Below are positions 1 to 42,999 of a DNA stretch of 42,999 nt, piece after piece. The position numbers were made by a program, and so were the translations under genes. Under the pieces are notes generated by a model, which saw only the letters and a list, made by a program, of their open reading frames with translations, searched no databases and was not told the DNA's origin. Every line of letters starts with the position of its first letter. Positions within the stretch are counted from its first letter, which is position 1. The stretch comes from Kagunavirus LM08P2. The stretch lies in the sequence record OZ035738.1. One strand, given 5' to 3'.

Positions 1-29
1 GTAACAACGAACATGGGCGAGGTGGAGGA

Positions 30-1280
30 ATGAGCATTCAGCTATCCGCACCACAGGCGTTGTTCCTGAACTGCGATAACAAATACAAAGCCTACGTCGG
101 CGGCTTCGGCAGTGGCAAGACATTTGTTGGCTGTCTCGACCTGCTCACATTTATGCTCAAGCACCCCGGTACGCGCCTTGGCTACTTCGGCCCGACATAC
201 CCCGCTATTCGTGACATCTTCTACCCGACATTTGAGGAAGCGGCTAACCTGCTCGGCCTTGATGTGCTGGTTAAATCCGGCGACAAAGAAGTCGTGGTTA
301 CTCGCGGTAAGACGGCGATCGGGACAGTTATCTGCCGTTCGATGGATAACCCTGGTTCGATAGTCGGCTTCAAAATCGCCGCGGCGGTCGTGGATGAACT
401 GGACGTATTGAGCCGCGAGAAAGCTGAGCTGGCGTGGAACAAAATTGTCGCCCGTATGCGTCTGGTTATCCCGGGCGTAACCAACCACATCTCCGTCACC
501 ACGACGCCGGAAGGGTTCAAGTTCGTCTATGCCAAGTTCAAAGATAACCCGACGCCGAGTTACTCAATGGTGCAGGCATCAACTCACGAGAACGCGCGAT
601 TCCTGCCGCCTGACTACATTAGCTCGCTGACCGAGACTTACCCGGCGCAACTGATTAACGCGTACCTGAATGGTGAGTTCGTCAACCTGACCTCCGGCAG
701 CGTCTACTACGCCTACGACCGCCGTAAGCACCGCAGCAAAGAGACAATTCAACCTGGCGACACGCTGTACATCGGGCAGGACTTCAACGTTACGAAGAAC
801 GCCAGCGCCGTTTATGTGCAGCGTAAAGACGGCTGGCACGCGGTAGCAGAGCTGAAAGGTCTGTTCGATACGCCGGATACTGTGCGCGTAATTACTGAGA
901 AGTGGAAGTCACATGGGCACCGCATCGTCGTTTACCCTGACGCCAGCGGCAAGAACCGCAAGACCAACTCGGCATCAATCTCAGATATTGCGTTACTCCA
1001 GCAGGCTGGGTTCGATGTTCGCGCTAAATCCGCCAACCCCCCGGTTAAAGACCGTGTTTTAGCGGTGAATACCGCGCTGGAAAAAGGTAAGCTGTGGGTC
1101 AACGACCACTTATGCCCTGAGATAGCCAAGACGCTTGAGCAGCAGGCGTACGACGATAACGGCGAGCCCGCTAAAGACGGCATCATCGACCATATGGCGG
1201 ATGCTCTCGGCTATCCGGTAGTTTACGAGATGCCGGTGGTTAAACCAGTAATCAACATCCCGGTGACTTTTGCACTTTAA
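30..1280 (+). CDS. terL: Terminase large subunit
   Basis: 416-aa ORF with Walker A P-loop VGGFGSGKT near the N-terminus; ATG at 30 overlaps (ATGA) the stop of the small-terminase frame that continues from the window end; followed by portal gene. Confidence 0.8.
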   Translation: MSIQLSAPQALFLNCDNKYKAYVGGFGSGKTFVGCLDLLTFMLKHPGTRLGYFGPTYPAIRDIFYPTFEEAANLLGLDVLVKSGDKEVVVTRGKTAIGTVICRSMDNPGSIVGFKIAAAVVDELDVLSREKAELAWNKIVARMRLVIPGVTNHISVTTTPEGFKFVYAKFKDNPTPSYSMVQASTHENARFLPPDYISSLTETYPAQLINAYLNGEFVNLTSGSVYYAYDRRKHRSKETIQPGDTLYIGQDFNVTKNASAVYVQRKDGWHAVAELKGLFDTPDTVRVITEKWKSHGHRIVVYPDASGKNRKTNSASISDIALLQQAGFDVRAKSANPPVKDRVLAVNTALEKGKLWVNDHLCPEIAKTLEQQAYDDNGEPAKDGIIDHMADALGYPVVYEMPVVKPVINIPVTFAL

Positions 1281-1292
1281 GAGGATTATTCA

Positions 1293-2774
1293 ATGTTAAC
1301 TATGAACGGTCAGAATCAGGGTGTTAAGACAAAACACCGGGAATGGCTGCATCACTTCGATAAATGGCAGAAGGTGCGCCACGCACTGGAAGGCGACCTT
1401 ATCCGTTACCTGCGCAACGTCGGGAAGAACGAGCCGGACCCTAAATATGCAGCACAGCGCCAGGAAGAATACGAGAACGGTGCTATCTGCTACAACTTCA
1501 CAAAACGTACCCTGGCGGGGATGGTGGGGTCGGTGATGCGCAAAGACCCGGAACAGATTATTCCGCCCGAGCTTGAGTACCTGTTACACAATGCCGACGG
1601 TTCAGGTGTCGGGCTGTGGCAGCACGCACAGGATACGCTGATGGAGATTGACTCAGTAGGCCGTGGTGGGTTGCTGGTGGACGCGCCGGAGACAGCCGCA
1701 GCAACGGCAGCCGAACAGAACGCAGGATTATTAAACCCGGTCATCGCATTCTACACCGCAGAGAACATCATAAACTGGCGACTGACTCGCGTCGGTTCTG
1801 TTAACCGCGTGACGATGGTCGTGTTGCGTGAGGTGTGGGAATACTCAGAACCGGGCGCTGAGTTCGAAACAAAGTTCGGTGAGCAATACCGCGTTCTCGA
1901 TTTGATTGACGGGCGCTATCGCCAGCGCATTTACCGCTTCGATGCAGAAGGTGGTGCACAGGGTGAAGTAAAAGTAATATTCCCGGAACTCGGCGGACAG
2001 TTGCGCGGAAAAATCCCGTTCACGTTCATTGGCGCAAGCAACAACGACGCCACCATCGACGACGCGCCTTTGCTGCCGTTAGCTGAGCTTAATATCGGGC
2101 ACTTCCGCAACAGCGCGGACAATGAGGAGTCCAGCTTCGTTGTAGGCCAGCCTACTTTGTTCATCGCCCCTGGTGAGAACATGAGTATGGAGCAGTGGAA
2201 AGAAGCAAACCCTCACGGCGTGCGCATGGGGTCGCGTTCTGGCCATAACATTGGTTACGGCGGCAATGCGTTTCTGGTTCAGGCGGGAGAGAACAACCTC
2301 GCCAAGCAGAACATGCTGGATAAAGAGAATCAGGCAATCCAGATTGGCGCACAGCTTATCACCCCGACGCAGCAAATCACCGCTGAATCGGCACGCCTGC
2401 AACGCGGCGCCGACACGTCAGTTATGGCGACAATCGCACGGAACGTAAGCATGGCGTACACCGATGCGTTGCGCTGGGTGGCCGCGATGCTCGGATTGCG
2501 TGAAGGCACAGAGATTGAGTTCAAACTGAATATGGAGTTCTTCCTGCAACCGATGACCGCTCAGGACCGTGCTCAGTGGATGGCAGATATTAACGCGGGC
2601 CTGTTACCGGCTACTGCTTATTACGCAGCATTGCGTAAGGCCGGTGTAACTGACTGGACTGACGAAGACATTCAGAACGCTATCGAAGACGCGCCGCTGC
2701 CGTTAGGTGCTGTTACTCAGGTAGCGGGAGAGATTCCGCAGTCGTCGCAGCAACAGGACACCACCCAGCAGTAA
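1293..2774 (+). CDS. Portal protein (by position and size)
   Basis: 493-aa ORF directly downstream of terL with GAGGA Shine-Dalgarno; no motif I can verify by eye. Confidence 0.6.
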   Translation: MLTMNGQNQGVKTKHREWLHHFDKWQKVRHALEGDLIRYLRNVGKNEPDPKYAAQRQEEYENGAICYNFTKRTLAGMVGSVMRKDPEQIIPPELEYLLHNADGSGVGLWQHAQDTLMEIDSVGRGGLLVDAPETAAATAAEQNAGLLNPVIAFYTAENIINWRLTRVGSVNRVTMVVLREVWEYSEPGAEFETKFGEQYRVLDLIDGRYRQRIYRFDAEGGAQGEVKVIFPELGGQLRGKIPFTFIGASNNDATIDDAPLLPLAELNIGHFRNSADNEESSFVVGQPTLFIAPGENMSMEQWKEANPHGVRMGSRSGHNIGYGGNAFLVQAGENNLAKQNMLDKENQAIQIGAQLITPTQQITAESARLQRGADTSVMATIARNVSMAYTDALRWVAAMLGLREGTEIEFKLNMEFFLQPMTAQDRAQWMADINAGLLPATAYYAALRKAGVTDWTDEDIQNAIEDAPLPLGAVTQVAGEIPQSSQQQDTTQQ

Positions 2775-2810
2775 GTTAACATATAGCCCCGAAAGGGGCT
2801 TTCCTATAGT

Positions 2811-3887
2811 ATGCTATTAACTTTAGCGTCACAGGGTTTATCTATGAGCTTACTTACATCCCTAATCAGCCACCAGATATGGCTGCAACGCGCCGCATCC
2901 GGTGAAGTGAAAGACCTCGCGCCGTTCATTCAGGAAATGCGGGACGAAATCAAACGGCAGGTGCTGTTATTCGGTGACGACGGTCGCAGCACCGAGCGGC
3001 TGAATAAACTGTTACGCGACCTCGAAGAAGCACTGGCAGGGCTTACAGGCGACTGGCAAACAAAGCTGACAGAAGACCTTAAGGAACTGGCGGCGTATGA
3101 GGCTGAGTGGAACGTAAAAACGCTGACGGCTAACGTTAACGCGGAATTTGTTACACCTACCGCTGAGCAGGTGTGGGCCGCTGCTGAGTTTCAACCATTA
3201 TCGTTAAGCGACAAGCCCGTCGATTTCACTAAGCTGATGGATGGCTGGGGTGAAACGGAAGTCGCGCGCCTGGTAACCGGCGTTAAGATGGGCTTTGTCC
3301 AAGGCCAGACGACACGGCAGATTGTTAAGAATGTTGTTGGCGCTGGTGGGCTGGCGGACATCTCCGAGCGTAACGCAGCTACGGTAATCCGCACCGCGCT
3401 GTCGCACGTGTCCAACGAAGCACGTAACGAGACGTACCGTCAGAACGACGACATCATCGAGAAGTACGAGTGGGTGTCAACGCTGGACAGCCGTACCAGT
3501 ACGATTTGCAGAGCCAGGGACGGAATGACGTGGGAAATTGGTAAAGGGCCAATGCCGCCAGCCCATCCGAATTGTCGGTCGTGCACGGCTCCGGTAATCA
3601 GTTCAGAGTTCGACTTCCTCGATAAAGGCGCAAAACGGGCGGCTAAGGGTGCAGATGGCGGTACTCAGGTAAACGCAGACACCACTTATTACGAGTTTCT
3701 GAAACAACAACCGGCGTGGTTTCAGGACCAGGCGCTCGGCCCGGTGCGAGGTAAGATTTTCCGTAACAGCGGTATATCGCCGGAAGAGTTTCGCGTAATA
3801 TCTGTAGATGGTTTCGGGAATCCGCTCACGCTTAAGCAGATGGCGGAACTCGATAAACGTGTTGCTGATTATCTGAAAGGGGATTAA
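2811..3887 (+). CDS. Head morphogenesis protein, Mu F / SPP1 gp7-like
   Basis: 358 aa; C-terminal region LDSRTSTICRARDG...HPNCRSC resembles the conserved Mu-F family core; position after portal. No clear SD; start could be ATG at 2844. Confidence 0.55.
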   Translation: MLLTLASQGLSMSLLTSLISHQIWLQRAASGEVKDLAPFIQEMRDEIKRQVLLFGDDGRSTERLNKLLRDLEEALAGLTGDWQTKLTEDLKELAAYEAEWNVKTLTANVNAEFVTPTAEQVWAAAEFQPLSLSDKPVDFTKLMDGWGETEVARLVTGVKMGFVQGQTTRQIVKNVVGAGGLADISERNAATVIRTALSHVSNEARNETYRQNDDIIEKYEWVSTLDSRTSTICRARDGMTWEIGKGPMPPAHPNCRSCTAPVISSEFDFLDKGAKRAAKGADGGTQVNADTTYYEFLKQQPAWFQDQALGPVRGKIFRNSGISPEEFRVISVDGFGNPLTLKQMAELDKRVADYLKGD

Positions 3888-4348
3888 TGATGGGCTTTTT
3901 CAAAGTAACTGATGTACCTTCACGTCGTGTAGTCCAGTACGCCCGAGTGTCTGGCTCTGGCGAGAACGTGGTATTTATTGAAGACGAAAGTGTACTGGGT
4001 GCGCCAGTGGACGATATGCCGTTTGCAGATAAAACCGGTATTGCGTTACCCGCTGCCGGCATGCTTTACGAGATTCCGTATCTGGCGGACGCTGGTGACG
4101 TGTACTTCTCTGTGCAACCGCAGGACGTTGAACTGGCAGACGGCAGCGCGACTCTCACTGTCGAAGTTAAGGCGGGCAAAGCACCACACGCGCTGACCTG
4201 GTACAAAGACGGTAAGGAAGTGGTAAACGCCCCGGAAGAGGCTTTGTCTCTTACGGTTAACGCGGCAGGCGAATACTTCGTTAAAGTTACTGATGCCGAT
4301 GGAGTAGAGGCCGTGAGTAAAGCGGCGAAGGTTACTAAGCCTGAATGA
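3887..4348 (+). CDS. Ig-like domain protein (possible head decoration)
   Basis: 153 aa; C-terminal LTWYKDGKEV...GEYFVKVTDADG pattern typical of bacterial Ig-like domains; TAATG overlap with upstream gene. Confidence 0.45.
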   Translation: MMGFFKVTDVPSRRVVQYARVSGSGENVVFIEDESVLGAPVDDMPFADKTGIALPAAGMLYEIPYLADAGDVYFSVQPQDVELADGSATLTVEVKAGKAPHALTWYKDGKEVVNAPEEALSLTVNAAGEYFVKVTDADGVEAVSKAAKVTKPE

Positions 4349-4350
4349 TA

Positions 4351-4378
4351 AAAGGCCCCATTACGGGGCCTTAGTTTT
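4351..4378. terminator. Bidirectional intrinsic terminator between convergent genes
   Basis: AAGGCCCC-ATTAC-GGGGCCTT hairpin flanked by A-run upstream and T-run downstream, between + gene ending 4348 and - gene ending 4377. Confidence 0.6.
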
Positions 4379-4622
4379 ATCGCACTCTCATAAATAGCTT
4401 ACCTTTGCGCTGTAACAAATCCATGCCAACTGCACCTTCACCAGATTTGTTCGGACGGCGCATTAAACTAAAGTTCCATACTCTAGCTTTTGAAGCATCT
4501 TTCGCATTGCACACCCAAAGTCTGCCGCTTTCTCTTAGGTCAAATAAGTCCGATATACTGAAATTATTAACCGGTATGAACCCGCTAATGAACTCACGTT
4601 CGCAACTAGGTAATTCCTGCAT
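4377..4622 (-). CDS. Hypothetical protein, opposite-strand insert in head module
   Basis: 81-aa ORF on minus strand with strong SD (GAGGAGGG) upstream of ATG at 4622 and its own promoter at 4649-4677. Confidence 0.5.
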   Translation of the reverse strand: MQELPSCEREFISGFIPVNNFSISDLFDLRESGRLWVCNAKDASKARVWNFSLMRRPNKSGEGAVGMDLLQRKGKLFMRVR

Positions 4623-4648
4623 ACACCCTCCTCGTTTCGATGTAATGA

Positions 4649-4677
4649 ATAGTACCCTATTATATTGGTGTGTGCAA
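4649..4677 (-). promoter_or_regulatory. Sigma70-like promoter, family 2 (TTGCAC-N17-TACTAT)
   Basis: Read on minus strand: TTGCACACACCAATATAATAGGGTACTAT; near-identical copies at 13790-13818(-), 36393-36421(+), 37829-37857(+). Confidence 0.5.
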
Positions 4678-4690
4678 ACTATTTATTTAC

Positions 4691-4743
4691 GTATTCCAGT
4701 TATTCCACTCAATTGTAAATGTTGGAATAAACTATTCGAATAG
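4691..4743. promoter_or_regulatory. Cluster of TGGAATA/TATTCCA repeats upstream of promoter at 4744
   Basis: TATTCCA at 4692-4698 and 4701-4707 with inverted partner TGGAATA at 4723-4729; similar TGGAATA pair at 5485-5512. Confidence 0.4.
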
Positions 4744-4772
4744 TTGACTTTTCACTAAAAATGTGCTAAGCT
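4744..4772 (+). promoter_or_regulatory. Promoter TTGACT-N17-TAAGCT (TG-extended), copy 1
   Basis: TTGACTTTTCACTAAAAATGTGCTAAGCT; nearly identical sequence at 36084-36112. Confidence 0.5.
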
Positions 4773-4779
4773 CCACCTG

Positions 4780-4978
4780 AGCTTGTGAAGTATGAACAAG
4801 CGACCGCGGCGCGGGCAGGTAACGGAGCGGGACGTAAGTCCTGAGTGTAGTTACGCTGACGCGTTCGGAAGGGCCATACTCTATTGCTTGTGTAAAAAGT
4901 AACTGGTTTACTGAGATTACGCCGTTTCTATGTTTAAATGATAAGGACTAGCGCCCCGCTTTATGGCGGGGCTTTACT
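4780..4978 (+). ncRNA. Candidate structured noncoding RNA / leader element, copy 1
   Basis: About 110 nt downstream of the promoter is conserved with the copy at 36119-36230; contains hairpins with compensatory differences between copies; no ORF conserved between copies; ends at a GC-rich hairpin plus T-run at 4951-4978. Confidence 0.45.
4951..4978 (+). terminator. Intrinsic terminator
   Basis: GCGCCCCGC-TTTATG-GCGGGGC followed by TTTACTT, immediately upstream of the spanin RBS. Confidence 0.55.
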
Positions 4979-4996
4979 TATCGAGAAAGGAGAAAC

Positions 4997-5383
4997 ATGA
5001 ATCTTAAAGCAACTGTCGTAGCAGGAGCATGTTTCATCATCCTGTTATACACGCACGGCTACTATCAATACCGCAGCGGCTGGAACGGAGGCAGGGCTAA
5101 TCTAGTTTCGCAGCAACAGCAGAAAGCACAGGCTGAGTTAGCGAAGAAAACACAACGGCAGCAGCAGGACGAATCAAAGGCCGCCGCCGCTGACAACGAA
5201 GGCAAGACGAAATCAGAGGTGATTACCCGTGAAGTCGTTAAGTACATTAAAACGCCTGGCCGCAGCGTGTGCACTTTCGACGATGCTCGCGTCCTGCTCA
5301 AGTCCCGCGCCGTCGCAAACGCCAATTCCATCCCCGGATACGACGATGATGCAGCCGCCATGCAAACTGGCCGCGCCAAGTAG
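4997..5383 (+). CDS. i-spanin (Rz-like inner membrane spanin)
   Basis: 128 aa; N-terminal hydrophobic TMD (ATVVAGACFIILLY) then Q/A/K/E-rich predicted coiled coil; overlapped by a lipoprotein ORF in another frame; strong SD AAAGGAGAAA. Confidence 0.55.
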   Translation: MNLKATVVAGACFIILLYTHGYYQYRSGWNGGRANLVSQQQQKAQAELAKKTQRQQQDESKAAAADNEGKTKSEVITREVVKYIKTPGRSVCTFDDARVLLKSRAVANANSIPGYDDDAAAMQTGRAK

Positions 5384-5492
5384 CGATGCCGATGAGGATT
5401 TAGCCATTGACGTTCAGAACACAGAATGTGTACGGCAACTGCGTCTGAAAGTGTTCATGTTGCAGGATTACGTGAGGAATATTCTGGAATAG
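5229..5492 (+). CDS. o-spanin (Rz1-like outer membrane lipoprotein)
   Basis: 87 aa from GTG start with SD GAGGTGA; signal peptide ending in lipobox LASC; proline-rich mature region; begins inside the i-spanin gene in the +1 frame and extends past its stop. Confidence 0.55.
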   Translation: MKSLSTLKRLAAACALSTMLASCSSPAPSQTPIPSPDTTMMQPPCKLAAPSSDADEDLAIDVQNTECVRQLRLKVFMLQDYVRNILE

Positions 5493-5526
5493 TTGCCTTG
5501 CATGTTGGAATAATTTATTCTTGACA
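5475..5526. promoter_or_regulatory. TGGAATA repeat cluster and promoter-like region upstream of scaffold/capsid genes
   Basis: GAATATTC palindrome 5477-5484, TGGAATA at 5485-5491 and 5506-5512, TTGACA at 5521-5526; shares TGTTGGAATAA...TATTC...TTGAC with 4720-4749. Confidence 0.35.
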
Positions 5527-5574
5527 TGTAAATCCGGGTGGCCCGGGTTCCAACGTCCAGGGGACATACTGACT

Positions 5575-6276
5575 ATGAATCGTTTTTTACGTTATCCGTT
5601 CCAGGAAGAAGCTGGGGCAGAAGATAAAGCTGGTGGCGGTGACGCGCCGAAAATGTTCACCGCTGAAGAAGTTCAGGCGCTGATTGAGAAAGAAGTTGCC
5701 GGGCTTAAGGCCAATCAGGAAGCATTGCTGGCGGAGAAGAAAGAAGCCGCTCGTAAAGCAAAAGAGGCCGAAGAAGAACGGCAGCGCGCGCACCAGGAGG
5801 CGTTAAAAGCCGCTGGTAAGATGGACGAGTTCGAAAAGACGATTCGTAGCCAGTATGACCCGGTGTTAGCCGAGAAAGATGGTCGCATCTCCAAAATGGC
5901 AGAGCGTATCCTCGGCAGTGAACGTAAAGCGGTGTTAGGCTCTTTCGCGGGCGACTTTATTACCCCGGAAGCAGTAGACATTCTTGCTCCGTTCGTTAAG
6001 ACTGAGTTCGAAGGCGATGACGTGGTTACTAAGTTTGTTGGTGCGGATGGCAACGTAATCACGACTGACCCGGAACAGTTCCGCAAATACCTGCGTGAAC
6101 ACAAAGCATTTTCGCATTTGATTAAAGCAAATGCAGCTTCCGGCGGCGGGGCTTCCGGTAGCAAAGGCGGCGGGGCCGCACCAGCGTTTAAAGACATGAG
6201 TGAAGCGGAGCGTTTAGCTCTGTATAAATCGAACCCTGCCGAATTTGAACGGCAACTTAAAGCCCTGAGGAAATAA
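5575..6276 (+). CDS. Scaffolding protein (putative)
   Basis: ORF track start 5521 is TTG; first ATG at 5575. Ala/Glu/Lys-rich, predicted coiled coil (EKKEAARKAKEAEEERQRAHQEALKAAGK), immediately upstream of major capsid gene. Confidence 0.5.
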   Translation: MNRFLRYPFQEEAGAEDKAGGGDAPKMFTAEEVQALIEKEVAGLKANQEALLAEKKEAARKAKEAEEERQRAHQEALKAAGKMDEFEKTIRSQYDPVLAEKDGRISKMAERILGSERKAVLGSFAGDFITPEAVDILAPFVKTEFEGDDVVTKFVGADGNVITTDPEQFRKYLREHKAFSHLIKANAASGGGASGSKGGGAAPAFKDMSEAERLALYKSNPAEFERQLKALRK

Positions 6277-6278
6277 TA

Positions 6279-7328
6279 ATGGCAATTACCACTATCGGCG
6301 ATATCGTAACTGGCAACATCCCGGTCCTGGCGTCTTATATGACCGAGGACCCGGTAGAAAAAACCGCGTTCTTTCAGTCAGGTATTTTGACCCCGACTCC
6401 GTACGCTGCCGAGATTGCTCGCGGCCCGTCCAACGTCGCTAACATTCCTTTCTGGAAAGCGATTGATACCTCTATCGAGCCTAACTACTCGAACGACGTA
6501 TACCAGGACATCGCCACCCCGCGTAACGTGCAGACCGGTGAGATGATGGCCCGCGTTGCATACCTGAACGAAGGTTTCGGTCAGGCGGACCTGACTGTCG
6601 AACTGACCAGCCAGAACCCGCTGCAATCTGTGGCTTCTCGCCTGGATAACTTCTGGCAGCGCCAGGCACAACGCCGTCTTATTGCTACCGCGCTCGGTCT
6701 GTACAATGACAACGTAGCCGCTACCGACGCATACCACGAGCAGAACGACATGGTAATCGACGTGTCTGCTACTCTGGGCTTCGATGCGGGCGCGTTCATC
6801 GACGCTACCCAGACTATGGGTGATGCGCTGATTGGCAACGGCGGTGAAGTGCTGGGTGCTATCGCGATGCACAGCTTCGTATATGCGCAGGCCCGTAAGC
6901 AGCAGCTTATTGACTTCATCAAAGACGCTGACAACGACACCATGTTTGCCACCTACCAGGGCTACCGCGTGATTGTTGACGACAGCATGACCGTAGTCGG
7001 TACCGGCCCTAGCCGTAAGTTCATCTCCATCATCTTCGGCAACGGCGCTATCGGTTACGGTGAAGGTAATCCGTCCAACCCGCTGGAATACGAACGTGAA
7101 GCGTCTCGCGGTAACGGCGGCGGCGTAGAAACCCTGTGGACCCGTAAGACCTGGTTGCTGCACCCACTGGGCTACAGCTTCACCAGCGCAGTAATCACCG
7201 GCAATGGCACCGAGACTACACCGCGCTCCGCTTCCTGGCAGGACCTGGCGAACGCCTCCAACTGGAACCGTGTTGTTGAACGTAAGCATGTACCGATTGC
7301 CTTCCTGGTAACTGGTGTCGGGGCTTAA
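6279..7328 (+). CDS. Major capsid protein
   Basis: 349-aa ORF after scaffold gene with SD GAGGAAA; followed by a strong intrinsic terminator, typical of a highly expressed capsid gene. Confidence 0.7.
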   Translation: MAITTIGDIVTGNIPVLASYMTEDPVEKTAFFQSGILTPTPYAAEIARGPSNVANIPFWKAIDTSIEPNYSNDVYQDIATPRNVQTGEMMARVAYLNEGFGQADLTVELTSQNPLQSVASRLDNFWQRQAQRRLIATALGLYNDNVAATDAYHEQNDMVIDVSATLGFDAGAFIDATQTMGDALIGNGGEVLGAIAMHSFVYAQARKQQLIDFIKDADNDTMFATYQGYRVIVDDSMTVVGTGPSRKFISIIFGNGAIGYGEGNPSNPLEYEREASRGNGGGVETLWTRKTWLLHPLGYSFTSAVITGNGTETTPRSASWQDLANASNWNRVVERKHVPIAFLVTGVGA

Positions 7329-7342
7329 GGTTAAGCTATAAT

Positions 7343-7372
7343 CGAGAGGGACTTCGGTCCCTCTTTTCATTT
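7343..7372 (+). terminator. Intrinsic terminator after major capsid gene
   Basis: GAGAGGGAC-TTCG-GTCCCTCTTTTCATTT. Confidence 0.7.
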
Positions 7373-7387
7373 ACTAAGAGGTAAATT

Positions 7388-7687
7388 ATGGCTAAGACCG
7401 GAAAAGGCTTGCCCCGCAGCCTTAAGAACGTTGACTTTGGCGACCTGGATATTCCCGTTACGCCTGCTACTACCAGCGTAGTTGGCGGGGTTAAAAAGTC
7501 GGCTACTGTAGCTGCTCCCGCGGCCATTACCGCTGCTGCCGGAGTTCAGGCCGCCGCAGACCCGACTAAGGCAGAGTTTGATGCGCTTGTAGCGGAGTAC
7601 AATAAACTCCGAACCGATGTTACCGCGCTGCGCGCTACCGTAGCGAACCTGTTAACCGCGCTTAAAAACGCAGGAACTGTAAGCTAA
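7388..7687 (+). CDS. Hypothetical Ala-rich structural protein
   Basis: 99-aa ORF with SD; position in head module. Confidence 0.4.
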   Translation: MAKTGKGLPRSLKNVDFGDLDIPVTPATTSVVGGVKKSATVAAPAAITAAAGVQAAADPTKAEFDALVAEYNKLRTDVTALRATVANLLTALKNAGTVS

Positions 7688-7699
7688 AGGAGCTTAAAA

Positions 7700-8053
7700 A
7701 TGGTTGATGTAATTAAACGTCGCATTACTGGTGTCTCCGACGACTCCCCGGCCGATGGTCAGGTAGAAATCGACATGGCAAATATCTCACCGGCATCTTT
7801 TTCTACCGCGCTTGCGGCTACCACCGCTGTTACCGCACCCGCGGCATTGACTCTTACCGTAGTTGTTACCGGCGGGCTGGCTCCTTATTCCTATCAGTGG
7901 TTCAAGGATAACAACGCCATCGCAGGCGCTACCGCGGCTACGTACACCAAAGCCACCACTGTCGCATCTACCGATTCTGGTACGTATAAAGTGGTTGTCC
8001 AGGATGTATATGGTAATATTATCTCCAGTAGCTCCGTAGTAACGGTATCTTAA
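7700..8053 (+). CDS. Ig-like domain protein
   Basis: 117 aa; YSYQWFKDNNAIAGA...GTYKVVVQD pattern similar to the Ig-like C-terminus of the 3887-4348 product. Confidence 0.45.
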   Translation: MVDVIKRRITGVSDDSPADGQVEIDMANISPASFSTALAATTAVTAPAALTLTVVVTGGLAPYSYQWFKDNNAIAGATAATYTKATTVASTDSGTYKVVVQDVYGNIISSSSVVTVS

Positions 8054-8089
8054 TACAACGGCCCTTCGGGGCCGTAATAAGGAAAGGTC

Positions 8090-8269
8090 ATGGCAGATAA
8101 TTATGTAATCCGCGAAAAGTACACCCACGTTGGTGTTGTTGACGGTCAGGTAATGCCTGTTCGCGGTGTTGTAGAACCGGATGAGCTTGTGGCAACGCAA
8201 CCAGATAACGAAGAAGCGCACAACAACGGCGGTGGTACTAAACGTCGTCGCCGTAAGTCAGAGGAATAA
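8090..8269 (+). CDS. Small hypothetical protein (59 aa) with basic C-terminus
   Basis: Hand-translated ORF below the 60-aa track cutoff; SD AAGGAAAGG upstream of ATG 8090; ends GGGTKRRRRKSEE. Confidence 0.35.
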   Translation: MADNYVIREKYTHVGVVDGQVMPVRGVVEPDELVATQPDNEEAHNNGGGTKRRRRKSEE

Positions 8270-8272
8270 TTT

Positions 8273-8785
8273 ATGCCTCTAATCGTGGAAACGGGTGAAA
8301 TCGTCCCTAATGCTGACAGTTACGTTAGTCTGGCTGACGCCCGCGCGTTAGCGGCTAATTATGGCCTGGAGTTGCCCGCGGATGATACCGCCGCAGAGGT
8401 GGCCTTGCGTAATGGTGCAACGTATGTTGGGTTAGCAGAACCCCAGATGTACGGTCGTCGTGTATCTGCCGAACAGTCACTGGCATATCCTCGCACTGGT
8501 GTAACGTTGAATGGTTTCCCAGTAGCTAACAATGTCATCCCGAAGCAGGTGATTCTTGCGCAGGTAATCGCCGCCGTTACCTATGGCGCGGGTACTGAGG
8601 TGCGGGCTAACTCTGACGGACGTTTGGTACAGACCGAGCGCGTAGAGGCCACAGTAACCGTCACCTACTTCAACAACGGCAACAGCGGTGCCACGACCGC
8701 GATTACCGCTGCGGATGACGCCTTACGCCCGTTACTGTGCGGCGGTCTTAACAATGGCTTCTCGTTTAATGTGCGCCGGGGGTAA
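8273..8785 (+). CDS. Hypothetical head/neck protein
   Basis: 170-aa ORF in head-to-tail joining region; function by position only. Confidence 0.4.
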   Translation: MPLIVETGEIVPNADSYVSLADARALAANYGLELPADDTAAEVALRNGATYVGLAEPQMYGRRVSAEQSLAYPRTGVTLNGFPVANNVIPKQVILAQVIAAVTYGAGTEVRANSDGRLVQTERVEATVTVTYFNNGNSGATTAITAADDALRPLLCGGLNNGFSFNVRRG

Positions 8786-8787
8786 AA

Positions 8788-9402
8788 ATGGCGAAGACTA
8801 AAACAGAGATGTTTACTCTTATCGGTGCAAATCTCCCCGATAATACCACTGGACTTATTACCCCCGCAGCGTTGCGCGAGGTAATGACACAGATGGCTGA
8901 CTCGCCTATCTATGCCACTCCGGGGGTTAAAGAGGTTGAAGTTCTCCGTGCCGCGTCGACAGTAGCACAAGCACCATCCGCAGTGGACACAGCATTGCAA
9001 ATAACTTTCGGTGCTGCCCAGGGAAGCGCGTCTAACCCGGTAATGATTAATGCTGCAGGGCTGGTTACATTCAACGCCGCGGGTAACTACGCCGTTCGCA
9101 TCAAGTTACAGGCGGGGCGTACGGGTGCTAGTGGGACATCAATCCTTTTATCACGCATTCTTCTTAACGGCGCTCAGTACGGCTCACCCGCGGCCACGAA
9201 ACTGGTAAGCGCGGATATTACAATCCCGATTGAATCCCGCGTCGTTATTAACCCCACCGCAGGCCAGACGTTTGCCGTTCAGATTATGCGGGATAGCGCC
9301 GGAAGCAACTACGGTGGCGTATACCCGCAAGCGGCTACTGTAACCGCATGGGGTACAGCACCATCCGCATTACTGGTTATCTCGAGACTGGAGGCAGCGT
9401 AA
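8788..9402 (+). CDS. Hypothetical structural protein
   Basis: 204-aa ORF tightly packed with neighbours. Confidence 0.4.
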   Translation: MAKTKTEMFTLIGANLPDNTTGLITPAALREVMTQMADSPIYATPGVKEVEVLRAASTVAQAPSAVDTALQITFGAAQGSASNPVMINAAGLVTFNAAGNYAVRIKLQAGRTGASGTSILLSRILLNGAQYGSPAATKLVSADITIPIESRVVINPTAGQTFAVQIMRDSAGSNYGGVYPQAATVTAWGTAPSALLVISRLEAA

Positions 9403-9761
9403 TGAGCACCGCTTTCAGTAAACGTATGCAAGGCGTTGGTACACGCCTTCTAACCAAATTCGGTAGCACGGTATCTCTGATTCGCGCCGGCTCGAAAGTG
9501 TGGGATGAAGTTCTCGGCGAGTACGTCTGGTCCGACGATGAAGTGTTGCCGTTGAAAGCTGTTCCGGTTCCGGTAAACGCGGGCCTGGTGAACGGTACGA
9601 CGATTCAGGCTGGCGACATGATTGTTAAAGCCGATTACAGCGTCGTTCCTAAGATGGAAGACAAGGTACAATTCGGCGGCGAGCAATGGTCGGTTGTGGC
9701 TATCGAGAAGAAGATGGTTAACGATGATGTCGTGGCATACTTTATTCAGGTGAGAAAATGA
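9402..9761 (+). CDS. Hypothetical neck protein
   Basis: ATG at 9402 overlaps upstream stop (TAATG); ORF track start 9348 is an upstream extension. Confidence 0.4.
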   Translation: MSTAFSKRMQGVGTRLLTKFGSTVSLIRAGSKVWDEVLGEYVWSDDEVLPLKAVPVPVNAGLVNGTTIQAGDMIVKADYSVVPKMEDKVQFGGEQWSVVAIEKKMVNDDVVAYFIQVRK

Positions 9762-10153
9762 GTTTCGCGCTTGATGTCTCTAAGTTCGTGGAAAAAGCGA
9801 AGAAGAACCCCGAGAAGGTGATGCGTCAGGTGTCTATCAAGCTGTTTTCCGCTATTATAAAGGCGACGCCAGTTGATACCGGTCGTGCGAGAAATAATTG
9901 GTTTGCGTCTGGCAGTACTCCGTCACAGGAAACTACCACCTACGGTGCACCGCAAGGAACGGCTACCATACAGCGTGTTACTGCGGTTATAAACACCGCT
10001 ACAGACTGGAGTGAGTTCACGCTGACAAATAACCTGCCGTATATACAGCGGCTGGAGTATGGCTGGTCACAACAGGCGCCAGCTGGGGTTGTCAGGACTA
10101 ATGTGTCTCGCTTCCAGCAACTCATTAACGAAGAAGCCAACAAGGTGAAATGA
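9758..10153 (+). CDS. HK97 gp10-like neck/tail completion protein
   Basis: 131 aa; ATPVDTGRARNNWF motif resembles the DTGxLRNS signature of the HK97 gp10 family. Confidence 0.5.
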   Translation: MSFALDVSKFVEKAKKNPEKVMRQVSIKLFSAIIKATPVDTGRARNNWFASGSTPSQETTTYGAPQGTATIQRVTAVINTATDWSEFTLTNNLPYIQRLEYGWSQQAPAGVVRTNVSRFQQLINEEANKVK

Positions 10154-10566
10154 TGGGCTACTTTGAGGACTTAACCAAAGCGTTCGATGTGCCGCTGGTA
10201 GCCTTCGGAACCGCCAACGGCATCAAGGTTGCGCTTGAAAACATCGACGCGCCGACATCAACCGATACGCCGTATCTGGCGAGTTACATGTTGCTGGCGG
10301 ATACGGAACAGGCTGATTTGTTCTTCACGGAACAACGCGCCGGTGTTTATCAGGTCGACATTAACTACGCATCGGTGAAAGGTAGCGCGCCAATCAATAA
10401 AATGGCAGACTTACTTAACACGGCGTTTAAAGCAGGTAAGTCATTTTCACGTAACGACATCTGCGCCGAGGTTCAATCGGTAAGCCTGGGGCCGCTGATT
10501 GTAGAAAACGGATGGGCCAAAAGACCATTGTCAATTAACTTTATTGCATTCACCAAGAGGCTGTGA
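10150..10566 (+). CDS. Hypothetical tail completion protein
   Basis: 138-aa ORF overlapping neighbours, between neck and major tail genes. Confidence 0.4.
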   Translation: MMGYFEDLTKAFDVPLVAFGTANGIKVALENIDAPTSTDTPYLASYMLLADTEQADLFFTEQRAGVYQVDINYASVKGSAPINKMADLLNTAFKAGKSFSRNDICAEVQSVSLGPLIVENGWAKRPLSINFIAFTKRL

Positions 10567-10568
10567 AT

Positions 10569-11735
10569 ATGGCTACAACTCCTTTTAAGGGCGCGAATAC
10601 CGCGCAATTCTATGTGGCGGAAGTCACCCCGGGCGTAACACCGACTAACCCGGTATGGTCGCCGTTGCGTAACACAGGTGGCGTTCCCGCTATCACCCGC
10701 GACACGCTGACATCCAACGAACTGGACGGCAGCCGTGAAACTACATCCATCCGCACCGGTAACAAACAGGTTAGCGGTGAATACGCGATCGAGCTTAGCT
10801 CTAAAAGCCAGGACGACTGGCTGGCGGGCGCTTTAGGTTCCACGTGGCAATCAGGTGTCTCTCTGTCAGGGCTGTCGATTACCGTCGCGCCTGCAGGTAA
10901 GACATTTACACGCTCCACCGGTAGCTTTATTTCTGACGGCGTTGAAGTAGGCGACCTGATTGCGTTTACCGACTTAACCGGCGACAACGCAAAACCATTT
11001 ATCGTCACTGCGGTAGAGGCACTGGTAGTGACCGGTGCAGGCATCCAGCACACTCTCACCACAGAGACCGCTACTACTGCTGCTAAGACAGGCGACAAAC
11101 TGGAAACCGGTAGCCAGTGTAAGACGTTCTCTATTCTCACCTGGTACAAAGGCCAGTGCGGCGGGACTGACGCATACACGTTAACCAAAGGCGTGGAAGT
11201 TTCTGGTTTTACCGTTGAGCAGGCCGTTAACGCGATGGTAACGGGCAGCTTCCCGTTCATCGGGCGCAGCCAGGAGATTCTCACTACGCCACCGTCTGGT
11301 TCTGACTTCTCCTCTGTTACGTTTGGTGACGAGCCGTTCTCCTCGGTCGACGTTTCCGTGTTCGATGGCTCTACGCCGTTGCGTTGCGACAGCCTGACCA
11401 TCACCAACGATAACAGCGCGTCCGCACAGTTCGAACTCGGCAACTCTAACGTTGCGTTTGTGGAGCGTAGCCGCGCGGCTAACACCTTCTCCATCTCAGG
11501 CAAGCTGTATGACATGGCTATGATTCAGAAGTTTATCAACGAGCAGCAGGTAGAGATTAACTCTATTCTGGCGGGGGTAAACGGAGCTATGTCTTTCAGC
11601 CTGAAACGCGCAGAGCTCACGGCGGTTACACCAGAAATATCCGGCCCGGAATCAATTACCCAAAGTATAGAAGGGCAGTCCACAGGCAACCAATACCAGT
11701 CGTCTATCGTAATTCAACGTATTAGTTACGCATAA
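10569..11735 (+). CDS. Major tail protein (putative)
   Basis: ORF track start 10563 is GTG; ATG at 10569 with SD AAGAGG; about 390 aa; followed by strong terminator; precedes chaperones and tape measure. Confidence 0.5.
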   Translation: MATTPFKGANTAQFYVAEVTPGVTPTNPVWSPLRNTGGVPAITRDTLTSNELDGSRETTSIRTGNKQVSGEYAIELSSKSQDDWLAGALGSTWQSGVSLSGLSITVAPAGKTFTRSTGSFISDGVEVGDLIAFTDLTGDNAKPFIVTAVEALVVTGAGIQHTLTTETATTAAKTGDKLETGSQCKTFSILTWYKGQCGGTDAYTLTKGVEVSGFTVEQAVNAMVTGSFPFIGRSQEILTTPPSGSDFSSVTFGDEPFSSVDVSVFDGSTPLRCDSLTITNDNSASAQFELGNSNVAFVERSRAANTFSISGKLYDMAMIQKFINEQQVEINSILAGVNGAMSFSLKRAELTAVTPEISGPESITQSIEGQSTGNQYQSSIVIQRISYA

Positions 11736-11737
11736 AA

Positions 11738-11768
11738 CTAAGGCCCCTTTCGGGGCCTTTTTCTTACT
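11738..11768. terminator. Bidirectional intrinsic terminator
   Basis: AAGGCCCC-TTTC-GGGGCCTTTTTCTT with A-rich 5' flank; sits between + major tail gene and - cassette. Confidence 0.7.
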
Positions 11769-11994
11769 CATCAATATTGCTTCGGTATTCCCGTAACTTC
11801 TCCAGACTTTCAATTGCTTCCGCTAAGTCGGTTCCGGTGTCCTTGTGTCCGCGCAAGCCCATGCACAATAGCTTCTTCAATGCGTGCTGTAGCGCCGGGT
11901 CGCGTATATCGAAGGCGCGGAGCACATCATAAACGTCTACTGTCATAGTGCTGCCGTGAGTGTTTGTCATTGTGCGGTTGTATTTTGAAGTCAT
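11764..11994 (-). CDS. Hypothetical protein (76 aa)
   Basis: Last gene of minus-strand cassette; ATGA overlap with upstream gene. Confidence 0.45.
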   Translation of the reverse strand: MTSKYNRTMTNTHGSTMTVDVYDVLRAFDIRDPALQHALKKLLCMGLRGHKDTGTDLAEAIESLEKLREYRSNIDE

Positions 11995-12242
11995 AAATGG
12001 CTCTCATCTATAAGAACGATAACTGCCGAAATCGAAACGGCACCTACATATAAAAGACGCATCTCGGTCGGCGCTATAGCGGTAACAGCTTCGTACAGGC
12101 CCGAGAACACGGACAAATCCATAGAGATAAATGTTAAGACCGCCGCCATTCCTAGTACCGCGGTGGATAAAACCAGTAAAACCAGTAAAACCAGTAAAAC
12201 CACAACAGGCATTATGGCGAAAATCCACAAGGCTTTAATCAT
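11991..12242 (-). CDS. Small membrane protein with VLL repeat
   Basis: 83 aa, two hydrophobic segments; N-terminal (VLL)n tract encoded by a 9-bp tandem repeat; ATGA overlap with upstream gene. Confidence 0.5.
   Translation of the reverse strand: MIKALWIFAIMPVVVLLVLLVLLVLSTAVLGMAAVLTFISMDLSVFSGLYEAVTAIAPTEMRLLYVGAVSISAVIVLIDESHL
12173..12199. repeat. 9-bp tandem repeat CCAGTAAAA x3 perfect (plus partial flanking copies)
   Basis: Read directly; in frame within the 11991-12242 gene, encoding repeated Val-Leu-Leu. Confidence 0.85.
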
Positions 12243-13369
12243 CCCAGCATCTCCGGTGAAATAGTTAAACGTGCGACCTCGCCATATTCGGCGCTATAAG
12301 TAATTACATTTGCGCTACGACCCGACATCCAGCCGCCTCTGGAGGCGTAGGCGTCTTTAGCCGCTAAGGTTCGATGTTGCTCGACAACCATGTTACGGCT
12401 TTCTACAATCTTTTGATGGTGCAGGTGGCCTACGTGGGCGTAGCTGTAAACACTCTCGCCGAACGCTTTGCGGAACTTAGCTATCATAATTGGTTCGATA
12501 GCGTCGAAGCGTGCTTTATGTCCGTGGTGAAAGAACAGCGTCGTTTTGCCGTGTTGGACCATCTTGTAAACATCCGGCGACGTATCGACGAACACACGCG
12601 GCTCATTGTCGTACAGCGTACTGAACATCTCAGCTAACCAAATCATTCCGCTCTCGTCGTGGTTCCCTTGCACAATAAGCAAGCGAACATTTTTATGTTT
12701 AACCAGCGCCATATCGATAACACGGCGGACCATACGAATCATGTAGCGGACCAGTTTCTGATAGCGCGTGTCAGCGTCAAGAACATGACCACTCGCCGGT
12801 GTAACCGCATCCAGACTATCAAAGTGTGCGAAGTCCCCCAGCAGGTTAATAACTCCTGTTCCTGCATCTGGTGCTTTCTGAAACGCAGCATCGAACCACC
12901 GAGAGAACAGGTCTTCCGCAATCTTCATGTCCCAGTCGTCGCCGCTCTCGTCGGCCCAGGCAAGCATACCGAGATGGAAATCAGATACCGTGTAAAGATT
13001 GAGTAGCTTGTCGTCGCGTTTGGCTCGAGTCGCTTTAGCCGGCGCAACTGGCGTAATCTCTGACTTCATGCCTTCAATCACGGCTTTCATCAACTCGACC
13101 TGACGTTCAGCGTCGGTGTCTGTCTTAACCCATTGCAACTTAGTATTGCCGAACTCGTCTACCAGAGACGACGTCCCTTTAATCTTGTAGCCGTCTGGGA
13201 CAAGGTGGCTAACGTCGCGCCCGTGGCCCACGCCTTTCTTAGCCAGCTTCGCTTTACGGATACGAATAACGCGGTCTGAGATGCCGTATTTACGGGCTAT
13301 ATCGATATTCTTCATTCCGGCGTTCAATTCTTCCTGTAACTGTTCGTCGGTTATTTTCTTCCGGGCCAT
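12239..13369 (-). CDS. HTH-fused calcineurin-like metallophosphoesterase (SbcD/Mre11- or CpdA-like fold)
   Basis: Motifs in order DFHLG, GDFAHFD, GNHD, HHGH, GHLHH match the metallophosphoesterase signature; N-terminal ITDEQLQEELNAGMKNIDIARKYGISDRVI looks like a helix-turn-helix; likely start ATG 13369 with SD GAGGAAG (track start 13420 lacks an SD). Confidence 0.6.
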   Translation of the reverse strand: MARKKITDEQLQEELNAGMKNIDIARKYGISDRVIRIRKAKLAKKGVGHGRDVSHLVPDGYKIKGTSSLVDEFGNTKLQWVKTDTDAERQVELMKAVIEGMKSEITPVAPAKATRAKRDDKLLNLYTVSDFHLGMLAWADESGDDWDMKIAEDLFSRWFDAAFQKAPDAGTGVINLLGDFAHFDSLDAVTPASGHVLDADTRYQKLVRYMIRMVRRVIDMALVKHKNVRLLIVQGNHDESGMIWLAEMFSTLYDNEPRVFVDTSPDVYKMVQHGKTTLFFHHGHKARFDAIEPIMIAKFRKAFGESVYSYAHVGHLHHQKIVESRNMVVEQHRTLAAKDAYASRGGWMSGRSANVITYSAEYGEVARLTISPEMLG

Positions 13370-13434
13370 GCTTACTTCCTCGTGTTTAGGATTTGTCCTA
13401 TTTAACCACAGTGCATTCATTTAAATAAAGGCGA

Positions 13435-13761
13435 CTATTTACTTTCCACGCCTATCGCCCACCCAGTCATTACCATTTGCAGACGGGTAGCTGTTAGTAG
13501 GCTGTAGAACGCGTCCCCGTTTTTCTCTACTGAACGTATCACCGTGTATGTTACGGCTTGCGGGGGTAGACCCGATTTACCAACCTCTACGGCGGCCTCA
13601 CACTCACGAACTGTAGAGTCCTTGAATGCCTTTACAATAGTAGGGTCAGCTTTCTTAAGCACGCCAGAAGTCATAAGAACAGATTCGCTAAATACCTGTT
13701 CGCACGGAGATCCAAAAGTAGCAAAAGACATAAACCCCAGAGCTAATACTAATTTACGCAT
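13435..13761 (-). CDS. Secreted/periplasmic small protein
   Basis: 108 aa; N-terminal signal-peptide-like MRKLVLALGFMSFATFGS; SD GAGGA; first gene downstream of promoter 13790-13818. Confidence 0.5.
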   Translation of the reverse strand: MRKLVLALGFMSFATFGSPCEQVFSESVLMTSGVLKKADPTIVKAFKDSTVRECEAAVEVGKSGLPPQAVTYTVIRSVEKNGDAFYSLLTATRLQMVMTGWAIGVESK

Positions 13762-13789
13762 AATTATTTCCTCAGTAAGTTACAAGTGA

Positions 13790-13818
13790 ATAGTACCCTA
13801 TTATATTGGGGTGTGCAA
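13790..13818 (-). promoter_or_regulatory. Sigma70-like promoter, family 2
   Basis: On minus strand TTGCACACCCCAATATAATAGGGTACTAT; drives the 13761-to-11764 cassette. Confidence 0.5.
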
Positions 13819-13925
13819 GTAGTGTGCTAGAATAAGTTTGCGCCTAGTGTCGCACACGAAAAGCGGGTGGTTCCCGTCTGGCGCGTCAACCTTAACCTGT
13901 AACCTCTTAACCAAAGGATTAAAGA

Positions 13926-14342
13926 ATGAAACTTTCTGATTTTTATTTTGCGGACCGCCACGCTGCTGGCACTAAAATGCCTATCCTTCTGCCGAGTGGT
14001 AAAGACTCCGGTGAATGGTTGCAGGTCATTGGCCCAGATTGTGATGCTGGTGTTCGTGCAGGCCGCGCCTACACAACGGCAATTCGACGCCTTACGGAAG
14101 AACTTGCACCATTAGATAAAGAGTGCGAGGCGCTGAATAACTGGGCGCGCTATAACGATGAGAAGGGCTGGCGGGTTATGGACCTGAACAAGCAGCTCGC
14201 CGTGGAAATCGTCACCGGTTGGTCATTCGACGAACCGTTCAGCAAAGAGGCGCTGGCTAACCTGTTTGACCAGTACAGTGGGCTGGCAGAGGCCGTAGTT
14301 AAGCACCATACGGATAGCCGTGAGAAACTCTCGGAAAAGTAA
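13926..14342 (+). CDS. Tail assembly chaperone (putative)
   Basis: 138-aa ORF immediately upstream of tape measure gene with SD AAGGA; followed by a -1-frame ORF. Confidence 0.5.
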   Translation: MKLSDFYFADRHAAGTKMPILLPSGKDSGEWLQVIGPDCDAGVRAGRAYTTAIRRLTEELAPLDKECEALNNWARYNDEKGWRVMDLNKQLAVEIVTGWSFDEPFSKEALANLFDQYSGLAEAVVKHHTDSREKLSEK

Positions 14343-14431
14343 AAGCGCTGTATGAATTTGCGCAATGGTGCTTTGTCGACCGCCAGAAACGTAAGCAATT
14401 CGACGACATCGCGGCAGGGCATCAAGCAGCT

Positions 14432-14704
14432 TTGATCGCAATGGGTGTGATTAAAGAACCGCAGATGAAAGAAGCGACGGGGCCAGAATGCCCCGTTTCT
14501 CTTATCGACGTGTTCGAGAAATACCGTGCCATTAAATTCCTACAGCGCGAAACAGATGATACTATCGTTATAATCCCGCGCGATGCGCTCAAATGGCAAG
14601 ATTTGGTAGCGTTTCGTGATGTCGCCGGTTACGGCATAAGTTTGTTCGAAGCCGAGGTTATCATGGGCTTAGACGGAATATTTGAGGGCAGAGAAGATGG
14701 CTGA
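14432..14704 (+). CDS. Tail assembly chaperone second frame (possible frameshift extension)
   Basis: Frame is -1 relative to 13926-14342 and open from 14324; no ATG with SD until 14441; track start 14432 is TTG. Confidence 0.35.
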   Translation: MIAMGVIKEPQMKEATGPECPVSLIDVFEKYRAIKFLQRETDDTIVIIPRDALKWQDLVAFRDVAGYGISLFEAEVIMGLDGIFEGREDG

Positions 14705-17006
14705 TACGGCTTCCCTAATTGCCAGAGTAAAAACAGAAGGCGCTGATGTAGCCGCTAAACAGCTTGACGCTATGGCGGCATCCGCAGACCGTGCGGACAC
14801 ATCCGTAAACAAACTAACGCCGGATGTTAATAAAGTAAACTCCGCTACGTCTAAAGCGGCTTCTGACGGTTTCGCTAAATTCCGTAACGCCGCCGGGCAG
14901 GTAGGCTTCCAGGTGCAGGACATGGTCGTCCAGTTGCAGTCCGGCACGTCTGCATTCGTAGCAATCGGGCAACAAGGCTCTCAGCTTGCGGGTGCTTTCG
15001 GCCCTGGTGGCGCGGTGCTTGGGGCTGTAATTGCTCTCGCATCAGCAATTGGCGGTGTCCTGTATAAATCACTAACGGAGGCCGAAGGTAGCTCAAAAGA
15101 CCTCGAGGCCGCGCAAAAGCAGTTAAAAGACACCTTCCAACAAACGGCATCCGGCTCTCTCGAACTGACAGACGGCCTTATCCAGCTTACCCAAATAAGC
15201 CGAGAAGCGGCGGAGACTCAACTTGCTTTGGCTAAGGCTAACGCAGACCTTATCGCGCAGCAAACAGCTAAAGCCGTTCGTGAGGACGCAGAGTCGTGGG
15301 AGACGTGGAAAGCCTCCACGGCATCAGCTATCAGCCAGTACGATGCATTGGTCTCTAAAGGTGCGGATGTAGGCGACACGTTAGAAAAACTCGGTGGCAC
15401 TTACGAGGGTAACATCGTAGGCGTCAACATGCTGGCGCAGAATATCGCAGAGCTTAGCAGTAAGTTTGGGGTTAACCGTGACCAGGCGCTGGAGATGATA
15501 GCGGCGCAGAGTGCGTTTAACAAAGAGCCAACCGCCGAGAATGCCCGTCGCATCGCCGATGTGTTTACCGACTGGCTCGGTAATACAAAACAGTTGAACC
15601 CGGAACTTATCCGCCTGACCGACAATGCCAACAAGAACGCCACGGCACTGGAGAACGCGGAGAAGTCCGCAAACGCGGCGGCGGAGGCCCAAAAGAATCT
15701 TGGTCGTAACGTCAACTCAACAACGCAGAGATTCCAGGAACAGAACGAAGCTATCGTCAAAAACCAGCAAATCGCTATCTTAAGTGACCGCGAGCGTATC
15801 CGTGCGCAAGCTGAACTGGATAAGCAGGCGTTCGCTAAACGTGAAGCTGTCACCAAAGAACAGATCGCCGCGTATAATGCTGCGCGTGACACGGAAGCAC
15901 AACAAGACATCGCTCGCATCGACGCTACCGAAAAAGCGAAGGCCGACCGCGAGGCCAAATCGAACGAGAAACGGCTGGCGGCACAAGCCAAACGCGAAGA
16001 AACGGCGGCTGAACGACAGAAAAAAGCGGCGGAAGATTTCCTGGCTACTGTCGACCGCACAACCGGAGATGAGATTTCGCGCATTACCGCTGCGGAAGAG
16101 CAGAAACTGGCAAAACTGGAAGAGTTTAACAGAGCTGGGACTATAAGCCAGCAGCAATACGAAAACGCCAGGACGCAGATTATGCTCTCGGCCGAACAGG
16201 CCCGCCAGGAAGAACTCGCCAAGCGAGAGAAAGAACGACAGGAGAAGAACCAGAAAGGCGAAGACTTCATGGCTCAGATTATGGGCCAAAACGCCGCTGA
16301 GCTTGAGCTTCTGGAGATTCAGGAGCAACAAAAACTGGACGTTGCTGACAGGTATCGCGAACAGAATCTGATTAACGAAGAACAGTACCAGGCCGCGGTT
16401 AATGCTATAAATGACCAGTACGCGTTAAAACGTGCTAACGCAACGGGTAACGCTTTTGGCATGATGGCGGATAATATTAAATCGTCGCTTGGCGAAGCGT
16501 CTACTGCGTACAAAGCTTTCGCTATTGCGCAGGCCACTATTGCCACATACACCTCCGCTATAGAGGCTTATAAATCTGCATCGGCTATCCCTATTGTTGG
16601 ATGGGTGCTCGGGCCTGTAGCCGCCGCCGCCGCCGTAGCCGCGGGGCTCGCAAACATTGGCAAAATTCGTTCGGCCCGTGAGCAGGGCGGTAACTTAGCT
16701 GCAGGTCAGTTATCTACTATCGCGGAACGTAACAAGCCAGAAGTTATTATGCCTGCAGGGGCGTCACGCGTCCGTACCGCAGAACAGATGCGCCAGATTA
16801 TGGGCGAGAACGGCAACAAGTCAGGCGGTGACAGCGTTACAATCGTCAACAACACCACCGGACGTGTTGATTCCGCCGTTACAGAGCGTGACGACGAAGG
16901 GCGGTTACGTGTTATCATCAGCGAAACAGTATCGGCGGCGTTACAAGACAGCAACAGTGCAATCTCTAAGTCACGCCGTGCTACACGAAACCAGCCGGGG
17001 TATTAA
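14697..17006 (+). CDS. Tail tape measure protein
   Basis: About 770 aa, long Ala/Gln/Glu-rich predicted coiled coils, hydrophobic Gly/Ala segment near C-terminus; ATG 14697 with SD; follows chaperone pair. Confidence 0.75.
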   Translation: MADTASLIARVKTEGADVAAKQLDAMAASADRADTSVNKLTPDVNKVNSATSKAASDGFAKFRNAAGQVGFQVQDMVVQLQSGTSAFVAIGQQGSQLAGAFGPGGAVLGAVIALASAIGGVLYKSLTEAEGSSKDLEAAQKQLKDTFQQTASGSLELTDGLIQLTQISREAAETQLALAKANADLIAQQTAKAVREDAESWETWKASTASAISQYDALVSKGADVGDTLEKLGGTYEGNIVGVNMLAQNIAELSSKFGVNRDQALEMIAAQSAFNKEPTAENARRIADVFTDWLGNTKQLNPELIRLTDNANKNATALENAEKSANAAAEAQKNLGRNVNSTTQRFQEQNEAIVKNQQIAILSDRERIRAQAELDKQAFAKREAVTKEQIAAYNAARDTEAQQDIARIDATEKAKADREAKSNEKRLAAQAKREETAAERQKKAAEDFLATVDRTTGDEISRITAAEEQKLAKLEEFNRAGTISQQQYENARTQIMLSAEQARQEELAKREKERQEKNQKGEDFMAQIMGQNAAELELLEIQEQQKLDVADRYREQNLINEEQYQAAVNAINDQYALKRANATGNAFGMMADNIKSSLGEASTAYKAFAIAQATIATYTSAIEAYKSASAIPIVGWVLGPVAAAAAVAAGLANIGKIRSAREQGGNLAAGQLSTIAERNKPEVIMPAGASRVRTAEQMRQIMGENGNKSGGDSVTIVNNTTGRVDSAVTERDDEGRLRVIISETVSAALQDSNSAISKSRRATRNQPGY

Positions 17007-17009
17007 CCA

Positions 17010-18401
17010 ATGAGTGATTTGAGATTCCCTATGTCCCTTCGACCTATAGTGTCGAAGGGGTACTCCCAGACCAGGGGGAGTAATATCTGGCGCACCGAGG
17101 TTCAGGGTGGCTTACCCCGCCAGGGGCGAGACACGTACTTCGAACCGGTGCCGATTAGCGTGACGCTCGTCGTATCGTCTCTCGGTCGTCAGGCGTTTTA
17201 TAGCTTCCTGAACAACATCGACGGCGGGGCGTCCTCGTTTATCATGCCCCATGATACGGGTATGGGCATCGAGGACCACCAGGTGCTCATCACCTCTACG
17301 ATTAGTGACAGCACCGACGACGGTAAGAACTGGGTAATCTCGTTCACAGCAACAGCAGAACGCACAGCAATTCAGGAAGACACTTGCCTTACTAAGAATC
17401 TGCCAGATTTGTATGGTTGTTTTGGGGATTGTCTGGGTAGTTTCCTGAAAATATACGCGAACTATCAGACGACGTTCCCGCGCATCTGGAGCAATGAAGG
17501 ACCTGCAGGTTACCCACCGATTAACCTTCTGGCGTCGACTCTTGATAGCCGCATTGTTTACGATGGTCCGCAGGTTTATTACATCAACCGAAACGGCAAT
17601 CTTGTGCAGTCCGCCACCAATGAATGGCCTCTTACGTTTATCGATGGGGTTGCTGTTGGGCGTGTGCCGCCGGAGTTGATGGGGGTGAATAGGGTTCTCT
17701 ATTCGAGCGATATCATATCTTCTCCTTGGGTAAAAGTACGGACCGACGTAACGCTTGCTCCGGGTTATCTGACGTCTGACAATACCTTCAAATTAACACC
17801 AACCATCGTAAATGGGGCACATTACATACAACAAAGTATAGAGGGAGAGTTTGGTGAAGATGAATTTTACACGTTCAGTTGTTTTGCCAAATCTGACGGT
17901 TACAAATACGCAAGACTACGTGCGGCTGATGGCGCCGGTTTCATATCTGACGTCGTAGTTAATTTGGAAACTGGAGACATCTATTCCGGGCAACAGAATA
18001 GCCTAGTAACATATATCGGTGGTGGGTGGTTCAGATTTACGGAACTGATTGTCGTGCGTGGAAACGGGGCAAATAAGCTAGATATCACCATTGGGGTTAA
18101 TGATAATTCAACCCAACTAACGTATCCCGGCGACGGTTCAAGTGGGATACTCGTATCATCACCTCAAATAGAAAAATCAGAATTTGCCACTTCGCCAATA
18201 GTAACCGATGCGTCACCGGTAACCCGACACTCGGCATCGGCAAAAGTAACCATGAACGGCGCGACAAGCATCGACATTACCTATTCCGACGGCACTGTGG
18301 TAAACGTTCCATCTGTAGATGATTACGCGACTATCCCCCAAGCGGATTCTGCGTGGGGTAGTAAATATATCACCCGTATTGATTTTAATGTGGACGGTTA
18401 A
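17010..18401 (+). CDS. Minor tail protein
   Basis: 463-aa ORF immediately after tape measure gene. Confidence 0.45.
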   Translation: MSDLRFPMSLRPIVSKGYSQTRGSNIWRTEVQGGLPRQGRDTYFEPVPISVTLVVSSLGRQAFYSFLNNIDGGASSFIMPHDTGMGIEDHQVLITSTISDSTDDGKNWVISFTATAERTAIQEDTCLTKNLPDLYGCFGDCLGSFLKIYANYQTTFPRIWSNEGPAGYPPINLLASTLDSRIVYDGPQVYYINRNGNLVQSATNEWPLTFIDGVAVGRVPPELMGVNRVLYSSDIISSPWVKVRTDVTLAPGYLTSDNTFKLTPTIVNGAHYIQQSIEGEFGEDEFYTFSCFAKSDGYKYARLRAADGAGFISDVVVNLETGDIYSGQQNSLVTYIGGGWFRFTELIVVRGNGANKLDITIGVNDNSTQLTYPGDGSSGILVSSPQIEKSEFATSPIVTDASPVTRHSASAKVTMNGATSIDITYSDGTVVNVPSVDDYATIPQADSAWGSKYITRIDFNVDG

Positions 18402-18404
18402 CTT

Positions 18405-18920
18405 ATGAGCCAGGAATCAGTAGAAGCAGCCTATCGCCGTAAACTGGCCTCCAACCCGGACGGCGAAATTGACTACACGACGCTGGAGATAGTGCATCCG
18501 CTTCTTTCGAAGCGGTATTTACTTGTGCGCGGAACTTCTGACCTGACGGCAACGTTAGAGACCGGAGAAGTAGTTACGTTTGAGGCCACACCAATGGAGG
18601 CTAAAGGGGCCGCCAACAATAATGATATGGACCAGCGGGCATCATTCGCACTACCCGACATCGGCAACCAGTTAGACGATGAGATGGATAGGATACCCCC
18701 CGATAATACCGTGTTGCCTAAGTTTATATTCCGCCGTTTTGTTAGTACCGATTTGTCTTATCCGGCGGATGGGCCAGTTGTATACGAGTTGCAGTCGATA
18801 AACCAGGAAAAGGGGGTATTCACAGCTGACGTCGGCGTCCCTATGTTGAACCAAAGAGCCACCGGTGAACTAATGACCCCTTCGGTAATCCCATTGTTGC
18901 GTGGTGTTTTGTCTACATGA
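18405..18920 (+). CDS. Minor tail protein
   Basis: 171-aa ORF in tail tip region. Confidence 0.4.
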   Translation: MSQESVEAAYRRKLASNPDGEIDYTTLEIVHPLLSKRYLLVRGTSDLTATLETGEVVTFEATPMEAKGAANNNDMDQRASFALPDIGNQLDDEMDRIPPDNTVLPKFIFRRFVSTDLSYPADGPVVYELQSINQEKGVFTADVGVPMLNQRATGELMTPSVIPLLRGVLST

Positions 18921-19282
18921 ATATTAATTCTTATACTGGGTTGCCGTACGATTTTCGCCGTCGTAATTGCTGGCACCACGTGCGTAACGTTCGTACCGAC
19001 GCTGGTCTTTTTACGCCAGAGTTTAACGTCGCTTCACCAACACAGATTAACGACGCCTTCGAAGAAGGCCATAAAGACACTAAAGGCCTCGTACGCGTAG
19101 AAACTCCGCAAAACTTCGATGCCGTGTTGATGGCGACACGGCACAGAAACCGTGTAATCTGGCACGCTGGAGTATACTATGACGGTATGGTAAGCCATTG
19201 CGAGCTGGCGAGTCGCCAGGTACGGTTAGACCGACTGGAAGACTTGCGCGAAACTTATGCGGAGATAGAATTTTGGCGCTGA
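18917..19282 (+). CDS. Tail assembly protein (possible peptidase-like)
   Basis: 121 aa; Cys/His residues (NCWHHV, HAGVYYDG) loosely reminiscent of tail-associated NlpC/P60-type proteins; weak. Confidence 0.3.
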   Translation: MNINSYTGLPYDFRRRNCWHHVRNVRTDAGLFTPEFNVASPTQINDAFEEGHKDTKGLVRVETPQNFDAVLMATRHRNRVIWHAGVYYDGMVSHCELASRQVRLDRLEDLRETYAEIEFWR

Positions 19283-19344
19283 TATTACATTACACCCGTA
19301 ACGAAGACGGTACTTTTGACCGCAAACGGTATAACGTACCTCCG

Positions 19345-21825
19345 ATGGAATACGTCGTTGCTAACATCCCAGACGGGGTGCCTGTGCGTATTTACCGCGG
19401 CGAGATTGGTGATGATACAGACGTAACGGAAAACTTCGAAGCGCTGAAAGAAGATGACGTTTTCCATATCATAGAGGGTGCTGGCGGCGGTGGTGGTTTT
19501 CTTGGTAAACTCCTGGACCCTTTGGGTGTGCTTAAATTTGTTACCAAGTTGATTTCTCCGTCGCAGAAAACGCCTAAAACGAGTTTAGCGAACCAGCAGG
19601 CGGAGTCTCCCAACAACAGCCTGACGGACCGAAACAATAAACCGCGTCCGTATGAACGGTCGTATGATATTTGCGGCAGGGTCCAGACTATCCCTAATGA
19701 CCTCATGACTACGTATAAGGTCTTCAATGACGCAGGTGTGGTAGTTGAATACGGTTACTATGACGCCGGTCGCGGGTATCTTGATATTAAGGCGGAGGAC
19801 ATCACAGACGGCGATACTAAAGTGCAGGAGATTACAGGAACTTCTGTAGCGGTATACGCCCCATTCACATCCCCTAACAATACAAATACGCCTCAGCTTC
19901 TGGTGGGGGACCCTATCAATCAGAATCTGTACATAACTATCGCCTCAAACGAGGTAGACGGCGCTGTTCTGAAAGCGCAGAACGGCATCAGGGTTAATCC
20001 CAGTGATACCGGTGAGATTTCATTGCAGGGGGCAACGGGTGTCGTCCGCGATAACACTGGCGACTCTGCTTTCTCTGAGATTTTATCAGTTGGGGACATA
20101 GCTGTTTTTAACCTTATTCTGGTAAAAGACGTAGCTAACGTCAGTGGTAGCTATACCGTTACATACGTAGATGACTTTGAGGTAAGAGTAGCCGCCGGAG
20201 GGATGTTGTCAGAATGGCAAAAATTGCCATCGGGATTCACTCCTTTAACGCAAGGTACCGAAGCATGGATTTCACCGTCGAACACTTACGATAAGTCGTT
20301 AACGGACTGGACTACTTTAAACCGCCTGGAAGTTGAACGCGTAGTAGCCAACATCGCGGCCGCGAACGGTATGTATAAAGACAACGGCAGTAAATTGCGT
20401 ACATCTGTAACTGTGGAGCTTCAGTATCAACTCCTTGATGAAACTGGCGTGCCGTACGGTGATGTTTACTCAAAACAGTCCGTTATATCAGGTCGTTCTG
20501 CAGATTACACAGGTGTTACTATTTACGCCGACTTGCCCATGCGGTCGAAAGTTAGGGTACGGGCCCGCCGCGTCACTGACCTGGACCTCAGTTTTGAGGG
20601 AACCGTGGTAGATGAGGTTTCCTACATCAATCTTTATGGGCAGGTACGCGACACTACGCCGCATTACGGCAACCGTACTACCGTGCACTCCGCACGTAAG
20701 CAGACGCCGCGGGCCGCGGAGATTAAGCAGCCGCAACTACGTATGGTTGCCACAGAGATGGTGTACAAATACCTCGGCAACGGCGTATTCGACACGGTTA
20801 TGACACCGAATACTCAGGCGATTCAGTCCTTAATCCGTCTTGCCCGCGACCCGGTAGTAGGTAATCTCAACCTAACCACATCCAATATGGACAAGTTGTT
20901 AGCGACTCAGAACGAGATAGAAAACTATTTCGGTAACGCAGAGGCTGGTCAATTCTGCTACACTTTTGACGATTATAAAATGACTATGCAGGACATAATC
21001 AGCACAATAGCCGACGCTATTTTCTGCACACCATATCGTAAAGGGCAGGACATATTACTGGATTTCGAGCGCCCGCGGATTGGCCCGGAGATGGTGTTCA
21101 CCCACCGCAGTAAGACAACGGCTTCGGAAAAGTGGACGCGCACATTCAACGACGCTCAGGTATACGATAGTCTTAAGTTCTCCTATATTGACCCCGACAC
21201 CAACGTAAAAGAGACTATTAGCATCCCGGCAGAAGGAGGTGTTAATACTGAAACGTATGACTCCAAAGGTATACGTAATTATCGTCAGGCGTACTGGGCG
21301 GCGTACCGTCGGTACCAGAAGAACCTGTTGAAGAAAGTCACGGTGTCCTTTACGGCGACAGAAGAAGGAGTTTTTGTGCTGCCGGGTCGCGCAATAAGCG
21401 TCGTTAAAGGTTCACGCGTAGCGCCTCAAGACGGCTATGTTGTTGCCGTTAATGGTCTTACTCTGACTTTATCACAGCCTGTCACATTTACTCCGGGTGA
21501 CGACCACTCTTTAATCCTTAAGAAGCGCGACGGTGGTGTCCAGAGCGTCGCTGTAGTTCCTGGAAGCCACGACCGTGAAGTGGTTATGCTCTCTGCGCCT
21601 CAGGAGGCGATATACACAGGGAATAGCGCACTAAAAACTGAGTTTTCATTCGGCAACGAAGCAAGGCATAATGCTCAGATGATTCTTGTTTCTACAGTTG
21701 ACCCCGGAGATGACAGAACAGTTAAGATTACCGGGATTAACTATGAAGCAGATTTCTATAAATACGACGGCGTCGCGCCTTTCGGCAGCGGTTTCTCCGG
21801 CGGATTCAGCAACGGTTTTAGTTAA
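19345..21825 (+). CDS. Tail tip / central fibre protein (host specificity, gpJ-like by position and size)
   Basis: Long ORF open from 19198; first ATG with any SD at 19345; true start uncertain. Confidence 0.45.
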   Translation: MEYVVANIPDGVPVRIYRGEIGDDTDVTENFEALKEDDVFHIIEGAGGGGGFLGKLLDPLGVLKFVTKLISPSQKTPKTSLANQQAESPNNSLTDRNNKPRPYERSYDICGRVQTIPNDLMTTYKVFNDAGVVVEYGYYDAGRGYLDIKAEDITDGDTKVQEITGTSVAVYAPFTSPNNTNTPQLLVGDPINQNLYITIASNEVDGAVLKAQNGIRVNPSDTGEISLQGATGVVRDNTGDSAFSEILSVGDIAVFNLILVKDVANVSGSYTVTYVDDFEVRVAAGGMLSEWQKLPSGFTPLTQGTEAWISPSNTYDKSLTDWTTLNRLEVERVVANIAAANGMYKDNGSKLRTSVTVELQYQLLDETGVPYGDVYSKQSVISGRSADYTGVTIYADLPMRSKVRVRARRVTDLDLSFEGTVVDEVSYINLYGQVRDTTPHYGNRTTVHSARKQTPRAAEIKQPQLRMVATEMVYKYLGNGVFDTVMTPNTQAIQSLIRLARDPVVGNLNLTTSNMDKLLATQNEIENYFGNAEAGQFCYTFDDYKMTMQDIISTIADAIFCTPYRKGQDILLDFERPRIGPEMVFTHRSKTTASEKWTRTFNDAQVYDSLKFSYIDPDTNVKETISIPAEGGVNTETYDSKGIRNYRQAYWAAYRRYQKNLLKKVTVSFTATEEGVFVLPGRAISVVKGSRVAPQDGYVVAVNGLTLTLSQPVTFTPGDDHSLILKKRDGGVQSVAVVPGSHDREVVMLSAPQEAIYTGNSALKTEFSFGNEARHNAQMILVSTVDPGDDRTVKITGINYEADFYKYDGVAPFGSGFSGGFSNGFS

Positions 21826-21837
21826 AGAGGACTCTAT

Positions 21838-23802
21838 ATGTCAAGCGGATGCGGTGACGTTTTAAGCCTGGCGGATTTACAAACCGCCAAGAAACACCAG
21901 ATTTTTGAGGCTGAAGTAATTACCGGCAAATCCGGCGGAGTTGCTGGCGGCACTAATATCGACTACGCAACTAACCCGGTTACGCTGCAAACGCAGAAGA
22001 CAATGCCTGCTATTCTGCGCGACATCGGCTTTCAGCCAGCATCATTCGACTTCACTTCTGGGGGGACACTCACCACAGACGACCGAAACAAGGCTGTGTT
22101 GTGGCCTTTGGCCGATGGTGGTGATGGGGATTGGTATTACTGGGAGGGCGCGCTGCCGAAGGTTATCCCAGCGGCATCAACTCCGGCGTCTACTGGTGGT
22201 GTTGCCGAAGGTGCCTGGAGGCCTGTGGGGGATATTACGTTACGCAGAGAACTAGCTAGTACTAACGGAGCCCAGGCTATTGGTACCTTATCGGGCGGTA
22301 GCGTACAAGATGAATTAACTAAGCTACCCTTAACGTATATCGCCCAGCAAAAATCACCTATTACCATCACAGTAGGGCCTTCTGGTGATTTTTCAACTAT
22401 CAATGACGCGATAACTAGCGTGGCGAAGTATCAGTATGTCCTCGCTTCGGGTAATACTGGTATCCGTATCACCCTGTTAAGCGGTTTTTTGATGGAAGAA
22501 CAGGTCATTGTCGACTTTTTAAATCTTTCGTTTATAGAAATATACTCAACGTCGGTTGTGCATATATCTCGCGCGGCGCTTACAACCGCGGTTGAGGGGT
22601 ACTACCCTGCCTTTTGCGCAAAAAATTCAGCGGTCCTACCAAAGATAAACGCCTCTTTTGATATGGGTTGGACCTCCGGGGCTCAAGACCAATCTGTGGC
22701 ATTTCTGGCCTACGGAGCTGGGTCCGCAATATCTATTGCAAGCGGTAAAGGATGTATTAGGAGTTACGGGTTCGGCATTCTAGCGTCTAATGGCGCTATG
22801 TTCAGCGCCGACGGTACTGTGTGGGACGATTGCGCCGGTGATGGGGTTTCTGTGTACGCAGGAGGCTCAGGCTCCGCTAAAAACGCAACGGCAAACCGTT
22901 GCTACAATGGGTTCGTTGCGAATGGTGGCGTACTTGATGCCACAAGCTCTGTTGCGAAAGGAACCAGAAGTGCTGGCTTTGCGGCCAGAAAATCTGGGGT
23001 GCTGAACGCTGAATTTGCGGATGCGCAAAACGGGGTAACGTACGGCTTCTATTCCGCGATAAGTTCGATGCTAAACGCTACCCGTGGTAACTGTAGCGGT
23101 TGCCGGTTTGGCATATCTGCGCAGAGAAGCTCAAAAGTCGCAGCGGAAGAGGTTACAGCTGATAATTGCCTGGAAACGAATATATCAGCCCGCAGGTACT
23201 CAGAGATTGAGGCACAAAGCTGTCATGCCGTAAACACCACTACGACTCCGCTCTACTGTATTCGCGCCAACTATTCAGGGTCGGTTATTGTTGAGTCCGG
23301 AACTATAGGCGGGGCTTGCACACATAATATTTGCCGGGCGACCACCAACGCAGAGATACAAGCTACCGATACTAAGATGTCAGGGGCGATAGGTACATCG
23401 ATTGCGGTCTTCGTTGACGAGTCGTCAAACTTTAACGGACGCAGGATGAACCTGAACCATTCAACCTCGGAGGGAACCGCAGTTCATGTTCTCCGGGGGA
23501 GCACTGCGGACATTAGCGATAGTACTATAGTTGCGGGTAATAACTATGGGGTGGTGTCCCAGTATTGCGCTAACGTAGCTGCGGATAACGCGAAAGTGAA
23601 CGGCTCTTCGGATTATAGTGTATACGCTACCGACGGCGGGAAAATATCAGTAACTAACAGTAATGTCAGGCGCGACAACTCGACAGACCAAAATACGGAC
23701 ATTGTAATATCTCGTGGTGGTATTATTTCGGCATTTGGTGCATTAGGCGGCGTAAACACAACAGTTAACGCTGTATCTGAAAAAGGCATAATCTTCAAAT
23801 AA
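21838..23802 (+). CDS. Tailspike / receptor-binding protein
   Basis: 654 aa, last structural gene with strong SD; Gly/Ser/Asn/Thr-rich repetitive body suggestive of beta-helix fold; followed by strong terminator. Confidence 0.55.
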   Translation: MSSGCGDVLSLADLQTAKKHQIFEAEVITGKSGGVAGGTNIDYATNPVTLQTQKTMPAILRDIGFQPASFDFTSGGTLTTDDRNKAVLWPLADGGDGDWYYWEGALPKVIPAASTPASTGGVAEGAWRPVGDITLRRELASTNGAQAIGTLSGGSVQDELTKLPLTYIAQQKSPITITVGPSGDFSTINDAITSVAKYQYVLASGNTGIRITLLSGFLMEEQVIVDFLNLSFIEIYSTSVVHISRAALTTAVEGYYPAFCAKNSAVLPKINASFDMGWTSGAQDQSVAFLAYGAGSAISIASGKGCIRSYGFGILASNGAMFSADGTVWDDCAGDGVSVYAGGSGSAKNATANRCYNGFVANGGVLDATSSVAKGTRSAGFAARKSGVLNAEFADAQNGVTYGFYSAISSMLNATRGNCSGCRFGISAQRSSKVAAEEVTADNCLETNISARRYSEIEAQSCHAVNTTTTPLYCIRANYSGSVIVESGTIGGACTHNICRATTNAEIQATDTKMSGAIGTSIAVFVDESSNFNGRRMNLNHSTSEGTAVHVLRGSTADISDSTIVAGNNYGVVSQYCANVAADNAKVNGSSDYSVYATDGGKISVTNSNVRRDNSTDQNTDIVISRGGIISAFGALGGVNTTVNAVSEKGIIFK

Positions 23803-23805
23803 AAC

Positions 23806-23832
23806 TAAGGCCCCATTTGGGGCCTTTTCTCT
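23806..23832. terminator. Bidirectional intrinsic terminator
   Basis: AAGGCCCC-ATTT-GGGGCCTTTTCTCT with A-run upstream; between convergent modules. Confidence 0.7.
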
Positions 23833-23968
23833 ACTCTTCTGATAACTTCTCAAGTACAAACGCCAGTTGTGCGTTAGCGGCATCTCTTTGCTGCCGTAGG
23901 CGTAGAACCTCCTCCTCAAGTTCCTTGATACGTTTTTGCAATGCCGGAATCGGGGCTATGATGTTCAT
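23831..23968 (-). CDS. Small coiled-coil protein (45 aa)
   Basis: Hand-translated MNIIAPIPALQKRIKELEEEVLRLRQQRDAANAQLAFVLEKLSEE; strong SD AAGGAG; ATGA overlap with helicase stop. Confidence 0.4.
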   Translation of the reverse strand: MNIIAPIPALQKRIKELEEEVLRLRQQRDAANAQLAFVLEKLSEE

Positions 23969-25389
23969 TTCTTACTCCTTCTCTTCATATAATTAAGTAG
24001 TTCATCCTGTACAGACCTTTTCTCGTCTGTACGCGCGGCGACAACTTCATCAAGAGTATCTCTGGCTATTATTTGATAAATGAATACAGACCGTTTGTAT
24101 CCAGATTGCATCTGCCTTACCGGGCCTATACGCTCGATAACCTGCAAATAATGTTCCAGGTTCCACCCCTGACTCATAAAGGCCATGTGGTGCCCGCCGT
24201 GTTGTAACGACAGTCCGTGGCCCGCGGAGGCTGGGTGTATCAAGAGCATTGGTATTTCACCCCGGTTCCACGCTTCCATCTGCTTATTACCCTTAGCACC
24301 TTTTGCAAACTCCTGTGCCTGCGGGAATCGCTTAAGGATGCGCTCCAGTTCGTGCCTAAACTGATAGGCCACCAGTAACGGCGCGCCCTGTAACTCCTCA
24401 ACAATTGACTCTAGCGCATCCAGTTTCGTGTCGTGCACTTTCTCCCAGTCTTTGGTTGCTTCACCATCGGGCCCCGACACATATACGGCACCGGATGCAA
24501 TCTGCAAACACTTCGAAGTCTTCGCAGCAGCGTTAGCCGCTTCAACTTCCCCGCTCTCCAGTTCCGCGAATAACTTCTCCTCCATATCGATGTACGCCTG
24601 ACGTGCTTTCTTCGGCAGGTCGATTTCAACCGGTACAATAATCGGCGCTTCACAACCGAACCACTCGGCAGCGTCAATCGTGAGACTGATGTCTTTCATC
24701 TTCTGGTGAATCTCAGTATCTGCGCCAGGGCGCGCATGATATTCGCGCGCCATAGCCGATTTGCCTTTCTGTACCGAGTTAAACCAGCGGTCGGTGAATG
24801 CTGTGTACGAGGAACCCAAGCGCTCGCCCGCGTCGATAAACCAGTTCTGCCCCCACAAATCCTTTAGGCCGTTCGGCGACGGCGTACCAGTCAGGTTGAT
24901 AAAACGCTTAACCTTACCGAAAGCAACCTTGCTAAGAGCCTTTGCGCGCTTGCTTCCACCTGAACGGCTGCGGAACGATTTAAGCTTCGTGCTCTCATCG
25001 GCGACAATAACGGTAAAAGGCCAGTCGTCTTTGCCGTAGTAGTCAATCAGCCACTCGATAACTTCGTAGTTGGTGCACACCACGTTAGCATCCGACTCCA
25101 GCGCCGCGATGCGGCGCTTTTCTGAACCGGTCGCATCGACGACACTCAGGCATGGGAATCGCCATTTCTCTTGTTCTGCGGGCCATGTGCCGGACGCGAC
25201 ACGTAATGGGGCTAGGATTAACACGCGGTCGTCGTCGTTAAGCTGACCATTACGGAACAGTCTGTTTAATGCCCACAGTACGCTGCCAGTCTTCCCGGCA
25301 CCCATGCTCGCCCATATGTTACAGCGATGGTGCCGCAACATGAACGAGGTCATGAGCTTCTGGTACTCGCGCCTTTGAAACTTAGACAT
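23965..25389 (-). CDS. SNF2/DEAD-box family helicase
   Basis: Walker A GAGKTGS and DEST (motif II) in VIVADESTKLKS; track start 25422 is GTG; ATG at 25389 has SD GAGG. Confidence 0.7.
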   Translation of the reverse strand: MSKFQRREYQKLMTSFMLRHHRCNIWASMGAGKTGSVLWALNRLFRNGQLNDDDRVLILAPLRVASGTWPAEQEKWRFPCLSVVDATGSEKRRIAALESDANVVCTNYEVIEWLIDYYGKDDWPFTVIVADESTKLKSFRSRSGGSKRAKALSKVAFGKVKRFINLTGTPSPNGLKDLWGQNWFIDAGERLGSSYTAFTDRWFNSVQKGKSAMAREYHARPGADTEIHQKMKDISLTIDAAEWFGCEAPIIVPVEIDLPKKARQAYIDMEEKLFAELESGEVEAANAAAKTSKCLQIASGAVYVSGPDGEATKDWEKVHDTKLDALESIVEELQGAPLLVAYQFRHELERILKRFPQAQEFAKGAKGNKQMEAWNRGEIPMLLIHPASAGHGLSLQHGGHHMAFMSQGWNLEHYLQVIERIGPVRQMQSGYKRSVFIYQIIARDTLDEVVAARTDEKRSVQDELLNYMKRRSKK

Positions 25390-26065
25390 GATTGGCCTCA
25401 TGAACTGCTTTTGCGAAACCACGCGGGGTAAGGCTGCGTATTGTTTTTGTCCTCACCGATTTACCGCCTAATTTATTGTGTTGGTCGGAGTACCCATCAA
25501 CCACGGCGACACATGATTTAACGGGCATCACAAAACCGTTACCCGCCCAAATACATGTCTTCTTAGGGTACGCGTCCCGCGGTTTTATGTATTCGGGGAA
25601 CATTGGGTGCGTGTCGTCTTCGGGTAAATAGCCGCCGTATTCGTACGGATTGAACGAATAGTCAGGCTTGCGCCATAAAGACGAAAGAACGCTAACCGGG
25701 TTCTCAATCATATAAGGTACGTTGTACTTTTTAGCCAGACGCGCAGCCACTTTGCATGTAATCACGGCCTCTACCTGAAAAGTTGGATTCTTCTTCCGCT
25801 TCGTTTCGAAATGCGCTGCGCCGCTAACAGCTAAATCTGTGCACGGAGGGAACGCAAAAATAATATCCGGCGCAACCTCGAAGTCGAATTTATTGTCAAT
25901 CCACGCGTTTATATAGTGGATGTTCTCGTGTTCAACTTTTGCGCCCAATCGCGCGTAGTCGCCGTGGTCGGCACCGTCGTAGTTGAAACAATAGCAAGTA
26001 TGGCCCGCTTCCGCCCACGGTTGGGCCATGAGGCCCGAACCGTCGAACAATGACCAGATAATCAT
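25382..26065 (-). CDS. DNA (cytosine-5)-methyltransferase, compact
   Basis: 227 aa with C5-MTase motifs in canonical order: FDGSG (motif I), PPC (motif IV catalytic Cys), ENP (motif VI). Confidence 0.6.
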   Translation of the reverse strand: MIIWSLFDGSGLMAQPWAEAGHTCYCFNYDGADHGDYARLGAKVEHENIHYINAWIDNKFDFEVAPDIIFAFPPCTDLAVSGAAHFETKRKKNPTFQVEAVITCKVAARLAKKYNVPYMIENPVSVLSSLWRKPDYSFNPYEYGGYLPEDDTHPMFPEYIKPRDAYPKKTCIWAGNGFVMPVKSCVAVVDGYSDQHNKLGGKSVRTKTIRSLTPRGFAKAVHEANHV

Positions 26066-26253
26066 TTCGCCACCAGAACTAACTCTTTACGCCCGAACGC
26101 CGTAACGTTACCGGTTACGTCTTCGATAACCAGTTTACCGTTCGACTCTACGTACACCGTATCAACGGCAACAGGGCGACGGGTCTTAACATTGAAAATC
26201 ATGTCGCCCGGTACGATGTCACGTGCTGGTTTGCGGTCGTATTCGTGTTTCAT
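26062..26253 (-). CDS. Hypothetical protein (63 aa)
   Basis: ORF with ATGA coupling to MTase gene. Confidence 0.4.
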   Translation of the reverse strand: MKHEYDRKPARDIVPGDMIFNVKTRRPVAVDTVYVESNGKLVIEDVTGNVTAFGRKELVLVAK

Positions 26254-26292
26254 TTCTCAATTCCTTATAGTTAAGGCCCCGAAGGGCCTGTA

Positions 26293-26547
26293 TTAGTTAG
26301 ATAATTCGGCTTGAACTTGCTTAATAAGTTCTCCAGCCGTTGTGAAGTCTACGGACAGCCGTTTAGCTACGTCTTCCGCAAGCACTTTGCGGCCAACCGA
26401 CCCGAAACCCAGGATACGGTTTACTTCCGAAACCTTCATATACCATGAGTAATTAACTGATGCCCCTGTGTACTTACAGATTCGAACAGATGAATCGATT
26501 GAACCCATAATCATGGTGTTTACTGACAGTTGAAGTTCGATAGCCAT
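26293..26547 (-). CDS. Hypothetical protein (84 aa)
   Basis: ORF with SD AAGGA downstream of promoter 26582-26610. Confidence 0.4.
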   Translation of the reverse strand: MAIELQLSVNTMIMGSIDSSVRICKYTGASVNYSWYMKVSEVNRILGFGSVGRKVLAEDVAKRLSVDFTTAGELIKQVQAELSN

Positions 26548-26548
26548 T

Positions 26549-26863
26549 TTATAATTCCTTATATTGTTGGGGTATGTGCTTACTATAATAGTCTGCTATT
26601 AGGGTGTCAATCTGTTTTATCGAACCAACGACAAAAACATTCGCGCCACGTTTACGCATCCGCTCGTGCTCGCGTAACTGGTGTGGGTCTGGCTTCGTGC
26701 TTTCATCTTTCTTAACCTCAACGAACCAGATGATGCCGCCGGGGAGGATTACCAACAGGTCGGGCGCTCCGTTTCGGCCCTCATACACTATCTTACGAAC
26801 GAGGCCCCCCAGGGCCTCGAATCGGTCTTTCGCGTATTTCTGTACGCGGCCCTCTTTAGTCAT
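26549..26863 (-). CDS. VRR-NUC domain nuclease
   Basis: PD-(D/E)XK-like core GAPDLLVILPGGIIWFVEVKK; start uncertain (ATG 26863 or TTG 26878). Confidence 0.55.
   Translation of the reverse strand: MTKEGRVQKYAKDRFEALGGLVRKIVYEGRNGAPDLLVILPGGIIWFVEVKKDESTKPDPHQLREHERMRKRGANVFVVGSIKQIDTLIADYYSKHIPQQYKEL
26582..26610 (-). promoter_or_regulatory. Sigma70-like promoter, family 1 (TTGACA-N17-TATAGT)
   Basis: On minus strand TTGACACCCTAATAGCAGACTATTATAGT; lies inside the 3' end of the VRR-NUC gene. Confidence 0.5.
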
Positions 26864-27094
26864 GGGCGTAGAACCCAAGTAAGGAAAGCCCCTCCTAGAA
26901 CGGCAACACCGACAAACTTAAAGAACAGGCCATAACAGAACATCGTGGCTATTCCCGCCCCGAGTAACAGTGCAAGCATGGTTACTATTGTCCAAAATAC
27001 AAACATTGTCATAATACGCACCCCTCACGTTTCGTGTGCTCAATCCCGCAGCGCGGACAGATTCGACAGTCTTCTTCATAGAACCAGTAGATTT

Positions 27095-27226
27095 TCATTC
27101 CAGCACCCACAGATAAATTGCGATGAACATACCTAATACGGCTACAATCATGCCGTATTGGCCCTCGTGACAGTAGACACCGGCGGCAAATCCCGCCAGT
27201 ACTGCGATAATCAGTTTACTTAGCAT
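27095..27226 (-). CDS. Small membrane protein (43 aa)
   Basis: Hand-translated MLSKLIIAVLAGFAAGVYCHEGQYGMIVAVLGMFIAIYLWVLE; SD GAGGTG; overlaps DNA polymerase stop. Confidence 0.35.
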   Translation of the reverse strand: MLSKLIIAVLAGFAAGVYCHEGQYGMIVAVLGMFIAIYLWVLE

Positions 27227-29489
27227 AACGGTACACCTCTTCCCCAGCCCATGTTAACGGGAACCCTTCGGCCCACTCAGGTAATGAGCATAGCAGGTCA
27301 CCCATCTCTTTAACCGTGTACTCTGGCGTGTCTGGCGTTTCGGCAACACATTCGTCATGTACGTGGAGTACAATTGGGTAGCCCGCCGCCTCGACCGTCA
27401 GGAGTCCGTTAACCAGTAAATCACGGCACAACGCCTGGATGATGTTTTCACACAATTTTCCGCCGTGGGTGTACAAAGTTGTCCACTGGCGGGTGGTCTG
27501 ATTTTCACCCTGATACTTAATGCGGACGTTAGTAGTAACGCGCCCATCCTCGTCAGTCTCTTTAGTGACGCTTAAGCCTATGCCAGGGTAGGACATGATG
27601 CGCCCAGACGGCAGTTCCACGCACAACCACCAACCCGGAACCGGATTACCGTGGTTGTCTTTTTCTTTGGTACGCCAGATGCGGATGGCTCTGTCGCCGT
27701 TAAGGCGTACTCGGGCCCCCGCCCAAAACTCTCGTCCCGGATTTCTGATGGCGGCTATCACCGAATCCTTAAGGTCATTCCAGAATTTCACTGTTTCCGG
27801 ATGGGCTTCCCGCCACATGCGCTTAATGGCGTCACAGGTGCGCCAGACTTCTTTAGGCAGCACATAAGAGGCCCGTTCATCTTTTTTACCAGGCTTTGGC
27901 GGGCGTTTAGCCTCCTGAATTCTGGCCCATTCGTAGCCACGGGCGGTAGCCGCCCAAATGTGGTCGGGGAACGTGCCCCGCATTGTCTCTGTCATTTTAA
28001 AGAGGTCCAGCCCGTAAGTTTTAGCCATAGTCATAAAAGCCCCTACGCCCCCCTCGTAGCCGAGGCCGAGTTCGCAACATTTCCCGACCTGACGTAGGTC
28101 CTTACGGGTGGCTTTTAGTTCTACGGGGTCCATGCCAAACATCTTGCCCGCGGTGGCGCAATAAATATCAATCCCTGCGCGGAAGGTCTCAAGCGCGGAT
28201 GTCTCCCCCGCGGTCCAGGCCAACCCGCGCCCTTCTACGTTTGAGTAGTCGGCAACGAGCAACTTATTACCCTTTTCAGGGATGATGCAACTGCGAACAG
28301 TCGAGGCTGTCAGCTTGGATACGTCGAAACGACGGTGCGCCCGACCCTTTAGCAGCAGATTGATGCCGAACGATAGGGGGTTGAGACGACGGTTCCAGTC
28401 TTCGTCGGACTCCCACGGCTGGCGTACAAGTTTCTTCTCCTCGTTAGTCGGGTCATCATGATAGTACCCGCGCGACAGGTTCTGCGGCTGGAACCCTTTA
28501 CCCGCAAATCGTAAAGTGCGCTTTGCCCCACCGTACTGGATGCAACCGCGCCGGCGGCCGTCTTTGGACCGTCCTAGCAGGAGCGGTTTGTATTTTGTCG
28601 ACGCCGTGGAGGCCGCGCCGAGGCGCATCTCAATGATTGTGCGCGCATCGTCAGGTAAGTCGTCGTCCTCTAGCAAACCTTCGAGCGTTGCTTTCTGTGC
28701 ATTATAGATATTGTAGGCCGGTGCCAGCTCCCGAAGGATTGGCAGGAAGTCTTTACCCGTTAGCTTGCCGCCAAATTTAGCCCTGGCCTCGTTTTTTAGC
28801 TCTTGCTTGTGGCGTTCAACTGCTGCTACCGCCGCCTCAGCAAGAGCCGCATCAACAAAGAAGCCTCGGTCGTTGATTAACTGGTCAAGTTCAAGTACAC
28901 GGTCCTCGAAATCGGAGTTACCCCAACGTGGCAGCTTATGGAAGACTTCACGCATCGCTGTGATGTCGCTCACGGCATACTTGATGAACAGGGCCCACTC
29001 GTCAGGGTGAGTTTCTGCGGTGTAGCGGCGGATTTTGTAGTTCTTCGGCGTCGGTTTAGAGAAACGCTTAATCAGCGCCTTGCCGCGTTTATCTTTTGCA
29101 TTGTCGGCGGATACGCCCAGCACTTCGCACAATGCGTCAAGTGACCCCGGCAGCGCGTGACGAAACGCCCAAATCATCGTATCAATGGTGTTGCTTACGG
29201 GAATATCAAAACCCCAGCAGTTCTTCATGATGAGCCTATCGAAAAGTCCACCGTTATGCCACACCATCTTAATGCGACTGTTTGGCTTCACCAGACGGCG
29301 TAACGCGCGGTGTAAATCTCCCGGCATGTCGCTGCCGTCAGTGCAGTCCCATACCTGAACAGGCTCGTCATCAAAAGCATAGGTGCAGATGAGCACTTCG
29401 GTAGTCGGGTGTTCGGCGTAAGCATAGGAGCCGACTTTCTTTAAATCGGCTTCAGAGAATGTTTCAAAGTCTAAGAACAGGTAACTCAT
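27216..29489 (-). CDS. Family A DNA polymerase with 3'-5' exonuclease domain
   Basis: 757 aa; N-terminal DFETFS (Exo I motif); C-terminal HVHDECV resembling Pol A motif C. Confidence 0.85.
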   Translation of the reverse strand: MSYLFLDFETFSEADLKKVGSYAYAEHPTTEVLICTYAFDDEPVQVWDCTDGSDMPGDLHRALRRLVKPNSRIKMVWHNGGLFDRLIMKNCWGFDIPVSNTIDTMIWAFRHALPGSLDALCEVLGVSADNAKDKRGKALIKRFSKPTPKNYKIRRYTAETHPDEWALFIKYAVSDITAMREVFHKLPRWGNSDFEDRVLELDQLINDRGFFVDAALAEAAVAAVERHKQELKNEARAKFGGKLTGKDFLPILRELAPAYNIYNAQKATLEGLLEDDDLPDDARTIIEMRLGAASTASTKYKPLLLGRSKDGRRRGCIQYGGAKRTLRFAGKGFQPQNLSRGYYHDDPTNEEKKLVRQPWESDEDWNRRLNPLSFGINLLLKGRAHRRFDVSKLTASTVRSCIIPEKGNKLLVADYSNVEGRGLAWTAGETSALETFRAGIDIYCATAGKMFGMDPVELKATRKDLRQVGKCCELGLGYEGGVGAFMTMAKTYGLDLFKMTETMRGTFPDHIWAATARGYEWARIQEAKRPPKPGKKDERASYVLPKEVWRTCDAIKRMWREAHPETVKFWNDLKDSVIAAIRNPGREFWAGARVRLNGDRAIRIWRTKEKDNHGNPVPGWWLCVELPSGRIMSYPGIGLSVTKETDEDGRVTTNVRIKYQGENQTTRQWTTLYTHGGKLCENIIQALCRDLLVNGLLTVEAAGYPIVLHVHDECVAETPDTPEYTVKEMGDLLCSLPEWAEGFPLTWAGEEVYRYAK

Positions 29490-29504
29490 TATTTTCGACC
29501 CTTA

Positions 29505-29532
29505 GTAAAAAGGCCCAATGAAGGGCCTTAGT
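29505..29532 (-). terminator. Intrinsic terminator (minus strand)
   Basis: On minus strand AAGGCCC-TTCATT-GGGCCTTTTTACT, downstream of SSB-like gene. Confidence 0.55.
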
Positions 29533-29548
29533 TAAATTGATTCAGATA

Positions 29549-30178
29549 TTAGCGGCGGCGACGTTCGCGGCGCGGTGCTTCATCTTCTTCGTCGTCTTCC
29601 AGGTCGTCGGTGCTCGCTACTACACTGGAGCCGCCGAAGCGTTTACCTTCACCCATATACTTGATGCCGAGGATAGTGGCGCACAGGTTTTTCCAATCTT
29701 TGTGCCACCATAACTCTACAGATACGTTTGCGACACATCCGCTGTATACCTGCTCGCCTTCTATTTCCTTTCCGTCGATGTTGAAATCAGGCTCGGTTTG
29801 TTTTTCACCTTTAGCTGATGTCATAATTACCGGTTGGCGGTTGTTAGTAGCACGGAAATACAAACCTTCTTCAAAATCCTCAATCGGATTGTCACGCATT
29901 GCCAGGTCGCGTACGCAGCATTTATCCGCATGGTGGTCTACGCCGTAGTTGGCCTTCATCCATTTTTCAGCAGCAGCTGACCCGATTGCCTCTGTTACAA
30001 CTTCCAGCGCTGTATCGTAAAGCGCATCAATTTGAGGATGGTCAGGCTGCATAAGAACCGTAACCTGATATTTGCCCTTAATCAGTTTACCGGTTTTCTT
30101 GTCCTCAGAATCAGCAGCACGTTCAAATACGTTAACCCAGGCGGTGTTTACTTTACGCAGATTCAGTTTAATACCCAT
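29549..30178 (-). CDS. Single-stranded DNA-binding protein (phage SSB-like, acidic C-tail)
   Basis: 209 aa ending in acidic tail DDLEDDEEDE then basic RRERRRR; position between exonuclease and polymerase. Confidence 0.5.
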   Translation of the reverse strand: MGIKLNLRKVNTAWVNVFERAADSEDKKTGKLIKGKYQVTVLMQPDHPQIDALYDTALEVVTEAIGSAAAEKWMKANYGVDHHADKCCVRDLAMRDNPIEDFEEGLYFRATNNRQPVIMTSAKGEKQTEPDFNIDGKEIEGEQVYSGCVANVSVELWWHKDWKNLCATILGIKYMGEGKRFGGSSVVASTDDLEDDEEDEAPRRERRRR

Positions 30179-30245
30179 CTTGATTTCTCGCTTTTCAGTT
30201 TATATTTCAAAGTTTACTCCGGGAGCTGCCCGGCCAGTGATTAGA

Positions 30246-30274
30246 ACTATAATAGCTAACTATTCAGGTGTCAA
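30246..30274 (-). promoter_or_regulatory. Sigma70-like promoter, family 1
   Basis: On minus strand TTGACACCTGAATAGTTAGCTATTATAGT upstream of SSB-like gene. Confidence 0.5.
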
Positions 30275-30522
30275 ACCTTCCAGCCAGTTATTTTCTCAAC
30301 TATCTCGATATATTTGCTAGGCCATTTCATGCTGTTTATGAATCGAATCGCCCGTGTCTTCCACGATTTATCACTCAGGATGGCTTCGATGTCGCGTGTT
30401 CGCATTAGGCATATCGTAAGGCACGCTAAGATAAATGTCGGCATCATTAGCGGCAACATAAGAACCCAGAAAATAGTACACGCTACAAATCCGCCAAGCA
30501 CCCTGAACATTTTACGAATCAT
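30271..30522 (-). CDS. Small membrane protein (83 aa)
   Basis: ATG at 30522 with SD GAGGAGG; two hydrophobic helices; track start 30552 is an upstream extension. Confidence 0.45.
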   Translation of the reverse strand: MIRKMFRVLGGFVACTIFWVLMLPLMMPTFILACLTICLMRTRDIEAILSDKSWKTRAIRFINSMKWPSKYIEIVEKITGWKV

Positions 30523-31823
30523 TCTAAATCCTCCTCTGTCACCTGATTCCACTCAGGCCGTTTATCATCTGCCGTTGCGACACAAGGCGCTCCCGGCTTG
30601 CGTGTGATTAGTTTTTCGAGAATAGGCCACGCATCAGTATTTTTGAACGCTGCTTCTGCCTCTTTCGGAGACACAAGAGACGCCTTAAACAGCATTTTCC
30701 GGTCTATTTCATAAAATTCTGCGGCGTCTATTACCTCCTTCACATCCTTCCACGCACGATTACCCGGGCGGCCTTCTACCAGTTTGTACCCCGGCACTTT
30801 CTTACCGGAATGCAAAGCGGCGGCCATCGCTTTCTCAACCTTGTCGATGTGCTGGCGCAACAACGGCAACTTCTCATACTCAACTACGAGTTGCTCCGGC
30901 GTCAGTTCCAGCGCAAAGTCGTCTTCCAGTTCTTCCGCCCGCACCGCGTTAACTGTCTTTGTACGCGCGGCGCACTGTTCGGAGAACCGACACCACTGAC
31001 AACCATCGACCGACGGCCTGAAGTCCGACGCTTTCAGATTCTTCTTGCCACGGAAATAGGCATCAAGAGCTAACAGTGCACGTTTCTGAGCAAACTTAGC
31101 GAACAGTTCCAGGCCTTCAACCGAGATGTCCCACTCTGACGCGCCACCAGCGTACGGCTGGAAGATTACCAGACGAATAACGGTGATGTTATAGCGTCTC
31201 TTGAGCCTGCGATAAACACCGAGAGCGTAAAGCATAAGCTGCTTGTTTTCTTTCGCTTCGACACGATGCCGCCCAGTTTTCAGGTCTCCGATAATTAGCA
31301 TGTGCTCGTCGGTGTTAGCCAGTTCCTGAACGGCAACAAGGTCAGCGGTTCCGAATGTCTCTAAACCATCCTCCTTACCTTCTTCACTCTCAGCAGGTAC
31401 TTTGTATCCCGGATGCAATACTTCAGTAAGATTGACACGCATCTCGGGCTTGGCGTAAGTCGCTACATCAATAATCGCTTTGCAGTAGTCGGTGTACTTG
31501 CGCACCTGCTCAATCATATCCGCCGTAATCAGTACCGCGCCTTTCACCTGGCTGATTAGTGCCTTAATCGGGCCCTTACCCTCATCCAGAACATAGGCCC
31601 CGACTTCACGCTCTAACGGCAACGCAGTTCCGCGGATATAGGCGTTGAGATGTACCTCAGCTATGGTGTGCATAGCCGTACCTGATACCGCGGCTTTACC
31701 CGACGTGTTAGGGATATCTTTCTCACAGACCAGCGATGCACTGCACGTCAGCCACTTTTTAGCCCCCGACGGCGACAGTAAGGCGTGTACATCGTTATTG
31801 CCGCCACGTTCCTTTAAAATCAT
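30519..31823 (-). CDS. PD-(D/E)XK exonuclease, Cas4/RecB-like with C-terminal Cys cluster
   Basis: N-terminal LSPSGAKKWLTC and C-terminal CQWCRFSEQC (Fe-S-type cysteines); likely start ATG 31823 with SD GGGAGA (track start 31838 is GTG). Confidence 0.65.
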   Translation of the reverse strand: MILKERGGNNDVHALLSPSGAKKWLTCSASLVCEKDIPNTSGKAAVSGTAMHTIAEVHLNAYIRGTALPLEREVGAYVLDEGKGPIKALISQVKGAVLITADMIEQVRKYTDYCKAIIDVATYAKPEMRVNLTEVLHPGYKVPAESEEGKEDGLETFGTADLVAVQELANTDEHMLIIGDLKTGRHRVEAKENKQLMLYALGVYRRLKRRYNITVIRLVIFQPYAGGASEWDISVEGLELFAKFAQKRALLALDAYFRGKKNLKASDFRPSVDGCQWCRFSEQCAARTKTVNAVRAEELEDDFALELTPEQLVVEYEKLPLLRQHIDKVEKAMAAALHSGKKVPGYKLVEGRPGNRAWKDVKEVIDAAEFYEIDRKMLFKASLVSPKEAEAAFKNTDAWPILEKLITRKPGAPCVATADDKRPEWNQVTEEDLE

Positions 31824-32092
31824 GCTCTGTTCTCCCACTGGTCAATTAAATGCCGTGTCTTATGGTCGCAGTGCATGGCCCATCCATACATCGACTCAAA
31901 GACATAAAAGTCTGGCTTGGCGAAAGTTGTGCGCTTAATCTGCGACACGTGGCGGCCTATATCTTTAGGCCGTGGCACTTTGCCTAAGTACGCCATCTCT
32001 TCCATCAGGTGCGCACCGGACGGCGCACGTAACAGCCATAACACCTCTGTGTTGTCCCGCCTGTCTACGGCTCGGTAGAGTTGGTAAATCAT
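31820..32092 (-). CDS. Hypothetical protein
   Basis: Likely start ATG 32092 with SD GAGGG and ATGA coupling (track start 32119 is GTG). Confidence 0.4.
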   Translation of the reverse strand: MIYQLYRAVDRRDNTEVLWLLRAPSGAHLMEEMAYLGKVPRPKDIGRHVSQIKRTTFAKPDFYVFESMYGWAMHCDHKTRHLIDQWENRA

Positions 32093-32292
32093 TTCTTTAC
32101 CCTCACAGAATCCATCCACGCGAAAACGTCATCCATAGAAAAATCACCGTCGAAAACTTTTTGTGTTTTATCCGACTTTTGTACATACGTAGGGCGTTTA
32201 TTATCTACCGCGTGGAAGCATACGAAGTTATCCGTTTCTTCTATAACCCGCCCTGAAATCATAAGACCACTTTTCTTAGCTAAAATAGCCAT
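32089..32292 (-). CDS. Hypothetical protein (67 aa)
   Basis: ORF with SD GAGGG. Confidence 0.4.
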   Translation of the reverse strand: MAILAKKSGLMISGRVIEETDNFVCFHAVDNKRPTYVQKSDKTQKVFDGDFSMDDVFAWMDSVRVKK

Positions 32293-32347
32293 ATTTCCGA
32301 CCCTCAGTTTGGTGCCCTCACGTATGAGGGCACCATAAGTTAAGTAG

Positions 32348-32836
32348 TTATTCTTCTTCGAAATACTTGTTCTTGATTGCCGTCAGGCGTTCCAGGTATT
32401 CGGCCAGGTCTTCGTCTTTAATCGCGGCAATCTTCATCTTCTTACCGGTGAACTCTTCCAGCAGTTCATCGGAATCATCGCACGCGGCATCGCTCGGACC
32501 TTCATTAATCGCATCGTCGATAGCCTGAATCTGATCACGAAGAGACTGGTAATCGACTTCTTCTTTCTCTTCTTGCGGCTCTGGCGTTGGCTCCTCTACT
32601 TTAGGTTTACGCGGCTTGCGTTTCGGCTTCTCTTCTTCTGCCGGTTTAGTGTCGACGAGGTCTTCACCTTCTACCGTGATTTCTTTTGTCGCTTCTTTCG
32701 CAACAACATCACGAACACTATCTGCGATGTTTGCATCTGCCTTAAGTTCATACACAGGTTTTTTCGCGCTATTCGCAGCAATCAGTTCATGCGCAACTAC
32801 GAAACGTTCCAGTAATTTTAAGAATTGGTCTAACAT
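32348..32836 (-). CDS. Highly acidic protein with central basic/Pro-rich linker
   Basis: 162 aa; D/E-rich termini with KPKRKPRKPK segment; first gene downstream of promoter 32868-32897; SD GAGGAG. Confidence 0.45.
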   Translation of the reverse strand: MLDQFLKLLERFVVAHELIAANSAKKPVYELKADANIADSVRDVVAKEATKEITVEGEDLVDTKPAEEEKPKRKPRKPKVEEPTPEPQEEKEEVDYQSLRDQIQAIDDAINEGPSDAACDDSDELLEEFTGKKMKIAAIKDEDLAEYLERLTAIKNKYFEEE

Positions 32837-32867
32837 TTGTTTCTCTCCTCTCGTTTGGTATGGGCTA

Positions 32868-32897
32868 ACTATAATAGCGAACTATTCATGTTGTCAA
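32868..32897 (-). promoter_or_regulatory. Sigma70-like promoter, family 1
   Basis: On minus strand TTGACAACATGAATAGTTCGCTATTATAGT (18-bp spacer). Confidence 0.5.
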
Positions 32898-32961
32898 TGG
32901 GCTTTCCTAAAATAATTAATATGGTACTATTCACATATAAACTGACTAAGGAGTAATTGAC

Positions 32962-33177
32962 ATGCAACCATCTGAACTAGGCATCCGTGTAGAACAACGC
33001 CGTAAAGAACTCGGCATCTCCCAGCGCCGTCTGGCTGTCCTGGCCGGTGTTTCCCAGGGCGCAATTAACCAGCTTGCGCTCGGGGTAACTCAGGACGTCC
33101 GCCCGGCAACGCTGTTTAAACTGGCGGAAGTGCTGGAAGTAGACGCCAAGTGGCTGGCGTTCGGTGAAGGGGCTTAA
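32962..33177 (+). CDS. XRE-family HTH transcriptional regulator (Cro/CI-like)
   Basis: 71 aa; ELGISQRRLAVLAGVSQGAINQL is a canonical XRE helix-turn-helix; strong SD AAGGAG; opposite strand to surrounding operon. Confidence 0.7.
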   Translation: MQPSELGIRVEQRRKELGISQRRLAVLAGVSQGAINQLALGVTQDVRPATLFKLAEVLEVDAKWLAFGEGA

Positions 33178-33194
33178 CGCCCCTTTCTTTTTCC

Positions 33195-35462
33195 CTATTC
33201 CAAATCTTCCTCAGTAACCACCAGCATTTCATTCGGCTCGTATATCGTCTTCGGAATCTTGTTATCCGTTATCCTGGTGTTAAGTCTGTAACGGCCAGGG
33301 ATTATCTGATTGTTTTCGTCGGTACCAGGCACAAGATACCCGGCCTCAACCATTTTCTTAATCTTCCCACGCTCTATGGCTTCTTTGGAGTTGAACGCCT
33401 TTGCGTTGGGGTCGGACTGAGCGAGCTTATTCGCTGCGGCCACCGTGATACCTTCATTGCCGTTGTAGGTTCCTTCTGCCAGTTCAAACGCTGCCAGTAT
33501 CGTGGCTTCCGAACTGTTGACGGCGTTCTCTACGGTTTTACGTACGTTTTCTTTACCTTCCTTTGTCAGCCCTTCTTCCCGCTCTTTCTCCTCGTCAGTT
33601 TTGAACGGCTCGAAGCCCCACGGCATCAGTACAAGCGCCTTGTGCGGTTCAGGCAGGTCGAGGTTTACGATTGTGCCGTATTCCTCTGTGCTACCCAGGA
33701 ACTCAACCGCGCGATACTCTTTCGGCGGCGGGGCTTCACGGAACTGTACTGACTCCAACACCATACCAACCGTCTTCTGTTGAGGCCCGTGCTTAAATTT
33801 AGAGTGGTATACGTTTATCTGGCGGTCGGTAGCGCGTTCGATTGTCAGCTCCACGTCGACGCCCGCATACAGCGCCCCACTGCCACGGGCCTTCTTTCCA
33901 CCCTTCGGCGTATGGTGGACAACGCCTACCGCAGCTTTAGTCGCATCACGTACTTCTTTCAGGATGGCAATGACTTTACCCATGCCGATTGCCGTCGATG
34001 AACTGTTCTCGTCGAACTTATCAATCGTCAGGGCCAGCGTCTGGTTAAGGGTGTCGAATGCGACCATGCCAATTGGCTCGTCACCCGCAGTTTCACGCAT
34101 TAACTTAATCAGGTTTTTCAGTTTTCCGACTTCGCCCATGTCGATAACATGTACATAATCTTTACCTTCCTCGCCATATTTAGCCGCGAGTGCATCTATA
34201 CGTGTGCGTGTAGCTGCGCCTCCCTCACCGTCGATATAGAAATGGTGGCAACGCTGGGTATCCGCCCCGGCAAACCGGTATCCGGCGGCGCTCAGGTACA
34301 TCATCCCCAGCGTATAGAACGATTTGTACGTGCCGGATTCCCCAACAATATCCCAGATACAATCTGACGGCATGTACCCCTCAACGACGAAATCAGCCTT
34401 TACCGGTTCCAGTAACTCGTCCTCCTCTGAGCCATCATCGTCTTCCAGGTCGTCGAGGCTGCATGAGACAGATTCACGCGCGCCCCAGCCGATAGCCTCG
34501 GCCACTTCACTGAACGGCAACCCGGTCGCATCACACGCGTATTTCCACACCTCTTTCGGTGACATGCCTTCGGTTGCCGTAATGTCGGTGTCGTGAATCA
34601 TGGTTACGTTCGGCGCTTCGTATCCCTCGCGCGGGAAACATAACAGGAAGTCGTCCGGGCGTGGTGTCGGGTCGCTGTAGTTTTCTGCGTGTTCTGGCGT
34701 AGCTGGCATCTTAAGGCCACGCGGCGTCATGATGCCGCCGTACTCGAATGCCAGTGCTTCAAACGCATCCGTAAACGCGGTGCGTAGTTCTTCCGGTATC
34801 TGGTAATCCGATGCACTGCTAACGTCAACGGCTGGTACACCTTCCAGTAACTCTTCCGGGTCAATCAGGTCGTTACGGCGCGACCAGATAACGGTAGAGC
34901 CAACCGGCGGCAGGTACATCGGTTGCGACAGAGTGAACCCGCTGCGGTCAGCGCCCATACCTTTGAAGAAGTGCTCCAGCAATCCGAGACGAACGCGGAT
35001 GATGTCACCACCTTCAACCGGACGCCCCAGCGGCATGACGACGCGAAAGCGCGGGGACTCATCGGCATGTGATGCTGTGGTGTAGAGGCACATCGCCTGG
35101 CGGCTGCGTTTAACCAGTTGCACCGCTTCCTGATACTCTTCCGTCGTTGCGCTGTCGAAGTCCAGATACGCCAGTGACGATTTGCTTACAGACGCGTCAC
35201 AGCGATAGAAGAAGCCTTTACGCGCTTGCTTAAAGTCACCGGTTTCCGGGTCTTTTACGGTGCTGTGCGTCGAGTCGCACGCGGCAGTGATATAGCCCGG
35301 TGCGGTCTTCGGATTAATTCCGTCTCGAACGGCATCGAGCGGCTGGAGTAGCTCTTTCAGGTCGCCCAGTGTCGCCGTGTGTGTTGTTCTGACGTTTATA
35401 TCCTTTTTCTCCGCCCGCGCGTTGCGACGTGACCACGAGTAGGATAAAATTACATCGGACAT
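33195..35462 (-). CDS. Primase-polymerase (AEP-like) fused to RecA-fold helicase
   Basis: 755 aa; N-terminal LAYLDFD and SHAD motifs resemble AEP prim-pol catalytic motifs; central GESGTYKS (Walker A) and VHHTPK. Confidence 0.7.
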   Translation of the reverse strand: MSDVILSYSWSRRNARAEKKDINVRTTHTATLGDLKELLQPLDAVRDGINPKTAPGYITAACDSTHSTVKDPETGDFKQARKGFFYRCDASVSKSSLAYLDFDSATTEEYQEAVQLVKRSRQAMCLYTTASHADESPRFRVVMPLGRPVEGGDIIRVRLGLLEHFFKGMGADRSGFTLSQPMYLPPVGSTVIWSRRNDLIDPEELLEGVPAVDVSSASDYQIPEELRTAFTDAFEALAFEYGGIMTPRGLKMPATPEHAENYSDPTPRPDDFLLCFPREGYEAPNVTMIHDTDITATEGMSPKEVWKYACDATGLPFSEVAEAIGWGARESVSCSLDDLEDDDGSEEDELLEPVKADFVVEGYMPSDCIWDIVGESGTYKSFYTLGMMYLSAAGYRFAGADTQRCHHFYIDGEGGAATRTRIDALAAKYGEEGKDYVHVIDMGEVGKLKNLIKLMRETAGDEPIGMVAFDTLNQTLALTIDKFDENSSSTAIGMGKVIAILKEVRDATKAAVGVVHHTPKGGKKARGSGALYAGVDVELTIERATDRQINVYHSKFKHGPQQKTVGMVLESVQFREAPPPKEYRAVEFLGSTEEYGTIVNLDLPEPHKALVLMPWGFEPFKTDEEKEREEGLTKEGKENVRKTVENAVNSSEATILAAFELAEGTYNGNEGITVAAANKLAQSDPNAKAFNSKEAIERGKIKKMVEAGYLVPGTDENNQIIPGRYRLNTRITDNKIPKTIYEPNEMLVVTEEDLE

Positions 35463-35520
35463 GTTGTATTTCCTTCAGCAAGTAATTTGGCCTCGGCGTT
35501 CACCGCGTCGGGGCTTTCTT

Positions 35521-35811
35521 TTATCTATTAGCCAGACATTCCATCAAATGCGCGTACTTACGATAATAATCTACGACAATCTCATCACCGAAATACTGAT
35601 AAACGTACGCTAAGTGGTCAGAGACATCGATGGAAGCCGACATTGTGCTGAGTCTTCGGAGACTAATCAACTGTAATTCTTCTGTAACGCAAAACGGTGA
35701 ATAAGAGTCCAGCTTACAAGAAACGTTAAAGCACAACGCATATTCGCCTTGCACTAAATAAACCATATAAGCACTGTCATTTTCTTTATCGTGGAAAATT
35801 ACACCTTTCAT
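35521..35811 (-). CDS. Hypothetical protein (96 aa)
   Basis: ORF with ATGA coupling to upstream HTH gene. Confidence 0.4.
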   Translation of the reverse strand: MKGVIFHDKENDSAYMVYLVQGEYALCFNVSCKLDSYSPFCVTEELQLISLRRLSTMSASIDVSDHLAYVYQYFGDEIVVDYYRKYAHLMECLANR

Positions 35812-35976
35812 TTCACGTTCTCCTTAATCCACGCCTCAACTTTATTACGGTCAAATGTACCAGGTAAACGGCGACCCATTACTTTAACGCTGCAATCAGG
35901 AAACTTTCCACTCTTAATCCAGTTATTGATTGTCTGGCGGGTGACTCCGATTAATTCTGCAACTTCATTGATAGTC
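35808..35976 (-). CDS. Small HTH DNA-binding protein (AlpA/excisionase-like fold)
   Basis: ATG at 35976 with SD AGGAGAG; MTINEVAELIGVTRQTINNWIKSGKFP is a typical phage HTH; first gene of leftward early operon; track start 36068 is an upstream extension. Confidence 0.55.
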
Positions 35977-36005
35977 ATTTCGCGCTCTCCTGTGTAAGAT
36001 GTATC

Positions 36006-36034
36006 GAAGTATAAGGCGGTAACTTTGTAAAAGC
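36006..36034 (-). promoter_or_regulatory. Leftward early promoter TTGCTT-N17-TATACT
   Basis: Minus-strand reading TTGCTTTTACAAAGTTACCGCCTTATACT; about 30 nt upstream of HTH gene. Confidence 0.45.
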
Positions 36035-36056
36035 AACCAAAACTGAACACAAAGTT
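36017..36056. promoter_or_regulatory. Operator-like perfect inverted repeat GTAACTTTGT-N20-ACAAAGTTAC
   Basis: 10-bp perfect inverted repeat arms at 36017-36026 and 36047-36056 bracketing the -35 of the leftward promoter, between divergent promoters. Confidence 0.5.
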
Positions 36057-36083
36057 ACTAAGATACAAAAGATGCTACTGGTA

Positions 36084-36112
36084 TTGACTTTTACTTAAAA
36101 ATATGCTAAGCT
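36084..36112 (+). promoter_or_regulatory. Promoter TTGACT-N17-TAAGCT (TG-extended), copy 2
   Basis: TTGACTTTTACTTAAAAATATGCTAAGCT, nearly identical to 4744-4772. Confidence 0.5.
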
Positions 36113-36118
36113 TCACTG

Positions 36119-36353
36119 AGCTTGTGAGATATCGCAAGCGACCGCGGAGCGGCAGGGAACGCAACGCGTGCCATTAGGCACTTGAGTGTAGTTCCGCTGG
36201 CGCTTTCGGAAGGGCCAAAGTCTATTGTTAATCCCGCCTAAATACCCAAGTCACTGATAATTAAAAGTTTCTATAGTTGCCGTAAGCAAGGTGGAGAGTA
36301 CTTCACTCCGCTGGGGTGGGCTAACGCCCACCCACTGCGTTGCGTACTCTTTT
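36119..36353 (+). ncRNA. Candidate structured noncoding RNA / leader element, copy 2
   Basis: Conserved with 4780-4886 over about 110 nt; no ORF; GC-rich hairpin GGGTGGGC-TAAC-GCCCACCC at 36313-36333 enclosed by GAGAGTAC/GTACTCT and followed by TTTT. Confidence 0.45.
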
Positions 36354-36392
36354 AAGAAACGAAAGAATCACAACGGCAACGTAACTTTTCTC

Positions 36393-36421
36393 TTGCACAC
36401 ACCAACATAATAGGATACTAT
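36393..36421 (+). promoter_or_regulatory. Sigma70-like promoter, family 2
   Basis: TTGCACACACCAACATAATAGGATACTAT upstream of 36456 gene. Confidence 0.5.
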
Positions 36422-36455
36422 TCACTTATAGAAACGAGACAGAGGAGTGAGGGTT

Positions 36456-36644
36456 ATGTTTAAACGTGGTCAGTTGGTTAAAGCTGTAAATAGCAATTAT
36501 TTCATTGTTGAAAGCGAGTCTGCAGTTTTTCCGGGGGCTTATAGGGTAAGTTTTCTCGGGGAAAGATTAGGAGCAATAACCTGGTTCCGTGGAGATGAGC
36601 TAACACTCATCGGCAACAATTTTAAATTCAAAGGGGCGAAGTGA
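36456..36644 (+). CDS. Hypothetical early protein
   Basis: ATG with SD GAGGAG (track start 36447 is GTG). Confidence 0.4.
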   Translation: MFKRGQLVKAVNSNYFIVESESAVFPGAYRVSFLGERLGAITWFRGDELTLIGNNFKFKGAK

Positions 36645-36898
36645 TGGAAGAATTAATTTGTATTGAATCCAGCCAGGATGTGCAGGATTGGTTTGTTAAA
36701 GGTAACAGATATTCGTCCGGAGTATATTCCGACGGCCGTCGATATGTTTTAGACGAAGACGGTGATGAATGGGATTTAAATGACGATGTAAGAGAAACTT
36801 TAACCGTTAGCAGGGTCAATGCTGTTTCTGCCTCATTCACAACGGCATCGAATCATGATGCTCGTGCCGACGACTCTGAGGGAGGTTGCCGTGAATAA
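36644..36898 (+). CDS. Acidic hypothetical protein
   Basis: 84 aa, Asp/Glu-rich; TGATG overlap coupling. Confidence 0.4.
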   Translation: MEELICIESSQDVQDWFVKGNRYSSGVYSDGRRYVLDEDGDEWDLNDDVRETLTVSRVNAVSASFTTASNHDARADDSEGGCRE

Positions 36899-36946
36899 TT
36901 ACCCGTTTATTTTAATAGTCAGCGCCGTTTATGTGGTGCATGCGTT

Positions 36947-37180
36947 ATGGGGGCTGGTATGAGAAAACACATAATAAAGGTAGACCATCTGGACGGAGTT
37001 AAATTGCCGACGAATAAAGTAGAAACGTGGTGTGGGGCCACTCCATCGTACGGTGAATGGCTGTTCCAGGATGCTCAACACGCCTTAATTGCTGTAGAAA
37101 ACGGATTCAGGCAAGAGCCTTGCGCACAGTGTTTATCCGCTATCGCCCAGATCGCAACTCAGGCGTTAAGTGAGGACTAA
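36947..37180 (+). CDS. Hypothetical protein
   Basis: 77-aa ORF; alternative start ATG 36959. Confidence 0.35.
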   Translation: MGAGMRKHIIKVDHLDGVKLPTNKVETWCGATPSYGEWLFQDAQHALIAVENGFRQEPCAQCLSAIAQIATQALSED

Positions 37181-37183
37181 GTT

Positions 37184-37327
37184 ATGAGAGAAGCATTCGA
37201 ACGGTGGGCCGTCGTCGAGGGTCTGCCGGTTAACAAGGGTTCGAAGAAAGAGTACCTGAACGTTAAGACGCGTCTCGCGTGGCGGGCGTGGAAAGCTGGT
37301 GTGTTGTTTATCGCGAATCGGAGGTGA
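37184..37327 (+). CDS. Small hypothetical protein (47 aa)
   Basis: Hand-translated MREAFERWAVVEGLPVNKGSKKEYLNVKTRLAWRAWKAGVLFIANRR; SD GAGGAC. Confidence 0.35.
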   Translation: MREAFERWAVVEGLPVNKGSKKEYLNVKTRLAWRAWKAGVLFIANRR

Positions 37328-37330
37328 TTT

Positions 37331-37516
37331 ATGGGTGAGTGGATTAAGTGTAGTGAGCGGATGCCTGAGCCTTATGAATACGTTCTTGTAACTGATTGTT
37401 TTGTTGGCTGTGAGGTTATGCGTGTTAATTCAGATGGCTACTGGGGGCCTGCAAAGAGTTTATATCACGGTGATATAACGCACTGGATGCCGTTACCTGA
37501 GCCGCCGGAGGTGTGA
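37331..37516 (+). CDS. DUF551-like protein
   Basis: 61 aa; EWIKCSERMPE...VLV...ITHWMPLPEPP matches the DUF551 pattern common in enterobacterial phages. Confidence 0.6.
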   Translation: MGEWIKCSERMPEPYEYVLVTDCFVGCEVMRVNSDGYWGPAKSLYHGDITHWMPLPEPPEV

Positions 37517-37650
37517 TGTTCAATAGTTTGGGATTTTACTGAGTGACTTACGCTGCTACACAGCAGCGTACAACTTTAGATTAGTGTCGTCAAAAAGCGA
37601 CACTTCCACCAAACGAAACAATAGGAGCGACTATTGCAGGAGACGCAACA

Positions 37651-37821
37651 ATGAAACTGAATGACATCGTAACCTGGACTGGTAGAAACGGAGAAAAGCG
37701 ATTCGGGCTTATTGTTGCGTCAGACGGCAACAAGTACCGTGTTATGCGATGGCGTCAGTGGGCACGACGCCCGAGGTACTACTGGATTCGTGGCGAACGA
37801 TTATCTTTAAAACACCAATAA
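37651..37821 (+). CDS. Small hypothetical protein (56 aa)
   Basis: Hand-translated ORF with SD GCAGGAG. Confidence 0.35.
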   Translation: MKLNDIVTWTGRNGEKRFGLIVASDGNKYRVMRWRQWARRPRYYWIRGERLSLKHQ

Positions 37822-37828
37822 AATTTAC

Positions 37829-37857
37829 TTGCACACACAGATATAATAGACTACTAT
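37829..37857 (+). promoter_or_regulatory. Sigma70-like promoter, family 2
   Basis: TTGCACACACAGATATAATAGACTACTAT upstream of 37887 gene. Confidence 0.5.
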
Positions 37858-37886
37858 TCAGTTATCGAAACGAGAGGAGAGAGAAG

Positions 37887-38024
37887 ATGGGCTGGTACGG
37901 TAGCTGGGCATTAGGTGAACTGGTAGACGCTTACGAAATAATGGGTAGCACTTCGGTATGCGACGGTGACACTAAATCGCTGCTAGTCGGGGTCGATGAG
38001 AAAAGGGGTGAAGACGATGAATAA
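37887..38024 (+). CDS. Small hypothetical protein (45 aa)
   Basis: ATG with strong SD AGAGGAGAGAGAAG; the track ORF 37749-38024 is the same frame with an unlikely upstream extension. Confidence 0.4.
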   Translation: MGWYGSWALGELVDAYEIMGSTSVCDGDTKSLLVGVDEKRGEDDE

Positions 38025-38172
38025 TTTCGTGGTGCAAGCAATGTACGCTGAGGAAATGGCAAAAAGTATGTTAGAGCAAACATTACATTTCGCTAAGCTG
38101 CAAGGGTTCGACGTACAGACAGTAGGCGACGAAATAGTATTGACCGAGAAGTCGGAGAACGGTGATGAGTAA
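38017..38172 (+). CDS. Small hypothetical protein (51 aa)
   Basis: Hand-translated ORF overlapping neighbours. Confidence 0.3.
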   Translation: MNNFVVQAMYAEEMAKSMLEQTLHFAKLQGFDVQTVGDEIVLTEKSENGDE

Positions 38173-38638
38173 CAACGACGCAGTAATCGAGTTCCTGCTT
38201 AACCAACTACGGCAGCAGTTAACTAACAACCCATACAAGCAACAGTGCGAAGACCTGGCCCATGAGGTGCAGTCACTTAAGAATCAGTTACGTGATATGT
38301 CGGAGCTGGTGGACGAGCTACTCGGGACAATAACGCTAATGAACGGGGATGTAGAGGCGTACAAAGTTCTACGCAAAGGTGGGTACGTTAATGGGGGTCA
38401 GCGATACGTAGTAGGAGAACACGGACCTGAGCAATCTGGTTGCCGTAAGGAAGACGTTCAGGAATGCGTGCACGAGTGGGCGCTTGATGAAAAAGGTGAC
38501 TACTTCGTTTGCACTAAATGCGGTAAGCAAGAGGCGGAATTGAACGATTGCCAACACACTAATACCGTTGGTTTGCGTAAGGGTTTTGCGCCGGGGTTTA
38601 CTATAAAGTGCCTGGATTGCGGGGCTAAACTGAGATGA
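38165..38638 (+). CDS. Zinc-ribbon protein with N-terminal coiled coil
   Basis: Cys pairs CTKCG and CLDCG plus CVHEW/CQH in C-terminal half; ATG 38165 (track start 38162 is GTG). Confidence 0.45.
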   Translation: MSNNDAVIEFLLNQLRQQLTNNPYKQQCEDLAHEVQSLKNQLRDMSELVDELLGTITLMNGDVEAYKVLRKGGYVNGGQRYVVGEHGPEQSGCRKEDVQECVHEWALDEKGDYFVCTKCGKQEAELNDCQHTNTVGLRKGFAPGFTIKCLDCGAKLR

Positions 38639-38838
38639 CCAGCATCCTCTTTATCTGGGTATTGTCCGCAGGCCAGATGCACCTGGCGGCCTCAGAAACG
38701 TTTTACTCGATGGAGGCGTGCCAGTCAGCGGCACGCGCCGCAGAGAACGCGCACTTCCTGTTTCAGGGCGACAAGCCAAACGATTCGGAGGTACGTGCTA
38801 TCTGCTCACCTAAGCGACTTGGTAAACAGGAGAAATAA
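38635..38838 (+). CDS. Small protein with signal-peptide-like N-terminus
   Basis: 67 aa; MTSILFIWVLSAGQMHLAAS hydrophobic N-terminus. Confidence 0.4.
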   Translation: MTSILFIWVLSAGQMHLAASETFYSMEACQSAARAAENAHFLFQGDKPNDSEVRAICSPKRLGKQEK

Positions 38839-39131
38839 TGTCTCTGGCAACTGACATCCTGAAACGAAGCGGCCTTGCGCCGCTGTCGCCGAGAGCGAAC
38901 ACCCGGATGCACAAGCGCCGAGGTAACGCGCTGTACCCCGAGATTCAGGCCAGACGCAAAGCTGTCCGCGCCTGCGGATTCCAGAACGGGAAGGCCGTGA
39001 ATCTCGGTGAGTTTAAAACACAGGAACGCGCAGCTATCGCTAATCGGCTATTTAATTACTGGAAATCGCTGGGGTACGATGATATTCCGACGAAACCGCA
39101 GAGACGGCAATACATCTGGAGACACAAATAA
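38838..39131 (+). CDS. Hypothetical basic protein
   Basis: 97-aa ORF with SD CAGGAGA. Confidence 0.4.
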   Translation: MSLATDILKRSGLAPLSPRANTRMHKRRGNALYPEIQARRKAVRACGFQNGKAVNLGEFKTQERAAIANRLFNYWKSLGYDDIPTKPQRRQYIWRHK

Positions 39132-39206
39132 ACCGTTATTAGGATAATTCCTACCCGTGGTATCCTCCAGTTACTGCATACTTAATACGCACCTGGAGGA
39201 TTCATC

Positions 39207-39515
39207 TTGGATAAATTTACTGAAACAGTGACGGGCTGGCTTCTCGCTGCCGCACTCGCCGGAGGGGTCATCGGACTACGACAACATAAGTCCGTTATTT
39301 CTGGCCCTATCGACGGCTTCTGCTTCATCGCTACTGGTTTCGCCTGCGCCGTATTTGGCGCCCCTCTTGCAGCTCAATGGTTCGGTATCACGGGCGACCG
39401 TGAAATCGCTGGCCTGGGCTTTATCATCGCTATTCTCTGGATGCCTATCTATTCCCGCCTCTCCGGTATCGTCGCCGGGGAATACATCTCACGTCGAGGA
39501 GGCCCGGATGAATGA
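39207..39515 (+). CDS. Holin (three predicted TMDs)
   Basis: 102 aa with three hydrophobic segments; TTG start 6 nt after SD GGAGGA; immediately upstream of endolysin. Confidence 0.5.
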   Translation: MDKFTETVTGWLLAAALAGGVIGLRQHKSVISGPIDGFCFIATGFACAVFGAPLAAQWFGITGDREIAGLGFIIAILWMPIYSRLSGIVAGEYISRRGGPDE

Positions 39516-39780
39516 GCTATTCTGGTTCGCCGTAATGTTGGCAATCGGGGGCGCATCGCTGTTTAATGTGTATCACCCCTGCGTGGACGACGGATTATTT
39601 GGTCGGGTGCTCTATATCCTGACTGCTATCGTCTGCGCTGCCGGATGCATCCACCTGTTACATGGCAGCATGTCGCCAACGCTGCCTGAGACATTAATCA
39701 CATTAGTCGCGCTGCGCCAGATTCGTCAGGCGTGGCTGTCATACGGAGGGCATAAGCGTGTCTCGAAACATTTCAGATAA
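39508..39780 (+). CDS. Second small membrane protein of lysis cassette (holin/antiholin-like)
   Basis: ATG 39508 with SD GGAGG; two hydrophobic helices; between holin and endolysin. Confidence 0.4.
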   Translation: MNELFWFAVMLAIGGASLFNVYHPCVDDGLFGRVLYILTAIVCAAGCIHLLHGSMSPTLPETLITLVALRQIRQAWLSYGGHKRVSKHFR

Positions 39781-40243
39781 TGGATTGCATTTCACCGCTG
39801 CGTTCGAGGGATTCCGCGGAACTGCGTACCGCGCTACACCGAATGAGAAGTACCTGACTATTGGGTACGGAAGCTATGGCCCGCATGTTAAGGCTGGACA
39901 GACCATCACACCAGGACAGGGCTTGCTGTTACTGAATCGCGATATGGCTAAGGCTGTAGCTGCGGTTGATGCAGCGGCACACCATTCATTAACACAGGCG
40001 CAGTTCGATGCAGTGTGTGACCTGGTGTATAACGCGGGCGCCGGCGTGATTGCGGCTACTACAGGCACGGGTAAGGCCCTGCGTTCCGGTGATATTCCGA
40101 CGCTGCGGGCTAAGCTGACGCTGTTCATCAACCAGAACGGCAAACCGTTACTCGGCCTGCGTCGCCGTACCGCAGGCCGCCTGGCGCTGTTCGATGGTAA
40201 GCCGTGGCAAGAGGCTGAGGCTATCGGGAGGGCTGTTAAATGA
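39758..40243 (+). CDS. Endolysin, GH24 lysozyme (T4/lambda R-like)
   Basis: 161 aa; N-terminal LHFTAAFEGFRGTAYRATPNEKYLTIGYG matches the phage lysozyme catalytic region; probable GTG start. Confidence 0.75.
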   Translation: MSRNISDNGLHFTAAFEGFRGTAYRATPNEKYLTIGYGSYGPHVKAGQTITPGQGLLLLNRDMAKAVAAVDAAAHHSLTQAQFDAVCDLVYNAGAGVIAATTGTGKALRSGDIPTLRAKLTLFINQNGKPLLGLRRRTAGRLALFDGKPWQEAEAIGRAVK

Positions 40244-40371
40244 TGGACGAATATGAAGGCGTTTAGTAAACTTATCCCTACGCTGTTTGTGCTTGCATAC
40301 TAAGCCCCGGTAAACCCGAAGCAGCAGCCCAAGCGGTGGAGACTGCGTAGGGTTCAGGGGCTTATGACCGA

Positions 40372-40401
40372 AACCCGGACCGCGAATCCGGGTTTTATTT
40401 T
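40372..40401 (+). terminator. Intrinsic terminator after lysis cassette
   Basis: CCCGGA-CCGCGAA-TCCGGG followed by TTTTATTTT. Confidence 0.6.
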
Positions 40402-40476
40402 ACCAATTGACACCTAAGACTAATCCGACGATACTTAAATCACCTCCTGTTCCATCCCTCTGCTCTCCAGTTTTAT

Positions 40477-40506
40477 CCCGGCCCTGGCCCAGCCGGGATT
40501 TTTTTA
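40477..40506 (+). terminator. Second intrinsic terminator
   Basis: CCCGGC-CCTGGCCCA-GCCGGG followed by ATTTTTTTAT. Confidence 0.6.
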
Positions 40507-40527
40507 TCTGTTTTCCACAATGACTAG

Positions 40528-40556
40528 TTGACTATTACCATCGACCCTATTATATT
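40528..40556 (+). promoter_or_regulatory. Sigma70-like promoter TTGACT-N17-TATATT
   Basis: TTGACTATTACCATCGACCCTATTATATT, 30 nt upstream of the 40590 gene. Confidence 0.45.
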
Positions 40557-40589
40557 TACTCCATCGACAACGAGAACGGAGTATAGAAG

Positions 40590-40739
40590 ATGAAAATCAC
40601 AGATATCGAAGCATTCAAAGACGCACAACTGATGGCACGTATCGCCGTTAGTAACCTTAGTAGCAGTATCCCCGCTGACGCGTTCTGGTTCGCAGCGATG
40701 CAGACCCTGAAAGCAGCTTATGCAGGAGAGAAGAAATGA
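40590..40739 (+). CDS. Small hypothetical protein (49 aa)
   Basis: Hand-translated; SD GGAGTATAGAAG upstream. Confidence 0.35.
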   Translation: MKITDIEAFKDAQLMARIAVSNLSSSIPADAFWFAAMQTLKAAYAGEKK

Positions 40740-40894
40740 GCGAACAAGGTCAGGTAAGCCAACCGTTACGAGTAGGCCGTAAAGTCAGTCACACCCCGTT
40801 CCCTACACGCGAGGAACTGATAAAACGTAACAGTTTCCCTGGGCCGGACAAGAACAAGTATCTCAATCGCATGTGGGGAGAGCGTAAAGAATGA
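40736..40894 (+). CDS. Small hypothetical protein (52 aa)
   Basis: Hand-translated; ATGA coupling. Confidence 0.35.
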   Translation: MSEQGQVSQPLRVGRKVSHTPFPTREELIKRNSFPGPDKNKYLNRMWGERKE

Positions 40895-41064
40895 CTAACA
40901 ACGAATACGAGAAACTTAGCGTAGAAGCGGCGACCGGTGAATCTGAAATAGCGTGGATTGACGCCAACATCGAGCACTACCTACGGCAAGTAGACATCCT
41001 TATGGAACGCCGCCGCGAACTGATTAACCGCTTCAACCTGAACAAAGGTGACGCCAATGCCTAA
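40891..41064 (+). CDS. Small hypothetical protein (57 aa)
   Basis: Hand-translated; ATGA coupling. Confidence 0.35.
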   Translation: MTNNEYEKLSVEAATGESEIAWIDANIEHYLRQVDILMERRRELINRFNLNKGDANA

Positions 41065-41296
41065 AATCACAATCGCATCACCCGAGCGTCGTATTCTGGT
41101 GCTTGAGTCAGGGAAACAGACGTTAGGCGGGCAACTGTCAATTAATGGTGAGTTTCAACTGGAGGCGTTTAAGTTGTTGCTTGATAAGTTGAAAGCGGAC
41201 GAAAAGCCTTGCGAGCACGATTACTACCTACATGTGGTTGGTGGATTACATCGGGCCACGTGCATCAAATGCGGTAAAGCGTATGGAGTCGCCTAA
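41057..41296 (+). CDS. Hypothetical protein with Cys/His cluster
   Basis: ATG 41057 (track start 41048 is GTG); C-terminal CEHDYYLHVVGGLHRATCIKCG suggests metal binding. Confidence 0.4.
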   Translation: MPKITIASPERRILVLESGKQTLGGQLSINGEFQLEAFKLLLDKLKADEKPCEHDYYLHVVGGLHRATCIKCGKAYGVA

Positions 41297-41465
41297 GCCG
41301 GTAGTTATTGAGGGCGTCCTGTGGAAACCTTACTCGGTTAACCACATCGACGCCGACGGGAAGAAGTTCAGCTTCTACATTTTTGCAATTAGCCGGGAGC
41401 ACGCCGCTTGTGTGGTTGACGATATACGAGAAACGGCGTGGCTCGGTGATGAGATAGTGGGGTGA
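41283..41465 (+). CDS. Hypothetical protein
   Basis: ATG 41283 within track ORF 41232-41465. Confidence 0.35.
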   Translation: MESPKPVVIEGVLWKPYSVNHIDADGKKFSFYIFAISREHAACVVDDIRETAWLGDEIVG

Positions 41466-41469
41466 GAGT

Positions 41470-41553
41470 ATGAGTCTAGAGGTGGTTATCAGTCTGGTTG
41501 GTCTTAGTTACTTCATTGGGCTGTTAGTCGGGTTTCTGTGGGGTAGATACTAA
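41470..41553 (+). CDS. Hydrophobic micro-protein (27 aa)
   Basis: Hand-translated MSLEVVISLVGLSYFIGLLVGFLWGRY; SD GGTGAGAG; overlaps next gene start. Confidence 0.3.
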   Translation: MSLEVVISLVGLSYFIGLLVGFLWGRY

Positions 41554-41834
41554 TGGCGCGTACCGTTGCCGCAAGATTCACAGATATTGAGTCTGCGATA
41601 GAAGAAGCTGTTTATAGCAAATTCTGTAACCCCTCTGCGACACATAACTACGGGGTTATCATTAAATACGGCAAGTTTGAAATCAGGAGAGTGCGTGCCG
41701 GCCGTCCGCACGAGTTTTTATGGACAACAGAAAGCCTCATCCCGCGGTGCCACATTTACACAAGCGGTGCACATACGATTTTTGTGGACATCACTAAGAA
41801 AGACATTACTGTCACTAAAGGAGAGACAAATTGA
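41553..41834 (+). CDS. Hypothetical protein
   Basis: 93-aa ORF. Confidence 0.4.
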   Translation: MARTVAARFTDIESAIEEAVYSKFCNPSATHNYGVIIKYGKFEIRRVRAGRPHEFLWTTESLIPRCHIYTSGAHTIFVDITKKDITVTKGETN

Positions 41835-42067
41835 TTACCAGCATCCCTAAACTGATTGAAGAGTACGGAAGTATGTCGGAGACTTGCCGACAAACCGGTA
41901 TCTGCGAGATGACGATTGCCAAGTACAGCAAAGACGTGAACTGCGAGCGCCACGTAATTTATAACAATCGTCTGATGACGCATGTTAAGACAAGCCCGGT
42001 ATTATTCACGCGCCGTGGTATCACTAAAACAGAGCAACGCGTTGCTAGAGAGGAGAGTGGGGGATGA
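41831..42067 (+). CDS. Putative DNA-binding protein
   Basis: TTG start after SD AAAGGAGAG; SETCRQTGICEMTIAKYSKD resembles an HTH. Confidence 0.4.
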   Translation: MITSIPKLIEEYGSMSETCRQTGICEMTIAKYSKDVNCERHVIYNNRLMTHVKTSPVLFTRRGITKTEQRVAREESGG

Positions 42068-42264
42068 GCGAAAAACTATTGTTACTTATGCTGCATACGC
42101 TTCTTGACGACAACGGGCAGGTGGTATTCCAGTTTATCGGGCGCGATGACCTCCTAATCGACGTCTCTGATGGAACATTTGCTATTGGCGACGAGTTTGT
42201 AGAAAGAGGGGATGCGTTCCAGTATCTAAGCGATAATTACGACGTACTGGTAGATATTTGCTGA
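42064..42264 (+). CDS. Highly acidic small protein
   Basis: 66 aa with many Asp/Glu and no basic cluster. Confidence 0.4.
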   Translation: MSEKLLLLMLHTLLDDNGQVVFQFIGRDDLLIDVSDGTFAIGDEFVERGDAFQYLSDNYDVLVDIC

Positions 42265-42369
42265 TGAGACTACTAATCATCCCTAACGCCTGGACCATTC
42301 CCGTAGCTAACGACCATTACGGCGGTGATGGTAAAAGAGCACCACGACACGGCCTATACAACTGATACA

Positions 42370-42393
42370 AGCCCTCTACGGAGGGCTTTTCTG
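42370..42393 (+). terminator. Intrinsic terminator
   Basis: AGCCCTC-TACG-GAGGGCT followed by TTTTCTG. Confidence 0.6.
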
Positions 42394-42486
42394 TACATCC
42401 CTCCCAATCCCCCTATATAATCCCTTTAGACGCGTAGGGCGCGTCTGGTGCGCTCTGATGGTCAGACGCATATGCAAGGGGATTCT

Positions 42487-42999
42487 ATGAAGCTGAAACT
42501 CAAGCGGCCATCGCCAGAGGTGGTGCAAGCTGCACATGAAGAAGCTGTTAGCGCAAACCGTCGCCGTAAACGACCGCGCGGTAAACAGAGCCTTTATCAA
42601 TCATCCCGTAATTCCGCTGCGTTGTGGGACCCGGACTATTGCGACGAGTTAATCGAGTTCTTCGACCGCACGTCGTGGGAGCTTGTGCCAACGTCTAAGG
42701 GTGATGAACGTCCTCTTATTCAGGATAAGCCCCCGTCACTGGCTCGCTTCGCCTTACACATCGGCGTTACTATCCCGATTATTAAGCTGTGGCTGCGCGA
42801 GATTCCCGCATTTGCAGAAGCCTGGGAGACCGCCCAGGCACTGGAAGAGGCATACTTCACTGAGACGGGAGCGGCTGGCATCTCCGCTACGTTTGCTGCC
42901 GCGAAACTTGGACTTGGCAAAGAGAAACCGGTTGAGTCCACCGAAGAAACGGCACCGACCGAGATTATTTTCAGTGTCGCAGAGCCTGTAGGTAAAATC
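42487..42999 (+). CDS. Terminase small subunit (putative), 3' end beyond window
   Basis: ATG 42487 with SD AAGGGGA; open to the last base with no stop; contains HTH-like SLARFALHIGVTIPIIKLWLREIP; if the window is circularly joined the frame stops at positions 31-33, overlapping terL ATG. Confidence 0.5.
   Translation, partial: MKLKLKRPSPEVVQAAHEEAVSANRRRKRPRGKQSLYQSSRNSAALWDPDYCDELIEFFDRTSWELVPTSKGDERPLIQDKPPSLARFALHIGVTIPIIKLWLREIPAFAEAWETAQALEEAYFTETGAAGISATFAAAKLGLGKEKPVESTEETAPTEIIFSVAEPVGKI

Follow-up and report, generated by a model that had tools for sequence, protein, structure and literature searches.

A hypervariable accessory-gene region of small genes upstream of the lysis cassette in a Kagunavirus coliphage

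The window analysed here, a stretch of 42,999 nucleotides (record OZ035738.1), derives from a Kagunavirus (Guernseyvirinae) coliphage. The genome is about 98% identical to those of phages LM08P1 and AV104, in which the gene order is identical and the cluster genes are annotated as "hypothetical proteins". On the rightward arm of this virulent phage, flanked on one side by replication and regulator genes that point leftward and on the other by the lysis cassette, twelve short, tightly coupled genes fill positions 36456-39131 of the + strand. They lie behind a 48-nt promoter and leader module that is present in two copies. This agrees with the dense cluster of about twelve small rightward ORFs described in an earlier sequence-only reading. 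The features are as follows.

36393..36455, + strand: promoter P1 ('family 2') and leader; TTGCAC, 17 nt, TACTAT
36456-36644, + strand: g1, 62 aa, basic, matching phrog_12538
36644-36898, + strand: g2, 84 aa, pI 4.19
36891-36962, + strand: g2b, hydrophobic peptide of 23 aa, GTG start
36959-37180, + strand: g3, 73 aa, variable cassette, matching phrog_4090
37184-37327, + strand: g4, 47 aa, basic, matching phrog_15836
37331-37516, + strand: g5, 61 aa, pI 4.5, DUF551 domain protein
37549..37636, + strand: intergenic hairpins closing the first operon
37651-37821, + strand: g6, 56 aa, very basic, variable cassette, matching phrog_9384
37829..37886, + strand: promoter P2 ('family 2') and leader; TTGCAC, 17 nt, TACTAT; palindrome 37845-37858
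37887-38024, + strand: g7, 45 aa, pI 4.05, variable cassette
38017-38172, + strand: g8, 51 aa, pI 4.28, rare orphan
38165-38638, + strand: g9, 157 aa, coiled coil and two zinc-ribbon modules, matching phrog_6094
38635-38838, + strand: g10, 67 aa, hydrophobic N-terminus and two cysteines, matching phrog_3766
38838-39131, + strand: g11, 97 aa, pI 11.2
39207..40243, + strand: lysis cassette, with PHROG holin and endolysin matches and Pfam PF00959 (holin 39207-39515; second holin 39508-39780; lysozyme-type endolysin 39758-40243)

Adjacent genes overlap by 1-8 nt or are separated by 3 nt, with two exceptions: the g5-g6 gap of 134 nt contains the hairpins, and the g6-g7 gap of 65 nt contains the second promoter. 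Searches of Pfam, PHROGs, NCBIfam and PADLOC placed no cluster protein in a functionally characterised family, and none was similar in sequence to solved anti-defence proteins; g7 and g8 had no sequence match to a solved structure of any kind. A DUF551 protein and a zinc-ribbon protein had been named in the sequence-only reading and both were recovered. Indeed, g5 matches Pfam PF04448 over profile positions 1-68 of 68 (58.5 bits with a cut-off of 22, E 1.2e-15), and g9 carries two C-x-H...C-x-x-C zinc-ribbon modules. The N-terminal coiled coil of g9 is conserved; after it come the modules, written EQSGCRKEDxQEC-H-W...C-x-x-C-G, of which relatives have one to three. Among 1.84 billion proteins, 63 represent this family. 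The same reading had counted two acidic proteins. Acidic proteins are present, though their number was set too low, since g2, g7 and g8 have pI values below 4.3 and that of g5 is 4.5. Only 4 clusters of g8 were found among 5.8 billion proteins; it has no PHROG match, and its Pfam matches are all below threshold. The hydrophobic N-terminus of g10 is predicted to be a signal peptide or a membrane anchor, and g10 is probably an envelope protein serving the phage itself. The predicted structure of g11 combines a beta-hairpin and a helix, and its top three fold matches are all AP2 domains; at E up to 0.1, g11 matched no Pfam family, AP2 (PF00847) included. The AP2/ERF-like appearance of the model suggests DNA binding. 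The protein is probably a DNA-binding regulator that adjoins the lysis genes and serves the phage itself.

P1 and P2 resemble sigma-70 consensus promoters. The two 'family 2' promoters noticed earlier are real repeats, positions 36392-36439 and 37828-37875 being 85% identical. Four copies of the promoter and leader motif occur in the window, as compared to 0.00 expected. The palindrome AATAG-N4-CTATT, which covers the -10 of P1 (36409-36422), occurs seven times as compared to 0.01 expected, always inside a promoter-like site. The leader of P1, AAACGAGA...GAGG, bears a ribosome-binding site, and P1 is present in 35 of 42 relatives' loci. The hairpins that close the first operon (folding z -3.3; 39 of 42 loci) are located at 37549-37570 (hairpin 1), 37583-37604 (hairpin 2) and 37619-37636 (hairpin 3, CAATAG-N6-CTATTG). 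Hairpin 1 is a canonical T-tract terminator in most relatives, where it is followed by TCATTTTTCTCATTTTTG; its T-tract is degenerate in the window phage.

Upstream of the cluster, a further promoter-like site heads a structured leader.

36084..36112, + strand: promoter-like site P0; TTGACT, 17 nt, TGn-TAAGCT (extended -10)
36113..36227, + strand: structured leader RNA, copy 1; hairpin 36120-36139, bulged hairpin 36142-36209, conserved single-stranded tail
36309..36339, + strand: GC-rich terminator-like hairpin between leader and P1; -23.9 kcal/mol, z -3.2

P0 is conserved in 31 variants from relatives and was missed by a simple promoter scan because its -10 hexamer fits only 3 of the 6 consensus positions. 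A paralogous second copy of the leader RNA lies at 4744-4886; the two copies are 80% identical and share the same fold. Among 21 variants, the 26 pairs are 95.8% paired and 7 of them have changed on both sides. The covariation value was 0.284, as compared to 0.132 after shuffling (0 of 500 shuffles reached 0.284) and to 0.016-0.068 with slid partners. This confirmed conserved pairing in two paralogous two-stem RNAs downstream of promoters. The leader RNA, which had no match in Rfam and occurs twice per genome, is previously unreported. A T-run is found about 15 nt downstream of the hairpin at 36309-36339; the hairpin that relatives have at this site, GGTGCC-TTCG-GGCACC with a T-rich tail after it, is unrelated. 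Behind the second leader copy lies a canonical terminator (4953-4972), directly 5′ of the first gene of the capsid-tail operon. Each copy stands at the head of a rightward unit; for copy 1 this unit spans the accessory cluster and the lysis genes, and for the second copy it is the capsid-tail operon.

When about 40 relatives were compared, the region appeared as a row of cassette slots, in which conserved islands of 60-180 nt separate differing bodies. The islands are the promoters, the gene-end junctions, the g4 gene and hairpin 1, which most relatives have as a canonical terminator. The gene-end junctions supply the next gene with its ribosome-binding site and with a stop/start overlap. The best example is the following.

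36840..36895, + strand: junction element J2, about 55 nt, encoding the g2 tail TTASNHDARADDSEGGCR

Any gene placed downstream of J2 receives from it a ribosome-binding site, GAGGGAGG, as well as the stop/start overlap. The identity of J2 is about 95% across 31-32 of 40 loci and, in 11 relatives' loci (12 with the window) where the flanking genes are unlike, the element is nearly invariant at all codon positions, the third included. Folding of the J2 RNA was not significant (z -0.46).

Between these islands, gene content varies widely. Nearly universal are g4 (32 of 33 relatives), the most conserved gene of the first operon, g10 (30 of 33, with 92-100% identity in most of the 30) and g11 (32 of 33), a core gene. 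Usually present though diverged are g1 (27 of 33, alleles of about 40% identity), g5 (28 of 33, diverged alleles with conserved ends and a variable middle) and g9 (30 of 33, diverged alleles). The others are sporadic: g2 (this allele in 7 of 33), g2b (11 of 33), g3 (4 of 33), g6 (6 of 33), g7 (11 of 33 and phage Bas71) and g8 (4 of 33). The three most acidic proteins are among them. Since g10 and g11 form a near-invariant core and g9 is nearly always present, if divergent, these three are not variable accessory genes. Across 34 loci, 66 protein clusters were found. Each interval between neighbouring anchors showed 13-30 different lengths, as compared to only three for the g11-to-holin gap (42 loci). 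In many relatives, the space between g10 and g11 holds extra cassettes, and that between g11 and the holin an HslV-like gene. Close relatives were thus confirmed to differ in gene content while their flanks are conserved. Overall, the region is a hypervariable accessory-gene region in which small genes are swapped cassette-like among relatives.

The sequence-only reading had taken such clusters as sites of counter-defence genes. This agrees with Silas et al. (bioRxiv 10.1101/2023.04.06.535777), who describe phage accessory regions as hotspots in which variable genes, often for counter-defence, are concentrated. As in those regions, a block of small, fast-changing genes lies between core genes and its content differs among relatives. 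However, no gene of the ocr, ral or abc2 type is recognisable in the window or in the scanned cassettes, and the slots are split here by unusually regular junctions that carry expression signals. More generally, neither the window nor ten alternative cassettes taken from relatives yielded a recognisable gene with a proven role in counter-defence; scanning of these ten gave no known anti-defence or takeover match, an HslV-like peptidase being the sole recognisable protein. A generic reading as accessory, host-interaction genes is plausible.

We propose that host RNA polymerase would transcribe the region from P1 and P2, acting as portable promoter-plus-leader modules, with a possible contribution of P0, whose transcript would start with the structured leader RNA. 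ORF bodies would be exchanged between co-infecting relatives through homologous recombination at the islands, as the conservation pattern of the junctions suggests, so that every phage would end up with a small-protein set of its own. Most likely, the sporadic cassettes g2, g2b, g3, g6, g7 and g8 would be independent, dispensable binders of host or rival-phage proteins, with proposed roles in counter-defence, host takeover or exclusion. The conserved members, among them the putative regulator g11 and the putative envelope protein g10, would serve the phage itself. We lean towards this explanation, an accessory arm with two promoter modules, slots recombining at islands, and sporadic binders beside a phage-serving core, and consider it somewhat probable.

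One sporadic cassette could be followed further at the level of its predicted structure. The g2 model is a six-stranded beta-barrel (residues 1-67) followed by a low-confidence tail, and the fold search returned Gp54 of phage Bas11 together with SH3-like domains. The predicted topology is that of the six-stranded small beta-barrel of Gp54 (PDB 9axb). The structural alignment shows 10% identity, and a profile built from 30 g2 homologues gave no hit to 9axb at E up to 10. The two proteins differ in that g2 has an additional 17-residue tail, and their phages belong to Guernseyvirinae (g2) and Drexlerviridae (Gp54). From the model, we infer that g2 belongs structurally with Gp54. Gp54 of Bas11 is recognised by the bacterial immune sensor CapRel (Zhang et al., Nature 2024, PMC11578894), and its close homologues from Bas5, Bas8, Bas10 and SECphi27 do not trigger CapRel (PMC11578894). 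By analogy, g2-type barrels could be counter-defence factors and immune triggers at once, as proposed for Gp54. An elongated fold displaying carboxylates in a DNA-like manner was also considered for g2 and rejected, the predicted model being a compact six-stranded barrel.

Other explanations of the cluster were weighed. That the small ORFs are mostly non-coding filler or annotation artefacts between promoters could be argued from the size of several of them (below 60 aa), from the lack of any known function and from g2b being unannotated in the GenBank record of AV104, the one relative's record checked. We consider this hardly credible. Synonymous codon differences with relatives equal or exceed non-synonymous ones in all genes but g1 (12:14), g9 having no usable alleles. 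The synonymous to non-synonymous counts are 386:78 for g10, 654:227 for g11, 84:36 for g4 and 23:8 even for the 23-aa g2b, in which one relative carries an in-frame 3-nt insertion. In addition, ribosome-binding sites precede the start codons, starts overlap the preceding stops, and PHROG families exist for 10 of the 11 cluster proteins scanned, all but g8. A more specific idea is that the acidic g2, g7 and g8, with the products of 42064-42264 and 32348-32836, are DNA mimics that block restriction or DNA-binding defences, like Ocr, ArdA or T7 Gp5.9. Like DNA mimics, these proteins are strongly acidic (pI about 4.2, 4.05 and 4.3 for g2, g7 and g8; 4.05 and 4.5 for 42064-42264 and 32348-32836). 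Like Ocr (T7 gp0.3) and ArdA, g2, g7 and g8 are small and probably early-expressed; their genes lie behind sigma-70-type promoters and have the sporadic distribution among relatives that is frequent for counter-defence genes. However, for g2, the sole acidic protein modelled, this proposal of the sequence-only reading was contradicted by a predicted compact barrel of the Gp54 type, without sequence or fold similarity to Ocr or ArdA. The acidic residues of g2 are spread over the barrel and over the low-confidence tail, which corresponds to a conserved DNA junction. No Pfam hit was obtained for g2, g7 or g8, and sequence and profile searches of solved structures found no Ocr/ArdA-type protein. 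Furthermore, BASEL phages carrying a g2 allele (Bas71, Bas75, Bas76) or g7 (Bas71) are reported to be restriction-modification sensitive: the BASEL Kagunavirus isolates are reported as highly sensitive to restriction-modification, and their sensitivity to Old as variable (PMC11990801), so that the relatives tested show no sign of a broad counter-defence. We therefore regard DNA mimicry as improbable.

The timing of expression bears on how the second half of the cluster is understood. 'Early' timing would follow from the promoter sequences only. The sole transcriptome of a relative, that of phage K1B4, is multi-cycle and coarse; it lists four early genes, of which only a leftward HTH gene is named, and classes the lysozyme as middle (PMC12645636). 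P2 and g7-g11 may instead belong to a lysis operon of the middle or late class, in which g9-g11 would control lysis timing or late transcription, leaving the first operon alone as early and accessory. Several observations favour such an arrangement besides the middle class of the K1B4 lysozyme. A terminator scan from P2 to the holin-holin-endolysin genes detected none, and only 75 nt separate the end of g11 from the holin start. The conservation of g10 and g11 is about equal to that of the lysis genes, and the most divergent relative (L031) has no homologues of g1-g9, yet beside its holin g10 (92%) is retained together with a g11-like gene (36%). Finally, g10 has its hydrophobic N-terminal segment, and g11 looks DNA-binding. 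On the other hand, P2 is the same strong module as P1 and stands directly 5′ of the sporadic g7 and g8, g9, g10 and g11 match no lysis-related family, and the two intervals that separate g10, g11 and the holin take up insertions in relatives. We judge the lysis-operon arrangement to be rather unlikely. The leader RNAs open another view, in which the cluster is not a simple early unit and the two leaders (36113-36227 and 4773-4886) form an undescribed RNA-based antitermination switch gating late expression in Guernseyvirinae; this idea is tentative, and we give it a minor chance. As in putL and putR of HK022 (PMC9378689), there are two paralogous copies with two stem-loops, each lying just 3′ of a sigma-70 promoter, with a terminator or terminator-like hairpin after it. 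The leader is about 95 nt long, as compared to about 70 nt for put, and the two are likened by layout alone, any shared function being wholly inferred. Such a switch could work without factors, as HK022 put does, or a phage protein could act on it, for example the conserved basic g11 or the zinc-ribbon protein g9.

Returning to the accessory-arm explanation, the architecture also recalls the lambdoid phages, in which mosaic gene exchange occurs at conserved boundary sequences (nin and b regions, 'morons'). Sharp transitions from linkers to unrelated bodies are common to both, as are promoter-plus-gene modules at several genome sites. In contrast, the present phage is a virulent siphovirus, its linkers are short ends of coding sequences which also serve as ribosome-binding sites, and a single 48-nt promoter and leader is reused four times. 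One of these module copies (4646-4677, - strand) precedes, and would drive, a gene of 81 aa whose product is, by eye, homologous to a cassette occupying the g2 slot in one relative (L004).

A megablast search with 36200-39400 matched 353 phage records, the best being Kagunavirus LM08P1 (98.0% identity over 100%) and Escherichia phage AV104 (98.2% over 88%), both of about 43 kb. AV104 and EF2-1 share one layout: leftward genes for a helicase-primase, a small ORF product and an HTH regulator precede a rightward series of 'hypothetical proteins', after which come two holins and a lysozyme-type endolysin. From these matches and this layout, the window is assigned to Kagunavirus (subfamily Guernseyvirinae), as a virulent siphovirus. 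The small-gene block is flanked on one side by the divergent control region and on the other by the lysis cassette. Relatives were compared using 40 IMG/VR loci running through the holin gene, two GenBank loci and four BASEL phages; presence counts rest on the 33 loci spanning the whole region.

Features of the window
4377-4622, minus strand: gene of 81 aa
4646-4677, minus strand: family-2 promoter driving the 81-aa gene
4744-4890, plus strand: second copy of the structured leader
4953-4972: canonical terminator after the second leader copy
12239-13761, minus strand: genes of a 108-aa signal-peptide-like protein and a 393-aa protein
13787-13818, minus strand: family-2 promoter driving these two genes
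36084-36230, plus strand: first copy of the structured leader, 147 nt
36309-36339: strong terminator-like hairpin (z -3.2) after the first leader copy
36393, plus strand: P1, family-2 promoter
36456-39131, plus strand: twelve small genes, g1 (62 aa), g2 (84 aa), g2b (23 aa), g3 (73 aa), g4 (47 aa), g5 (61 aa), g6 (56 aa), g7 (45 aa), g8 (51 aa), g9 (157 aa), g10 (67 aa) and g11 (97 aa)
about 36840-36895: J2, junction element encoding the g2 tail
37549-37570: hairpin ending the first operon
37829, plus strand: P2, family-2 promoter
39119-39148: weak promoter-like site before the holin gene
39207-40243: holin-holin-endolysin lysis cassette

The sequence-only reading had described a dense rightward cluster of about twelve tightly coupled small ORFs. 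Twelve plus-strand genes could indeed be reconstructed, filling 36456-39131 exactly. Neighbours overlap by 1-8 nt or are spaced by 3 nt, save at two gaps, a hairpin-rich one of 134 nt after g5 and a promoter-holding one of 65 nt after g6. A purine-rich ribosome-binding site lies upstream of every start codon. We regard these ORFs as real genes, 23-aa g2b included, because, compared with relatives, codons differ synonymously at least as often as non-synonymously (g10, 386:78; g11, 654:227; g4, 84:36; g5, 30:6; g6, 41:21; g7, 31:26; g3, 23:20; g2b, 23:8) in all but g1 (12:14), g9 being unscored as it has no near-full-length ungapped alleles. One relative has an in-frame insertion of 3 nt in g2b, whose product is hydrophobic; AV104, the only GenBank record checked for this gene, leaves it unannotated. 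The individual labels of the sequence-only reading stood as well: g5 matches DUF551 (Pfam, E 1.2e-15), the zinc-ribbon protein g9 consists of a coiled coil and two C-x-H...C-x-x-C modules, the N-terminus of the signal-peptide candidate g10 is hydrophobic, and, with pI values of 4.05-4.3 for g2, g7 and g8, acidic proteins number more than the two it had named.

The genes differ widely in their distribution. Near-universal are g4 and g11 (each in 32/33 loci) and g10 (30/33), while g9 is found in 30/33 (27-72% identity), g5 in 28/33 and g1 in 27/33 (about 40% identity). The others are sporadic, with g2 in 7 of the 33 loci, g2b in 11, g3 in 4, g6 in 6, g7 in 11 and g8 in 4. A per-position map showed that conservation alternates sharply along the region, with few or no relatives alignable between the following islands and conservation throughout from 38610 onward.

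Islands of about 95% identity
36360-36470: P1
36600-36660
36840-36900
37170-37350: g4
37470-37650: hairpins
37800-37890: P2
38160-38300: N-terminus of g9

Nearly every interval between anchors had 13-30 distinct lengths; the g11-to-holin gap had only three. Clustering the region's ORFs from 34 loci gave 66 clusters. On the simplest reading, the islands would provide the homology at which cassettes recombine. The clearest junction is J2, where the final 20 codons of g2 hardly vary at any of the three codon positions. It is kept across loci whose upstream proteins differ, and the downstream genes differ too; at two loci a g1-type protein takes the upstream place, fused to this tail. J2 ends with GAGGGAGG, then a stop/start overlap, so that any incoming gene receives a ribosome-binding site. 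Two other explanations for this conservation were discarded. As a functional peptide, the tail would not account for synonymous sites that are invariant between unrelated flanks, and an RNA structure is at odds with the absence of a significant fold in J2 (z -0.46).

The 9-mer GGTTGCCGT occurs six times in the window (18939, 20666, 34514, 34572, 36884 and 38438) against 0.45 expected; one copy encodes 'GCR' in the g2 tail and another does so in the g9 linker. Comparison of the six contexts revealed no wider common motif, so the excess is treated as probably due to chance. The g9 linker itself, 'EQSGCRKEDxQEC' (38430-38460), is an island of nucleotide conservation preceding each zinc-ribbon module, and may be a recombination point altering module number.

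The two family-2 promoters ascribed to the cluster were recovered as a 48-nt direct repeat, 85% identical. Their motif (TTGCAC, 17 nt, TACTAT, with a palindrome over the -10 element) recurs at four places in the window (0.00 expected): at P1 and P2 and on the minus strand at 4646-4677 and 13787-13818. Three family-1 promoters (TTGACA, 17 nt, TATAGT), all leftward in the replication module, carry the palindrome in the spacer. Overall, AATAG-N4-CTATT is present at seven positions (4648, 13789, 26587, 30251, 32873, 36409 and 37845), against 0.01 expected, and every copy lies inside a sigma-70-like promoter. This palindrome is probably the shared operator of a phage regulator. A related palindrome, AATAG-N6-CTATT, is seen at 37620-37635, just upstream of g6.

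Each of the two minus-strand family-2 copies drives a leftward insertion within the structural region. The first insertion consists of the 81-aa gene at 4377-4622; a cassette occupying the g2 slot of one relative (L004) looks homologous to it when the sequences are compared by eye, and this cassette ends with the conserved g2 tail. If the homology holds, the promoter-leader module and its cargo cassettes would move between family-2 sites. In the other insertion, the gene of the signal-peptide-like protein comes first, and the 393-aa protein behind it shows HTH-like and metallophosphoesterase-like motifs (GDxxHxD, GNHDE) in a domain reading by eye. This insertion lies within the tail-gene region and could serve in exclusion or defence.

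The cluster had also been called early. The part of that claim that stands is the promoters, whose resemblance to strong host-polymerase promoters suggests early expression; three observations complicate it. The hairpin at 37549-37570 ends the first operon, its T-tract being canonical in most relatives and degenerate in the window. From P2, a terminator scan detected no terminator up to the holin-holin-endolysin genes; conservation of g10 and g11 is similar to that of the lysis genes, and L031, the relative that diverges most, retains only g10 and a g11-like gene, adjoining the holin. Finally, in phage K1B4, the only relative with a transcriptome, sampled over 120 minutes, the leftward HTH gene is named among four 'early' genes, as the sole early gene named, and the lysozyme is 'middle' (PMC12645636). 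Across 40 relatives, the 75-nt gap before the holin gene (39131-39207) shows 96-99% conservation. Features of this gap, which could be a control site for the lysis genes, are a weak promoter-like site (GAGACA, 18 nt, GATAAT) and an inverted repeat, AGGATA-N14-TATCCT.

Searches of Pfam, PHROGs, NCBIfam and PADLOC assigned no cluster protein to a family of known function, returning only DUF551 and PHROGs of 'unknown function'. Solved structures gave no meaningful sequence match for g2, g7, g8, g9, g11 or the g2 profile. A match of g2 to the 'Cake' designer propeller (E 0.004) was judged compositional, as no stretch passes alone, and one of g9 to Pfam Lar_restr_allev (E 0.72) was taken as noise. 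Guilt by association failed too: ten alternative cassettes from relatives yielded only an HslV-like peptidase, DUF7438 and one 'internal head protein' PHROG. The peptidase (162 aa; phrog_1040, E 1e-39) is absent from the window and lies between g11 and the holin gene in about ten relatives (L006, L008, L010-L013, L016, L017, L025 and others). A search of 1.84 billion proteins gave 63 representatives of the g9 family, in which a conserved coiled coil at the N-terminus precedes one to three 'EQSGCRKEDxQEC-H-W...C-x-x-C-G' zinc-ribbon repeats. Among 5.8 billion proteins, g8 is a near-orphan with four clusters and the g2 family has 48, the long contigs among these measuring 42-46 kb. g11 is probably an AP2-like regulator.

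The acidic proteins had been put forward as candidate DNA-mimic inhibitors, a class that includes Ocr and ArdA. Their acidity, their placement behind strong promoters and their sporadic distribution among relatives all favour this idea. However, an AlphaFold2 model of g2 built with 30 homologues (mean pLDDT 80.8) predicts a barrel of six strands across residues 1-67, with a low-confidence tail. A fold search matched this model to Gp54 of phage Bas11 (PDB 9axb), a protein sensed by CapRel (PMC11578894); the likeness is structural only, since the g2 profile misses 9axb by sequence. The predicted beta-barrel argues against mimicry by g2, as does the lack of similarity to solved inhibitors in structure-database sequence searches with g2, g7, g8 and the g2 profile. 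Moreover, BASEL Kagunavirus isolates are reported to show high sensitivity to restriction-modification and variable sensitivity to Old (PMC11990801), and some carry alleles of these genes: g2 in Bas71, Bas75 and Bas76 (88-89% identity over 56 aa) and g7 in Bas71 (89%). g8, g3 and g2b are absent from all four BASEL phages compared. DNA mimicry is not supported for g2; g7 and g8 are still candidates for it. Two ORFs outside the cluster proposed alongside it are acidic as described (42064-42264, pI 4.05; 32348-32836, pI 4.52), and database searches including Pfam and PHROGs gave no informative matches for them.

The g2-type fold is seen in many uncharacterised enterobacterial-phage proteins of 63-80 aa, mostly from small siphoviruses. 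The match to Gp54 suggests that small siphoviruses widely share a predicted barrel family that one bacterial immune protein is known to sense. Overall, this is a phage accessory region of an ordinary sort, though a tidy example; the instance is newly described, the kind is already known. What the analysis adds is the cassette-and-junction architecture, the likeness of g2 to Gp54, the probable AP2-like regulator and, beside the region, the structured leader RNA in two copies. That the six sporadic cassettes are counter-defence or host-takeover genes is a prediction, reasonable as a prior and unproven. As Kagunavirus phages are small, common and represented in BASEL, their accessory region offers a practical supply of small proteins that interact with the host. 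The division into sporadic genes (g2, g2b, g3, g6, g7 and g8) and core genes (g4, g10 and g11, with which we group the always-present but divergent g9) can guide screens. The regular layout of promoter, junction and cassette marks natural insertion sites for payload genes.

The leader RNA lies within a 380-nt control region upstream of g1, and its second copy, on the same strand, is 80% identical. Both copies begin with a promoter-like site (TTGACT, 17 nt, TGn-TAAGCT) and fold into a short hairpin, a 2-nt linker, a long bulged hairpin and a conserved single-stranded tail. A pattern scan found the element in 53 IMG/VR stretches, often twice per 41-45 kb contig, as 31 distinct variants. Across 21 variants, the 26 pairs were 95.8% paired, and seven pairs were altered on both sides. 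The covariation score was 0.284, compared to 0.132 for shuffles (0/500 reach it) and 0.016-0.068 for slid partners, and G-U pairs mark the plus strand as the folded one. Rfam held no match to the leader: nothing in the window reached gathering scores and nothing relevant appeared near the leader at E up to 10. The terminator after the second copy directly borders the ribosome-binding site that serves the capsid-tail operon's first gene, and in some relatives an unrelated hairpin with a T-rich tail replaces the one at 36309-36339. This layout of promoter, structured RNA and terminator resembles lambda PR'-6S-tR' and, in its two copies, HK022 putL/putR (PMC9378689). Hypothetically, the leader may be an antitermination device, put-like or of the Q/N type, or a small RNA gene.
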